The notes under the pieces were generated by a model that was given only the letters and a program-made list of their open reading frames with translations, searched no databases and had not been told where the DNA came from. This document shows, one piece after another, positions 1 to 64,000 of a DNA stretch of 64,000 nucleotides; within the stretch, counting starts at the first letter, position 1, and the number at the start of each line of letters is the position of its first letter. The translations under genes were made by a program, and so were the position numbers. The DNA comes from Escherichia coli (GTDB lineage Bacteria; Pseudomonadota; Gammaproteobacteria; Enterobacterales; Enterobacteriaceae). The stretch lies in assembly GCF_003334405.1 (NCBI RefSeq), contig NZ_QOWM01000016.1, one strand, 5' to 3'.

Positions 1-298
1 GGGTGTGGCAGTAATTATCGTGACCGGTATTCCGTTGATTATCGCCGATAAATTGATTGGCGGTGGCGATGGCACTGCCGGAATTGCCGCTTCCAGTTCC
101 GCAGGGGCCGCGGTAGCGACACCTGTGCTGATTGCAGAAATGGTGCCTGCGTTTAAACCGATGGCTCCGGCAGCAACTTCGCTGGTAGCGACGGCGGTCA
201 TTGTGACTTCGATTCTGGTGCCAATTCTTACCTCTATCTGGTCACGTAAAGTCAAAGCCAGAGCAGCGAAAATCGAAATTTTAGGTACGGTGAAATAA
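1..298 (+). CDS. kdgT: 2-keto-3-deoxygluconate permease, C-terminal fragment (gene begins upstream of window)
   Basis: ORF 5..298 is open to the window edge; hydrophobic Gly/Ala-rich permease-like C-terminus; position immediately upstream of yiiM matches E. coli synteny. Name assigned by synteny and recall, not by search. Confidence 0.6.
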
Positions 299-446
299 AC
301 CTGCTTCCTTAATCCCCACAGCCGGATGAACTAACGTTCGTCCGGTTTGCTATTGAGTTCCTGCCTGGATACTTACCGCGAAAACAGCACGCCTGACATA
401 AAATAAATATGGTCTAATGGGGAAATTTCTCGTGGAGAGGGAACAG

Positions 447-1121
447 ATGCGATATCCGGTTGATGTATACACAGGCAAGATTCAGGCTTATCCCGAAGGC
501 AAACCCAGCGCAATTGCTAAAATCCAGGTTGATGGTGAGTTGATGCTGACGGAGCTGGGGCTGGAAGGTGACGAGCAGGCGGAGAAAAAGGTTCACGGCG
601 GGCCAGACAGAGCGCTGTGTCATTATCCTCGTGAGCATTATCTCTACTGGGCGCGGGAATTTCCGGAACAGGCGGAGTTGTTTGTTGCGCCTGCGTTTGG
701 TGAAAACCTCTCAACCGACGGCCTGACGGAAAGTAATGTTTATATGGGCGATATTTTCCGCTGGGGAGAGGCATTAATTCAGGTCAGCCAGCCGCGCTCG
801 CCTTGCTATAAACTCAATTACCATTTTGATATCAGCGATATAGCGCAGTTGATGCAAAACACAGGTAAGGTGGGGTGGTTGTATAGCGTGATAGCGCCAG
901 GGAAAGTGTCTGCGGACGCGCCGCTGGAGTTGGTTTCCCGTGTCAGCGATGTGACCGTGCAGGAGGCTGCCGCCATCGCATGGCATATGCCGTTTGATGA
1001 CGATCAATATCACCGTTTACTCTCCGCTGCCGGGTTATCGAAAAGCTGGACGCGGACGATGCAAAAGCGCCGACTGAGCGGCAAGATCGAAGATTTTTCC
1101 CGCCGGTTGTGGGGAAAATAA
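447..1121 (+). CDS. yiiM: MOSC-domain protein YiiM
   Basis: ORF 417..1121; internal ATG at 447 preceded by GGAGAGGG gives the 224-aa protein (MRYPVDVYTGKIQAY...). Confidence 0.88.
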   Translation: MRYPVDVYTGKIQAYPEGKPSAIAKIQVDGELMLTELGLEGDEQAEKKVHGGPDRALCHYPREHYLYWAREFPEQAELFVAPAFGENLSTDGLTESNVYMGDIFRWGEALIQVSQPRSPCYKLNYHFDISDIAQLMQNTGKVGWLYSVIAPGKVSADAPLELVSRVSDVTVQEAAAIAWHMPFDDDQYHRLLSAAGLSKSWTRTMQKRRLSGKIEDFSRRLWGK

Positions 1122-1131
1122 CCCCCGGAGT

Positions 1132-1215
1132 GTAGGCCTGATAAGACGCTATCAGCGTCGCATCAGGCATCCTGCTCAAATGCCGGATGCGGCGTAAACG
1201 CCTTATCCTGCCTGC
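1132..1215. repeat. REP/BIME palindromic elements (two inverted REP units)
   Basis: gtaggcctgataagacgc...gcatcaggc and gccggatgcggcgtaaacgccttatcc motifs typical of enterobacterial REP sequences, in the yiiM-cpxA intergenic region. Confidence 0.85.
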
Positions 1216-1226
1216 AAATGCGAAGT

Positions 1227-2600
1227 TTAACTCCGCTTATACAGCGGCAACCAAATCACCAGCCGTAAACCGCCCAGCGGGCTGTCTTCTGCCTTCACCC
1301 AGCCACGATGCTGCTGAATGGCGGTTTCAACAATCGCCAGCCCCAAACCTGTACCGCCAGATTCACGATCGCGTGCTTCATCGGTACGATAGAACGGACG
1401 GAAAATCTGTTCGCGATCTTCCGGGCTAACGCCAGGACCATCGTCGTCCACCGTAATGGTGATACCGTCTTTATCTACCGCAAAGCCCACTTCAATCTTC
1501 GTATGGGAATAACGCAGAGCATTACGAACAATGTTTTCCAGCGCACTTTCCAGGGCGTTCGGATTGCCGTACAGCGGCCACGGCCCAGGCGGGAAGTTAA
1601 CTGTCAACGACTTGCCCATTTGCTCGGCTTCGAACGCCGCGTTATCCAGCACTTCACTCCACAACTGGTTGGCTTTGATGGTTTCGCTAACCAGCGCGTT
1701 TTTTTGCTGATTACGTGACATCACCAACAGATCGTTGATCATGCTGTCCAGACGTTGCGCTTCGGTTTCAATACGCTCCAGTTCCTTGCTTTCACCGCTA
1801 CGACGGCGCAGTAACGCCGTACCCAGTTGCAGACGCGTCAGCGGGGTGCGCAGCTCGTGAGAGATATCAGAAAGCAGACGCTGCTGAGAGGTCATCATGC
1901 GCTCCAGCGCGGTGACCATCTGGTTAAAACTGGCACCTGCGGCAAGGAATTCCTGTGGCCCCGCTTCCAGTTCCGGGTGCTGGCGTAAGTTTCCCTGGGC
2001 AACTTCATCGGCAGCGTTTTTCAGCTTACGCGCCGGTTTTGCCAGACTCCAGGCCAACCACAACAGCAGCGGCGTACTGACCAACATGGTGACAATCAGC
2101 AGTAATAGCGGGCGGTCAAACAGTAAGTTAATGAAATCGGATTGAGAACTGCTGGCCGGACGAATCAGATAAAGTTGGTAATTATCTTCGCCATCACGCA
2201 CGGAGAACGGACCGACCAGTTCCACGCGGCCATACTTTTTCTTCTGCGGATGATCGGCGTTATCGGCCTGACCAATAAAGTTACGAATGATCTGCATTTC
2301 GCTGCGTTCAGCGCCGATCACGCGGCCTTCGGTGGTCACCAATAACAAACGCTGTCCTGGCGGTGCCCACTTATCAATCGCCCGGAACAGACGCCGCCAC
2401 CACATTAAATCGTTGGGCGGATCGTTCGCCAGCTCCGCTTCGACATGCTGCTCAATCATCAGCCCCTGACGCTGTTCGCTATCCAGAAGCTCGGTCATCT
2501 GGCGTGAATCGAGCTTGGGTAACATCAAAACCAACATCAACACCAGCGCCAGCGTCAGCCAGAAGATGGCGAAGATGCGCGCGGTTAAGCTGCCTATCAT
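1227..2600 (-). CDS. cpxA: envelope-stress sensor histidine kinase CpxA
   Basis: ORF 457 aa; N-terminus MIGSLTARIFAIFWLTLALV..., two TM segments, HisKA/HATPase region; 4-nt overlap with cpxR. Confidence 0.97.
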   Translation of the reverse strand: MIGSLTARIFAIFWLTLALVLMLVLMLPKLDSRQMTELLDSEQRQGLMIEQHVEAELANDPPNDLMWWRRLFRAIDKWAPPGQRLLLVTTEGRVIGAERSEMQIIRNFIGQADNADHPQKKKYGRVELVGPFSVRDGEDNYQLYLIRPASSSQSDFINLLFDRPLLLLIVTMLVSTPLLLWLAWSLAKPARKLKNAADEVAQGNLRQHPELEAGPQEFLAAGASFNQMVTALERMMTSQQRLLSDISHELRTPLTRLQLGTALLRRRSGESKELERIETEAQRLDSMINDLLVMSRNQQKNALVSETIKANQLWSEVLDNAAFEAEQMGKSLTVNFPPGPWPLYGNPNALESALENIVRNALRYSHTKIEVGFAVDKDGITITVDDDGPGVSPEDREQIFRPFYRTDEARDRESGGTGLGLAIVETAIQQHRGWVKAEDSPLGGLRLVIWLPLYKRS

Positions 2601-3295
2601 GAAGCAGAAACCATCAGATAGCCGCGACCACGCAAGGTTTTAAACCACGGGTGACCATCTTTACGATCCGGCAGTTTACGACGCAGGTTGGAAATGTGCA
2701 TATCAATAGCGCGGTCGAAAGGCGTCAGGCGTTTGCCCAACACTTCCTGGCTTAAATGTTCACGGGAAACCACCTGACCCAGATGCTGTGCCAGCAAATA
2801 GAGCAGGGTAAACTCAGTACCGGTTAACTCCAGCGTTTGCCCGTCGAAGCTGGCTTCCTGACGGCCTGGATTCAGCACTAAGGCATCAACTTCCAGTGTC
2901 GGTGAACCGTTGTCGTTGTTTTGCTGTTGCTCGCTCCAGTGCGAACGGCGCAGGATCGCGCGAATACGTGCCACCAGCTCACGATCATTAAACGGTTTCG
3001 GGAGATAGTCATCTGCGCCCAGCTCAAGGCCGAGAACGCGATCAAGTTCACTGCCGCGCGCCGTCAACATAATGACAGGCGTCTGGTGTGTCTGGCGAAG
3101 TGCTTTTAATGTGTCGATACCATTTTTCTTCGGCATCATTACGTCAAGCAAAAGTAAATCAATGCTGTCGTCCAGAAGATCAAGCGCCTGTTCCCCATCG
3201 TGGGCAACAATCACGTTGAAGCCTTCCATCTCGAGCAGCTCCTTTAATAGGGAAGTCAGCTCTCGGTCATCATCAACTAACAGGATTTTATTCAT
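2597..3295 (-). CDS. cpxR: OmpR-family response regulator CpxR
   Basis: ORF 232 aa, MNKILLVDDDRELTSLLKELL...; receiver plus winged-helix domains. Confidence 0.97.
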   Translation of the reverse strand: MNKILLVDDDRELTSLLKELLEMEGFNVIVAHDGEQALDLLDDSIDLLLLDVMMPKKNGIDTLKALRQTHQTPVIMLTARGSELDRVLGLELGADDYLPKPFNDRELVARIRAILRRSHWSEQQQNNDNGSPTLEVDALVLNPGRQEASFDGQTLELTGTEFTLLYLLAQHLGQVVSREHLSQEVLGKRLTPFDRAIDMHISNLRRKLPDRKDGHPWFKTLRGRGYLMVSAS

Positions 3296-3350
3296 TGTTT
3301 AAATACCTCCGAGGCAGAAATTACGTCATCAGACGTCGCTAATCCATGAC

Positions 3351-3365
3351 TTTACGTTGTTTTAC
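3351..3365. promoter_or_regulatory. CpxR box (GTAAA-N5-GTAAA) in the divergent cpxRA / cpxP control region
   Basis: Plus strand tttacgttgttttac is the reverse complement of GTAAAacaacGTAAA; lies between cpxR and cpxP starts. Confidence 0.8.
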
Positions 3366-3444
3366 ACCCCCTGACGCATGTTTGCAGCCTGAATCGTAAA
3401 CTCTCTATCGTTGAATCGCGACAGAAAGATTTTGGGAGCAAATG

Positions 3445-3945
3445 ATGCGCATAGTTACCGCTGCCGTCATGGCCTCAACGCTGGCAGTCAGTTCATTAAG
3501 CCACGCTGCTGAAGTCGGTTCAGGCGATAACTGGCATCCGGGTGAAGAACTTACGCAGCGCAGTACGCAGAGCCATATGTTCGACGGCATAAGTTTAACC
3601 GAACATCAGCGTCAGCAGATGCGAGATCTTATGCAACAGGCCCGGCACGAACAGCCTCCTGTTAATGTTAGCGAACTGGAGACAATGCATCGCCTTGTCA
3701 CCGCAGAAAATTTTGATGAAAACGCTGTGCGCGCACAGGCAGAAAAAATGGCGAATGAGCAAATTGCTCGTCAGGTTGAGATGGCAAAAGTCCGCAACCA
3801 AATGTATCGCCTGTTAACGCCGGAGCAGCAAGCGGTTTTAAACGAGAAACATCAACAACGAATGGAGCAGTTGCGTGACGTGACGCAATGGCAAAAAAGT
3901 TCATCGTTGAAGCTATTGAGTAGTAGCAACTCACGTTCCCAGTAG
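3445..3945 (+). CDS. cpxP: periplasmic Cpx pathway inhibitor/adaptor CpxP
   Basis: ORF 3442..3945 (MMRIVTAAV...); start placed at the second ATG for the 166-aa protein; signal peptide and LTXXQ-type motifs. Confidence 0.93.
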
Positions 3946-3952
3946 TAAACCC

Positions 3953-4012
3953 TGTTTTCCTTGCCATAGACACCATCCCTGTCTTCCCCCACATGCTGTG
4001 GGGGTTTTTTTT
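3953..4012 (+). ncRNA. cpxQ: probable CpxQ sRNA (cpxP 3'UTR-derived, ends at the cpxP terminator)
   Basis: Established knowledge that the cpxP 3'UTR yields an sRNA ending at the intrinsic terminator; the terminator is seen at 3986..4012. The 5' boundary is approximate. Confidence 0.5.
3986..4012 (+). terminator. intrinsic terminator of cpxP
   Basis: cccccaca-tgc-tgtggggg stem-loop followed by T8. Confidence 0.9.
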
Positions 4013-4093
4013 ATCCTCAATTTGCCTGCTGCTTAATGCATTGCAGATGATTTGCTTCCGTTATACTAGCGTCAGTTGATAGCGGGAGTATTT

Positions 4094-4996
4094 ATGAATC
4101 AATCTTATGGACGGCTGGTCAGTCGGGCGGCGATTGCTGCGACGGCGATGGCTTCGCTGCTATTGCTGATTAAAATTTTTGCATGGTGGTATACCGGGTC
4201 GGTGAGTATTCTCGCCGCGCTGGTGGATTCGCTGGTGGATATCGGCGCGTCGTTGACGAATTTATTGGTGGTGCGATATTCCCTGCAACCTGCCGACGAT
4301 AATCACTCGTTTGGTCACGGTAAAGCTGAGTCCCTCGCGGCGCTGGCGCAAAGTATGTTTATCTCCGGTTCGGCACTATTCCTGTTTTTGACGGGTATTC
4401 AACATCTGATATCTCCAACACCGATGACAGATCCAGGCGTCGGGGTTATCGTGACAATTGTGGCGCTAATTTGTACGATTATCCTTGTCTCGTTTCAGCG
4501 TTGGGTGGTGCGGCGGACGCAAAGCCAGGCGGTGCGGGCTGATATGCTACATTACCAGTCTGATGTTATGATGAACGGCGCAATTCTGCTGGCGCTGGGG
4601 TTGTCCTGGTACGGCTGGCATCGCGCCGATGCTCTGTTTGCATTGGGAATCGGCATCTATATTTTATATAGCGCGTTACGCATGGGATATGAGGCGGTAC
4701 AGTCATTACTGGATCGCGCATTGCCTGATGAGGAACGGCAAGAAATTATTGATATCGTGACTTCCTGGCCGGGTGTTAGCGGCGCTCACGATCTTCGCAC
4801 GCGGCAGTCAGGGCCGACCCGCTTTATTCAGATTCATTTGGAAATGGAAGACTCTCTGCCTTTGGTTCAGGCACATATGGTGGCGGATCAGGTAGAGCAG
4901 GCTATTTTACGGCGTTTTCCGGGATCGGATGTAATTATCCATCAGGACCCCTGTTCCGTCGTACCCAGGGAGGGTAAACGGTCTATGCTTTCATAA
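4094..4996 (+). CDS. fieF: cation-diffusion-facilitator Fe/Zn efflux transporter FieF
   Basis: ORF 4076..4996; ATG at 4094 after GGGAG gives the 300-aa protein [18 protein letters not shown]... Confidence 0.95.
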
Positions 4997-5176
4997 TCAG
5001 TATAAAAGAGAGCCAGACCCGCATTTTGTGTATAAAATACCGCCATTTGGCCTGACCTGAATCAATTCAGCAGGAAGTGATTGTTATACTATTTGCACAT
5101 TCGTTGGATCACTTCGATGTGCAAGAAGACTTCCGGCAACAGATTTCATTTTGCATTCCAAAGTTCAGAGGTAGTC

Positions 5177-6139
5177 ATGATTAAGAAAATCGGTGTGTTG
5201 ACAAGCGGCGGTGATGCGCCAGGCATGAACGCCGCAATTCGCGGGGTTGTTCGTTCTGCGCTGACAGAAGGTCTGGAAGTAATGGGTATTTATGACGGCT
5301 ATCTGGGTCTGTATGAAGACCGTATGGTACAGCTAGACCGTTACAGCGTGTCTGACATGATCAACCGTGGCGGTACGTTCCTCGGTTCTGCGCGTTTCCC
5401 GGAATTCCGCGACGAGAACATCCGCGCCGTGGCTATCGAAAACCTGAAAAAACGTGGTATCGACGCGCTGGTGGTTATCGGCGGTGACGGTTCCTACATG
5501 GGTGCAATGCGTCTGACCGAAATGGGCTTCCCGTGCATCGGTCTGCCGGGCACTATCGACAACGACATCAAAGGCACTGACTACACTATCGGTTTCTTCA
5601 CTGCGCTGAGCACCGTTGTAGAAGCGATCGACCGTCTGCGTGACACCTCTTCTTCTCACCAGCGTATTTCCGTGGTGGAAGTGATGGGCCGTTATTGTGG
5701 AGATCTGACGTTGGCTGCGGCCATTGCCGGTGGCTGTGAATTCGTTGTGGTTCCGGAAGTTGAATTCAGCCGTGAAGACCTGGTAAACGAAATCAAAGCG
5801 GGTATCGCGAAAGGTAAAAAACACGCGATCGTGGCGATTACCGAACATATGTGTGATGTTGACGAACTGGCGCATTTCATCGAGAAAGAAACCGGTCGTG
5901 AAACCCGCGCAACTGTGCTGGGCCACATCCAGCGCGGTGGTTCTCCGGTGCCTTACGACCGTATTCTGGCTTCCCGTATGGGCGCTTACGCTATCGATCT
6001 GCTGCTGGCAGGTTACGGCGGTCGTTGTGTAGGTATCCAGAACGAACAGCTGGTTCACCACGACATCATCGACGCTATCGAAAACATGAAGCGTCCGTTC
6101 AAAGGTGACTGGCTGGACTGCGCGAAAAAACTGTATTAA
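5177..6139 (+). CDS. pfkA: 6-phosphofructokinase I
   Basis: ORF 5081..6139; internal ATG at 5177 gives the 320-aa [23 protein letters not shown]... protein. Confidence 0.97.
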
Positions 6140-6195
6140 TGATTTCGGAAAAAGGCAGATTCCTTTACCCTGAAACCGATGACAGAAGCAAAAAT

Positions 6196-6294
6196 GCCTG
6201 ATGCGCTTCGCTTATCAGGCCTACATGAATTCTGCAATTTATTGAATTTGCAAACTTTTGTAGGCCGGATAAGGCGTTCGCGCCGCATCCGGCA
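6196..6294. repeat. BIME (pair of inverted REP units)
   Basis: gcctgatgcgcttcgcttatcaggcctac ... gtaggccggataaggcgttcgcgccgcatccggca; the track ORF 6179..6376 is an artefact of this repeat. Confidence 0.85.
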
Positions 6295-6458
6295 TGGACA
6301 AAGCGCACTTTGTCAGCAATATGAGGCGGATTTCTTCCGCCTTTTTAATCCCTCAACATATACCCGCAAGTTATAGCCAATCTTTTTTTATTCTTTAATG
6401 TTTGGTTAACCTTCTGGCACGCTTTGCTCATCACAACACAACATAAGAGAGTCGGGCG

Positions 6459-7448
6459 ATGAACAAGTGGGGCGTAGGGTTAACATTTTTGCTGGCGGCA
6501 ACCAGCGTTATGGCAAAGGATATTCAGCTTCTTAACGTTTCATATGATCCAACGCGCGAATTGTACGAACAGTACAACAAGGCATTCAGCGCCCACTGGA
6601 AACAGCAAACTGGTGATAACGTGGTGATTCGTCAGTCACACGGTGGCTCAGGTAAACAAGCGACGTCGGTAATCAACGGTATTGAAGCTGATGTTGTCAC
6701 GCTGGCTCTGGCCTATGACGTGGACGCAATTGCGGAACGCGGGCGGATTGATAAAGAGTGGATCAAACGTCTGCCGGATAACTCCGCACCGTACACTTCC
6801 ACCATTGTTTTCCTGGTACGTAAGGGAAATCCGAAGCAGATCCATGACTGGAACGATCTGATTAAACCGGGTGTTTCGGTGATCACGCCTAATCCGAAAA
6901 GCTCTGGTGGCGCGCGCTGGAACTACCTGGCAGCCTGGGGCTACGCGCTGCATCACAACAACAACGATCAGGCAAAAGCACAGGATTTTGTTCGGGCACT
7001 GTATAAAAACGTCGAAGTTCTGGATTCTGGCGCGCGTGGCTCCACTAACACTTTTGTCGAGCGCGGAATTGGCGATGTACTGATTGCCTGGGAAAACGAA
7101 GCTCTGCTGGCAGCGAATGAACTGGGGAAAGATAAATTCGAAATCGTCACGCCGAGTGAGTCTATCCTCGCAGAGCCAACCGTGTCGGTGGTCGATAAAG
7201 TGGTCGAGAAAAAAGGTACTAAAGAGGTGGCGGAAGCCTACCTGAAATATCTCTACTCGCCAGAAGGTCAGGAAATTGCCGCGAAAAACTACTACCGTCC
7301 GCGCGACGCTGAGGTGGCGAAAAAGTACGAAAATGCGTTTCCAAAGCTGAAGTTATTCACCATTGATGAAGAGTTCGGCGGCTGGACGAAAGCGCAAAAA
7401 GAGCATTTTGCTAACGGCGGTACGTTCGATCAGATCAGCAAACGCTGA
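6459..7448 (+). CDS. sbp: periplasmic sulfate-binding protein
   Basis: ORF 329 aa [35 protein letters not shown]...; signal peptide. Confidence 0.95.
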
Positions 7449-7470
7449 TTTCCCCAGGATAATTATCAAA

Positions 7471-7504
7471 CCCGGTGGTTTCTCGCGACCGGGTTTTTTA
7501 TTTG
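7471..7504 (+). terminator. intrinsic terminator downstream of sbp
   Basis: cccggt/accggg stem followed by a T-run. Confidence 0.75.
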
Positions 7505-7554
7505 TCACGATTTTGCGTTACCCTTGCATCTCTTTGAGGTACAGGGAAAAAAAG

Positions 7555-8310
7555 ATGAAAAAAGCGGGTCTTCTTTTTTTGGTGATGATAGTTATCGCCG
7601 TTGTGGCTGCCGGTATTGGTTACTGGAAATTAACCGGTGAAGAGTCGGATACATTACGTAAGATTGTCCTTGAGGAATGTTTGCCCAATCAGCAGCAAAA
7701 TCAAAATCCTTCGCCATGTGCGGAAGTCAAACCCAATGCCGGATACGTGGTTTTAAAAGATCTTAATGGCCCACTGCAATATCTGTTGATGCCAACGTAT
7801 CGTATTAACGGTACTGAAAGTCCTTTGTTGACCGATCCTTCAACGCCGAACTTCTTTTGGTTGGCTTGGCAGGCGCGTGATTTTATGAGCAAAAAATACG
7901 GCCAGCCGGTTCCCGATCGCGCGGTTTCTTTGGCGATCAACTCCCGCACCGGGCGTACGCAAAACCATTTTCATATTCATATCTCTTGTATTCGTCCTGA
8001 TGTGCGCAAACAGCTGGATAACAATCTGGCGAACATCAGCAGCCGCTGGTTGCCACTGCCAGGTGGTTTGCGCGGGCATGAATACCTGGCGCGTCGGGTA
8101 ACGGAAAGCGAACTGGTACAACGCAGCCCATTTATGATGCTGGCAGAAGAAGTACCTGAGGCGCGGGAACATATGGGACGCTACGGGCTGGCGATGGTAC
8201 GGCAGAGTGATAACTCATTTGTATTGCTGGCGACACAACGAAATCTACTGACGCTTAACCGTGCTTCAGCCGAGGAAATTCAGGATCATCAGTGTGAGAT
8301 TTTGCGTTAA
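7555..8310 (+). CDS. cdh: CDP-diacylglycerol pyrophosphatase
   Basis: ORF 7363..8310; internal ATG at 7555 ([20 protein letters not shown]...) gives the 251-aa protein. Confidence 0.93.
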
Positions 8311-8332
8311 GGCGAAGAGTTAAGGAAAGTAA

Positions 8333-8355
8333 GTGCCGGATATGAAATCCGGCAC
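8333..8355. terminator. hairpin between convergent cdh and tpiA (probable bidirectional terminator)
   Basis: 9-bp stem gtgccggat/atccggcac with 5-nt loop between the two stop codons. Confidence 0.6.
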
Positions 8356-8364
8356 CTGTCAGAC

Positions 8365-9132
8365 TTAAGCCTGTTTAGCCGCTTCTGCAGCTTTAACGAT
8401 TACTGCGAAGGCGTCAGCTTTCAGAGAAGCACCACCAACCAGCGCGCCGTCGATATCCGGCTGAGCAAACAGTTCTGCAGCGTTAGACGCGTTTACAGAG
8501 CCGCCGTACTGAATGATCACTTGTTCAGCGATGTTAGCGTCAACTTTAGCGATGTGGTCACGGATGAATTTGTGAACAGCCTGTGCCTGAGCCGGAGTTG
8601 CAGATTTGCCAGTACCGATTGCCCATACAGGTTCGTAAGCGATAACCGCACCTTCGAATGCCGCAGCACCCTGAGTTTTCAGTACCGCGTCGATCTGACG
8701 TGCGCAAACTTCTTCAGTTTTGCCCGCTTCATTTTCAGCTTCGGTTTCACCGATGCACAGAACCGGAGTCAGGCCCTGCTCTTTCAGCACCGCGAATTTT
8801 TTCGCGATCAGTTCGTCAGATTCTTTGTGGTAAGTACGACGTTCAGAGTGACCGATGATGATGTACTGTGCGCCGATGTCTTTCAGCATAGCAGCAGAGG
8901 TTTCACCGGTGAATGCGCCGGACAGGTTCAGGTCCACGTTTTGCGCACCCAGCATGATGTGGCTGCCTTCAGCTTCGCGCTTCGCCATATCGATATACAT
9001 TTCCGGTGGTGCGATTGCAACCGCACAGCCAGCAACACCTGCCAGCTCTTTACGCAGGTTAGAAACCAGCTCGTGAACCATGTGGCGGCTGCCGTTCAGT
9101 TTCCAGTTACCCATCACTAAAGGATGTCGCAT
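8365..9132 (-). CDS. tpiA: triosephosphate isomerase
   Basis: ORF 255 aa [23 protein letters not shown]... Confidence 0.98.
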
Positions 9133-9239
9133 TTTAATTCTCCACGCTTATAAGCGAATAAAGGAAGATGGCCGCCCCGCAGGGCAGCAGGTCTGTGAAA
9201 CAGTATAGAGATTCATCGGCACAAAGGCTTTGCTTTTTG

Positions 9240-9839
9240 TCATTTATTCAAACCTTCAAGCGATTCAGATAGCGCCAGCTTAATCGGTTCAACAGCGAAG
9301 GTCAGCCCCTTTTCGCCGTTGTCCGCGACAACATAACGCAGTGCACCTTCTGTCTCGGTGTAATAACGTTTGTTTTTCCCCGCCGTTAGTAGCGACTGCA
9401 GTTTTTTCTGGCTTTGTGTTTTGGTCATTAATGGGGTGAGTGTGCGGATCACCGCTGCCATGTATTCCTGAGCTTTCGCTTTCGCGGCTTTTTGCTCTGG
9501 CCCCTGGATGGGTAGCCAGGTCATTTGAATGCTTTTGATTTTTAAGGTACCGCGCTCCAGCGCTGTAGAAGCATACAAGTTCTCATTAATTTTACTTGCA
9601 GCACGAGTGAGATTGGCTTTGTCGGGACTGCTGTCGATGGCACGAAATTCGTTCAGTGGCAGGCTGGGATTCTGGCTGTTAAAGTCTTCTCGAAACTGGC
9701 TGATGGAGAGATCGAAAGTAGGGGCTCCAGCCAGCAGATAAGGCGCGGTCGTTGCCGTATCTGGTGTTTGTGCATGCGCCGCTGTTGTAACGGTTAATGC
9801 AGAACATAAGAGAAAAAACAGCGTACACCCTGGCTTCAT
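9240..9839 (-). CDS. yiiQ: uncharacterized secreted protein YiiQ (DUF1454 family)
   Basis: ORF 199 aa with N-terminal signal peptide (MKPGCTLFFLLCSALTVTTAAHA); name by synteny and recall. Confidence 0.85.
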   Translation of the reverse strand: MKPGCTLFFLLCSALTVTTAAHAQTPDTATTAPYLLAGAPTFDLSISQFREDFNSQNPSLPLNEFRAIDSSPDKANLTRAASKINENLYASTALERGTLKIKSIQMTWLPIQGPEQKAAKAKAQEYMAAVIRTLTPLMTKTQSQKKLQSLLTAGKNKRYYTETEGALRYVVADNGEKGLTFAVEPIKLALSESLEGLNK

Positions 9840-9939
9840 TGACAGTACCTTTTGTTATGACTGGCTCCGATTAAAACGATATCTGTCGCCCTTGTCAAAA
9901 GGGTAGAATCCTGGAAAAGACAACCATCAAGGAACTTAC

Positions 9940-10380
9940 ATGACCATACAGCAATGGTTATTCTCATTTAAAGGGCGTATTGGACGCCGTGATTTCTGGA
10001 TTTGGATAGGCCTGTGGTTCGCAGGCATGCTGGTGCTTTTCTCACTGGCGGGTAAGAATCTACTCGATATTCAGACCGCGGCGTTTTGCCTTGTGTGCTT
10101 GCTCTGGCCAACAGCGGCAGTAACTGTTAAGCGCTTGCATGATCGCGGGCGTTCCGGCGCATGGGCATTTCTGATGATTGTGGCGTGGATGCTGCTGGCG
10201 GGTAACTGGGCGATTTTACCGGGTGTCTGGCAATGGGCGGTGGGGCGTTTTGTCCCGACGTTGATTCTGGTGATGATGCTTATCGATCTTGGTGCGTTTG
10301 TTGGCACACAAGGCGAAAATAAATATGGTAAAGATACTCAGGATGTGAAGTATAAAGCCGACAATAAATCAAGTAATTAA
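9940..10380 (+). CDS. yiiR: uncharacterized inner-membrane protein YiiR (DUF805 family)
   Basis: ORF 146 aa, several hydrophobic helices. Confidence 0.85.
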   Translation: MTIQQWLFSFKGRIGRRDFWIWIGLWFAGMLVLFSLAGKNLLDIQTAAFCLVCLLWPTAAVTVKRLHDRGRSGAWAFLMIVAWMLLAGNWAILPGVWQWAVGRFVPTLILVMMLIDLGAFVGTQGENKYGKDTQDVKYKADNKSSN

Positions 10381-10591
10381 CCTTTAATATATCTCTTACT
10401 GCTATTTTTTTCCGGGATTGTTATTTCCACGATGCAAATGACAATACCCGGAAAATCCTTCTGAACTCTTCACCTTAAGCAATATCAAAAAAAATGGTAA
10501 TCCATAAGATCATTACTTGTTTGTTCTTCCCTTAACGGCGCATTATTCTTAAGTCGTAATCGACAGAGAGGCGAATATACAGAGGTGCCCT

Positions 10592-24910: not shown

Positions 24911-25519
24911 TTACCACGAAAACAGCGGCCATTCTTTGGCGACCGTGGTGAGTTGTGGCGCATCGAAAACGGCTTGTGGCGAGACCACCGTTTCCTCAAG
25001 CGGAATATTCTTGCCGTAACGTTCTTTGAGCTTTGCCTGAACTTGTGGGCTGCTCAGGTCGAACTCTTTCAACTTCTGCTGCTCGCCTACGCGCATTCCC
25101 AGCGCGTTCTGGTAAACCTTCCACACCACTTCCGAACAGTACTGGCGATCGTCGCTCCATGAGAAGCTGAAATCATACGGTTTACCGAGATAACGTTTTG
25201 CCGTTTGCGCCAGTTTTTGCTGTTGTTCAACACTCAGTCCGCCTTCAACGCGGCGAACAACGTATTTGCCCTTTTCACCATGGGCGATCCACTGCTTGAG
25301 CGGGGTGTATTTCACCGGGCCGACTGCTTCAAAAACGTAGGGCTTTTTGTTGCGTATCACCAGCATACCGGTGTGGCTATAATCGGTATGGGTCGCCAGT
25401 TGGATCGCTTTACTTTGCGATGAGCGAGAGATCTGAAAGATGATGTCGCCGGTTTGTGGCTGCCAGGCAAAGGCAGGTACAGAAACCAGCAGGCTGAGGA
25501 TCAGCAGCCTGTTTTTCAT
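24911..25519 (-). CDS. yiiX: uncharacterized secreted protein YiiX (predicted permuted papain-like hydrolase, DUF830)
   Basis: ORF 202 aa with signal peptide MKNRLLILSLLVSVPAFA. Confidence 0.85.
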   Translation of the reverse strand: MKNRLLILSLLVSVPAFAWQPQTGDIIFQISRSSQSKAIQLATHTDYSHTGMLVIRNKKPYVFEAVGPVKYTPLKQWIAHGEKGKYVVRRVEGGLSVEQQQKLAQTAKRYLGKPYDFSFSWSDDRQYCSEVVWKVYQNALGMRVGEQQKLKEFDLSSPQVQAKLKERYGKNIPLEETVVSPQAVFDAPQLTTVAKEWPLFSW

Positions 25520-25576
25520 AGTTAAACGTCCATGTATAAAAAGCGGTGGGTCGCAGACAACGTGCTCGTTGTTTAT

Positions 25577-25675
25577 GCCGGATGCGGCGTGAACGCCTTA
25601 TCCGGCCTACAAGTTCGTGCAAATTCAATAAATTGCAATATGACGTAGGCCTGATAAGCGTAGCGCATCAGGCGA
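25577..25675. repeat. BIME (two inverted REP units)
   Basis: tgccggatgcggcgtgaacgccttatccggcctac ... gtaggcctgataagcgtagcgcatcaggcg. Confidence 0.85.
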
Positions 25676-25702
25676 TTCCACTCCGCGCCGCTCTTTTTTG
25701 CT

Positions 25703-26020
25703 TTAGTATTCCCACGTCTCCGGGTTAATCCCCATCTCACGCATGATCTCTTTTGCCGCTTCCGGGATTTCGTCGCTGCGCTCTTTACGCAGATCGGCAT
25801 CATCCGGCAAAGGTTGCCCGGTAAAGGCATGCAGAAACGCTTCGCACAGCAGCTCGCTGTTGGTAGCGTGACGCAGGTTGTTCACCTGACGACGCGTGCG
25901 TTCATCGGTGAGGATTTTTAACACCTTAAGAGGAATGGAAACCGTAATCTTTTTGACTTGTTCACTCTTCTTGCCGTGCTCAGCGTATGGGCTGATATAT
26001 TCGCCGCTCCATTCAGCCAT
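25703..26020 (-). CDS. metJ: methionine repressor MetJ
   Basis: ORF 25703..26158; start at 26020 gives the 105-aa [45 protein letters not shown]... protein. Confidence 0.97.
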
Positions 26021-26208
26021 GAGATACTTAATCCTCTTCGTCAATAAATTGAGACCAGACCACACAGTTGATGTGGGTACTGACCGTAAACCCGCATAGT
26101 TTACCGTACAGGCGTTACCGTGACATCGTGTAATGCACCTGTCGGCGTGATAATGCATATAATTTTAACGGCTATTTGGGATTTGCTCAATCTATACGCA
26201 AAGAAGTT

Positions 26209-26236
26209 TAGATGTCCAGATGTATTGACGTCCATT
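26209..26236. promoter_or_regulatory. tandem met boxes (MetJ operator) in the metJ / metBL divergent control region
   Basis: tagatgtccagatgtattgacgtccatt, repeated 8-bp units resembling AGACGTCT. Confidence 0.8.
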
Positions 26237-26296
26237 AACACAATGTTTACTCTGGTGCCTGACATTTCACCGACAAAGCCCAGGGAACTTCATCAC

Positions 26297-27457
26297 ATGA
26301 CGCGTAAACAGGCCACCATCGCAGTGCGTAGCGGGTTAAATGACGACGAACAGTATGGTTGCGTTGTCCCACCGATCCATCTTTCCAGCACCTATAACTT
26401 TACCGGATTTAATGAACCGCGCGCGCATGATTACTCGCGTCGCGGCAACCCAACGCGCGATGTGGTTCAGCGTGCGCTGGCAGAACTGGAAGGTGGTGCT
26501 GGTGCAGTACTTACTAATACCGGCATGTCCGCGATTCACCTGGTAACGACCGTCTTTTTGAAACCTGGCGATCTGCTGGTTGCGCCGCACGACTGCTACG
26601 GCGGTAGCTATCGCCTGTTCGACAGTCTGGCGAAACGCGGTTGCTATCGCGTGTTGTTTGTTGATCAAGGCGATGAACAGGCATTACGGGCAGCGCTGGC
26701 AGAAAAACCCAAACTGGTACTGGTAGAAAGCCCAAGTAATCCATTGTTACGCGTCGTGGATATTGCGAAAATCTGCCATCTGGCAAGGGAAGTCGGGGCG
26801 GTGAGCGTGGTGGATAACACCTTCTTAAGCCCGGCATTACAAAATCCGCTGGCATTAGGTGCCGATCTGGTGTTGCATTCATGCACGAAATATCTGAACG
26901 GTCACTCAGACGTAGTGGCCGGCGTGGTGATTGCTAAAGACCCGGACGTTGTCACTGAACTGGCCTGGTGGGCAAACAATATTGGCGTGACGGGCGGCGC
27001 GTTTGACAGCTATCTGCTGCTACGTGGGTTGCGAACGCTGGTGCCGCGTATGGAGCTGGCGCAGCGCAACGCGCAGGCGATTGTGAAATACCTGCAAACC
27101 CAGCCGTTGGTGAAAAAACTGTATCACCCGTCGTTGCCGGAAAATCAGGGGCATGAAATTGCCGCGCGCCAGCAAAAAGGCTTTGGCGCAATGTTGAGTT
27201 TTGAACTGGATGGCGATGAGCAGACGCTGCGTCGTTTCCTGGGCGGGCTGTCGTTGTTTACGCTGGCGGAATCATTAGGGGGAGTGGAAAGTTTAATCTC
27301 TCACGCCGCAACCATGACACATGCAGGCATGGCACCAGAAGCGCGTGCTGCCGCCGGGATCTCCGAGACGCTGCTGCGTATCTCCACCGGTATTGAAGAT
27401 GGCGAAGATTTAATTGCCGACCTGGAAAATGGCTTCCGGGCTGCAAACAAGGGGTAA
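26297..27457 (+). CDS. metB: cystathionine gamma-synthase
   Basis: ORF 26120..27457; start at 26297 gives the 386-aa MTRKQATIAVRSGLNDDEQYG... PLP enzyme. Confidence 0.97.
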   Translation: MTRKQATIAVRSGLNDDEQYGCVVPPIHLSSTYNFTGFNEPRAHDYSRRGNPTRDVVQRALAELEGGAGAVLTNTGMSAIHLVTTVFLKPGDLLVAPHDCYGGSYRLFDSLAKRGCYRVLFVDQGDEQALRAALAEKPKLVLVESPSNPLLRVVDIAKICHLAREVGAVSVVDNTFLSPALQNPLALGADLVLHSCTKYLNGHSDVVAGVVIAKDPDVVTELAWWANNIGVTGGAFDSYLLLRGLRTLVPRMELAQRNAQAIVKYLQTQPLVKKLYHPSLPENQGHEIAARQQKGFGAMLSFELDGDEQTLRRFLGGLSLFTLAESLGGVESLISHAATMTHAGMAPEARAAAGISETLLRISTGIEDGEDLIADLENGFRAANKG

Positions 27458-27459
27458 AA

Positions 27460-29892
27460 ATGAGTGTGATTGCGCAGGCAGGGGCGAAAGGTCGTCAGCT
27501 GCATAAATTTGGTGGCAGTAGTCTGGCTGATGTGAAGTGTTATTTGCGTGTCGCGGGCATTATGGCGGAGTACTCTCAGCCTGACGATATGATGGTGGTT
27601 TCCGCCGCCGGTAGCACCACTAACCAGTTGATTAACTGGTTGAAACTAAGCCAGACCGATCGTCTCTCTGCGCATCAGGTTCAACAAACGCTGCGTCGCT
27701 ATCAGTGCGATCTGATTAGCGGTCTGCTACCCGCTGAAGAAGCCGATAGCCTCATTAGCGCTTTTGTCAGCGACCTTGAGCGCCTGGCGGCGCTGCTCGA
27801 CAGCGGTATTAACGACGCAGTGTATGCGGAAGTGGTGGGCCACGGGGAAGTATGGTCGGCACGTCTGATGTCTGCGGTACTTAATCAACAAGGGCTGCCA
27901 GCGGCCTGGCTTGATGCCCGCGAGTTTTTACGCGCTGAACGCGCCGCACAACCGCAGGTTGATGAAGGGCTTTCTTACCCGTTGCTGCAACAGCTGCTGG
28001 TGCAACATCCGGGCAAACGTCTGGTGGTGACCGGATTTATCAGCCGCAACAACGCCGGTGAAACGGTGCTGCTGGGGCGTAACGGTTCCGACTATTCCGC
28101 GACACAAATCGGTGCGCTGGCGGGTGTTTCTCGCGTAACCATCTGGAGCGACGTCGCCGGGGTATACAGTGCCGACCCGCGTAAAGTGAAAGATGCCTGC
28201 CTGCTGCCGTTGCTGCGTCTGGATGAGGCCAGCGAACTGGCGCGCCTGGCGGCTCCCGTTCTTCACGCCCGTACTTTACAGCCGGTTTCTGGCAGCGAAA
28301 TCGACCTGCAACTGCGCTGTAGCTACACGCCGGATCAAGGTTCCACGCGCATTGAACGCGTGCTGGCCTCCGGTACTGGTGCGCGTATTGTCACCAGCCA
28401 CGATGATGTCTGTTTGATTGAGTTTCAGGTGCCCGCCAGTCAGGATTTCAAACTGGCGCATAAAGAGATCGACCAAATCCTGAAACGCGCGCAGGTACGC
28501 CCGCTGGCGGTTGGCGTACATAACGATCGCCAGTTGCTGCAATTTTGCTACACCTCAGAAGTGGCCGACAGTGCGCTGAAAATCCTCGACGAAGCGGGAT
28601 TACCTGGCGAACTGCGCCTGCGTCAGGGGCTGGCGCTGGTGGCGATGGTCGGTGCAGGCGTCACCCGTAACCCGCTGCATTGCCACCGCTTCTGGCAGCA
28701 ACTGAAAGGCCAGCCGGTCGAATTTACCTGGCAGTCCGATGACGGCATCAGCCTGGTGGCAGTACTGCGCACCGGCCCGACCGAAAGCCTGATTCAGGGG
28801 CTGCATCAGTCCGTCTTCCGCGCAGAAAAACGCATCGGCCTGGTATTGTTCGGTAAGGGCAATATCGGTTCCCGTTGGCTGGAACTGTTCGCCCGTGAGC
28901 AGAGCACGCTTTCGGCACGTACCGGCTTTGAGTTTGTGCTGGCAGGTGTGGTGGACAGCCGCCGCAGCCTGTTGAGCTATGACGGGCTGGACGCCAGCCG
29001 CGCGTTAGCCTTCTTCAACGATGAAGCGGTTGAGCAGGATGAAGAGTCGTTGTTCCTGTGGATGCGCGCCCATCCGTATGATGATTTAGTGGTGCTGGAC
29101 GTTACCGCCAGCCAGCAGCTTGCTGATCAGTATCTTGATTTCGCCAGCCACGGTTTCCACGTTATCAGCGCCAACAAACTGGCGGGAGCCAGCGACAGCA
29201 ATAAATATCGCCAGATCCACGACGCCTTCGAAAAAACCGGGCGTCACTGGCTGTACAATGCCACCGTCGGTGCGGGCTTGCCGATCAACCACACCGTGCG
29301 CGATCTGATCGACAGCGGCGATACTATTTTGTCGATCAGCGGGATCTTCTCCGGCACGCTCTCCTGGCTGTTCCTGCAATTCGACGGTAGCGTGCCGTTT
29401 ACCGAGCTGGTGGATCAGGCGTGGCAGCAGGGCTTAACCGAACCTGACCCGCGTGACGATCTCTCTGGCAAAGACGTGATGCGCAAGCTGGTGATTCTGG
29501 CGCGTGAAGCAGGTTACAACATCGAACCGGATCAGGTACGTGTGGAATCGCTGGTGCCTGCTCATTGCGAAGGCGGCAGCATCGACCATTTCTTTGAAAA
29601 TGGCGATGAACTGAACGAGCAGATGGTGCAACGGCTGGAAGCGGCCCGCGAAATGGGGCTGGTGCTGCGCTACGTGGCGCGTTTCGATGCCAACGGTAAA
29701 GCGCGTGTAGGCGTGGAAGCGGTGCGTGAAGATCATCCGTTGGCATCACTGCTGCCGTGCGATAACGTCTTTGCCATCGAAAGCCGCTGGTATCGCGATA
29801 ACCCTCTGGTGATCCGCGGACCTGGCGCTGGGCGCGACGTCACCGCCGGGGCGATTCAGTCGGATATCAACCGGCTGGCACAGTTGTTGTAA
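27460..29892 (+). CDS. metL: bifunctional aspartokinase II / homoserine dehydrogenase II
   Basis: ORF 810 aa MSVIAQAGAKGRQLHKFGGSSLADVKCYL...; starts 2 nt after the metB stop. Confidence 0.97.
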   Translation: MSVIAQAGAKGRQLHKFGGSSLADVKCYLRVAGIMAEYSQPDDMMVVSAAGSTTNQLINWLKLSQTDRLSAHQVQQTLRRYQCDLISGLLPAEEADSLISAFVSDLERLAALLDSGINDAVYAEVVGHGEVWSARLMSAVLNQQGLPAAWLDAREFLRAERAAQPQVDEGLSYPLLQQLLVQHPGKRLVVTGFISRNNAGETVLLGRNGSDYSATQIGALAGVSRVTIWSDVAGVYSADPRKVKDACLLPLLRLDEASELARLAAPVLHARTLQPVSGSEIDLQLRCSYTPDQGSTRIERVLASGTGARIVTSHDDVCLIEFQVPASQDFKLAHKEIDQILKRAQVRPLAVGVHNDRQLLQFCYTSEVADSALKILDEAGLPGELRLRQGLALVAMVGAGVTRNPLHCHRFWQQLKGQPVEFTWQSDDGISLVAVLRTGPTESLIQGLHQSVFRAEKRIGLVLFGKGNIGSRWLELFAREQSTLSARTGFEFVLAGVVDSRRSLLSYDGLDASRALAFFNDEAVEQDEESLFLWMRAHPYDDLVVLDVTASQQLADQYLDFASHGFHVISANKLAGASDSNKYRQIHDAFEKTGRHWLYNATVGAGLPINHTVRDLIDSGDTILSISGIFSGTLSWLFLQFDGSVPFTELVDQAWQQGLTEPDPRDDLSGKDVMRKLVILAREAGYNIEPDQVRVESLVPAHCEGGSIDHFFENGDELNEQMVQRLEAAREMGLVLRYVARFDANGKARVGVEAVREDHPLASLLPCDNVFAIESRWYRDNPLVIRGPGAGRDVTAGAIQSDINRLAQLL

Positions 29893-30169
29893 TTTCAGAA
29901 ATTTAATAATGCCCGGTACTCATGTTTTCGGGTTTATGGTTTCTAATGAAATATATTGAATTATCATAGGATTAGGCCGGATTAAGCGTTTACGACGAAT
30001 CCGGCAAGAAGCAATAAGTACATGGTTAGTTTATATTTGCAGTCCGGTTTGCTTTGCATACCGGATTTTCTTTTTCTTACCATCCTGAAGTTTTTTCATC
30101 TTCCCTGATTTTTCCTCACCATCATTGGTCATTTTTCGGTTGACGCCCTTCGGCTTTTCCTTCATCTTT

Positions 30170-30197
30170 ACATCTGGACGTCTAAACGGATAGATGT
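30170..30197. promoter_or_regulatory. met boxes (MetJ operator) upstream of metF
   Basis: acatctggacgtctaaacggatagatgt about 45-70 bp upstream of the metF ATG. Confidence 0.8.
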
Positions 30198-30237
30198 GCA
30201 CAACACAACATATAACTACAAGCGATTGATGAGGTAA

Positions 30238-31131
<894 letters not shown>

Positions 31132-31405
31132 ATAGTGTGGCTTTTGTGAAAATCACACAGTGATCACAAATTTTAAACAGAGCACAAAATGCTGCCTCGA
31201 AATGAGGGCGGGAAAATAAGGTTATCAGCCTTGTTTTCTCCCTCATTACTTGAAGGATATGAAGCTAAAACCCTTTTTTATAAAGCATTTGTCCGAATTC
31301 GGACATAATCAAAAAAGCTTAATTAAGATCAATTTGATCTACATCTCTTTAACCAACAATATGTAAGATCTCAACTATCGCATCCGTGGATTAATTCAAT
31401 TATAA

Positions 31406-33640
<2,235 letters not shown>

Positions 33641-33648
33641 TCTGACCC

Positions 33649-33688
33649 CGTTCAGCGGCTGCTTGCTGGCAGTCGCTGAACGTTCTTT
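33649..33688 (+). terminator. intrinsic terminator of katG
   Basis: cgttcagcg ... cgctgaacg 9-bp stem followed by ttcttt. Confidence 0.75.
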
Positions 33689-33732
33689 ACCAGCGTATAG
33701 TGGGCGAACGAAAACTACACACTGGATCTCTC

Positions 33733-34638
33733 ATGTCTGCCGCAGGAAAGAGCAACCCACTGGCAATCAGTGGCCTGGTTGTGCTCACACTTATCTGGAG
33801 TTATAGCTGGATTTTCATGAAGCAAGTCACCAGTTACATCGGTGCCTTCGACTTTACCGCCTTACGCTGCATTTTCGGCGCTCTCGTTTTATTCATCGTC
33901 CTTTTATTACGTGGTCGCGGAATGCGCCCGACACCGTTTAAATACACCTTAGCCATTGCCCTGTTACAAACCTGCGGGATGGTTGGTCTGGCGCAGTGGG
34001 CGTTGGTCAGCGGAGGTGCGGGGAAGGTGGCGATCCTGAGCTATACCATGCCGTTCTGGGTGGTGATTTTCGCCGCGTTGTTTCTCGGTGAACGCCTGCG
34101 ACGTGGGCAATATTTCGCGATTCTGATTGCCGCTTTCGGCTTATTTTTGGTGTTGCAGCCGTGGCAACTCGATTTCTCTTCGATGAAAAGTGCCATGCTG
34201 GCAATCCTCTCCGGCGTCAGTTGGGGGGCGAGCGCGATTGTTGCTAAACGTCTGTATGCCCGTCATCCGCGCGTGGATTTATTGTCGTTAACATCCTGGC
34301 AGATGCTGTATGCGGCGCTGGTGATGAGTGTGGTCGCTTTACTGGTGCCGCAACGTGAAATTGACTGGCAGCCCACCGTGTTCTGGGCGCTGGCCTACAG
34401 TGCGATTCTGGCGACGGCACTGGCGTGGAGCTTATGGTTGTTTGTATTGAAAAACTTGCCTGCCAGTATTGCCAGCTTAAGCACACTGGCCGTTCCCGTT
34501 TGCGGCGTACTCTTTTCCTGGTGGCTGCTCGGCGAGAATCCGGGGGCCGTTGAAGGTAGCGGTATTGTGCTGATTGTGCTGGCACTGGCGCTGGTGAGCC
34601 GTAAGAAAAAAGAAGCCGTCAGTGTAAAAAGGATCTGA
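33733..34638 (+). CDS. yijE: EamA/DMT-family inner-membrane transporter YijE
   Basis: ORF 33700..34638; start at 33733 gives the 301-aa [26 protein letters not shown]... protein; about 10 TM helices. Confidence 0.88.
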
Positions 34639-34664
34639 ATTTTTTCTTCATGTGGGGCGATCTC

Positions 34665-35282
34665 TTATTTAACAAAATAACGATAATGCCCCACCATCCG
34701 CCAGTTAAACAGCACATCTTCTTCCTGCGCGCCTGCGCCAATGTTATGTATCACCAGCGGCGTACCGTCGCGGGCGAAGCCATCTGAAACCACCCCAATA
34801 TGTGCCAGCCCGTTATCCAGTCGCCAGGAGACAATATCGCCCGCTTGATAGTCACTGGGGTTCTTGCTGGTGGGGCGTGTTTTATCATGGCGGCTAAACC
34901 AGGTTTCCAGATTAGGCACCCGACGGTGATCGATGTTGCTGTCCGGGCGCTTTAACTTCCATTTTTGCGGGTACTCAGCAAAATTCTTCGCCATATCTTC
35001 GTGAACCAGTTTCTGCAAATCGACCTTCTGGCTGCGCAATGCGCGGATCACCACATCGGAACATACACCGCGTTCTTGCGGAACATCACCGCCAGGATAA
35101 GTAAGCTGCACATACGCCGGATCGTAAAATAGCGTGCTGCCAATTTGCTGTCTGGCACCGTCTGCGATGGCAAGGTTGGTATTGGCCTGGATTTGTACCA
35201 CGGTTGGTGGAACGGCGGGAGATTTTAAGGAGTGGCTGGTAAATGCCGTTAGCAGGCTGAGCAGCGCCAGTGAAGCTTTCAT
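34665..35282 (-). CDS. yijF: uncharacterized secreted protein YijF (DUF1287)
   Basis: ORF 205 aa with signal peptide MKASLALLSLLTAFTSHS. Confidence 0.85.
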   Translation of the reverse strand: MKASLALLSLLTAFTSHSLKSPAVPPTVVQIQANTNLAIADGARQQIGSTLFYDPAYVQLTYPGGDVPQERGVCSDVVIRALRSQKVDLQKLVHEDMAKNFAEYPQKWKLKRPDSNIDHRRVPNLETWFSRHDKTRPTSKNPSDYQAGDIVSWRLDNGLAHIGVVSDGFARDGTPLVIHNIGAGAQEEDVLFNWRMVGHYRYFVK

Positions 35283-35411
35283 CTGGTTCGTCCGTGAAAA
35301 TAAGAGTCACAGATTCGACCTTCCGGGCTAACGATTGTTCTGTAGAGAAAATGTCCAGAAGCGGATAAAAAATTCCTGAACAACGTGGGAGTTTCAGATT
35401 ACTGGCACAGA

Positions 35412-35512
35412 GTGCCGGATGCGGAGTGAACGCCTTATCCGGCCTACAAAAGCACGCAAATTCAATATATTGCAGAGATTGCGTAGGCCTGATAAGCGTA
35501 GCGCATCAGGCA
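35412..35512. repeat. BIME (two inverted REP units), followed by a 10-bp-stem hairpin at 35523..35549
   Basis: gtgccggatgcggagtgaacgccttatccggcctac ... gtaggcctgataagcgtagcgcatcaggc; then aaactcccgg-acaag-ccgggagttt just beyond the gldA stop. Confidence 0.85.
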
Positions 35513-35556
35513 ATTTTGCGTTCAAACTCCCGGACAAGCCGGGAGTTTGGAGTAGG

Positions 35557-36660
35557 TTATTCCCACTCTTGCAGGAAACGCTGACCGTACTGGTCGGCTA
35601 CCAGCAGAGCGGCGTAAACCTGATCTGGCGTCGCGCCGCCAGGCATGTTGTGAATGGTTTCACCTTCTGCACATGCCGCTTCTGCCACAATTCGCATTTT
35701 CGCCGGGACATCTTCTTTAATATCCAGTTGAGCGAGAGTTATTGGCAAACCTACCGCATGGCTAAGGGCAGCTACGGTTTCGATTTCCTCCACCGGCGCA
35801 TTTTCCAGAACCAGCTGCGTCAGCGTACCGAATGCCACTTTTTCACCGTGATAATAGTGATGCGCGTCCGGGATAGCGGTCAGGCCGTTATGCACTGCGT
35901 GCGCCGCAGCCAGACCACCACTTTCAAAACCAACACTGCTCAAATAGGTGTTCGCTTCAATCACGCGCTCCAGCGCCGGAGTCACTACATGCTGTTCGGC
36001 AGCAAGCATCGCTTTTTCGCCTTCTTCCAGCAGGGTGTTGTAGCACAGTTCAGCCAGTGCCAGCGCAGCCTGGGTGCACTTGCCGCCCGCCATGGTGGTC
36101 GCGCCGCTACGAGAGCAGGCACGCGCTTCAAACCAGGTTGCCAGCGCATCGCCGATACCCGCCGCTAACAGACGTGCAGGTGCGCCAGCGACGATTTTGG
36201 TGTCGACAATGACCATATTCGGGTTATTTGGCAACAGCAGATAGCGGTCAAACTCACCCTCATCGGTGTAGATAACAGACAATGCGCTGCACGGTGCATC
36301 GGTAGAGGCGATAGTCGGTGCGATCGCTACCGGAACACCCATGAAATGTGCCAGTGCTTTGGCAGTATCGAGGGTTTTTCCGCCACCGATACCGAGAATT
36401 GCGCCACACTGCGCAGTCTCCGCGATGCCACGCAGACGGTCGATCTCATTTTGCGAACATTCACCGCCAAACGGCGCAATTTCTACTACCAGTCCAGCAT
36501 CTTTAAAGCTTTTCTCGACAGTGGATTGAGCAAAACCTAAAACAAATTTGTCACCCACCACTAACCAGCGTTCTGCCAGCGGCTTCAGGTATTCGCCCAG
36601 ACGATTAATCACATCAGCGCCCTGGATGTATTTACCCGGTGATTGAATAATGCGGTCCAT
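35557..36660 (-). CDS. gldA: glycerol dehydrogenase
   Basis: ORF 35557..36699; start at 36660 gives the 367-aa [25 protein letters not shown]... protein. Confidence 0.96.
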
Positions 36661-36670
36661 AATTGCTCCT

Positions 36671-37333
36671 TTAGAGATGAGTAGTGCCAAATGCGGCATT
36701 CCAGTCGTGTTCGAACTTCTCTATAGCTGACTCTACCGCAGGGGTGTTGAGCATTTGTTGCGCTACATCTAAGGGCAGGGTGATGGATTCACATCCTGCC
36801 AGTAAACAGTCCAGCGCCTGACGCGGCGTTTTAAAGCTGGCTGCCAGCACCATGCTTTCTGGCGCGTGCATTTCTAACAGCGTTTGCAGCTCCTGAACCG
36901 TACGAATGCCGTCTCCGCCCTGGGCATCTACGCGGTTAACATACGGAGCAACGTATTTTGCCCCTGCCAGTGCGGCTAATAACCCTTGTGCGGCGCTATA
37001 TACAGCAGTGCCAAGTGTAGTAATACCCTCTTTTTTCAGTATTTTAATTGCTGCCAGACCTTCGGAAGTCACCGGGATTTTCACCACAATACCCGGAATA
37101 GCGTCGCGCAGGCGCTTCGCTTCTTCCACCATCCCCTGCGCGTCGCGGCTCATGGTCTGAGCAAACAGAATGCCCTCATCACCAATCGCTTTTTGCAGAC
37201 GCGGCAGCACTTCCCATATGGACTCCTTGCTGGCAGCGATAATGCTCGGGTTAGTTGTCACCCCGGCAATGGGGAATATGCGTGCCAGACGTTCGACTTC
37301 TGCGACGTTAGCGGTGTCCAGATACAGTTCCAT
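36671..37333 (-). CDS. fsaB: fructose-6-phosphate aldolase 2
   Basis: ORF 220 aa [32 protein letters not shown]...; transaldolase-like. Confidence 0.95.
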
Positions 37334-37344
37334 GATGTTTCCTT

Positions 37345-39846
37345 TTACAGTTCCAGTTCATGTTGCAGCAGGCTGGCGATAGCGTCGGCAGAGGCGGCGT
37401 TAACCAGCGCGTTACGGAATTCTTCGTGCATGATGCGGCGAGCGAGGCGCGAGAAAATGCGCATATGCTGATCGCCCGCAGCGTGTTTGTTCAGGGTTAA
37501 CATAATGATGAATTGCGCTTCATCATCGCCCCAGCGCACCGGCGCTTGCAGACGCGCCACGCTGATGGTGGATTGCTCAATGTGTTCTGATTTGCTGTGT
37601 GGAATGGCAAAACTAAAGCCCAGACCGGTAGAGAAAACGGCCTCGCGCGCCCACAAGTCGGCTTCCAGTTTACGCGGATAGCGGCAGCGGCCCGCCAGCA
37701 GCAGGTTATCGGTCATGCCTTTGAGCACTTCTTCTTTGCTGCGCCAGTCGCTTTCCAGTGTGATGCACTCGGCGGTGACCAGCGGTGCGTCTTGTTGGGT
37801 CATGCGGAATTGCGCCAGCAGGTGTTCCACTTCCAGCGAAGTACGGCAGGCCATTGCCTGGTTGAGCAACTTGCGGCACTCACGGCTATCAAGTTGCGCC
37901 ATCCGAGCTTTCGCCGCCGGAATTGATGGTGCGCTCATGCTGAGTTCATCCAGCCCTAAGCCGACCAGCAACGGCAGCACGGAACCTTTCGCTCCCAGCT
38001 CACCGCACAGACCAATCCATTTGCCCTGGCGATGCACCGCTTGCACGGCGTAATCGAGCGCCCGCAAGAATGCCGGATTCAGGCTGTTGTAGTGACGAGT
38101 AACCTTAGCGTTATCGCGATCCACCGCCAGCAGATACTGCGTCAGGTCATTACTACCAATACTAAAGAAATCAATCTCTTCGCAGCATTGATCGATGATG
38201 AACATCACCGACGGCACTTCCAGCATGATGCCGAGCTGGATTTTCTCATCAAACGGAATGTGTTCGTTACGTAGTTGCTGTTTGGCTTCCGCCAGTTTTT
38301 CTTTCACCCATAAGATCTCTTCCATTGAGGAGATCATCGGGATCATGATTTTCAGGCTGCCGTGAGCGGAGGCGCGGAGGATCGACCGTAGCTGCGTGGT
38401 AAACAACGACGCGTACTCTTCATAAATACGCACGGCGCGATAACCGAGGAACGGGTTTGCCTCTGCGGGAATGTTCAGATAATCAACGGGTTTGTCGCCG
38501 CCAATGTCCATAGTGCGCACAATAATGCTGCGTCCGTTGGCGGATTCCAGCGCCTGACAAAAAATGTTGTACAACTCGCTTTCGCCCGGTGCGCTGGTGC
38601 GATCCATATAGAGCATTTCAGTGCGGAACAAACCAACGCCTTCCGCACCATTGCCGAATGCGGCCTGCGCTTCCACGGAGTGAGCGATGTTAGCGGCAAT
38701 TTCAATGCGGATACCGTCAGCGGTACGGGCTTGTTGGGTCAGCCAGACACGCTGTTGCTCACGCAGGGCGTCCTGTACGCGGGCTTCTTGCTGATAATAA
38801 CGAGCTACGGCTTCCCCTGGCTCAACCACAATCGCCCCGGCGTTGCCGTCGATATAAATCGTTTGTTGCTGCCACGGAGTAAGGGCATCAATATCCACAC
38901 CAACCAGCGTTGGAATGTTGAACGAACGGGCAAGGATCACCGTATGTGAGGTGGTGCCGCCGCTTTTGAGCAACAATCCTTTGAGGTGATTTTTATCCAG
39001 TTCGAGGAACTGGCTGGGGGTCAGTTCATCAGCCATACAAATGGCGGGCTGCGTCAGTTTGCCCGGTGCCGGGAAGCGTTGCTCACCGTAGATTTGCTGG
39101 AGTAACTGGAAGCAGACGTCGCGTACGTCCAGGGCACGTTCTTGCAGGTAGCTGCTGCTGGAACGGGAAAACTCTTCGCAAAAGTGATTCGCGCTGGCAA
39201 CAATTGCTTCGGCGCAGCTTAATCCGGCGCTGACGCCTGCCAGTAAATGTTCGCGCAGGGAAGTATCGCCAGCCAGGGATCGGTGAGCTTCCAGAATCGC
39301 GCTGGTAGCACCGTCGCTATCCAGCAGACGAAACTCAATGTTTTTCAGTACCAGCGTCAGGCCGTTTTCCAGTGCGGATTGCTCGGCGTCAACGCCTTTG
39401 GCTGCGGGAAGATTACCCAGCGCATTGAGATCTAAAGAAGAGATCGGCGTCAGAATGCCGCCTGCACTACCGCTGCACACGGTGCGGGCGCGGATAATTT
39501 GCGGATTCAGATTGGTCAGTGAAACCGGCAGTGGTTCCAGTTCGTCAGATTTAACTTCCGCCAGCGGCGCATCGCAGTGGGGGAATTCATCGCGCAGCCA
39601 TTGGCTTAAACGCTGGTGCGCTTCCTGTTCGTCGGCCCCGGAAATCAGTAACTGGCAGTTATCGCCCGCCAGCGTATCGGTGCCAATCAGCGCAAGGGCG
39701 CTTTTGGCGTTGCCCTTGCGGTCAGTGCGCAGGTTATGCCACTCAATTTGTGATGAAAAAGTATTACACAGCGTTTCAACGTGGCTTGCCGGACGCGCAT
39801 GTACGCCGTTAGGTAGCTCACAAATAAATTCCACAATCAGGGCCAT
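37345..39846 (-). CDS. ptsA: multiphosphoryl transfer protein (PTS EI-HPr-EIIA fusion) of the frw system
   Basis: ORF 833 aa [26 protein letters not shown]...; HPr-like N-terminus, EI PEP-utilising domain, fructose-type EIIA C-terminus. Confidence 0.93.
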
Positions 39847-40154
39847 TGCCTCTCTCCCGGTACGGTTTTCTGTTTACAGGATAAGAGCGCACGGCAACGG
39901 CCTGCCATGTGACAAATCTGCCAAAAGCTGGACAAATGTAATGTAACCGTCAATTTGCGACGCGTCTCACAAGACGCTGTTTTGCGGCATGCTTCCGGTT
40001 TATCGCAAGTTATGAGGCGGATCGCATTTTTGTACTGATATTACAAAAGTCCAGTAAATGGCCTTTTTATCCACTGTTTGCTCCGCCTGCGATTGCCTAT
40101 TGTTTCCTCCATCAAAAATATGGACATGGGCTTTCGCAAGCCCGGGAGCAGCTT

Positions 40155-41234
40155 ATGAATGAGTTGGTGCAGATCCTGAAAAATACCCGTCAGCATTTAA
40201 TGACGGGCGTTTCACACATGATTCCCTTCGTGGTATCGGGCGGTATTTTGCTGGCGGTTTCCGTCATGTTGTATGGCAAAGGCGCAGTGCCGGATGCCGT
40301 AGCCGATCCAAATCTGAAAAAACTGTTTGATATCGGCGTTGCGGGCTTGACGCTGATGGTGCCTTTCCTCGCAGCGTACATCGGTTATTCCATTGCAGAG
40401 CGTTCTGCGCTGGCTCCGTGCGCTATCGGTGCCTGGGTTGGTAACAGCTTTGGTGCGGGCTTCTTTGGTGCACTGATCGCCGGGATTATCGGCGGCATCG
40501 TGGTGCATTACCTGAAGAAAATTCCGGTGCATAAAGTTCTGCGCTCGGTGATGCCTATCTTCATTATTCCTATCGTCGGCACACTGATTACCGCAGGCAT
40601 CATGATGTGGGGCTTGGGCGAGCCTGTAGGGGCGTTGACCAACAGCCTGACTCAGTGGCTTCAGGGGATGCAGCAGGGCAGCATTGTTATGCTGGCGGTG
40701 ATCATGGGTCTGATGCTGGCGTTCGATATGGGCGGTCCGGTTAACAAAGTGGCCTATGCCTTCATGCTGATTTGCGTTGCTCAGGGTGTTTATACCGTGG
40801 TGGCCATCGCTGCCGTGGGTATTTGTATCCCGCCGCTGGGGATGGGGCTGGCGACGCTGATTGGTCGTAAAAATTTCTCCGCAGAAGAGCGCGAAACCGG
40901 CAAAGCGGCACTGGTGATGGGCTGTGTTGGCGTTACTGAAGGGGCGATTCCTTTCGCCGCTGCCGATCCGCTGCGTGTCATTCCTTCCATCATGGTCGGT
41001 TCAGTTTGTGGTGCAGTAACTGCGGCGCTGGTCGGTGCGCAGTGCTATGCAGGCTGGGGTGGTCTGATTGTGCTGCCGGTGGTTGAAGGCAAGCTGGGTT
41101 ATATCGCAGCAGTGGCTGTCGGAGCAGTGGTGACGGCTGTTTGTGTGAACGTGCTGAAAAGTCTGGCGCGTAAAAATGGGTCTTCGACTGATGAAAAAGA
41201 AGACGACCTGGATTTGGATTTTGAAATTAATTAA
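40155..41234 (+). CDS. frwC: fructose-like PTS EIIC component
   Basis: ORF 359 aa MNELVQILKNTRQHLMTGVSHMIPFVVSGG...; polytopic membrane protein. Confidence 0.93.
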   Translation: MNELVQILKNTRQHLMTGVSHMIPFVVSGGILLAVSVMLYGKGAVPDAVADPNLKKLFDIGVAGLTLMVPFLAAYIGYSIAERSALAPCAIGAWVGNSFGAGFFGALIAGIIGGIVVHYLKKIPVHKVLRSVMPIFIIPIVGTLITAGIMMWGLGEPVGALTNSLTQWLQGMQQGSIVMLAVIMGLMLAFDMGGPVNKVAYAFMLICVAQGVYTVVAIAAVGICIPPLGMGLATLIGRKNFSAEERETGKAALVMGCVGVTEGAIPFAAADPLRVIPSIMVGSVCGAVTAALVGAQCYAGWGGLIVLPVVEGKLGYIAAVAVGAVVTAVCVNVLKSLARKNGSSTDEKEDDLDLDFEIN

Positions 41235-41248
41235 TTGAGGAACGAGCC

Positions 41249-41569
41249 ATGACGAAAATTATTGCAGTAACCGCATGTCCTTCAGGTGTTGCCCATACCT
41301 ATATGGCAGCAGAGGCGCTGGAAAGTGCCGCGAAAGCGAAAGGCTGGGAAGTGAAAGTAGAAACCCAGGGGTCAATTGGTCTGGAAAATGAACTGACTGC
41401 GGAAGATGTGGCGAGCGCTGATATGGTGATTCTGACCAAAGATATCGGCATCAAGTTTGAAGAGCGTTTTGCTGGCAAGACCATCGTGCGCGTCAACATC
41501 AGCGATGCAGTAAAACGTGCTGACGCCATTATGAGCAAAATTGAAGCTCACCTGGCGCAAACCGCTTAA
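41249..41569 (+). CDS. frwB: fructose-like PTS EIIB component
   Basis: ORF 106 aa MTKIIAVTACPSGVAHTYMAAEALE... Confidence 0.93.
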   Translation: MTKIIAVTACPSGVAHTYMAAEALESAAKAKGWEVKVETQGSIGLENELTAEDVASADMVILTKDIGIKFEERFAGKTIVRVNISDAVKRADAIMSKIEAHLAQTA

Positions 41570-41619
41570 GTTCTTCTCCCGCTCGCAAGGGCGGGTTCGC
41601 TTTCCCACAGGAGTTCCTC

Positions 41620-43917
41620 ATGACGAATCGTATCTCTCGCCTCAAAACTGCACTGTTTGCCAATACCCGTGAAATCTCGCTGGAGCGGGCGCTGCTTTAT
41701 ACCGCCAGCCATCGGCAAACCGAAGGCGAACCGGTGATATTGCGCCGGGCGAAAGCAACAGCGTATATCCTTGAACATGTTGAAATTTCGATTCGTGATG
41801 AAGAACTGATTGCCGGTAACCGCACCGTAAAACCGCGCGCCGGGATTATGTCGCCGGAAATGGACCCTTACTGGCTGCTGAAAGAGCTGGATCAATTCCC
41901 GACGCGTCCGCAGGACCGCTTTGCTATCAGCGAAGAAGATAAACGTATCTACCGTGAAGAGTTGTTCCCGTACTGGGAAAAACGTTCGATGAAAGATTTC
42001 ATCAACGGGCAGATGACAGATGAAGTAAAAGCCGCGACCAACACGCAGATTTTCAGCATCAACCAGACGGATAAAGGCCAGGGGCACATTATTATTGATT
42101 ACCCACGCCTGTTGAATCACGGGCTGGGTGAGCTGGTGGCACAGATGCAGCAACATTGTCAGCAACAGCCGGAGAATCACTTTTATCAGGCCGCGTTGTT
42201 ACTGCTGGAAGCCTCGCAGAAACACATTTTGCGTTACGCCGAACTGGCGGAAACGATGGCGGCAAACTGCACAGATGCCCAGCGTCGCGAAGAGCTGCTG
42301 ACTATTGCAGAGATCTCCCGCCATAACGCGCAACATAAGCCGCAGACGTTCTGGCAGGCGTGCCAGTTATTCTGGTACATGAACATCATTCTGCAATACG
42401 AATCCAACGCCAGTTCGCTATCGTTGGGGCGCTTCGACCAGTATATGTTGCCGTTCTATCAGACATCATTAACCCAGGGCGAAGATGCGGCGTTCCTGAA
42501 AGAACTGCTCGAATCTTTATGGGTGAAATGCAACGACATCGTGCTGTTGCGCTCCACCAGTAGCGCGCGTTATTTCGCCGGTTTCCCGACCGGCTATACC
42601 GCACTGCTCGGCGGGTTAACCGAGAACGGACGTAGCGCGGTGAACGTGCTTTCGTTCCTTTGCCTTGACGCCTATCAAAGCGTGCAATTACCGCAACCGA
42701 ACCTCGGCGTGCGCACTAACGCCTTGATCGACACGCCGTTCCTGATGAAAACCGCCGAAACCATTCGCTTCGGCACCGGTATTCCGCAAATCTTTAACGA
42801 TGAAGTGGTGGTGCCAGCGTTCCTCAACCGTGGCGTTTCGCTGGAAGATGCGCGCGACTATTCCGTAGTGGGCTGTGTGGAATTATCTATTCCCGGCAGA
42901 ACCTACGGCTTGCATGACATCGCGATGTTTAATCTGCTGAAAGTGATGGAAATCTGCCTGCATGAAAATGAAGGCAATGCTGCGCTGACTTATGAAGGTT
43001 TACTGGAGCAGATCCGCGCCAAGATCAGCCACTACATCACCCTGATGGTTGAGGGCAGCAATATTTGTGATATCGGCCATCGCGACTGGGCACCTGTACC
43101 GCTGCTCTCATCGTTTATCAGCGATTGTCTGGAAAAAGGCCGCGATATTACCGATGGCGGCGCGCGTTATAACTTCTCCGGCGTACAGGGGATCGGTATC
43201 GCCAACCTGAGCGATTCTCTCCATGCGTTGAAAGGGATGGTTTTTGAGCAACAGCGTTTAAGTTTTGACGAATTGCTGTCGGTATTAAAAGCCAACTTCG
43301 CAACGCCAGAAGGCGAAAAAGTCCGCGCTCGCTTAATTAACCGCTTCGAGAAATACGGTAACGATATCGACGAGGTGGATAACATCAGCGCCGAACTGTT
43401 GCGCCACTACTGCAAAGAAGTGGAAAAATACCAGAACCCGCGCGGCGGCTACTTCACGCCGGGATCGTATACCGTTTCTGCTCACGTCCCGTTGGGATCG
43501 GTGGTTGGCGCGACGCCAGACGGTCGTTTTGCCGGAGAACAGCTGGCAGACGGCGGCTTGTCACCCATGCTGGGCCAGGACGCACAAGGGCCAACAGCGG
43601 TACTGAAGTCAGTCAGTAAGCTCGATAACACGCTGCTGTCTAACGGTACGTTGCTGAACGTGAAATTCACTCCGGCGACCCTGGAAGGTGAAGCAGGATT
43701 ACGCAAACTGGCCGACTTCTTACGGGCGTTTACCCAGCTTAAGTTACAACATATTCAGTTTAACGTGGTGAACGCCGACACGTTGCGGGAAGCGCAACAG
43801 CGCCCACAAGATTATGCCGGGCTGGTGGTGCGCGTTGCCGGATACAGCGCCTTCTTTGTCGAACTGTCGAAGGAGATCCAGGATGACATCATCCGCCGGA
43901 CAGCGCATCAGCTGTAA
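41620..43917 (+). CDS. pflD: pyruvate-formate-lyase-like glycyl radical enzyme
   Basis: ORF 765 aa MTNRISRLKTALFANTREISLERALLYTASH...; C-terminal glycyl-radical motif region (RVAGYSAFF). Confidence 0.93.
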   Translation: MTNRISRLKTALFANTREISLERALLYTASHRQTEGEPVILRRAKATAYILEHVEISIRDEELIAGNRTVKPRAGIMSPEMDPYWLLKELDQFPTRPQDRFAISEEDKRIYREELFPYWEKRSMKDFINGQMTDEVKAATNTQIFSINQTDKGQGHIIIDYPRLLNHGLGELVAQMQQHCQQQPENHFYQAALLLLEASQKHILRYAELAETMAANCTDAQRREELLTIAEISRHNAQHKPQTFWQACQLFWYMNIILQYESNASSLSLGRFDQYMLPFYQTSLTQGEDAAFLKELLESLWVKCNDIVLLRSTSSARYFAGFPTGYTALLGGLTENGRSAVNVLSFLCLDAYQSVQLPQPNLGVRTNALIDTPFLMKTAETIRFGTGIPQIFNDEVVVPAFLNRGVSLEDARDYSVVGCVELSIPGRTYGLHDIAMFNLLKVMEICLHENEGNAALTYEGLLEQIRAKISHYITLMVEGSNICDIGHRDWAPVPLLSSFISDCLEKGRDITDGGARYNFSGVQGIGIANLSDSLHALKGMVFEQQRLSFDELLSVLKANFATPEGEKVRARLINRFEKYGNDIDEVDNISAELLRHYCKEVEKYQNPRGGYFTPGSYTVSAHVPLGSVVGATPDGRFAGEQLADGGLSPMLGQDAQGPTAVLKSVSKLDNTLLSNGTLLNVKFTPATLEGEAGLRKLADFLRAFTQLKLQHIQFNVVNADTLREAQQRPQDYAGLVVRVAGYSAFFVELSKEIQDDIIRRTAHQL

Positions 43918-44761
43918 CGTTGTGGAAACGCGCCGCGATGATGTGGCGCGCATTTTCAACATTCAGCGTTATTCACTGAATGACGGCGAGGGCATTCGTA
44001 CGGTGGTCTTTTTTAAAGGCTGTCCGCATCTTTGCCCGTGGTGTGCTAATCCGGAGTCGATCTCCGGCAAAATCCAGACGGTACGCAGAGAGGCGAAATG
44101 TCTGCACTGTGCGAAATGTTTGCGTGATGCGGATGAATGCCCCTCCGGGGCGTTTGAACGGATTGGTCGCGATATCAGCCTTGACGCTCTGGAACGGGAA
44201 GTGATGAAAGATGACATTTTCTTTCGCACGTCCGGCGGCGGCGTCACGCTTTCTGGCGGCGAAGTGTTAATGCAGGCGGAGTTTGCTACCCGTTTTTTAC
44301 AGCGACTGCGGCTGTGGGGTGTGTCATGCGCCATTGAAACTGCCGGAGACGCACCAGCCAGCAAGCTATTACCGCTGGCGAAATTGTGCGATGAAGTGTT
44401 GTTCGATTTAAAAATTATGGACGCGACTCAGGCGCGGGATGTGGTGAAGATGAACCTGCCACGCGTGCTGGAGAATCTGCGTTTGCTGGTGAGTGAGGGC
44501 GTCAACGTGATCCCGCGTTTACCGCTGATCCCTGGTTTCACGCTCAGCCGGGAGAATATGCAGCAGGCGCTGGATGTACTGATCCCGCTGAATATCAGGC
44601 AGATCCATCTGTTACCGTTTCATCAGTACGGCGAACCGAAATACCGCCTGCTGGGGAAAACATGGTCGATGAAAGAGGTGCCTGCGCCGTCGTCAGCTGA
44701 TGTGGCAACGATGCGCGAAATGGCAGAACGGGCCGGACTTCAGGTTACCGTGGGAGGTTAA
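43883..44761 (+). CDS. pflC: glycyl-radical enzyme activating enzyme (radical SAM)
   Basis: ORF 43814..44761; ATG at 43883 after AAGGAG gives the 292-aa protein; CxxxCxxC radical-SAM motif (CPHLCPWC); overlaps the pflD 3' end by 35 nt. Confidence 0.92.
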   Translation: MTSSAGQRISCNVVETRRDDVARIFNIQRYSLNDGEGIRTVVFFKGCPHLCPWCANPESISGKIQTVRREAKCLHCAKCLRDADECPSGAFERIGRDISLDALEREVMKDDIFFRTSGGGVTLSGGEVLMQAEFATRFLQRLRLWGVSCAIETAGDAPASKLLPLAKLCDEVLFDLKIMDATQARDVVKMNLPRVLENLRLLVSEGVNVIPRLPLIPGFTLSRENMQQALDVLIPLNIRQIHLLPFHQYGEPKYRLLGKTWSMKEVPAPSSADVATMREMAERAGLQVTVGG

Positions 44762-44762
44762 A

Positions 44763-45104
44763 ATGGCATACCTGGTGGCAGTAACCGCCTGCGTAAGCGG
44801 CGTGGCGCATACTTATATGGCGGCGGAACGGCTGGAAAAGTTGTGCCTGTTAGAGAAGTGGGGAGTCAGCATTGAAACTCAGGGCGCGCTGGGAACGGAG
44901 AATCGTTTAGCGGATGAGGATATCCGCCGGGCGGATGTTGCTCTGTTGATTACGGATATCGAGCTTGCCGGTGCCGAGCGATTTGAACATTGCCGCTATG
45001 TGCAATGCAGCATCTACGCATTCCTGCGTGAGCCGCAGCGGGTAATGAGCGCGGTGCGCAAAGTGCTTTCTGCGCCGCAGCAAACCCATCTTATTCTGGA
45101 GTAG
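44763..45104 (+). CDS. frwD: fructose-like PTS EIIB' component
   Basis: ORF 44700..45104; ATG at 44763 gives the 113-aa MAYLVAVTACVSGVAHTYMAAERLE... protein (paralog of frwB). Confidence 0.9.
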   Translation: MAYLVAVTACVSGVAHTYMAAERLEKLCLLEKWGVSIETQGALGTENRLADEDIRRADVALLITDIELAGAERFEHCRYVQCSIYAFLREPQRVMSAVRKVLSAPQQTHLILE

Positions 45105-45942
45105 TCGGTTTTTCTGTCAGTTGGCTGTGGTACTGCCGGCGATATTCCGACGGCGAGCGTTCGGTGTTTTTACGAAACAGACGGCAGAAGTAGTTGCTGT
45201 CGACAAAGCCGCAGGCGTGCGCCACTTCTTTTACCTTCAGGTCATAGCCTTTCAATAACGTCTTAGCGTGCTCCAGTCGCGTGTGATTCAGGTATTCGTT
45301 AAAACCAATGGCCCCCGTTTTTTGAAACAGGTGCGAGAGGTAATTTGGCGAAATATAAAACGCCTGTGCAACAGATTCGCGGGTAAGCGCGGAGGCATAG
45401 CGTTCGTCGATATAATCGCGAATAGCTTCAAATAGTGCCTGGCTGCGTGAGGCGGTCTGGATTTGGCTGCCAAGCAAATCGCGGCAGTGGCTAAGCAGGC
45501 TGGCGACGATAAGCCTTGCCGTTTGCTGCTCCTGCGGCTGCATTTGCATTTCATTGAGCGTTTGTAGCAGAAAAGAACCTATGCGTGGGCCGCGTCGGGC
45601 GACGTGTTGCTTCGCCAGATTTTGATATTGTTTGCCATCCCATTGCACGACGCTGAAGCCGAGTTGCTGTTTGCCAAACAGCACGCTAAAGGTAGTAGCG
45701 GGGGCTTGCCATTGTGGAAAATTCCAGCCACCAGCAGGAACGTACAGCACATCGCCGGGAACTAACGTTGCTCCAGCGCCGGTATCAACAAACTCACCTT
45801 CCAGCACAATTTCCAGCCGTGGAAAATCGACCTGATACGCAAGATCGGGCACCGGGCCGTTACTGCTGGCAAAGTAAATCTGGCGCAGGGACAGCGGGCC
45901 GTTGATCAGGCGGGAGAGCAGATAGCTGACGTCGTGATACAT
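45091..45942 (-). CDS. yijO: AraC/XylS-family transcriptional regulator YijO
   Basis: ORF 283 aa; C-terminal AraC-type HTH; 3' end overlaps the frwD 3' end by 14 nt (convergent). Confidence 0.88.
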   Translation of the reverse strand: MYHDVSYLLSRLINGPLSLRQIYFASSNGPVPDLAYQVDFPRLEIVLEGEFVDTGAGATLVPGDVLYVPAGGWNFPQWQAPATTFSVLFGKQQLGFSVVQWDGKQYQNLAKQHVARRGPRIGSFLLQTLNEMQMQPQEQQTARLIVASLLSHCRDLLGSQIQTASRSQALFEAIRDYIDERYASALTRESVAQAFYISPNYLSHLFQKTGAIGFNEYLNHTRLEHAKTLLKGYDLKVKEVAHACGFVDSNYFCRLFRKNTERSPSEYRRQYHSQLTEKPTTPE

Positions 45943-45986
45943 GTTATTCCCTTAGGTATGTAGACGGGAAAACAGTAACTGGCATT

Positions 45987-46016
45987 ATTAAAAAAGGCCA
46001 CCTGAAAAGTGTGGCC
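45987..46016 (-). terminator. intrinsic terminator downstream of eptC
   Basis: Minus-strand ggccac/gtggcc stem followed by a U-run (plus-strand A-run 45989..45995). Confidence 0.7.
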
Positions 46017-46053
46017 TGAGGGGAGTTCGATGTAAACATTGCGGCAGTTGTAT

Positions 46054-46137
46054 TGCCGGATGTGGCGTAAACGCCTTATCCAGCCTACCGCCGCGATCTG
46101 TAGGCCGGATAAGACGCGTCAAGCGTCGCATCCGGCA
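46054..46137. repeat. BIME (two inverted REP units)
   Basis: tgccggatgtggcgtaaacgccttatccagcctac ... gtaggccggataagacgcgtcaagcgtcgcatccggca. Confidence 0.85.
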
Positions 46138-46156
46138 AATAGCGCCTGGCTGATAA

Positions 46157-47890
46157 TTACTGATTACCCACCTGATCGCCATAGGGCAGTGTGTCGTAAT
46201 CGATCAGTGCGTTTTTCTTATACGGGTTACCAATCCAGCGGGTAGTTTCTTTGAACTGCGGATTCACCACTGAACGGGTTGGATCGTAACCGTCGTAAGA
46301 TAAGCCCGCCAAATCTGACCAGGTGTGGATCAGTTCCGCCAGGCTGTATTTACGATCAACATCCTGCGAGAAATCACGGGGATGAGTCGCTTGCCATTTT
46401 TCTGACGTCCACAGCAGGAACGGAATGGTGTACATATGACGCGTCGGGTTGTCCTCATTACGCCCCTGAGTTTTGTGCGGCGGCGTGTCGTAAACCTCTT
46501 CACCGTGGTCAGAGAAATAAACCAGGAAACCGTTCGGGTTTGCTGCTTTAAAGTCTTTAATCAGGCTGGCAACCACATGATCGTTATACAGGTTAGCGTT
46601 GTCATAATCGTTATATGACTCCAGCTCTTCCGCGTTTAATCCCGGCGGAACATGATCGGTATTGCCATCAAACTTGCCCTGATTTTCCGGGTAGCGGTAT
46701 TTGTATTTGATATGCGTACCCAGCAGATGAACAATGATCAGTTTCTTCGGCGCAGGGTCATTCAGCACTTCCTGGAACGGCTTCAGCACGTTGGTGTCGT
46801 ATTCACGCGCACTCTGCGTACGTTGCTGGTTCATGTAGTACTGCTTGTCGGTCTGGCGCGAAAATACCGTCAGCATGGTATTGCGGGCGGTCATCGTCTG
46901 CTGGTTGGTGATCCAGAAGGTTTTATAACCCGCCTGTTTCATCATGTTCATCAGCGACGGCTGCGTCAGATACAGATCCGGGTTCTTTTCATTGGCAAAG
47001 GTCAGCGCCTGTTGCAGGATTTCAATGGTGTACGGACGAGACGTAACTACGTTATTAAACACGGTCAGATTCGGATCGGTTTTATGCAGCGCATCCAGCT
47101 CCGGCGTGGTTTCACGCGGATAACCGTACAGACTCATGCGTCCGCGCTGGGTCGACTCGCCAATCACCAGCACTAAAGTGCGCGGTTCGTTACCCGATTC
47201 ATCTTTGAAATTAGCCAGTGGCGGCAAGGCATTATTTTCATTCAGTAACTTTGTTAGCGAGTTTAGTTGCTGACGATACTGATAATAGCCGGTCAGGAAT
47301 TGCCACGGTGCGGCAGGCTCCATACGCGAGGCCAGGTTATCCAACGTTTTCTCAAACGGCTTGTTTTTGATAAACGTATTCATGGCGATCGGATGCAGAA
47401 TCAAGCCATAAAGCAGGGCAAAAGAGACAACATAACGCCACGGCTTTGGAATATAGACCGGGCGCAGGCGTGTCCACAGCAGAACTGCCACCGCCGTATA
47501 GGCCAGCGCGATAAGCACAATTTTCAGGCTGAAATACTGGCTTAAATACTCGCTGGCTTCGTTGGTGTTGGTTTCGAACATCACAAACAGAACGCTCTGC
47601 GAGAACTCCTGACCGTAGATGACGTAGTAGCACAGCGCCGCCAGAGAGGCCGCCCATAGCACCACGCCGATTACTGCGGCAATAATTTTAATCCGCTTCG
47701 GAAAGAGGAATACCGGGATCAACCACAGCGAACTGAATAACAGCGAGTCGCGAATGCCGTTAGTGCCACTATAACCACTGATGTAAATAATGGCCTGTAG
47801 CAGAGTAGAGAAAAACCAAAAGTAGAGCAGTGCCCAACCCAGGGCTTTCCAGCTAAAAAGAGGTTTAGCCTGGACTTCTGTGGAATGCAT
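46157..47890 (-). CDS. eptC: phosphoethanolamine transferase for LPS core heptose
   Basis: ORF 577 aa MHSTEVQAKPLFSWKALGWALLYFWFF...; N-terminal TM helices and sulfatase-like periplasmic domain. Confidence 0.93.
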   Translation of the reverse strand: MHSTEVQAKPLFSWKALGWALLYFWFFSTLLQAIIYISGYSGTNGIRDSLLFSSLWLIPVFLFPKRIKIIAAVIGVVLWAASLAALCYYVIYGQEFSQSVLFVMFETNTNEASEYLSQYFSLKIVLIALAYTAVAVLLWTRLRPVYIPKPWRYVVSFALLYGLILHPIAMNTFIKNKPFEKTLDNLASRMEPAAPWQFLTGYYQYRQQLNSLTKLLNENNALPPLANFKDESGNEPRTLVLVIGESTQRGRMSLYGYPRETTPELDALHKTDPNLTVFNNVVTSRPYTIEILQQALTFANEKNPDLYLTQPSLMNMMKQAGYKTFWITNQQTMTARNTMLTVFSRQTDKQYYMNQQRTQSAREYDTNVLKPFQEVLNDPAPKKLIIVHLLGTHIKYKYRYPENQGKFDGNTDHVPPGLNAEELESYNDYDNANLYNDHVVASLIKDFKAANPNGFLVYFSDHGEEVYDTPPHKTQGRNEDNPTRHMYTIPFLLWTSEKWQATHPRDFSQDVDRKYSLAELIHTWSDLAGLSYDGYDPTRSVVNPQFKETTRWIGNPYKKNALIDYDTLPYGDQVGNQ

Positions 47891-48029
47891 AGTAAGAACC
47901 TGTCTTGAAAAAATATCGCCGAATGTAACGACAATTCCTTAAGGATATCTGAAGGTATATTCAGAATTTGAATAAAATGCAGACAGAAATATATTGAAAA
48001 CGAGGGTGTTAGAACAGAAGTATTTCAGA

Positions 48030-48057
48030 AAACCCTCGCGCAAAAGCACGAGGGTTT
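48030..48057 (-). terminator. probable intrinsic terminator of ppc
   Basis: Minus-strand stem aaaccctcg/cgagggttt followed by a U-rich tract; an alternative pairing with 48001..48007 is possible. Confidence 0.55.
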
Positions 48058-48071
48058 GCAGAAGAGGAAGA

Positions 48072-64000: not shown

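Follow-up and report, generated by a model that had tools for sequence, protein, structure and literature searches.

The DNA analysed here, which we call the window, is a 64,000-nt stretch of Escherichia coli sequence that includes the cpx locus. The cpxA (1227-2600) and cpxR (2597-3295) genes lie on the minus strand, and cpxP (3445-3945) and fieF (from 4094) follow on the plus strand, with pfkA beyond. The cpxP open reading frame encodes 166 amino acids and occupies the same coordinates as those to which the RefSeq CDS b4484 maps; its product scores 215.3 bits against the NCBIfam equivalog NF007687 ("cell-envelope stress modulator CpxP"), for which the cut-off is 160. The reading frame closes with a TAG at 3943-3945, and an in-frame TAA is next at 3946-3948. 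The region between cpxR and cpxP contains a GTAAA-N5-GTAAA box on the minus strand (3351-3365), where GTAAANNNNNGTAAA has its only exact match within the 64 kb. From what is established about the Cpx regulon, we take this box to be a CpxR site and the input for transcription of cpxP and of the small RNA CpxQ, for which the cpxP mRNA is the parent. A 98-aa antisense ORF at 3698-3994 was rejected, as it had neither a terminator nor other support. Elsewhere in the window, matches above the Rfam threshold were obtained for OxyS (55910-56019, minus strand), a cobalamin riboswitch (61009-61198, plus), the L31 leader (24579-24631, plus), the ClpQY (hslVU) promoter element (19910-19967, minus) and REP-type elements scored as naRNA4/ES036 (1135-1212 and 6217-6258, minus; 25611-25652, plus), all of them to be expected in this region of the E. 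coli chromosome.

Positions 3900-4030 of the window match E. coli K-12 MG1655 (NC_000913.3) with 100% identity. Through this alignment the RefSeq ncRNA gene cpxQ (b4716, NC_000913.3 4106330-4106387), whose product is named "small regulatory RNA CpxQ", maps to 3955-4012 on the plus strand, giving a mature RNA of 58 nt with a 5' end that reads UUUUCCUUGCC. Because the sequence is that of MG1655 at the annotated cpxQ gene, CpxP is encoded upstream, and the hairpin, the U8 tail and the unpaired seeds are as described, 3955-4012 is almost certainly the known, annotated CpxQ RNA of E. coli, a cleavage product of the 3'-terminal part of the cpxP message. The sequence-only reading had assigned the stretch to CpxQ and had called it not novel. 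Both statements hold, since the RNA is annotated in RefSeq and published, and nothing new is added here to its biology. The primary CpxQ paper is reportedly that of Chao and Vogel (2016, Mol Cell), on Salmonella. The same reading had started the RNA at 3953, and this needs correction, as the annotated 5' end is 2 nt further downstream, at 3955.

A 75-nt query (window 3946-4020, CpxQ included) matched 5425 of 5426 complete E. coli genomes, a comparison at the level of the whole query that does not resolve individual positions. In the three variant E. coli genomes that were read, all differences fell within the terminator stem-loop and the U-tail, and in one of the three an A-U pair of the terminator stem is replaced by G-C, a compensatory change. 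Position 3996, in the terminator loop, is C in K-12, which is the minority base: A is found in most E. coli and in other genera, and in the cross-species alignment described below 92% of sequences have a base other than C, usually A. This difference is a neutral polymorphism of the loop. In one E. coli genome the annotation places an IS200C transposase gene within the cpxP-fieF stretch (NZ_CP095533.1 491443-493054). The PGAP-annotated E. coli genomes list no feature at the position of CpxQ.

The architecture given in the sequence-only reading was borne out by measurement. It had put 40 nt between the cpxP stop and the terminator, and the distance is exactly that (3946-3985). The string it had quoted as pyrimidine-rich, uuuuccuugccauagacaccaucccugucuu (3955-3985), contains 23 pyrimidines in 31 positions (74%), a content equalled in only 0.75% of the 31-nt windows of the 64 kb. 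The GC hairpin followed by U8 that it had described is also present: the hairpin, CCCCCACA/UGC/UGUGGGGG, spans 3986-4004 with eight pairs (six of them G-C) closing a 3-nt loop, and T8 follows at 4005-4012, one of only two runs of at least eight T on this strand of the window. A terminator scan called the two elements together as a rho-independent terminator (3986-4012, plus strand), where the cpxP mRNA has its 3' end, with a folding energy of -14.3 kcal/mol for the hairpin with its tail. The 60-nt stretch 3953-4012 folds with -17.4 kcal/mol (z = -2.44 relative to shuffled sequences). In the predicted fold the 5' end, seed region 1 (UUUUCCUUGCCAU, 3955-3967), is single-stranded, and is followed by a small hairpin (AGACA/CCAUCCC/UGUCU, 3968-3984) that displays seed region 2, CCAUCCC, in its loop with an unpaired probability of at least 0.97. 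We infer that the terminator at 3986-4012 is the Hfq-binding module of CpxQ.

The annotated 5' end places the processing site between G3954 and U3955 (CCCUG|UUUU, 3950-3958, plus strand). According to published work, RNase E releases CpxQ from the cpxP mRNA by a cut close to the stop codon, with Hfq sharpening the cut and protecting the product (PMC9438474, PMC5222698), and the resulting RNA carries a 5' monophosphate and U as its first nucleotide (PMC6755755, PMC10250213). The site is predicted to be mostly unpaired, with unpaired probabilities of 0.55-0.99 within the cpxP 3' end. Set against the rule RN|WUU for RNase E (PMC5222698), it has the expected U at +2 and +3, whereas position -2 is U and not a purine. 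The sequence context fits in part with RNase E having produced a 5'-monophosphate end. In E. coli, the cpxP 3'UTR fragment is recovered in Hfq chimeras by both RIL-seq and CLASH (PMC5145812, PMC7213987), CLASH alone giving 233 interactions and 2094 chimeras (PMC7213987). Published data speak against a 5'-triphosphate end, against the lack of a ~58-nt Northern signal in Cpx-induced wild-type E. coli and against CpxQ levels that do not respond to RNase E inactivation or to loss of Hfq. Northern blots, RNase E site mapping, TIER-seq and Hfq RIL-seq/CLASH are all already in print for CpxQ, and the earlier description of the region as an Hfq-binding, cpxP 3'UTR-derived small RNA is in keeping with the published RNase E processing, Hfq dependence and recovery in chimeras.

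To follow the RNA beyond E. coli, we scanned species genomes, one per species, with the 18-base pattern CCCTGTTTNCCTTGCCANAG. At least 120 stretches matched. Among the matches listed, at least 110 were Enterobacterales loci (Enterobacteriaceae, Erwiniaceae, Yersiniaceae and Pectobacteriaceae) and at least 10 were unrelated chance matches, of which about nine were expected. Genera represented in these listed Enterobacterales loci are, among others, Escherichia, Salmonella, Citrobacter, Enterobacter, Klebsiella, Raoultella, Cedecea and Buttiauxella, and also Pantoea, Erwinia, Mixta, Yersinia, Brenneria and Lonsdalea. In 106 of 109 loci among the matches listed, a gene for a CpxP homologue lies upstream on the same strand, the other three having less than 200 nt of flanking sequence; in these listed loci the identity of CpxP to the window protein ranged from 46 to 100%, with a median of 71%.

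We aligned 104 sequences from the matches listed. Positions 3950-3969 are invariant by construction in this alignment, having been fixed by the search pattern, and cannot be counted. [quoted passage not shown] For seed 1, the support independent of the pattern comes only from the E. coli variants read, the E. coli-wide match and the Rfam Hrs1 consensus. In the terminator stem, compensatory changes preserve the pairing. Five of its eight pairs show changes on both sides in the 104 sequences, the covariation score is 0.190 compared with 0.040 in shuffles (none of 500 shuffles reached 0.190), and 94.6% of cells are paired, as against 40-62% when the partners are slid. The small hairpin at 3968-3984 showed no covariation in the same 104 sequences; its five stem pairs are essentially invariant, four of them with a single departing sequence and none changed on both sides. 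Because the body is nearly invariant while the terminator stem varies yet stays paired, CpxQ bears the signature of an RNA with a single-stranded body read by sequence and a 3' hairpin read by shape.

Repression by CpxQ has been reported for nhaB, skp, agp, ydjN, fimA and cfa (PMC9438474, PMC4817254, PMC6755755, PMC10250213), and the envelope-related targets in these papers substantiate the earlier statement that CpxQ acts on envelope-protein mRNAs. The 5' end is the seed for nhaB and cfa (PMC6755755), and in E. coli the target motifs recovered by RIL-seq and CLASH are rich in G, with complementarity to both CpxQ seeds (PMC5145812, PMC7213987). We predicted duplexes between seed 1 and MG1655 target sequences, using 300 shuffled seeds per site for comparison. 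The skp Shine-Dalgarno region (-18 to -6) gave 11 bp at -15.9 kcal/mol (7 of 300 shuffled seeds as good), the nhaB leader (-17 to -5) 11 bp at -15.1 kcal/mol (1 of 300), the nhaB coding sequence (+306 to +315), the site drawn in PMC10250213, 8 bp at -11.7 kcal/mol (19 of 300), and cfa (-135 to -127) 8 bp at about -14 (-14.1) kcal/mol (8 of 300), an energy of -14 kcal/mol being reached by 6.7% of random 200-nt windows of the region. The predicted duplexes with nhaB, skp and cfa, whose energies beat chance by only a moderate margin, are consistent with the published targets and give them no more than moderate support. In the predicted nhaB leader duplex, nucleotides 1-11 of CpxQ would pair with AGGUAAGGGAAAC, which lies just upstream of the start codon in E. 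coli. According to PMC10250213, E. coli does not conserve the site at the nhaB translation start with which CpxQ pairs in Salmonella. Lowering of CpxP by CpxQ, an effect specific to E. coli, requires nucleotides 1-63 of cpxP (PMC4817254). Between CpxQ and cpxP -60 to +120 (window 3385-3565) there was no pairing that beat the shuffles, 123, 210 and 146 of 300 being as good, and simple seed pairing would offer no obvious explanation of the published effect on CpxP.

No CpxQ family was found in Rfam 15 at the gathering threshold. A permissive scan placed RF02628 ("Hrs1") at 3940-4012 on the minus strand, with 41.4 bits relative to a gathering score of 56.4 (E = 5.7e-7); further permissive matches, NsiR1 and anti-hemB among them, were rejected as chance matches driven by the terminator. 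The consensus of RF02628 starts with AAAAAAAaCCCCGCC, and its reverse complement is the CpxQ body, containing CCCUGUUUaCCUUGCCAcAGgCAuAUCCCUGUCU. In Pantoea and Erwinia loci the model scores above threshold (82.1, 69.0 and 59.5 bits), always opposite to the cpxP strand; under our locus labels, RF02628 matches opposite to cpxP lie at L079:3532-3605, L067:1373-1446 and L077:3374-3447. In the paper that defined Hrs1, the gene lies with cpxP on one side and fieF on the other, all three on one strand ("> > >"); a rho-independent terminator, dependence on Hfq and detection by Northern blot are reported, and the RNA is described as specific to Erwinia (PMC4070566). Hrs1 is the CpxQ orthologue of the Erwiniaceae (Erwinia and Pantoea), and RF02628 appears to be strand-flipped. 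With the model reversed, its score below threshold on the minus strand says nothing against the identity of CpxQ, and the reversal accounts for the fact that Rfam does not annotate CpxQ in E. coli.

The 3' part of the gene also proved to be a phage attachment site. Of 5426 complete E. coli genomes, 833 have the cpxP-fieF stretch split, with the match on the cpxP side ending at window position 4015. We read the interrupted locus in two of the 833 genomes, and both contained a prophage. Strain 602354 has a P2-like prophage of 31.7 kb, with int, cox and a replication endonuclease through to ogr, and its attL and attR share GACACCATCCCTGTCTTCCCCCACATGATGTGGGG(G/T)TTTTTTTTATC, which corresponds to window 3969-4015. 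Strain SCU-171 has a lambdoid prophage of 47.5 kb with a P2-type integrase; here the exact repeat corresponds to window 3970-3992, and the CpxQ copy proximal to cpxP has a phage-derived terminator with a compensatory change in the stem. The att stretches lie, in our locus labels, at L130:566-765 and 32189-32428, in L128/L129, and at L131:1574-1620. The reconstructed attP was found in 62 phage records (WPhi, fiAA91-ss, other Peduovirus, and Yersinia and Salmonella phages), and the copy is unannotated in the 25 records listed. In WPhi the same 47 nt lie between ogr and int, with TGTGGACA arm repeats on the flanks. Directly after ogr there is a terminator-like hairpin, and the phage copy is therefore unlikely to be simply the ogr 3'UTR.

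The attB core of the WPhi-type P2-like phages thus occupies 3969-4015, without strand, overlapping nucleotides 15-58 of CpxQ (44 nt) and three further nucleotides; it is empty in the window. Because this 3' part of CpxQ is duplicated exactly in attP, integration rebuilds an intact cpxQ, and a second copy that lacks seed 1 is left next to fieF. The 3' 44 nt of cpxQ thus behave as a tRNA gene's 3' end does, with the phage bringing a replacement copy; the gene-rebuilding logic of an attP copy has been set out for tRNA and tmRNA sites (PMC3448106). The WPhi integration site has been given as MG1655 4104392, and in genome papers as "cpxP-fieF", and described as intergenic (PMC3448106, PMC3032704, PMC7609406), a description that dates from before CpxQ became known. 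In the library of papers searched, none joined CpxQ, prophage and "integration site". The attP copy (nucleotides 15-58) includes seed 2 and the Hfq-type terminator, and if transcribed it might conceivably serve as a partial CpxQ mimic or competitor, an idea that we consider improbable.

Four other explanations of the region were weighed. The stretch could be an ordinary cpxP 3'UTR and terminator without function in trans, the short RNA being a decay intermediate. In its favour, a hairpin with a U-tail is left by every intrinsic terminator, and RNase E commonly yields fragments of mRNA 3' ends (PMC5222698). A plain terminator would, however, keep its structure and not the single-stranded sequence upstream of it, whereas among the matches listed 3970-3985 stays 95-100% conserved as CpxP identity falls to 46%. 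Target regulation and cpxQ deletion phenotypes have moreover been published (PMC4817254, PMC6755755, PMC10250213), and rescue of seed mutants by compensatory target mutants has been reported for cfa and nhaB; we regard an inert 3'UTR as very improbable. Equally improbable in our judgement is an origin like that of MicL or DapZ, in which a separate promoter within the last part of cpxP would drive CpxQ, instead of its being cut from the mRNA. Internal promoters are known for some 3'UTR small RNAs, but a consensus promoter scan gave no sigma-70-like site upstream of 3955 inside cpxP, in a search that is insensitive and also failed to flag the known cpxP promoter. This origin is also contradicted by the 5' U, a poor initiating nucleotide (PMC10250213), and by the published 5' monophosphate and RNase E-dependent biogenesis (PMC9438474, PMC6755755, PMC5222698).

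Two further explanations are still more remote. The orientation of the Rfam model might indicate a functional RNA on the minus strand, as RF02628 matches that strand in the window (E = 5.7e-7) and, in Pantoea and Erwinia loci, rises above its gathering score opposite to cpxP. On the minus strand an A-run precedes the hairpin, hence there is no terminator, and the defining paper has Hrs1, with its terminator, on the cpxP/fieF strand (PMC4070566). The minus-strand match consequently reflects an error of strand in the model and not an antisense RNA, for which we see next to no chance. Nor do we give any real credence to the proposal that the sequence is conserved because phages use the DNA for attachment and not because of the RNA, although 3969-4015 is the core common to attL, attR and attP of the WPhi-type phages. 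Positions 3955-3968 lie outside that core and are conserved too, and conservation holds in Yersinia, Brenneria, Lonsdalea and Cedecea, where the terminator differs from the phage core. Phages often target conserved RNA genes, and the dependence is more likely to run the other way.

With CpxQ as the preferred reading, the following sequence of events may be proposed. Envelope stress activates CpxR, which drives cpxP, and at this locus activated CpxR would act on the cpxP promoter through the box at 3351-3365. Transcription stops at the intrinsic terminator 3986-4012, as its sequence and covariation show. RNase E would then cut the single-stranded CCCUG|UUUU just past the stop codon, with Hfq bound to the terminator and U-tail, and free a stable 5'-monophosphate RNA; this outcome is taken from the literature, the sequence context being the part checked here. 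Two C/U-rich seeds, the free 5' end UUUUCCUUGCCA and the loop CCAUCCC, would pair with G-rich mRNA sites, and would block translation or promote decay by RNase E, as the literature describes and as the complementarity confirmed for nhaB, skp and cfa would allow. A single transcript would in this way yield both the periplasmic protein CpxP and a non-coding regulator that reduces the synthesis of envelope proteins.

For annotation, these results confirm a known regulatory RNA at 3955-4012 that automatic pipelines would miss, since PGAP lists no feature there and Rfam has no match at its gathering threshold. If the strand of RF02628 were corrected and the model widened to a CpxQ family, pipelines could annotate CpxQ across the Enterobacterales. 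The phage copy of CpxQ, if transcribed, could alter the envelope-stress regulon of the host, although its expression and function are pure conjecture.

Compared with the reference CpxQ of MG1655, the RNA in the window is the same gene, with the same position after cpxP, the same terminator and the same seeds. Hrs1 of Erwinia amylovora (Zeng and Sundin 2014) resembles it in its place at the cpxP-fieF locus, its strand, its Hfq dependence and its terminator; it is listed as 74 nt, at E. amylovora coordinates 130070-130143 on the plus strand, which takes in sequence upstream of the CpxQ processing site, and its consensus has two substitutions in seed 1 relative to CpxQ. As an attachment site, cpxQ resembles tRNA-Ile for phage 186, ssrA for Fels-2 and SopE-phi, and cyaR and rybB for P2-like elements, in that attP contains a duplicate of the RNA gene's 3' portion, the cyaR RNA being listed as a P2-type site (PMC3032704). 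With its site inside cpxQ, WPhi joins the phages that integrate at RNA genes (tRNA, tmRNA and the cyaR RNA). Among RNAs of similar origin, SdhX, SroC, NarS and GlnZ are, like CpxQ, cut near a stop codon, and have a single-stranded seed and the terminator of the parent as Hfq module (PMC9438474); they differ from CpxQ in their parent mRNAs and in their regulons.

What the first reader, a model, noticed from the sequence alone, without database searches (positions are those of the whole stretch)
10407..10455. 49-nt imperfect palindrome in the yiiR-yiiS intergenic region
ttttccggg-attgt ... acaat-a-cccggaaaa can fold into a 9+5 bp stem with a 19-nt loop (or form a cruciform), but it is flanked by a T-run on the 5' side, not the 3' side, so it is not a canonical intrinsic terminator for yiiR in either orientation. 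It may be a protein-binding site or an RNA structure in the yiiS-uspD leader.
Basis: seen in the sequence. Interest (0 to 1): 0.25.

Follow-up and report, generated by a model that had tools for sequence, protein, structure and literature searches.

The report
Conserved RNA hairpin capping yiiR transcripts
The palindrome between the E. coli genes yiiR and yiiS is a real, evolutionarily maintained RNA hairpin with a mapped RNA end just after it, so it is most likely an ordinary U-poor transcript-end hairpin, on DNA that acid-stress regulators also bind.

Summary
The palindrome is real. Its arms are TTTTCCGGG (10408-10416) and CCCGGAAAA (10447-10455), and the sequence between them also pairs. 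The + strand RNA forms a stem of about 19 bp (-22.8 kcal/mol, z = -6).

All 5,426 complete E. coli genomes carry it. So do E. albertii, E. fergusonii and two unnamed Escherichia-like lineages, wherever yiiR precedes yiiS.

Substitutions keep the + strand RNA fold. There is one compensatory U-A to C-G switch. Five independent stem changes give G·U pairs and none gives A·C. A divergent lineage has seven substitutions yet keeps the energy (P = 0.009).

Published Term-seq (Adams 2021) places a + strand RNA 3' end at window 10462, 7 nt after the stem. No U-tract follows; the next 30 nt are C-rich and G-poor.

My best reading is a U-poor 3'-end-forming or protecting hairpin for transcripts leaving yiiR, of the kind Dar and Sorek described. 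It sits just upstream of the yiiS-uspD stress promoters.

The same DNA is occupied in vivo by GadX (ChIP-exo 10403-10423), AppY (summit 10414) and YdeO. An annotated transcription start at about 10342 also places the hairpin in a yiiS-uspD leader. Operator and attenuator roles therefore remain open.

This is an ordinary new example of a known kind.

The parts
10408..10426 (+). Left arm of the hairpin. The outer part is UUUUCCGGG (10408-16) and the inner part is AUUGUUAUUU (10417-26). The conserved core is CCGGG(A)UUGUUAUU.
10427..10435 (+). Apical loop region CCACGAUGC, with a weak 2-bp cap. It varies in sequence and length between lineages. E. coli polymorphisms occur at 10429 and 10435.
10436..10455 (+). 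Right arm: AAAUGACAAU, then a bulged A at 10446 (A/G polymorphic), then CCCGGAAAA.
10462..10462 (+). Mapped RNA 3' end (U00096.3 position 4112837), reading ...CCCGGAAAAUCCUUCU-3'. It lies 7 nt after the last paired A.
   Evidence: Adams 2021 Term-seq supplementary files 1 and 3. The coordinate offset comes, and the sequence printed in the table matches the window.
10456..10485 (+). C-rich, G-poor tract after the hairpin (C 9, G 2 in 30 nt). It is rut-like in composition and overlaps the -35 of a sigma-E-type promoter match.
   Evidence: sequence
10403..10423 (.). GadX ChIP-exo footprint P41 (NC_000913.2 positions 4110801-4110821), covering the T-run and most of the left arm. The AppY ChIP-seq summit at 10414 falls inside it.
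   Evidence: Seo 2015 Supplementary Table 3; Derdouri 2023 Table 1. The v2-to-v3 shift of 1977 comes from my memory of v2 gene coordinates and is consistent with peaks shared by the two papers.
10342..10342 (+). Annotated yiiS-uspD transcription start, inferred from the 'distance to TSS +71' entry. It lies inside the end of yiiR and would make the hairpin +67 to +114 of a 250-nt leader.
   Evidence: An RpoS genomic-SELEX peak is listed at the same coordinate, 4110740. The filter used for Adams's supplementary file 3 requires a dRNA-seq TSS within 200 nt upstream of the 3' end.
9940..10380 (+). yiiR coding sequence (DUF805). The hairpin starts 28 nt after its stop codon.
10592..10891 (+). yiiS coding sequence (DUF406), first gene of the yiiS-uspD operon.

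Best explanation
The palindrome acts as an RNA stem-loop on the + strand. It marks and protects the 3' end of transcripts leaving yiiR: the yiiR mRNA and any short transcripts that start at the promoter in the last 40 nt of yiiR.

RNA polymerase transcribes through it. Steady-state RNA then ends 7 nt past the stem. Because there is no U-tract, this is not classical intrinsic termination. The most likely route is that transcription stops downstream, with Rho acting on the C-rich, G-poor stretch, or through weak hairpin-assisted release at UCCUUCU. The 3'-to-5' exonucleases then trim back to the hairpin.

The element thereby stabilises yiiR mRNA. It also partly insulates the stress-controlled yiiS-uspD promoters that begin right after it.

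Shown here or in published data: the structure, its conservation with structure-preserving substitutions, and the mapped 3' end.
Inferred: Rho or exonuclease involvement, and the insulating role.
For: - Stability: the hairpin is strong and non-random (-22.8 kcal/mol, z = -6.06). It folds as an independent domain within the 269-nt leader context.
- Distribution: it is present in 5,426 of 5,426 complete E. coli genomes, with only 3-4 haplotypes. It is also present in E. albertii, E. fergusonii and two unnamed Escherichia-like lineages. Every version folds on the + strand (-16.6 to -22.8 kcal/mol).
- Structure counts: on a structural alignment 87.8% of cells pair, against 32-57% when the partners are slid. 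One pair switches U-A to C-G with a U·G intermediate.
- Strand: five independent single-sided changes in the core stem are all G·U on the + strand. None is A·C, which would be G·U on the - strand.
- Divergent lineage L002: seven substitutions leave the + strand energy at -22.6 kcal/mol. Random sets of seven give a mean of -11.7 kcal/mol (P = 0.009). The same test on the - strand gives P = 0.087.
- Within E. coli: polymorphisms fall in the loop, the bulge or a wobble-preserving position.
- RNA end: a Term-seq 3' end lies 7 nt after the stem on the + strand.
- Fit to the known class: no U-tract, no upstream A-tract, and C 9 to G 2 in the next 30 nt. These are the features Dar and Sorek 2018 describe for protective stem-loops of Rho-dependent transcripts.
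- Independent regulation: YdeO overexpression induces yiiS and uspD but not yiiR.
Against: - The formal covariation statistics are weak. There are only 8 distinct sequences and one pair with changes on both sides, and 59 of 500 shuffles reach the observed covariation score.
- The 3' end is a low-count peak (score 1172), found in only one of the three growth-condition sheets.
- Adams's Rho-termination table lists no region between 4110491 and 4113576, so Rho involvement has no support.
- An annotated transcription start upstream at about 10342 means that at least some transcripts must read through the hairpin to express yiiS-uspD. It therefore cannot be an efficient terminator.
- The 3' end could belong to that leader transcript rather than to yiiR mRNA.
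- Three AraC-family regulators occupy the same DNA in vivo.
- The outer U4/A4 pairs and the pyrimidine tail are not conserved outside E. coli and E. albertii.
Confidence: 0.5

Rival explanations
1. It is a cis-regulatory leader or attenuator. The hairpin lies in the 5' untranslated region of yiiS-uspD transcripts that start at the promoter inside the end of yiiR (about 10342). It causes conditional premature 3' ends at +121, which tunes how much of that transcription reaches yiiS-uspD.
For: - Seo 2015 lists the GadX peak at +71 from the yiiS-uspD TSS, which places the TSS near 10342.
- An RpoS-holoenzyme SELEX peak lies inside yiiR at the same coordinate.
- Adams 2021 kept this 3' end in the list of ends 'upstream of an ORF'. 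By their filter that requires a dRNA-seq TSS within 200 nt upstream.
- The + strand RNA structure is maintained.
Against: - No alternative anti-terminator pairing was found; the hairpin is a stand-alone domain in the leader fold.
- No Rfam family matches.
- The hairpin is absent wherever yiiS has a different upstream neighbour (Klebsiella, Kluyvera, Edwardsiella). The proximal yiiS promoter block is conserved in those genomes, so the hairpin travels with yiiR and not with yiiS.
- Further promoters, a sigma-E-type match and a proximal one, lie downstream of the hairpin and bypass it.
Confidence: 0.2
2. It is a DNA operator. The palindrome, or its left arm together with the T-run, is the binding site through which the AraC-family acid-stress regulators GadX/GadW, YdeO and AppY act on yiiS-uspD. 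On this reading the RNA hairpin is incidental.
For: - The GadX ChIP-exo footprint covers 10403-10423, with signal-to-noise 43.
- The AppY ChIP-seq summit is at 10414.
- YdeO gives a ChIP-chip peak and an EMSA shift on the yiiS upstream region, and overexpression induces yiiS-uspD.
- The YdeO box is described as an inverted ATTTCA with a 9-21 nt spacer. ATTTCC-N21-GGAAAA lies inside the palindrome.
- The best match to the GadX/W consensus in the region (16 of 20) is the left arm, 10414-10433.
Against: - The motif match is not significant: P = 0.16 in shuffles, and 22 equally good sites occur in the window.
- The AppY 8-mer motif was reported absent from the yiiS peak.
- A gadX knockout had no effect on yiiS-uspD expression (the 'N' entry).
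- The YdeO effect on a yiiS-lacZ reporter was only about 1.5-fold.
- An operator model does not predict that all five one-sided stem changes would be G·U on one strand. It also does not predict that seven substitutions would leave the RNA energy unchanged.
- The T-run and the CTG upstream of it vary between lineages.
- AppY is prophage-encoded, so it cannot account for conservation across Escherichia species. This last point is an inference.
Confidence: 0.2
3. It is a functionless relic. The palindrome would be left over at the junction where the yiiS-uspD module was joined to the end of yiiR, for example a remnant of an older convergent yiiR/fpr terminator or REP-like hairpin.
For: - In Citrobacter freundii, C. 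koseri and Enterobacter ludwigii, yiiR and fpr are convergent neighbours without yiiS-uspD. REP-type hairpins lie between them in the two Citrobacter genomes; in E. ludwigii the two genes abut with no spacer.
- Homology with the yiiS upstream regions of other genera starts only at about 10487, so the hairpin lies in Escherichia-specific junction DNA.
Against: - Structure-preserving substitution patterns appear across at least five lineages.
- A mapped RNA end lies immediately behind the hairpin.
- The element occurs once per genome, so it is not a repeat family.
Confidence: 0.05

Closest known systems
Protective 3' stem-loops at the steady-state ends of Rho-dependent or processed transcripts (Dar and Sorek 2018, NAR; PMC6061677)
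   Same: It is a stable stem-loop with the RNA 3' end immediately downstream. It has no U-rich tail and no upstream A-tract. The downstream sequence has more C than G. It sits in the 3' untranslated region shortly after a stop codon.
   Different: Rho dependence and exonuclease trimming have not been shown for this site. No Rho region was called here in Adams 2021. The stem is unusually long and A/U-rich (19 bp with only 5-6 G-C pairs). The same DNA is also bound by transcription factors.
Canonical intrinsic (Rho-independent) terminator
   Same: There is a hairpin followed by an RNA 3' end 7 nt after the stem base, which is the usual distance.
   Different: The tail is UCCUUCU (or AAAAUCCUUCU if the A·U extension is not counted), not a U-tract. 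The T-run lies on the wrong, 5' side. The tail is not conserved in E. fergusonii or in the L084 and L086 lineages. The consensus terminator scan finds nothing.
REP/BIME extragenic palindromes
   Same: It is an intergenic palindrome downstream of a gene that can act as an exonuclease barrier. In Citrobacter, REP elements occupy the equivalent position after yiiR.
   Different: It occurs once per genome and has no REP consensus (GCCGGATG...). It is A/T-rich.
Operators of AraC/XylS-family acid-resistance regulators (GadX/GadW 20-bp motif, YdeO box, AppY sites)
   Same: In vivo occupancy by GadX, AppY and YdeO overlaps the left arm. A/T-rich, ATTTC-like elements are arranged as an inverted repeat.
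   Different: The arms are far longer than a typical AraC-family site. Motif matches are at chance level. The evolutionary pattern preserves RNA pairing rather than DNA sequence. No regulatory effect of GadX was detected.

Membership tests
Canonical intrinsic terminator | Stable G+C-containing stem-loop | tested here: met
   -22.8 kcal/mol, z = -6.06; CCGGG/CCCGG forms the stem base.
Canonical intrinsic terminator | U-tract of 7-8 nt directly 3' of the stem | tested here: not met
   The sequence after the stem is AAAAUCCUUCU, or UCCUUCU if the A·U extension is counted as stem. The terminator scan gives no site here. The tail is not conserved in relatives.
Canonical intrinsic terminator | RNA 3' end 7-9 nt after the stem | tested here: met
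   The published Term-seq end at window 10462 lies 7 nt after A10455.
Protective stem-loop of Rho-dependent or processed transcripts (Dar and Sorek 2018) | Steady-state 3' end immediately downstream of a stable stem-loop that lacks a U-rich tail and an upstream A-tract | tested here: met
   class features are taken.
Protective stem-loop of Rho-dependent or processed transcripts (Dar and Sorek 2018) | More C than G in the sequence downstream (rut-like) | tested here: met
   C 9 to G 2 in 10456-10485, and C 23 to G 11 in the first 100 nt.
Protective stem-loop of Rho-dependent or processed transcripts (Dar and Sorek 2018) | Read-through when Rho is inhibited with bicyclomycin | tested here: inconclusive
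   Adams 2021 supplementary file 2 lists no Rho termination region between 4110491 and 4113576. That dataset covers only LB at OD 0.4, where this 3' end was not detected.
Protective stem-loop of Rho-dependent or processed transcripts (Dar and Sorek 2018) | Longer 3' tails in pnp or rnb exonuclease mutants | not testable with these tools
   The supplementary tables of Dar and Sorek 2018 are not held.
Structured RNA element under selection | Compensatory or structure-preserving substitutions in relatives | tested here: met
   - One pair switches U-A to C-G through U·G.
- 87.8% of cells pair, against 32-57% when slid.
- Five G·U changes and no A·C changes occur in the core stem.
- The seven-substitution test gives P = 0.009.
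- The shuffle control is not significant (59 of 500), because only 8 sequences are available.
Rfam RNA families | Covariance-model match | tested here: not met
   Nothing overlaps 10408-10455 even at E up to 10.
REP/BIME repeat | Multi-copy family with the REP consensus | tested here: not met
   One place per genome in 5,426 genomes with the sensitive blastn mode. The sequence does not resemble the Citrobacter REP elements found at the same position.
GadX/GadW operator | In vivo occupancy by GadX | tested here: met
   Published ChIP-exo peak P41 corresponds to window 10403-10423. This is a literature result, and the coordinate conversion relies on a shift of 1977 that I recalled from memory.
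GadX/GadW operator | Match to the AKGKCTGWTWTTWWYMYVAK motif | tested here: inconclusive
   The best match is 16 of 20 at 10414-10433. P = 0.16 in shuffles, and the CTG core is absent.
GadX/GadW operator | Expression change when the regulator is deleted | tested here: not met
   Seo 2015 lists no causal relationship for yiiS-uspD. This is a literature result.
YdeO box | Inverted repeat of ATTTCA with a 9-21 nt spacer | tested here: inconclusive
   ATTTCC-N21-GGAAAA matches 9 of 12 positions and lies inside the palindrome. The figure showing the box the authors chose for yiiS is not held.
Leader attenuator | Transcription start upstream and a premature 3' end before the ORF | tested here: met
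   The TSS at about 10342 is inferred. The 3' end lies at -130 from yiiS. All of this comes from published tables.
Leader attenuator | Mutually exclusive alternative structure or a known effector | tested here: not met
   The hairpin is a stand-alone domain in the 269-nt leader fold, and no competing pairing was seen.

The most novel reading that the evidence does not exclude
The hairpin is a conditional attenuator in the leader of yiiS-uspD transcripts that start inside yiiR. AraC-family acid-stress regulators (GadX, YdeO, AppY) bind the DNA that encodes its 5' arm. That binding would change RNA 3'-end formation or read-through, by acting as a roadblock or by altering polymerase pausing. One site would then couple transcription-factor occupancy to RNA-level control.
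Probability: 0.06. Interest if true: 0.55.

Novelty: new member of a known kind. Interest (0 to 1): 0.25.

Why it matters
It assigns a likely role to an uncharacterised 'orphan' Term-seq 3' end in E. coli K-12. It adds a clean example of a U-poor, evolutionarily maintained 3' hairpin.

It also shows how the yiiR / yiiS-uspD junction is organised. A transcript-end hairpin is followed directly by stacked stress promoters. Binding sites for acid-stress regulators overlap the DNA that encodes the hairpin.

For anyone studying uspD or yiiS regulation, reporter constructs and ChIP peaks in this spacer need to be read with the RNA element in mind. It does not open a new class of mechanism.

Tried and rejected
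- Rfam scan at permissive E-values: nothing at the site.
- Consensus promoter and terminator scan: no terminator. Only a weak minus-strand promoter-like match lies inside the palindrome, at chance level.
- MAFFT alignment of the hairpins misaligned the E. fergusonii right arm by one column. I replaced it with a hand-made structural alignment, padded with N, which the tool kept column for column.
- Looking for the hairpin upstream of yiiS in other genera: in Klebsiella, Kluyvera and Edwardsiella yiiS has other upstream neighbours and no hairpin, so those loci could not add covariation.
- Looking downstream of yiiR in Citrobacter and Enterobacter: yiiS-uspD is absent. REP-type hairpins are present in the two Citrobacter genomes, and in E. 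ludwigii yiiR and fpr abut. There is no homologue of this hairpin.
- First metagenome pattern scan aimed at non-coli lineages: no hits. The second scan returned only E. coli and E. albertii variants.
- Four extra YiiS variants turned out to be E. coli with sequencing errors.
- SMRT-Cappable-seq supplements do not mention these genes. The Thomason 2015 TSS paper is not held. The Dar and Sorek supplements are not held.
- The YdeO paper's primer table gives the same sequence for YIIS-LF and YIIS-LR, so the EMSA probe limits could not be recovered.
- GAD-box (GadE) similarity of the left arm is 13 of 20, and the mirrored right arm scores the same. Seo 2015 reports no GadE peak here. I rejected this as uninformative.
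- The AppY 8-mer motif is absent, as the authors themselves reported.
- A riboswitch-prediction paper that mentions yiiS refers to a different locus.

Full report
LOCUS. The window is E. coli K-12-like DNA. Gene order is tpiA (8365-9132, -), yiiQ (9240-9839, -), yiiR (9940-10380, +), yiiS (10592-10891, +), uspD (10918-11346, +), then fpr and glpX on the - strand. Window coordinate plus 4,102,375 gives the U00096.3 coordinate.

OBSERVATION. The repeat finder gives perfect 9-nt arms: TTTTCCGGG at 10408-10416 and CCCGGAAAA at 10447-10455. As + strand RNA it forms 19 consecutive pairs with one bulged A (10446) and a small cap. The energy is -22.8 kcal/mol, z = -6.06, and 0 of 200 shuffles fold as well. 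The - strand gives -21.2 kcal/mol and z = -3.98. With DNA parameters both strands have z of about -5.5. By raw energy the hairpin is in the best 3% of all 60-nt windows of the 64-kb window, although it is only about 40% G+C. Seven T precede it, and AAAATCCTTCT follows it. The terminator scan finds nothing here, and no Rfam family matches even at E = 10.

DISTRIBUTION IN E. COLI. All 5,426 complete genomes hold the element once. Of these, 2,624 are identical over 76 nt, about 1,640 differ at 1-2 positions and 1,163 differ at 4 positions. The haplotypes I fetched differ at the bulge (10446 A/G), at loop positions 10429 and 10435, at one stem position (10438 A to G, turning U-A into U·G), and outside the hairpin. 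I saw no E. coli polymorphism that breaks a stem pair.

DISTRIBUTION IN OTHER LINEAGES. Loci found through YiiS show the hairpin wherever yiiR precedes yiiS. These are a divergent record labelled 'E. coli' (L002), E. albertii (L003, L108), E. fergusonii (L082, L083) and two unnamed lineages whose YiiS is 81-82% identical (L084-L086). In Klebsiella, Kluyvera and Edwardsiella yiiS has other upstream genes and no hairpin, yet a proximal block from about 10487 to 10552 is conserved. In Citrobacter freundii, C. koseri and Enterobacter ludwigii, yiiR and fpr are convergent neighbours without yiiS-uspD. REP-type hairpins lie between them in the two Citrobacter genomes, while in E. ludwigii the genes abut. 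The hairpin therefore lies in Escherichia-specific junction DNA and travels with the yiiR-yiiS adjacency.

IS THE STRUCTURE MAINTAINED, AND ON WHICH STRAND? Every lineage's version folds on the + strand, at -16.6 to -22.8 kcal/mol. E. coli, L002 and E. albertii all lie between -22.2 and -22.8 despite many substitutions.

On a hand-made structural alignment (A3), 87.8% of cells pair, against 32-57% when the partners are slid. Seven pairs never vary. One pair (columns 19-44) switches U-A to C-G, with U·G in a third lineage. The shuffle control is not significant: 59 of 500 shuffles reach the covariation score. With only eight sequences, three of them near-identical, that is expected.

My own tally of the core stem finds five independent one-sided changes. 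All five are G·U on the + strand and none is A·C, which would be G·U on the - strand. With equal prior odds that is about p = 0.03, one-sided.

K-12 and L002 differ at seven positions in the 48 nt: two form the compensated pair, one makes a wobble, and four are unpaired. The + strand energy stays at -22.6 kcal/mol. Random sets of seven substitutions with the same mix of transitions and transversions give -11.7 ± 4.2 kcal/mol, so P = 0.009. On the - strand the energy drops from -21.2 to -17.8 kcal/mol, P = 0.087.

The outer U4/A4 pairs and the tail sequence are not conserved. E. fergusonii has AUAG-CCGGG...CCCGG-AAAAAACGCC. L084 has ...CCCGG-AGCCUCGC. The conserved unit is the core CCGGG(A)UUGUUAUU / AAURAYRAU-CCCGG stem, acting as + strand RNA.

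TRANSCRIPT ENDS. Adams et al. 2021 (PMC7815308) list a curated + strand 3' end at 4112837 in supplementary files 1 and 3. The printed context is CCGGGATTGTTATTTCCACGATGCAAATGACAATACCCGGAAAATCCTTCT|GAACTCTTCA. That is window 10462, 7 nt after the last paired A. It is classed 'orphan' only because it lies 82 nt from the yiiR stop codon, beyond their 50-nt limit. It has a low score (1172). It appears in only one of the three condition sheets, and by its position in the file that is the third sheet, probably M63 glucose. No Rho-termination region is listed nearby. The 30 nt after the stem have C 9 and G 2.

These features are the ones Dar and Sorek 2018 describe for the protective stem-loops that cap Rho-dependent transcripts: a stable stem-loop, an immediate 3' end, no U-tail, no upstream A-tract, and more C than G downstream. 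The 7-nt distance also fits weak hairpin-driven release at UCCUUCU. Because that tail is not conserved, I take the hairpin itself to be the selected part.

PROMOTERS AROUND THE HAIRPIN. Seo et al. 2015 list their GadX peak at +71 from the yiiS-uspD transcription start. I checked their sign convention on slp and gadW. That places the start at NC_000913.2 position 4110740, which is window 10342, inside the end of yiiR. Shimada 2017 list an RpoS-holoenzyme SELEX peak at the same coordinate inside yiiR. Adams's filter for supplementary file 3 kept the 3' end only if a dRNA-seq start lay within 200 nt upstream. Some transcripts therefore probably begin about 120 nt before the 3' end and carry the hairpin as a leader.

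Downstream of the hairpin I see GAACTC-N16-TCAAA (10463-10489), a good sigma-E-type promoter match judged against the consensus as I recall it. yiiS is a known sigma-E regulon member. I also see a conserved TTGTTC-N17-TATTCT (10521-10549).

The conversion from v2 to v3 coordinates (+1977) rests on my memory of the v2 coordinates of glpX and glpK. It is consistent with peaks shared between the v2 and v3 papers.

PROTEIN BINDING. The GadX ChIP-exo footprint P41 corresponds to 10403-10423, with signal-to-noise 43 and no expression change in the gadX knockout. The AppY ChIP-seq summit at 4112789 corresponds to 10414, and the authors did not find their 8-mer motif in this peak. YdeO gives a ChIP-chip peak and an EMSA shift on the yiiS upstream region. 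Its overexpression induces yiiS and uspD about 5-fold by RT-qPCR, raises a lacZ reporter about 1.5-fold, and leaves yiiR unaffected.

The best match to the GadX/W consensus in the region is the left arm (16 of 20), but this is at chance level: P = 0.16, with 22 equal sites in the window. A YdeO-box-like ATTTCC-N21-GGAAAA lies inside the palindrome. Occupancy of this DNA in K-12 is therefore well documented. An operator model, however, does not predict the strand-specific wobble pattern or the preserved RNA energy.

VERDICT. The most likely reading (about 0.5) is a + strand RNA hairpin that forms or protects the 3' end of transcripts leaving yiiR. It partly insulates the stress-controlled yiiS-uspD promoters. 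It is a new example of the known class of U-poor 3' stem-loops.

The rivals are a leader attenuator for the distal yiiS-uspD promoter (about 0.2), an operator for AraC-family regulators (about 0.2; this is not exclusive of the RNA role) and a neutral junction relic (about 0.05). Interest is low to moderate.

Noticed in passing
window 10463-10489: GAACTC-N16-TCAAA starts 1 nt after the mapped RNA 3' end. It is a close match to the sigma-E promoter consensus (GGAACTT-N16-TCAAA/TCTGA, recalled from memory). yiiS-uspD is a known sigma-E regulon member and is used as a sigma-E reporter (PMC2731931, PMC6941253). The -35 part is not conserved in E. albertii, E. fergusonii or L002, and one E. coli haplotype has GAGCTC.
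   Followed up: partly
window 10487-10552: This block upstream of yiiS is conserved from Escherichia to Klebsiella, Kluyvera and partly Edwardsiella. It contains an A-run, the inverted repeat GTAAT-N10-ATTAC (10497-10516) and TTGTTC-N17-TATTCT (10521-10549). It is probably the ancestral yiiS promoter with an activator site. The consensus promoter scan misses it.
   Followed up: partly
window 10451-10458; loci L090 (NZ_LR898868.1) and L092 (NZ_CP061530.1): Two unrelated E. coli genomes carry IS1 inserted at the 3' foot of the hairpin, within a few bases of each other and in opposite orientations. This suggests a local IS1 target hot spot.
   Followed up: partly
loci L099, L100, L101 compared with window 9940-12097: In Citrobacter freundii, C. 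koseri and Enterobacter ludwigii, yiiR and fpr are convergent neighbours and yiiS-uspD is absent. REP elements lie between them in the two Citrobacter genomes, and in E. ludwigii the genes abut. In E. coli the yiiS-uspD pair sits exactly in that gap, with only 4 bp between uspD and fpr. yiiS-uspD therefore looks like an insertion/deletion module with a patchy distribution.
   Followed up: partly
window 11225 (- strand) and 11421 (+ strand): Adams 2021 Term-seq lists a strong - strand 3' end at 4113600, inside uspD and antisense to it, which is probably the end of fpr mRNA. It also lists a + strand end at 4113796 inside fpr, which is probably the end of the yiiS-uspD transcript. The convergent transcripts would then overlap by about 200 nt.
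   Followed up: no
window 10686-10720: A terminator-like site lies inside the yiiS coding sequence on the + strand: GCTTTTTTGCCACCCGCGAAGAAGC followed by AGAGTCTTTT.
   Followed up: no
locus L002 (NZ_JAATUR010000039.1), about 135-190 nt upstream of yiiS: This record is labelled E. coli and has 98% YiiS identity and an identical promoter block. Yet it differs at 7 of 48 hairpin positions and in the next 20 nt. It shares ATCGT/ACGAT with E. albertii. It may be a small recombined segment or come from a cryptic-clade genome. None of the 5,426 complete E. coli genomes has this variant.
   Followed up: partly

Follow-up and report, generated by a model that had tools for sequence, protein, structure and literature searches.

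The intergenic region between metF and katG in this Escherichia coli contig is best read as a composite of independent features, each of an ordinary kind: a spacer found only in Escherichia, a stem-loop in the metF 3′ UTR, a palindrome inside a published YgaV footprint and a conserved control block for katG. We give this reading a probability of about 0.55. The window (the whole stretch of DNA that was analyzed, 64,000 nucleotides) is E. coli K-12 DNA and contains ORFs that match MG1655 metL, metF, katG and yijE, and a window coordinate is converted to the MG1655 coordinate by adding 4,102,375. The ORF that matches MG1655 metF lies at 31131 and upstream (30241–31131) and the ORF that matches MG1655 katG starts at 31460, which leaves an intergenic region of 328 nt (31132–31459) that is 100% identical to the same DNA of K-12 strains, e.g., MC4100. 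The interpretation offered by the original prediction is partly supported. It held that none of the features it listed in this region was accounted for by the gene annotations; this is right in that RefSeq has no annotation between metF and katG, but footprints of OxyR and YgaV have been published for the same DNA (PMC9774250).

Sequence reads and exact-match positions show that the palindromes, the hairpin and the GATC sites listed in the original prediction are all present, at most 1 nt from where it had placed them, and the palindrome cluster exceeds chance, as judged by dinucleotide shuffles and by the rank of the region among 328-nt windows. When arms of 5 nt or longer separated by no more than 4 nt are counted, the 328 nt hold nine inverted repeats, against 2.1 ± 1.7 expected (2000 dinucleotide shuffles, P = 0.002), and the summed arm length gives P = 0.001 in the same 2000 shuffles. 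Short inverted repeats are about four times commoner in the intergenic region than in the shuffles (P of about 0.001–0.006). The palindrome density of the metF–katG region lies in the top 0.1–0.3% of all 328-nt windows in the 64 kb, and no other stretch of this length there is denser in palindromes. The strongest palindrome had been missed, a perfect 16-mer, TGTCCGAATTCGGACA, at 31290–31305, and a second one, TTAATTAA at 31319–31326, was also absent from the earlier list. GATC occurs at 31162, 31327, 31336, and 31367; three GATC within 44 nt are seen 12 times in the 64-kb window against 4.3 expected by random placement, and the GATC cluster by itself is not exceptional. The cluster is not one device; it is several unrelated ordinary features, and dense intergenic palindromes need not be equated with one regulatory device.

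The left part of the region, 31132–31325 on the + strand (about 195 bp), is the Escherichia-specific spacer and metF 3′-UTR region, recognized by synteny and lineage restriction. For comparison, 80 metF loci of other species were retrieved and 78 non-Escherichia loci were scored. The metF–katG spacer has a length of 328–340 nt in E. coli and E. albertii and of about 144–168 nt in the nearest Salmonella, Citrobacter, Leclercia, and Enterobacter relatives in which katG follows metF. In Salmonella, Citrobacter, and Enterobacter the spacer opens, just after metF, with a compact terminator, GCCCTC-loop-GAGGGC followed by a T-run. By one strict criterion, a perfect stem plus T-run no more than 90 nt past the metF stop codon, such a terminator was counted in 51 of the 78 non-Escherichia loci vs. 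none of 14 Escherichia sequences. Similarity to other genera resumes only at GATCAATTTGATCTACATCTC, from window position 31327 onward. Since the spacer is longer and homology restarts only at 31327, the segment 31132–31325 is Escherichia-specific and stands at the place of the ancestral terminator; the GCCCTC...GAGGGC terminator is presumably the ancestral state of the metF 3′ side. As judged from these loci, the comparison shows that a fast-evolving unique segment took the place of the compact metF terminator in the Escherichia lineage.

The segment 31132–31325 is present as a single copy in all 5426 complete E. coli genomes searched (blastn word size 11) and is never deleted. It has no relatives in plasmids, where the only matches are mislabelled chromosomes, or in phages, where no match was found, and it shows no similarity to the 78 non-Escherichia loci and no second copy in the rest of the window. 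A repeat of the REP/BIME, ERIC, RSA or MITE type was considered and rejected, as there is one copy per genome and no dispersed copies were seen in the 5426 genomes. A mobile-element origin likewise has no support: the putative terminal inverted repeats at 31140–49 and 31309–18 have no covariation and no target-site duplication. When the same arms are taken as a long-range closing helix they look compensated by eye in B2 strains, and formal counting gave no support.

In the sampled alignment, for which alleles were picked to maximize diversity, 20% of the columns are variable in the hairpin and 35% in the stretch after it, and in 31326–31459 only one column of 134 varies among nine E. coli, with six differences to E. 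albertii. Across the 5426 genomes, 31326–31387 is at least 95% identical to K-12 in every one, the hairpin allele is of only 80–90% identity in about 10%, and the segment with the YgaV palindrome (31264–31325) falls below 95% identity in 22%. A genus can swap a canonical terminator for an unrelated, fast-evolving, hairpin-rich sequence while the neighboring promoter block stays frozen.

The spacer contains a long imperfect stem-loop at 31195–31256 (+ strand), with 27 pairs including four G-U pairs and without a U-tract. In its core, 31201–31247, AATGAGGG (31201–31208) pairs with CCCTCATT (31240–31247); the original prediction had given the core as the whole hairpin, which exists but is longer than was thought. 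As RNA the stem-loop 31195–31256 folds with a dG of −28 to −29 kcal/mol (z = −4.7), none of 200 shuffles folds as well, and its minus strand is weaker, at about −20 kcal/mol. The long hairpin is kept in 12 out of 12 E. coli alleles read, with −20 to −30 kcal/mol, and among them the mRNA-sense + strand is always the more stable one because of the G-U pairs. A lack of structural conservation had been named in the original prediction as a result that would refute it, and this is largely what was seen, with no covariation and with a different hairpin in E. albertii. There the pyrimidine arm, which is homologous to the 3′ arm in E. coli, has another partner that lies downstream. The E. albertii hairpin is centered on CCTTGAAGG and its minus strand is the more stable.

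Only one of the 27 pairs has a double, compensatory change, a count that is matched by 217 of 500 shuffles, and the RNAalifold covariation term for the hairpin is +0.57, which indicates no covariation. Divergent alleles are no stabler than a K-12 hairpin randomly mutated with the same number of changes (P = 0.12–0.44), so that no selection on hairpin stability was detected in this comparison. An Rfam scan of 30000–32000 with permissive E-values gave only chance-level matches (mir-14, U12), none near the gathering score. The candidate of a conserved structured RNA element was dropped on these grounds: no covariation, no Rfam match and a rearrangement in E. albertii. As far as the alleles tell, the hairpin pattern fits repeated inverted duplication within a poorly constrained spacer.

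In the original prediction the long hairpin was said to look like an unusually long terminator, and it was weighed here as the Rho-independent terminator of metF. The hairpin is indeed the first strong structure past the metF stop codon, and with the ancestral terminator gone in Escherichia something else must end metF transcripts. However, the tail (ACUUGAAGG; ACUUGAAGGAUAUG) has no U-tract, the stem end at 31247 (31256 for the full stem) being followed by ACTTGAAGGATATG and not by a U-run, and the nearest T-run after the stem, 31275–31280, begins 19 nt past it. A terminator scan of 30900–31700 found no + strand site. Without a U-tract, the stem-loop does not qualify as an intrinsic terminator. 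Nor is an intergenic 3′ end (MG1655 4133500–4133799) listed in the complete curated Term-seq table published by Adams et al. (2021, Supplementary file 1; LB and minimal medium), and the Rho table of the same work has no region there; both negatives are weak, because no 3′ end of metF or of katG is named in these tables. Taken together, we find it quite improbable that the hairpin terminates metF in this way.

Adams et al. (2021) do report Rho termination regions at MG1655 4132762 (+, internal to metF; window 30387) and 4132920 (−, antisense; window 30545), as well as a Term-seq 3′ end at MG1655 4132448, 168 nt upstream of metF. The latter is consistent with the hairpin and T-run of the metBL terminator, which lie near window 30040–30075. 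Past the hairpin, a C-rich and G-poor stretch (C/G of 1.9–3.2) at about 31280–31420 could be a Rho loading site.

In bacterial mRNAs, protective 3′-terminal stem-loops are hairpins stable enough to stop PNPase and RNase II, and they are found at the processed 3′ ends left after Rho termination; the class includes the REP stabilizers and, reportedly, the 3′ ends that Dar and Sorek described in 2018. The metF hairpin resembles them in its −28 kcal/mol without a U-tract, in its location in the 3′ UTR just past the stop codon and in being stabler on the mRNA-sense strand in E. coli. It differs from them in that it is a single copy and not REP/BIME, has no 3′ end in the table of Adams et al. (2021) and shows no selection signal. 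Compared with the metF terminator of Salmonella, Citrobacter, and Enterobacter, the Escherichia hairpin has the same position relative to the stop codon, but it is about three times longer, of unrelated sequence and without a T-run.

The mechanism that we propose is that the spacer is transcribed as the metF 3′ UTR, where its stable stem-loop (31195–31256) would block 3′-to-5′ exonucleases. Transcripts of metF that terminate beyond the stem-loop would in this way have their 3′ end protected or defined, and read-through toward katG may be slowed as well. We infer the protective role because stable 3′ stem-loops are known to hinder 3′ exonucleases. By this analogy the stem-loop is probably a metF 3′-UTR exonuclease barrier, and it may be a neutral quasi-palindrome. 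Its probable origin is an inverted duplication or a quasi-palindrome mutation, and selection on it may be weak or absent.

Near the left end of the spacer, at 31145–31167, three short inverted repeats overlap one another (TGTGA-aaa-TCACA, ATCAC-aca-GTGAT, and GTGATCAC), with TGTGAAAATCACA located at 31145–31157 and GTGATCAC at 31160–31167. They fold weakly as RNA (dG −8, z −2.2) and each is broken in some lineage, e.g., GTGTTCAC in B2 strains, TGTAA in GmM066 and E. albertii, and GCGATCAC, again in E. albertii. It had been remarked that TGTGA and TCACA resemble the halves of a CRP site with the wrong spacing, and this was confirmed: the spacing is N3 and not the N6 of the symmetric 22-bp CRP site, and no TGTGA-N6-TCACA with two or fewer mismatches is found on either strand of 31132–31459. 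A search for a regulator motif that fits the repeats at 31145–31167 found none. The stretch 31132–31194 has roughly 81% identity to E. albertii, which in our judgement would need no special constraint.

The perfect 16-bp palindrome TGTCCGAATTCGGACA (31290–31305) lies at the center of the low-affinity YgaV footprint. This DNase footprint was mapped at −113 to −157 from the katG transcription start (PMC9774250), which in the window, with the start at 31435, is about 31278–31323, and its authors found no recognizable ATTC-N8-GAAT motif in it. The palindrome and the published footprint are thus in the same DNA, with the perfect TGTCCGAATTCGGACA at the footprint center, yet many lineages of E. coli have a degraded form of it, e.g., TCTGCCGAAATCAGACA in B2 strains.

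The katG control block has at its left edge the palindrome AGATCAA-T-TTGATCT (AGATCAATTTGATCT), with GATC at 31327 and 31336. The original prediction let it start at 31325; the palindrome exists and its true span is 31326–31340. Position 31326 is A in K-12 and its close relatives and C in every other E. coli sampled and in E. albertii. This A lengthens the palindrome to 15 bp and creates TTAATTAA, and therefore the 15-bp form is specific to K-12, whereas what is conserved is a 13-bp core, GATCAATTTGATC. The core is invariant in all Escherichia read, GATCAnnTTGATCTACATC is found in 11 of 15 Citrobacter loci with unrelated DNA to its left, and the right-hand GATC is found in all Salmonella, Citrobacter, and Pseudocitrobacter loci. 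From 31326 on, Escherichia shares a block with Citrobacter and Salmonella; the GATC palindrome comes first in it, then the OxyR site and then the two katG starts. The GATC pair lies at about −109 to −96 from the start at 31435, and the GATC-N5-GATC palindrome falls between the YgaV and OxyR footprints, inside neither. In a reading that we consider unlikely, it could be a methylation- or SeqA-sensitive site, or the site of a further regulator. The conserved GATC pair upstream of the OxyR site is a small candidate for additional control of a textbook promoter.

The katG OxyR site occupies 31360–31404 (+ strand), which is the window equivalent of the published footprint at −32 to −76 (PMC9774250), with its motif at 31364–31400; the OxyR-activated katG promoter was described by Tartaglia, Storz and Ames (1989), as cited in PMC9774250. 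When scored against an idealized consensus of four ATAG-type elements (ATAGnTnnnAnCTAT-N7-ATAGnTnnnAnCTAT) overlapping the −35 region, 31364–31400 is the best match of the intergenic region, with 14 of 20 specified positions (six mismatches), and the third best in the window. The katG transcription start sites are at 31413 and 31435 (+ strand; SMRT-Cappable-seq, MG1655 4133788 and 4133810), and the −10 hexamer TATCGT at 31424–31429 serves the second. In the same data both katG transcripts end at MG1655 4136061, and among the units listed only katG units are found. The motif at 31364–31400, the published footprint and the start at 31435 mark the promoter as OxyR-regulated.

The second-best OxyR-consensus match of the window (5 of 20 mismatches) is at 30190–30226, just upstream of the metF start codon; it lies in the metF promoter/5′ UTR beside AGACGTCT-like MetJ boxes and is probably due to chance. 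The best match, at 56057–56093 with four mismatches, falls in the oxyS–oxyR divergent promoter region (MG1655 4158432), and the window therefore contains katG as well as the gene of its regulator.

The original prediction spoke of three Dam sites near the OxyR site. The one at 31367 is indeed in the footprint and motif, where GATC 31367–31370 falls within the distal ATAGnT element, but those at 31327 and 31336 are about 100 nt upstream of the transcription start and belong to the separate palindrome. An agn43-type Dam/OxyR layout was considered and set aside, as it needs several GATC in the OxyR site and here there is only 31367.

Several other explanations have to be weighed against the composite reading. 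One option is that katG is controlled through its GATC sites by a Dam/OxyR epigenetic switch of the agn43, gtr, or opvAB type, with methylation and OxyR binding mutually blocking. As in agn43 and in Salmonella gtr and opvAB, katG has a GATC inside an OxyR contact element (31367, in the distal ATAGnT element), and a conserved GATC pair lies about 30 bp upstream. Unlike those systems, the katG site has one GATC, the other two being outside the footprint, and OxyR acts here as the activator of an inducible stress gene; katG is OxyR-activated and uniformly inducible and is not known to be phase-variable. An in-site GATC also arises easily by chance, since only two free motif positions need to be A and C (an estimated 1 in 4 OxyR sites), it is missing at the same position in Salmonella and most Citrobacter, and GATC triplets of such density are common in the window. 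No undermethylation at katG is reported in the literature searched. We hold a switch to be very improbable.

It is possible, and we hold it as a tentative alternative, that the hairpin and the palindromes are functionless neutral by-products, i.e., relics of an old insertion or of an inverted-duplication or quasi-palindrome template-switch mutation. Polymorphism in the region is highest in the hairpin and in the sequence that follows it, neither the hairpin nor the putative long-range closing helix shows covariation, divergent alleles are about as stable as random mutation would leave them, single palindromes are disrupted in one lineage or another, and a pyrimidine tract with a different partner arm, as in E. 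albertii, is expected from repeated inverted duplications. Neutrality fits less well with the finding that all E. coli alleles read have a long hairpin of about −20 kcal/mol or stronger, with the absence of any deletion of the segment in 5426 genomes, with a + (mRNA) strand that is always stabler within E. coli and with a palindrome density above that of shuffles. That the segment encodes a separate product, either a 3′-UTR-derived small RNA ending at the hairpin or a 39-aa ORF at 31189–31308, has hardly any likelihood in our estimate, even with a stable hairpin, an ATG-started ORF and a sense-oriented sigma-54 site inside metF, about 200 nt upstream. No Rfam family comes near its gathering score, a promoter scan of 30900–31700 found no sigma-70-like promoter, the hairpin does not have the U-tail typical of Hfq-binding small RNAs, and the ORF has a frameshift in L004, is cut short in L091 and has no ATG in E. 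albertii. In addition, Bonocora et al. found no transcriptional effect attributable to the intragenic sigma-54 site.

The sigma-54 promoter-like sequence, TTGGCGCGAATATTGCC, is located at window 30995–31011 (+), in sense orientation inside the metF 3′ end. It has been reported as ChIP-seq IS48 and as a genomic SELEX RpoN site near metF/katG, and it is inside metF, not intergenic; a transcript from it would cross the spacer hairpin. The small ORFs 31189–31308 and 31250–31366 were also examined as genes and rejected, as they are not conserved.

The composite reading can be set beside one further proposal, which we consider unlikely: that Escherichia, having lost the intrinsic terminator of metF, lets metF transcription read through the spacer into katG, coupling catalase to the MetJ (methionine) regulon, with the hairpin tuning the surviving transcript. 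Methionine limitation strongly derepresses metF. Deletion of metJ in Salmonella raises katG strongly (table value 5.10), together with metK and metH; this rise is compatible with entry from derepressed metF, and an indirect stress effect is equally possible. Salmonella still carries the metF terminator despite this rise, and the coupling could be stronger in E. coli, which is without it. If it is true that metF transcription runs into katG, there would be an unrecognized link between methionine starvation and peroxide defense in E. coli. The significance of the region under the composite reading is modest; it is a feature of an ordinary kind.

The metF–katG spacer is also enlarged by other sequences. 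In E. coli ETEC4090 (L003 4188–5105) an IS1 is inserted at the equivalent of window 31318/31319, giving a spacer of 1105 nt; it sits between the YgaV-footprint palindrome and the GATC palindrome and leaves the conserved katG control block untouched. In Kluyvera (L021, L029, and L055) and in L069 the spacer is likewise enlarged, to 341–1699 nt, by unrelated sequence, and that of Kluyvera ascorbata (L021) contains REP/BIME-like GCCGGATAGCG...CCGGCCTAC repeats. With enlarged, unrelated spacers in several genera, the position just past metF seems to be one where insertions readily occur independently.

Follow-up and report, generated by a model that had tools for sequence, protein, structure and literature searches.

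Glycyl-radical enzymes in the catabolism of 1,5-anhydro-sugars

Escherichia coli encodes two paralogous glycyl-radical enzymes, PflD and YbiW, that have been linked to the breakdown of 1,5-anhydro-sugars. As summarized in PMC12441222, Ma et al. (JACS 2024;146:26187), a study likewise cited in PMC11987019, reported that PflD opens the ring of 1,5-anhydromannitol-6-phosphate (1,5-AM6P), and the summary further mentions phosphorylation by a PTS, dependence on a glycyl radical and growth of E. coli. The same summary states that YbiW cleaves 1,5-anhydroglucitol-6-phosphate (1,5-AG6P) and PflD cleaves 1,5-AM6P, both reactions yielding 1-deoxyfructose-6-phosphate. Consistent with this assignment, PDB entries 8yjo, 8yjn and 8id7 were deposited as "Probable dehydratase PflD/YbiW", and the PDB sequence search listing gives no ligands for these structures. 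Regarding the neighboring genes, PMC6643234 describes fsaB and gldA as anaerobic genes and reports that hydroxyacetone induces gldA. In Salmonella, ptsA, frwBC and talC, which belong to both divergent operons, are co-induced, and pflC and pflD, whose promoters are induced in vivo, came out of an IVET screen in pigs. As late as 2022, the adjacent AraC-type regulator YijO was catalogued among the transcription factors without a known function.

The locus analysed here lies in a window of 64,000 nucleotides of E. coli DNA and corresponds to this reported pathway, by which 1,5-anhydro-sugars of dietary or host origin are converted into glyceraldehyde-3-phosphate and 1,2-propanediol. The name "formate C-acetyltransferase" persists for PflD in thousands of database entries as well as in RefSeq and NCBIfam NF007437, and this outdated annotation explains why readers relying on annotation or on older knowledge keep flagging the locus as unknown. 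The sequence-only reading, which described a cryptic frw PTS wired to an enzyme pair of unknown substrate, was out of date with regard to the substrate, since Ma et al. 2024, as cited in PMC12441222 and PMC11987019, reportedly assign 1,5-anhydromannitol-6-phosphate, and entry 8yjo is available. It rightly added that the system was not new, and its finding is real but already explained, because the 2024 work showed the ring-opening chemistry of PflD. What our analysis contributes as a new lead is only the predicted regulator, YijO, together with its predicted binding sites.

Genetic organization of the locus

The region is the gldA-fsaB-ptsA / frwCB-pflDC-frwD locus of E. coli K-12, from which it differs by 3 of 10,386 nucleotides (MG1655) and a single amino-acid change, G242S in GldA. 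Its features are as follows.

35557-36660, minus strand: gldA, intact ORF; NAD-dependent glycerol / L-1,2-propanediol dehydrogenase
36671-37333, minus strand: fsaB, intact ORF; fructose-6-phosphate aldolase (Fsa/TalC, class I)
37345-39846, minus strand: ptsA (frwA), intact ORF; HPr - Enzyme I - EIIA (Fru-type) fusion, multiphosphoryl transfer protein
39847-40154, unstranded: ptsA-frwC divergent control region, 308 bp, mirror-symmetric architecture
40155-41234, plus strand: frwC, intact ORF; PTS EIIC permease (Fru family)
41249-41569, plus strand: frwB, intact ORF; PTS EIIB (Cys10)
41578-41595, plus strand: GC-rich hairpin in the frwB-pflD spacer, from a terminator-like scan
41620-43917, plus strand: pflD, intact ORF; glycyl-radical dehydratase with reported ring-opening of 1,5-AM6P, not pyruvate formate-lyase
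43883-44761, plus strand: pflC, intact ORF; radical-SAM activase of PflD
44763-45104, plus strand: frwD, intact ORF; second PTS EIIB (Cys10)
45091-45942, minus strand: yijO, AraC/XylS-family regulator; predicted dedicated activator of both operons

The gene content and strands given by the sequence-only reading were correct, all eight genes from gldA to frwD being intact ORFs, and the pflD/pflC pair does lie between the two EIIB genes, frwB and frwD. Equally accurate were the junctions that it listed, with an overlap of 35 nt between pflD and pflC, where AAGGAG stands 7 nt upstream of the pflC ATG, and a gap of 1 nt between the pflC stop and the frwD ATG, with GGAGG immediately upstream. Judged on these junction sequences, the tight translational coupling of pflD, pflC and frwD that had been suggested is plausible. 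On the other strand, the intergenic gaps are 11 nt (ptsA-fsaB) and 10 nt (fsaB-gldA), and yijO overlaps the 3' end of frwD by 14 nt. A hairpin occurs at the same place in the frwB-pflD spacer in most genera, with non-homologous sequences, and Rfam searches found no RNA family within the locus.

Transport and catabolic proteins

The PTS is complete, as had been claimed. Pfam domains of PtsA comprise PTS-HPr (residues 7-84), PEP-utilisers_N (123-237), the mobile domain (266-337), the PEP-binding domain (363-653) and PTS_EIIA_2 (690-829), with His16, His301 and His750 present, which gives the HPr, EI and EIIA moieties. FrwC supplies EIIC (NF007787, 720.4 against 426; TIGR01427, 300.3 against 157.55), and both FrwB (NF007783, 210.4 against 135) and FrwD (NF007747, 224.1 against 153) are EIIB proteins carrying Cys10, with respective TIGR00829 scores of 137.7 and 85.7 against 76.85. 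All the components of a Fru-family phosphorelay (HPr, EI, EIIA, EIIB and EIIC) are thus encoded, with phosphorylatable His and Cys residues; the Fru family name of the frw PTS reflects homology only.

PflD is 100% identical to its MG1655 counterpart, and its residues 1-765 align with PDB 8yjo ("Probable dehydratase PflD") at 1741 bits; by this identity it would be the 1,5-anhydrohexitol-6-phosphate ring-opening dehydratase reported by Ma et al. 2024. It belongs to the glycyl radical enzyme superfamily (TIGR01774, 1356 against a cut-off of 678), with the RVxG and Cys loops; PF02901 and PF01228 are recorded on cluster representatives 99% identical to it. Cys419, Glu421 and Gly741 are present, the latter in the glycine loop RVAGYS, and Cys419 and Glu421 form the C-x-E pair of the glycyl-radical 1,2-eliminase / dehydratase class. 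The GC(V/I)E motif is common to PflD and YbiW, which share 38% identity, and is retained in the Vibrio and Gilliamella orthologues, whereas PflB has CC. PflC is a radical-SAM activase (NF007483, 627 against 326; TIGR02494, 262.1 against 174.35), with the CX3CX2C motif at C47, C51 and C54 and further cysteines at positions 73, 76, 79 and 86.

The aldolase FsaB (TIGR00875, 354.6 against 245.95) has its Schiff-base Lys85, and GldA scores 749.6 with the equivalog model NF047954 (cut-off 700). None of the eight proteins lacks any of its catalytic residues. FsaB reportedly splits the PflD product, and GldA is said to reduce the resulting hydroxyacetone to 1,2-propanediol. In this scheme, fsaB and gldA would be downstream steps of the pathway, where the earlier reading had them as neighbors only.

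Proposed pathway

Taken together, the locus very probably serves the anaerobic catabolism of a 1,5-anhydrohexitol, reportedly 1,5-anhydro-D-mannitol, under what we infer to be regulation by YijO and CRP. PEP would phosphorylate PtsA, from which the phosphate would pass to EIIB (FrwB, possibly FrwD), and FrwC would import the sugar as its 6-phosphate, a role that we infer for this particular PTS. PflC would install the glycyl radical on Gly741 of PflD, whose Cys419 and Glu421 would carry out a radical ring-opening C-O cleavage, formally a dehydration, giving 1-deoxy-fructose-6-phosphate; this ring-opening step was reported experimentally by Ma et al. 2024, according to the summary in PMC12441222. 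Through Lys85, FsaB would then convert 1-deoxy-fructose-6-phosphate into glyceraldehyde-3-phosphate, which enters glycolysis, and hydroxyacetone. In the last step, GldA would use NADH to turn hydroxyacetone into 1,2-propanediol, thereby balancing redox. In front of each divergent promoter, YijO is predicted to act on a 38-bp element (from about -34 to -71), and a CRP-family site would lie at about -92 on each side, an arrangement that would switch on both operons jointly if the sugar is available and glucose is not.

Conservation and genetic linkage

The locus is present in all 5426 complete E. coli genomes surveyed and intact in 5394 of them, and it is under strong purifying selection, with dN/dS values of 0.02-0.14 in all nine genes (frwB ca. 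0.02). Among 65 PflD loci, synteny was observed for pflC (63), ptsA, frwB and frwD (60 each), frwC (59), fsaB-like (56) and gldA-like genes (36), while the flanking eptC (18/65) and yijF (3/65) are unlinked to PflD loci. About 60 of the 65 loci, from four families and with 14 gene orders, have ptsA, frwC and frwB still linked to pflD and pflC, and in Enterobacterales, Orbaceae, Pasteurellaceae and Vibrio alike the PTS genes are accompanied by those of the enzyme pair and of the aldolase. The proposed connection between the PTS and the enzyme pair therefore holds, being backed by synteny over four families and by the Salmonella co-induction across the divergent operons. The Fsa-type genes include independently placed copies in Gilliamella and Vibrio. 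In Vibrio clusters, Fsa (40% identical) and GldA (53% identical) were recruited at different positions, and additional genes encode a Gfo/Idh/MocA oxidoreductase, a GutQ-like isomerase, an RmlD-like reductase, a sugar phosphatase and ManA. Five PflD loci, four of the Kluyvera type and that of Edwardsiella piscicida, are devoid of the PTS, which is thus not obligatory; in Kluyvera, the stretch from pflC to the yijO-like gene holds small ORFs with no family match. The homologous-protein search covered close relatives (at least 89% identity), which places distant clusters, such as those of Gram-positive bacteria, outside its view. An extra glycyl-radical enzyme found beside gldA in Phytobacter, Pluralibacter and a Citrobacter was tested as a YbiW orthologue and proved not to be one.

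YijO and the ptsA-frwC control region

A yijO homologue occurs in 65/65 PflD loci having at least 20 kb of sequence. YijO carries HTH_18 at residues 192-270, and its AlphaFold model (pLDDT 85.9) places beta strands within residues 22-115, helices within 121-158 and the HTH region within 166-275, corresponding to the N-terminal beta-rich domain, helical linker and double HTH of the AraC/XylS family. The C-terminal domain of this model can be superposed on the DNA-binding domains of AraC-family proteins with TM 0.8-0.9, and full-length fold matches (CsvR, Rns, ToxT) point to a generic AraC-family protein only; for the N-terminal domain, searches returned neither a Pfam family nor a solved structure of similar sequence.

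The footprint of the ptsA-frwC spacer was drawn from an alignment over 14 genera, and the following elements were delineated.

39878-39883, minus strand: putative ptsA -10 hexamer TATCCT; conserved columns A32, G33, T36 and A37
39905-39942, minus strand: ptsA-side 38-bp element ATTACATTTGTCCAGCTTTTGGCAGATTTGTCACATGG, PWM 52.1; predicted YijO (AraC-type) activator site
39956-39971, unstranded: CRP-type palindrome 1 TGCGACGCGTCTCACA; 9/10 matches to TGTGA-N6-TCACA
40011-40026, unstranded: CRP/FNR-type palindrome 2 TATGAGGCGGATCGCA; 8/10 matches to the CRP consensus
40040-40077, plus strand: frwC-side 38-bp element ATTACAAAAGTCCAGTAAATGGCCTTTTTATCCACTGT, PWM 55.1; predicted YijO site
40098-40103, plus strand: putative frwC -10 hexamer TATTGT; T252, A253 and T257 invariant and T255 at least 90% conserved (14 genera)

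Nearly all of the 69 spacers compared have the same geometry, namely a 38-bp element, 13 bp, a 16-bp palindrome, about 39 bp of variable length, and then the mirror order. In 68 of these spacers, 13 bp separate palindrome 1 (consensus TG.Ga.....cTCACA) from the ptsA-side element, and in about 65 the same distance lies between the end of palindrome 2 (consensus TttGAg.cggaTCgCA) and the frwC-side element. With its FNR-like TTGA left half in most genera, palindrome 2 is ambiguous and may be of the CRP or of the FNR type. The PWMs of the two 38-bp elements correlate at 0.52, in register, and apart from these two elements the 64-kb window has no PWM match, with a runner-up score of -9.0. Across 1.65 Mb of loci, the 154 motif matches scoring at least 10 are all inside the pflD cluster. 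In Kluyvera and Edwardsiella piscicida the motif immediately precedes pflD, and it also occurs in Vibrio spacers; none of these sequences belonged to the training set, and the matches upstream of pflD in PTS-less genomes occur where a yijO-like gene is retained. Taken alone, the mirror repeat of the E. coli spacer (23/38 matches) is not significant, since this value equals the best of 300 shuffles (maxima: mean 19.7, sd 1.2, highest 23), and it becomes convincing only through the PWMs of the orthologues. Within the 38-bp element, a 20-bp repeat compatible with tandem AraC-type half-sites is tentative, the self-similarity peak at a 20-bp offset (0.36) being not clearly above other offsets. No promoter emerged from a simple sigma-70 scan of the spacer, which is expected of activator-dependent promoters and is evidence neither way.

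The occurrence of yijO in all 65 loci, along with mirrored elements and CRP-type sites, leads us to predict YijO as the activator of the pathway. Its more specific role as a dedicated, anhydro-sugar-responsive activator working through two mirror 38-bp operators, each with a CRP-family site 13 bp upstream, is a prediction to which we give an even chance of being right; under this reading, the 308-bp spacer may be a symmetric bidirectional switch of the araBAD kind. This model of YijO and mirrored operators was not found in the searchable literature. More speculatively, FrwD might be a regulatory partner of YijO instead of a transport component, because frwD stays beside yijO through several rearrangements (56/60 loci, several gene orders). 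The predicted operators and CRP sites might also offer a biosensor for 1,5-anhydro-sugars, which are clinical markers.

Alternative interpretations

Despite its name in RefSeq and NCBIfam NF007437 and its membership of the same glycyl-radical superfamily, it is extremely unlikely that PflD forms with PflC a second, redundant system for pyruvate (or 2-ketoacid) formate-lyase, an outcome that the sequence-only reading had said would undo its proposal. PflD has a single cysteine followed by glutamate (GCVE) and lacks the Cys-Cys pair of PflB, to which it is only 25% identical; its score with the PFL (EC 2.3.1.54) model TIGR01255 is 121.9 against a cut-off of 994.2; and its nearest solved structures are dehydratases and lyases, PFL itself giving 117 bits. 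These features contradict a mere redundancy, in line with the dehydratase label chosen by the PDB depositors and with the sugar-phosphate substrate reported for Ma et al. in the summary of PMC12441222. It is scarcely more credible that the locus is cryptic, in the sense of being transcriptionally silent and decaying. The historical lack of a phenotype and the low aerobic expression noted in PMC6643234 could be read in this way, but the low dN/dS values and intactness given above, the deeply conserved promoter architecture, the documented Salmonella expression, including induction in vivo, and the growth on the substrate reported in the summary of PMC12441222 do not support the epithet "cryptic" and contradict this reading.

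The frw PTS might instead transport fructose or another ordinary hexose, the enzyme pair having landed in its operon with no functional link, as could be suggested by the Fru-type family models and by PMC6643234, which places PtsA in a putative PTS for anaerobic fructose catabolism. This is very unlikely given the linkage of ptsA, frwC and frwB to pflD and pflC in about 60 of 65 loci, the same element preceding both operons, as well as pflD alone where the PTS is missing, and the co-induction in Salmonella of genes from both divergent operons. An unlikely, though not far-fetched, possibility is that the chemistry is right and the physiological substrate is another or a broader one, such as 1,5-anhydroglucitol, derivatives of 1,5-anhydrofructose, or phosphates of other deoxy or anhydro sugars. 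The extra genes of the Vibrio clusters suggest upstream or alternative feed-ins such as 1,5-anhydrofructose, and the identity of the substrate comes second-hand through the summary in PMC12441222, which also terms 1,5-anhydromannitol non-physiological in humans. However, that summary is explicit about the pairs YbiW-AG6P and PflD-AM6P. Moreover, manA beside the Vibrio cluster fits a manno-configured substrate. Substrate complexes were also reportedly crystallized in the 2024 work.

Comparison with known systems

The "anhydroglycolysis" pathway described for K-12 PflD/PflC by Ma et al. 2024 is this very locus, with the same enzyme, activase, aldolase and dehydrogenase, and proteins identical save for the GldA substitution. 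A related system is the paralogous ybiW-ybiY / fsaA locus of the 1,5-anhydroglucitol-6-phosphate pathway, which likewise combines a GCxE dehydratase, an activase and a divergent Fsa, with a product reported in the summary of PMC12441222 to be also 1-deoxy-fructose-6-phosphate. Unlike the pflD locus, it has no dedicated PTS, gldA or yijO-type regulator, the 38-bp element is absent (best score -9.1), and a sugar phosphatase gene (ybiV) and a DUF1479 gene (ybiU) are found instead. At the level of the enzyme, PflD shares its fold, TIGR01774, Cys-x-Glu and RVxG with the B12-independent glycerol dehydratase (1r8w), CutC, HypD and propanediol dehydratase (5i2a), and differs from these 1,2-eliminases by its reported cyclic sugar phosphate substrate, in which a pyranose-type ether ring is opened; no equivalog model of the other glycyl-radical eliminases reaches its cut-off on PflD. 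PflB/PflA resemble PflD/PflC as a member of the glycyl-radical superfamily with a radical-SAM activase, yet PflB is linked to focA and PflD to a PTS, and Cys418-Cys419 of PflB contrasts with Gly-Cys-Val-Glu in PflD.

For the predicted control region, a parallel is found in the araBAD and rhaBAD promoters, where an AraC-family activator overlaps the -35 region and CRP is centered near -92/-93. The ptsA-frwC spacer would fit this geometry if the putative TATTGT and TATCCT hexamers are the -10 boxes: about 20 bp separate the end of the bipartite 38-bp element from a conserved -10-like hexamer, and the CRP-type palindrome lies 13 bp further upstream, with its center estimated at about -92. In contrast to araBAD and rhaBAD, the module is duplicated in mirror image to serve two divergent operons, with YijO as the presumed activator.

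Gene content of the locus

The locus comprises two divergent gene groups, gldA-fsaB-ptsA and frwC-frwB-pflD-pflC-frwD, separated by a 308-bp spacer. This gene content, described in the sequence-only reading, was borne out by the ORF list, the RefSeq annotation of an identical genome, and the inspection of every junction. The tight packing it had described was likewise found at the junctions, with pflC starting 35 nt within pflD behind an AAGGAG motif, and a single nucleotide between the pflC stop and the frwD start, which is preceded by GGAGG. Gaps among gldA, fsaB, and ptsA are 10-11 nt.

Genes of the locus (window coordinates; ORF list and RefSeq annotation)
35557-36660, minus strand, gldA
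36671-37333, minus strand, fsaB
37345-39846, minus strand, ptsA
40155-41234, plus strand, frwC
41249-41569, plus strand, frwB
41620-43917, plus strand, pflD
43883-44761, plus strand, pflC
44763-45104, plus strand, frwD

From gldA to yijO, 3 of 10,386 nt differ from MG1655, and GldA G242S (Ser242 here, Gly in MG1655) is the sole amino-acid difference from K-12 across the locus. The locus was found in all complete E. coli genomes (5426/5426), with a coverage of at least 80% in 5394. A rare natural deletion occurs in E. coli T28R (NZ_CP142708.1, genome match H22), where the query is reduced to its first 600 nt; this remnant comprises the spacer and the 5' part of frwC, and adjoins the AraC-family gene.

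Protein identities

All products of the locus scored above the cut-off of their own E. coli equivalog model. PtsA is a five-domain HPr-EI-EIIA fusion (Pfam) with His16, His301, and His750 present, the EIIB Cys10 is kept in both FrwB and FrwD, FsaB retains Lys85, and PflC displays the cysteine motif C47-x3-C51-x2-C54. PflD has a glycine loop RVAG(741)YS and a cysteine loop G-C419-V-E421, the equivalent site being G-C-I-E in its E. coli paralogue YbiW and C-C in PflB, the true pyruvate formate-lyase (PFL). Its identity is 25% to PflB and 38% to YbiW, and its score with the PFL equivalog TIGR01255 is 122 bits against a cut-off of 994. The best PDB match, at full length, was 8yjo ("Probable dehydratase PflD"), followed by a homologue (8id0) and B12-independent glycerol dehydratase; PFL reached only 117 bits. 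Together, the residues, identities, TIGR01255 score, and PDB ranking show that PflD is a glycyl-radical eliminase, and a formate acetyltransferase is ruled out by the GCVE loop, the low PflB identity, and the sub-threshold TIGR01255 score.

RefSeq and NCBIfam NF007437 still name PflD "formate C-acetyltransferase", and PflC is a "[formate-C-acetyltransferase]-activating enzyme" in RefSeq; these stale names recur in all named cluster representatives. PDB depositors already use "dehydratase" for PflD, and the public annotation is stale in this respect.

Reported substrate and pathway

The review PMC12441222 summarises the study of Ma et al. 2024, in which the anaerobic routes for 1,5-anhydroglucitol and 1,5-anhydromannitol begin with phosphorylation by a phosphotransferase system (PTS) to the 6-phosphate. 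By a glycyl-radical mechanism, YbiW then cleaves 1,5-anhydroglucitol-6-phosphate and PflD 1,5-anhydromannitol-6-phosphate, yielding 1-deoxyfructose-6-phosphate, and these pathways enable the growth of E. coli and many gut bacteria on both anhydro compounds (PMC12441222). The same study is cited for YbiW and PflD function in PMC11987019. The published assignments therefore render outdated the earlier statement that the substrates were not established. In the same work, FsaA or FsaB is said to split the product into glyceraldehyde-3-phosphate and hydroxyacetone, the latter reportedly being reduced by GldA to 1,2-propanediol. The grouping of gldA and fsaB in one operon with ptsA would follow, since FsaB and GldA would catalyse the downstream steps. 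In older work, gldA was induced by hydroxyacetone, and the behaviour of both fsaB and gldA was that of anaerobic genes (PMC6643234), which fits this order of reactions.

Conservation and variant loci

Scanning one genome per species revealed 80 PflD loci (74-99% identity) in Enterobacterales, Orbaceae (Gilliamella, Zophobihabitans), Pasteurellaceae (Necropsobacter), and Vibrio. When E. coli proteins were mapped onto the 65 loci for which 20 kb or more was available, a yijO homologue was present in 65/65, pflC in 63/65, ptsA, frwB, and frwD in 60/65 each, frwC in 59/65, an fsaB-type aldolase in 56/65, and a gldA-type dehydrogenase in 36/65; the flanking genes eptC and yijF occurred in 18/65 and 3/65. 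Fourteen gene orders were found among the PflD loci. The aldolase gene is placed after pflC in Gilliamella, and Vibrio has recruited Fsa (40% identical) and GldA (53% identical) at other positions.

A promoter trap run in vivo, with Salmonella in pigs, picked up pflC and pflD, which that paper terms Fnr-regulated; in egg white, Salmonella ptsA, frwBC, and talC were induced together. This expression, the conserved linkage, and the low dN/dS of all nine genes (0.02-0.14 against E. albertii, Citrobacter, and Enterobacter) contradict the label "cryptic" previously attached to the locus. Far from being cryptic or a chance assembly, the locus is a real, conserved, and functional system, known since 2024.

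Several genera harbour variants. Only pflD, pflC, and a yijO-like gene are kept in Kluyvera-type loci (L032, L033, L041, L050) and in Edwardsiella piscicida (L077), with no PTS, aldolase, or gldA near pflD; the Kluyvera neighbours are hyp/fhlA genes. A third glycyl-radical enzyme, accompanied by a DeoR-family regulator, is encoded right next to gldA in Phytobacter, Pluralibacter, and one Citrobacter (locus L025, 385-3739; also L016 and L074). This protein (820 aa, PFL2-3 subfamily) shares 35% identity with PflD and reached no equivalog cut-off; it was tested as a YbiW orthologue and proved not to be one. The Vibrio harveyi cluster (L080, 2790-5401 and 13126-19512) includes extra genes for a Gfo/Idh/MocA oxidoreductase, a GutQ-like sugar-phosphate isomerase, a GlcG-like protein, an RmlD-like reductase, a HAD sugar phosphatase, and a mannose-6-phosphate isomerase. 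The oxidoreductase belongs to the same family as the rhizobial 1,5-anhydrofructose reductase, and the set suggests additional feed-in steps.

FrwD and the intra-operon hairpin

The AraC/XylS-family gene yijO is convergent with frwD, overlapping it by 14 nt (45091-45104). The two genes adjoin in 56/60 loci, in convergent and divergent arrangements alike, and even where both have moved to the other side of ptsA (examples: window 44763-45942; loci L064, L066, L068-L073, L078-L081). Because this adjacency survives rearrangements, it hints at a functional coupling of the EIIB protein FrwD with YijO. FrwD evolves faster than FrwB, and could serve either in transport, as a second EIIB, or in regulation, as a partner of YijO. 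The frwD/yijO pair is among the convergent "excludons" detected from RNA-seq (PMC12288877), so transcribing the frw operon could hamper expression of its own putative regulator.

A GC-rich hairpin (41578-41595, CCCGCTCGCAAGGGCGGG) occupies the frwB-pflD spacer (41570-41619). Most other genera have a hairpin at this position, between the PTS genes and pflD, with non-homologous sequences. In Citrobacter and Edwardsiella these are REP-like palindromes, whereas Gilliamella has AT-rich stems and Vibrio a pair of stems. None was found there in Rahnella and Buttiauxella. It may act as an intra-operon attenuator or mRNA stabiliser. The yijO-eptC spacer (45943-46156) is reported to hold a BIME/REP element with attenuator-like features (PMC2965389). 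Rfam searches detected no RNA family within the locus. Elsewhere in the window, they identified elements at 55910-56019, 61009-61198, 1135-1212, 19910-19967, 24579-24631, 6217-6258, and 25611-25652, listed as OxyS, the btuB cobalamin riboswitch, naRNA4, the ClpQY promoter element, the L31 leader, and two ES036, as expected of K-12.

Control region and predicted YijO sites

The length of the ptsA-frwC spacer is kept at 301-321 bp in most Enterobacteriaceae, and an alignment of 14 genera revealed long invariant blocks.

Features of the ptsA-frwC spacer (window coordinates)
39878-39883, minus strand, putative -10-like hexamer TATCCT, conserved
39905-39942, minus strand, 38-bp block near ptsA, ATTACATTTGTCCAGCTTTTGGCAGATTTGTCACATGG
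39956-39971, palindrome 1, CRP match 9/10, TGCGACGCGTCTCACA
40011-40026, palindrome 2, CRP match 8/10, TATGAGGCGGATCGCA
40040-40077, plus strand, 38-bp block near frwC, ATTACAAAAGTCCAGTAAATGGCCTTTTTATCCACTGT
40098-40103, plus strand, putative -10-like hexamer TATTGT, conserved

Within the E. coli spacer alone, the mirror match of the two 38-bp blocks is 23/38, which is not significant. Position matrices computed separately for the two sides across 69 orthologous spacers give a correlation of 0.52 in register and of -0.14 to 0.10 at every other shift; on this comparison, the blocks are one element in mirror orientation, with an invariant TCCAG. Between the elements sit the two 16-bp CRP/FNR-type palindromes, the left half of palindrome 2 being FNR-like (TTGA) in most genera. 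The palindrome-to-element distance is 13 bp for palindrome 1 in 68/69 spacers and for palindrome 2 in about 65/69, and each element is followed, 20-21 bp on, by its conserved hexamer. If the hexamers are -10 boxes, the elements would span about -34 to -71, with palindromes centred near -92; transcription is predicted to start near 39871 (minus strand) and 40110 (plus strand).

The two spacer sites are the sole occurrences of the element within the 64-kb window (scores 55 and 52), the next best score being -9 and the background mean -82. Over 1.65 Mb of fetched loci, all motif matches scoring at least 10 (154/154) fall inside this cluster, 18 of them outside the spacers used for training. Six of these 18 sit immediately ahead of pflD, in Kluyvera-type loci and E. 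piscicida, whose genomes have no PTS but retain a yijO-like gene. Another eight make up mirrored pairs in the four Vibrio spacers. Of the remaining four, one is placed between yijO and the gldA-like gene in a Vibrio locus (L078), one is upstream of frwD in a Necropsobacter, and two are in Yersinia, ahead of a small, weakly 2OG-oxygenase-like gene preceding yijO. No site was found at the ybiW/fsaA locus. YijO, in 2022 still a transcription factor of unknown function (PMC9308461), was modelled (pLDDT 85.9) with an N-terminal beta-rich domain that matched no Pfam family, a helical linker, and a double helix-turn-helix. Based on the co-occurrence of regulator and motif across rearrangements, which is good though indirect evidence, we put at about even the chance that the 38-bp elements are YijO operators.

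The Yersinia gene (L044, 14498-15368; L046, near 15353-15390) has the same orientation as yijO, which it directly precedes, and encodes a 255-aa protein weakly similar to 2OG-Fe(II) oxygenases. The presence of manA next to the Vibrio cluster and of ybiU (DUF1479) next to ybiW may be connected with it. From these neighbours one may speculate on an aerobic counterpart, in which anhydromannitol would be converted to mannose by oxygen-dependent C1-hydroxylation.

The control-region architecture is newly proposed here, and the predicted YijO switch adds a modest, testable point to an already known system. The paralogous ybiW-ybiY/fsaA locus follows the same logic of enzyme, activase, and aldolase as the pflD locus. 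The araBAD and rhaBAD promoters have the same arrangement of regulator element and palindrome as that predicted here; with the putative -10 boxes, this layout would be duplicated back to back in the ptsA-frwC spacer.

Follow-up and report, generated by a model that had tools for sequence, protein, structure and literature searches.

AraC-family regulators of sugar catabolism usually read asymmetric half-sites that are arranged as direct repeats, and the joint control of a promoter by CRP and an AraC-type activator is already a textbook mechanism. In CRP-assisted promoters of the rhaBAD/araBAD type, the CRP site lies near -92.5, which is among the two commonest positions for CRP sites (PMC4287617). 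The frw/pflDC/fsaB/gldA cluster of gut Enterobacteriaceae was long of unknown function. According to Ma et al., as cited in PMC12441222, it serves the anaerobic use of 1,5-anhydromannitol, and PflD acts on 1,5-anhydromannitol-6-phosphate, which it cleaves, after uptake by a phosphotransferase system. CRP binding in an EMSA and crp-dependent expression point to activation of ptsA-fsaB-gldA by Crp (PMC8085971), and a CRP ChIP-seq peak in ETEC has been assigned to ptsA/frwC (PMC4287617). Here, we compare the control region of this cluster with araBAD and conclude, at a probability of roughly 0.6, that it holds two divergent activator-dependent promoters of araBAD-like build, which would be co-activated by CRP and the AraC-family regulator YijO, with 1,5-anhydromannitol or its 6-phosphate as the proposed signal.

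We analysed a 64,000-nt stretch of Escherichia coli DNA (hereafter the window), whose gene content is that of the E. coli katG…yijO region. Its minus strand encodes ptsA (= frwA; 37345-39846), and its plus strand frwC (40155-41234) and then frwB, pflD, pflC and frwD. The intergenic region between ptsA and frwC spans 308 bp (39847-40154), which bears out the divergent control region that had been described in a first-pass annotation of the sequence. This region is identical to positions 4142222-4142529 of MG1655 and was found in 5,405 of 5,426 complete E. coli genomes. Both flanking genes are nearly silent in culture, with RNA-seq counts of 72 and 35 (PMC10294691). A scan of one genome per species yielded 80 FrwC-encoding loci, from Escherichia, Citrobacter, Kluyvera, Klebsiella, Raoultella, Enterobacter, Buttiauxella, Rahnella, Yersinia, Hafnia, Serratia and others. 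At 79 of these 80 loci, which are all those whose contig is long enough to tell, ptsA and frwC are divergent, and the intergenic length in Enterobacteriaceae ranges from 302 to 316 bp. For phylogenetic footprinting, 79 regions were aligned with MAFFT, and conservation was expressed as identity to the window among the 72 non-Escherichia sequences. Although mean identity over the whole region is 0.61, conservation is strongly blocky, and the centre of the region (39978-40006) is both its least conserved part (0.30) and variable in length.

CRP sites, putative half-sites and predicted promoters

CRP-like sequences were scored with a weight matrix made from 106 sites of the ETEC ChIP-seq study, with the ptsA/frwC entry left out. 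CRP site 1, TGCGACGCGTCTCACA (TGCGA-N6-TCACA, 39956-39971), matches TGTGA-N6-TCACA at 9 of 10 positions. Its score of 12.4 bits ranks second among 63,985 window positions and corresponds to the 44th percentile of the training sites. The motif TGnGA-N6-TCACA is kept at this site in all 78 orthologous regions, and the two half-sites (0.81 and 0.99) are far better conserved than the spacer (0.28), which is a footprint typical of CRP. CRP site 2, TATGAGGCGGATCGCA (TATGA-N6-TCGCA, 40011-40026), matches the consensus at 8 of 10 positions and scores 9.3 bits (rank 17 of 63,985). Its conservation pattern is less clean than that of site 1, with half-sites at 0.79 and 0.97 and a spacer at 0.75. Site 1 is predicted to serve the ptsA promoter and site 2 the frwC promoter. 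Among the ten consensus patterns tried, CRP alone fits well. A scan of the region for FNR, Cra, ArcA, sigma-54, NarL 7-2-7, PhoB, IHF, LexA and TyrR consensus sequences gave no close match; the best fits were 6/10 for FNR, 9/16 for Cra and 8/12 for sigma-54, the last with wrong spacing and in unconserved DNA.

The ptsA/frwC region has been shown in the literature to be bound by CRP, at the level of the region. The motif listed for the ETEC peak is the reverse complement of CRP site 2 (PMC4287617), and the higher-scoring, equally conserved site 1 of this published target thus differs from the motif that was listed. The peak centre, 4564670, maps to about position 39788 of the window, 59 bp inside ptsA, with CRP site 1 ~175 bp away and CRP site 2 ~230 bp away. 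A third CRP-like sequence, CGTTAGGTAGCTCACA (39807-39822), lies inside ptsA codons 9-14; it has the fourth-best CRP score in the window (11.9 bits) and is the closest of the three to the peak centre. As the peak falls inside ptsA and nearer to this third sequence, CRP occupancy holds for the region and not for each site. The best matrix score in the whole window belongs to CTTGATAGATGTCACA (16916-16931, 12.8 bits).

Reading from each CRP site towards its gene, we would place two 17-bp half-sites that begin 20.5 bp past the CRP centre and are followed by a weak -35 and a -10-like hexamer. On the frwC side (plus strand), the putative distal half-site s1, TATT-ACAAAAG-TCCAGT (40039-40055), has a conservation of 0.88 with a near-invariant TCCAG, and the putative proximal half-site s2, TGGC-CTTTTTA-TCCACT (40059-40075), one of 0.84. 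On the ptsA side (minus strand), the corresponding sequences are CATT-ACATTTG-TCCAGC for s1 (39927-39943, 0.85) and TGGC-AGATTTG-TCACAT for s2 (39907-39923, 0.81). The half-site consensus is ...ttTgTCCAg. All four are thus conserved at 0.81-0.88, compared with 0.30 in the centre and 0.61 overall, and s1 and s2 are 20 bp apart in 79 of 79 sequences on both sides. Together, they make up a 39-bp element of which one copy stands before frwC and one, inverted, before ptsA; by a count made by hand, the two 39-mers, which run in opposite orientation, share 25 of 39 positions. On a matrix built jointly from them, the frwC side scores 55.8 bits and the ptsA side 52.5 bits, and the next best score in the 64 kb is -12.6. 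No further 39-bp boxes were found upstream of yijO or in the rest of the window, nor was there a positive match in 30 kb around the paralogous ybiW-ybiY/fsaA locus. Judged by their sequence and conservation, these elements are best read as sites for an AraC-family regulator, with asymmetric half-sites of ~17 bp in direct repeat.

The predicted frwC -10, TATTGT (40098-40103, plus strand, conservation 0.95), would set the transcription start at ~40110-40111 (CA), and the predicted ptsA -10, TATCCT (39878-39883, minus strand), would set it at ~39871. In MG1655 numbering, these starts would fall at 4142485-6 and 4142246. The frwC hexamer is TATTGT in 63 of 79 sequences, the others having TAnnGT; at ptsA, TAT(C/T/G)CT is found in 61 of 79. 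Counted from its first base, CRP site 2 stands 87 nt before the frwC -10 in 79 of 79 sequences, and in 76 of 79 the distance between CRP site 1 and the ptsA -10 is constant. Other distances are less rigid: the two CRP sites are separated by 39 to 43 nt, depending on the sequence, and the length between -10 and start codon differs widely for both genes. If transcription starts 7-8 nt after the predicted -10, both CRP centres would lie at -92.5; these positions are predictions because the -10 hexamers are themselves predicted. The s2 half-sites end 22-23 bp upstream of the predicted -10, with no good -35 there. A simple sigma-70 scan detected no promoter in the intergenic region, which is expected of an activator-dependent promoter but lends no support to one either, and the searchable parts of the Kim 2012 and Cappable-seq supplements list no start site for frwC or ptsA. 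Just upstream of the predicted frwC -10, the sequence GATTGCC (40091-40097) is highly conserved in Enterobacteriaceae. It fails as an extended -10, as its TG is one base out of register, and a sigma-54 -12 element does not explain it either.

We compared this arrangement with the ara control region, read from MG1655 itself. The order of elements is that of araBAD: a CRP site, two half-sites, a weak -35 and a -10. The araBAD and frw promoters have in common direct-repeat 17-bp half-sites of the form 4 nt-N7-TCCA, of which the distal one is the better conserved. The -10 hexamer (TACTGT in araBAD) begins 79.5 bp from the CRP centre in araBAD, as it does at frwC, and 80.5 bp from it at ptsA, and the -10 elements of araBAD and frwC share the form TAnTGT. 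The frwC-side s2 and araI1, TAGCATTTTTATCCATA, share the 4-N7-TCCA register and 13 of 17 positions (shuffle P 0.006). However, this resemblance is just suggestive, since five 17-mers with at least 13 of 17 araI1 matches occur in 128 kb (both strands of the window). Several features differ. The half-site register is 20 bp here and 21 bp for araI1-araI2, the proximal half-site lies 39-40 bp from the -10 instead of 37 bp in araBAD, and the frw s1 half-sites lack the TAGC of AraC sites. The frw arrangement is doubled in mirror image and serves two divergent catabolic operons. Moreover, yijO lies 5 kb away and is convergent with frwD, whereas the regulator gene of araBAD is divergent from its operon. 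Given the predicted frw starts, both CRP sites would share the position near -92.5 with the rhaBAD/araBAD type, from which the locus differs in that its starts are predicted and that two further CRP-like sequences lie within 240 bp.

YijO and other candidate binders

The gene yijO (45091-45942, minus strand) encodes an AraC-family regulator and is the candidate for the s1/s2 binder on the grounds of linkage and domain content. Of the 80 orthologous loci across Enterobacterales, 76 have a linked yijO homologue, in line with the suspicion that the first-pass annotation had cast on it. Three of the four exceptions have too little downstream DNA, and the fourth is a deletion. The linkage holds even at loci without pflDC. 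In nine Kluyvera and Pseudocitrobacter loci, yijO follows frwC after ~0.75 kb, which means that pflDC must be absent from the cluster there. Twelve loci from Klebsiella/Raoultella and related genera carry a yijO-like gene that is 54-57% identical and lies further downstream on the other strand; in this group, the boxes and the ptsA -10 region are the most divergent. As yijO stays linked to the locus, YijO is the likely binder of s1 and s2.

In YijO, the domains recognised by Pfam are just those of the C-terminal helix-turn-helix (HTH_18, HTH_AraC). Over the DNA-binding domain, identity to AraC is 39%, and the recognition helices are alike (SPNYLSHLF in YijO and SPSRLSHLF in AraC; YFCRLFRK and YFSRVFKK). 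In a structural model (mean pLDDT 84), YijO has a beta-rich N-terminal domain, then a long helix and a double helix-turn-helix domain. The model matches CsvR, Rns and ToxT over the full length, and the best hits of YijO among solved structures include the AraC DNA-binding domain. At the level of a model, this confirms a two-domain AraC-family build. As the N-terminal domain has weak cupin matches alone, the ligand of YijO cannot be read from the structure. YijO was listed as uncharacterised in 2016 and as a hypothetical regulator or one of unknown function in 2018 and 2022, and the literature searched gives no description of how the cluster is regulated. The 3′ ends of the convergent genes frwD (ends at 45104, plus strand) and yijO (ends at 45091, minus strand) overlap by 14 bp, and the pair is on a published list of candidate excludons (PMC12288877).

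The boxes might instead be bound by a regulator other than YijO, be it AraC through cross-talk, PhoB or an unlinked factor, or they might be repressor sites. We consider this unlikely, but it is the only one of four rival explanations that keeps appreciable weight. In Rahnella perminowiae, a ~2-kb deletion, as judged against a sister Rahnella species (locus L079, 11962-13956), has removed yijO and left a 27-residue remnant (locus L069, ~11950-12110). The CRP sites and activator boxes are intact in this natural yijO-minus genome despite the loss, which speaks for another binder. Across genera, however, the boxes are locus-specific and travel with yijO. The likeness of the frwC-side s2 to araI1 would fit AraC itself, but s1 lacks TAGC and the literature searched contains no AraC regulon report for the locus. 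Weak PhoB ChIP signals from two independent studies overlap the ptsA-side box at 39908-39925 (PMC3465305) and 39937-39954 (PMC10294691), which are different proposed Pho boxes. Yet no listed enrichment value is lower than that of the PhoB signal, and frwC and ptsA show unchanged expression in the PhoB comparison (PMC10294691).

Relative to its gene, each box points the same way, as RNA elements would also have to do if they belonged to long 5′ leaders whose promoters lay in the centre of the region. Such promoters would need the centre (39978-40006), which is nevertheless the least conserved part and of variable length. The boxes have neither a stable fold nor an Rfam match, and their rigid spacing to the CRP sites and -10-like hexamers is a property of DNA. 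An RNA role for the boxes is therefore very improbable.

The two inverted repeats

The first-pass annotation had drawn attention to two inverted repeats in the region as candidate binding sites of a dedicated regulator. The GC-rich repeat 1, gcgacgcgtctcacaagacgc, exists, but at 39957-39977 rather than 39958-39979, and it does contain the self-complementary 8-mer GACGCGTC (39959-66). It overlaps the imperfect palindrome TGCGACGCG/CGCGTCTCA (39956-69), and its stem, GCGTCT-caca-AGACGC (39962-39977), has arms at 39962-67 and 39972-77 around a 4-nt loop. The GC-rich palindrome is held by CRP site 1, and the 5′ arm of the stem consists of the spacer and right half-site of that CRP site. The 3′ arm, AGACGC, is conserved at 0.41. 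In the 72 non-Escherichia orthologues, never more than 4 of the 6 positions are complementary, and the stem is confined to the Escherichia lineage. Folded as RNA, repeat 1 is no more stable than its shuffles (z = -0.9). Read from the alignment, repeat 1 consists of CRP site 1 and an adjacent hexamer that is not conserved, with no operator of its own. The earlier statement that neither repeat fits CRP, FNR or Cra does not hold for repeat 1 and CRP, whose consensus it fits at 9 of 10 positions.

The AT-rich repeat 2, described as TTGTA-N7-TACAA at 40029-40047, is likewise present, at 40030-40046. Its arms extend to TTTTGTA (40028-34) and TACAAAA (40042-48), giving TTTTGTA-N7-TACAAAA (40028-40048). 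This repeat abuts CRP site 2; it is made up of the T-tract that flanks that site and the start of the frwC-side s1, which holds the right arm. TTTT is conserved at 0.97 and the right arm at 0.96, but the inner GTA only at 0.41, and the inner GTA/TAC pairs are complete in only 10 of the 72 non-Escherichia orthologues. The repeat scores 1.0 bit on the CRP matrix, and its fold has just -4.8 kcal/mol (z = -2.5 compared with shuffles). As its arms belong to two independent conserved elements and the inner pairing is mostly lost, repeat 2 reads as a coincidence, namely a chance overlap of the T-tract next to CRP site 2 with the ACAAAA that belongs to s1.

Statistically, neither inverted repeat stands out. 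Of dinucleotide shuffles of the region, 20% contain a perfect repeat whose 7-nt arms enclose a loop of up to 12 nt. Repeats with 6-nt arms number 4 in the region compared with 1.2 expected (P = 0.05-0.07), and their density over the whole window is 1.5 per 308 bp. We weighed the reading that both repeats are operators of a symmetric dimeric, dedicated regulator such as YijO. In its favour, both occur in E. coli, repeat 2 has a better fold than its shuffles and 6-nt repeats are mildly enriched, but the arms are not conserved as pairs although flanking elements are conserved at more than 90%. In addition, the CRP site fully accounts for repeat 1, and direct-repeat, asymmetric half-sites are what AraC-family sugar regulators generally use. 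In the footprint, neither palindrome is preserved as a repeat across the 72 non-Escherichia orthologues, which speaks against the palindromes as such. This lack of conservation largely refutes the symmetric operators, and we hold them to be highly unlikely. What stands of the earlier proposal is that conserved, locus-specific elements exist that would suit a dedicated regulator, but they are 20-bp direct repeats and not the inverted ones, and the original two-palindrome observation is largely explained away.

Least probable of all, and rejected on fold, conservation and position, is an RNA hairpin at repeat 1 that would act as an intrinsic terminator or attenuator (GCGTCT-CACA-AGACGC, then TGTTTTG): a scan for terminator-like sequences flags 39962-39977 on the plus strand, but the stem is only 6 bp long, the T-run that follows the poorly conserved 3′ arm is conserved at 0.33, the hairpin would sit between divergent genes and upstream of both predicted promoters, and a search of 39600-40400 at a permissive threshold gave no Rfam match.

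A third inverted repeat, GGGCTT-tcgc-AAGCCC (40128-40143, plus strand), lies in the predicted 5′ leader of frwC, directly before the Shine-Dalgarno sequence GGGAG. Unlike repeats 1 and 2, it shows compensatory changes across genera (for example AGGCT/AGCCT, GGGCG/CGCCC and GAGCG/CGCTC). Paired cells amount to 83.5% compared with 74.9% in shuffles, and the covariation score is 0.27 compared with 0.13, with 0 of 500 shuffles as high and all slid controls lower. RNAalifold returned no consensus structure for this repeat, and the fold of the E. coli sequence does not surpass those of shuffles. The repeat may form a leader hairpin that acts on mRNA stability or translation.

Proposed regulation of the anhydromannitol pathway

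In the araBAD-like mechanism that we propose, CRP site 1 would serve ptsA-fsaB-gldA and CRP site 2 would serve frwCB-pflDC-frwD. Both promoters would be weak sigma-70 promoters co-activated by cAMP-CRP and YijO. A YijO dimer on s1 and s2 (approximately -72 to -36) would recruit RNA polymerase via its promoter-proximal subunit, and cAMP-CRP at approximately -92.5 would assist, as at araBAD and rhaBAD. We infer activation rather than repression. When uninduced, AraC-style looping between the distal half-sites, which are ~96 bp apart, is conceivable. The signal would be the substrate of the encoded pathway, namely 1,5-anhydromannitol or its 6-phosphate; FsaB and GldA reportedly complete this pathway. 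The half-site consensus of YijO would be approximately WTT-ACAWWWR-TCCAG and TGGC-N3-TTTR-TCC, forming two mirror-image araI-like sites.

Whether YijO is the dedicated sensor-activator of this 1,5-anhydromannitol ('anhydroglycolysis') pathway, switching on both operons from four half-sites with CRP at -92.5, we regard as evenly balanced. The type of mechanism, CRP with an AraC-type activator, is familiar; what is new is a predicted map at base resolution of two CRP sites, four YijO-type half-sites and two -10 elements. Overall, this map supplies a candidate recognition motif for YijO and a hypothesis for the uncharacterised regulator of a newly assigned pathway.
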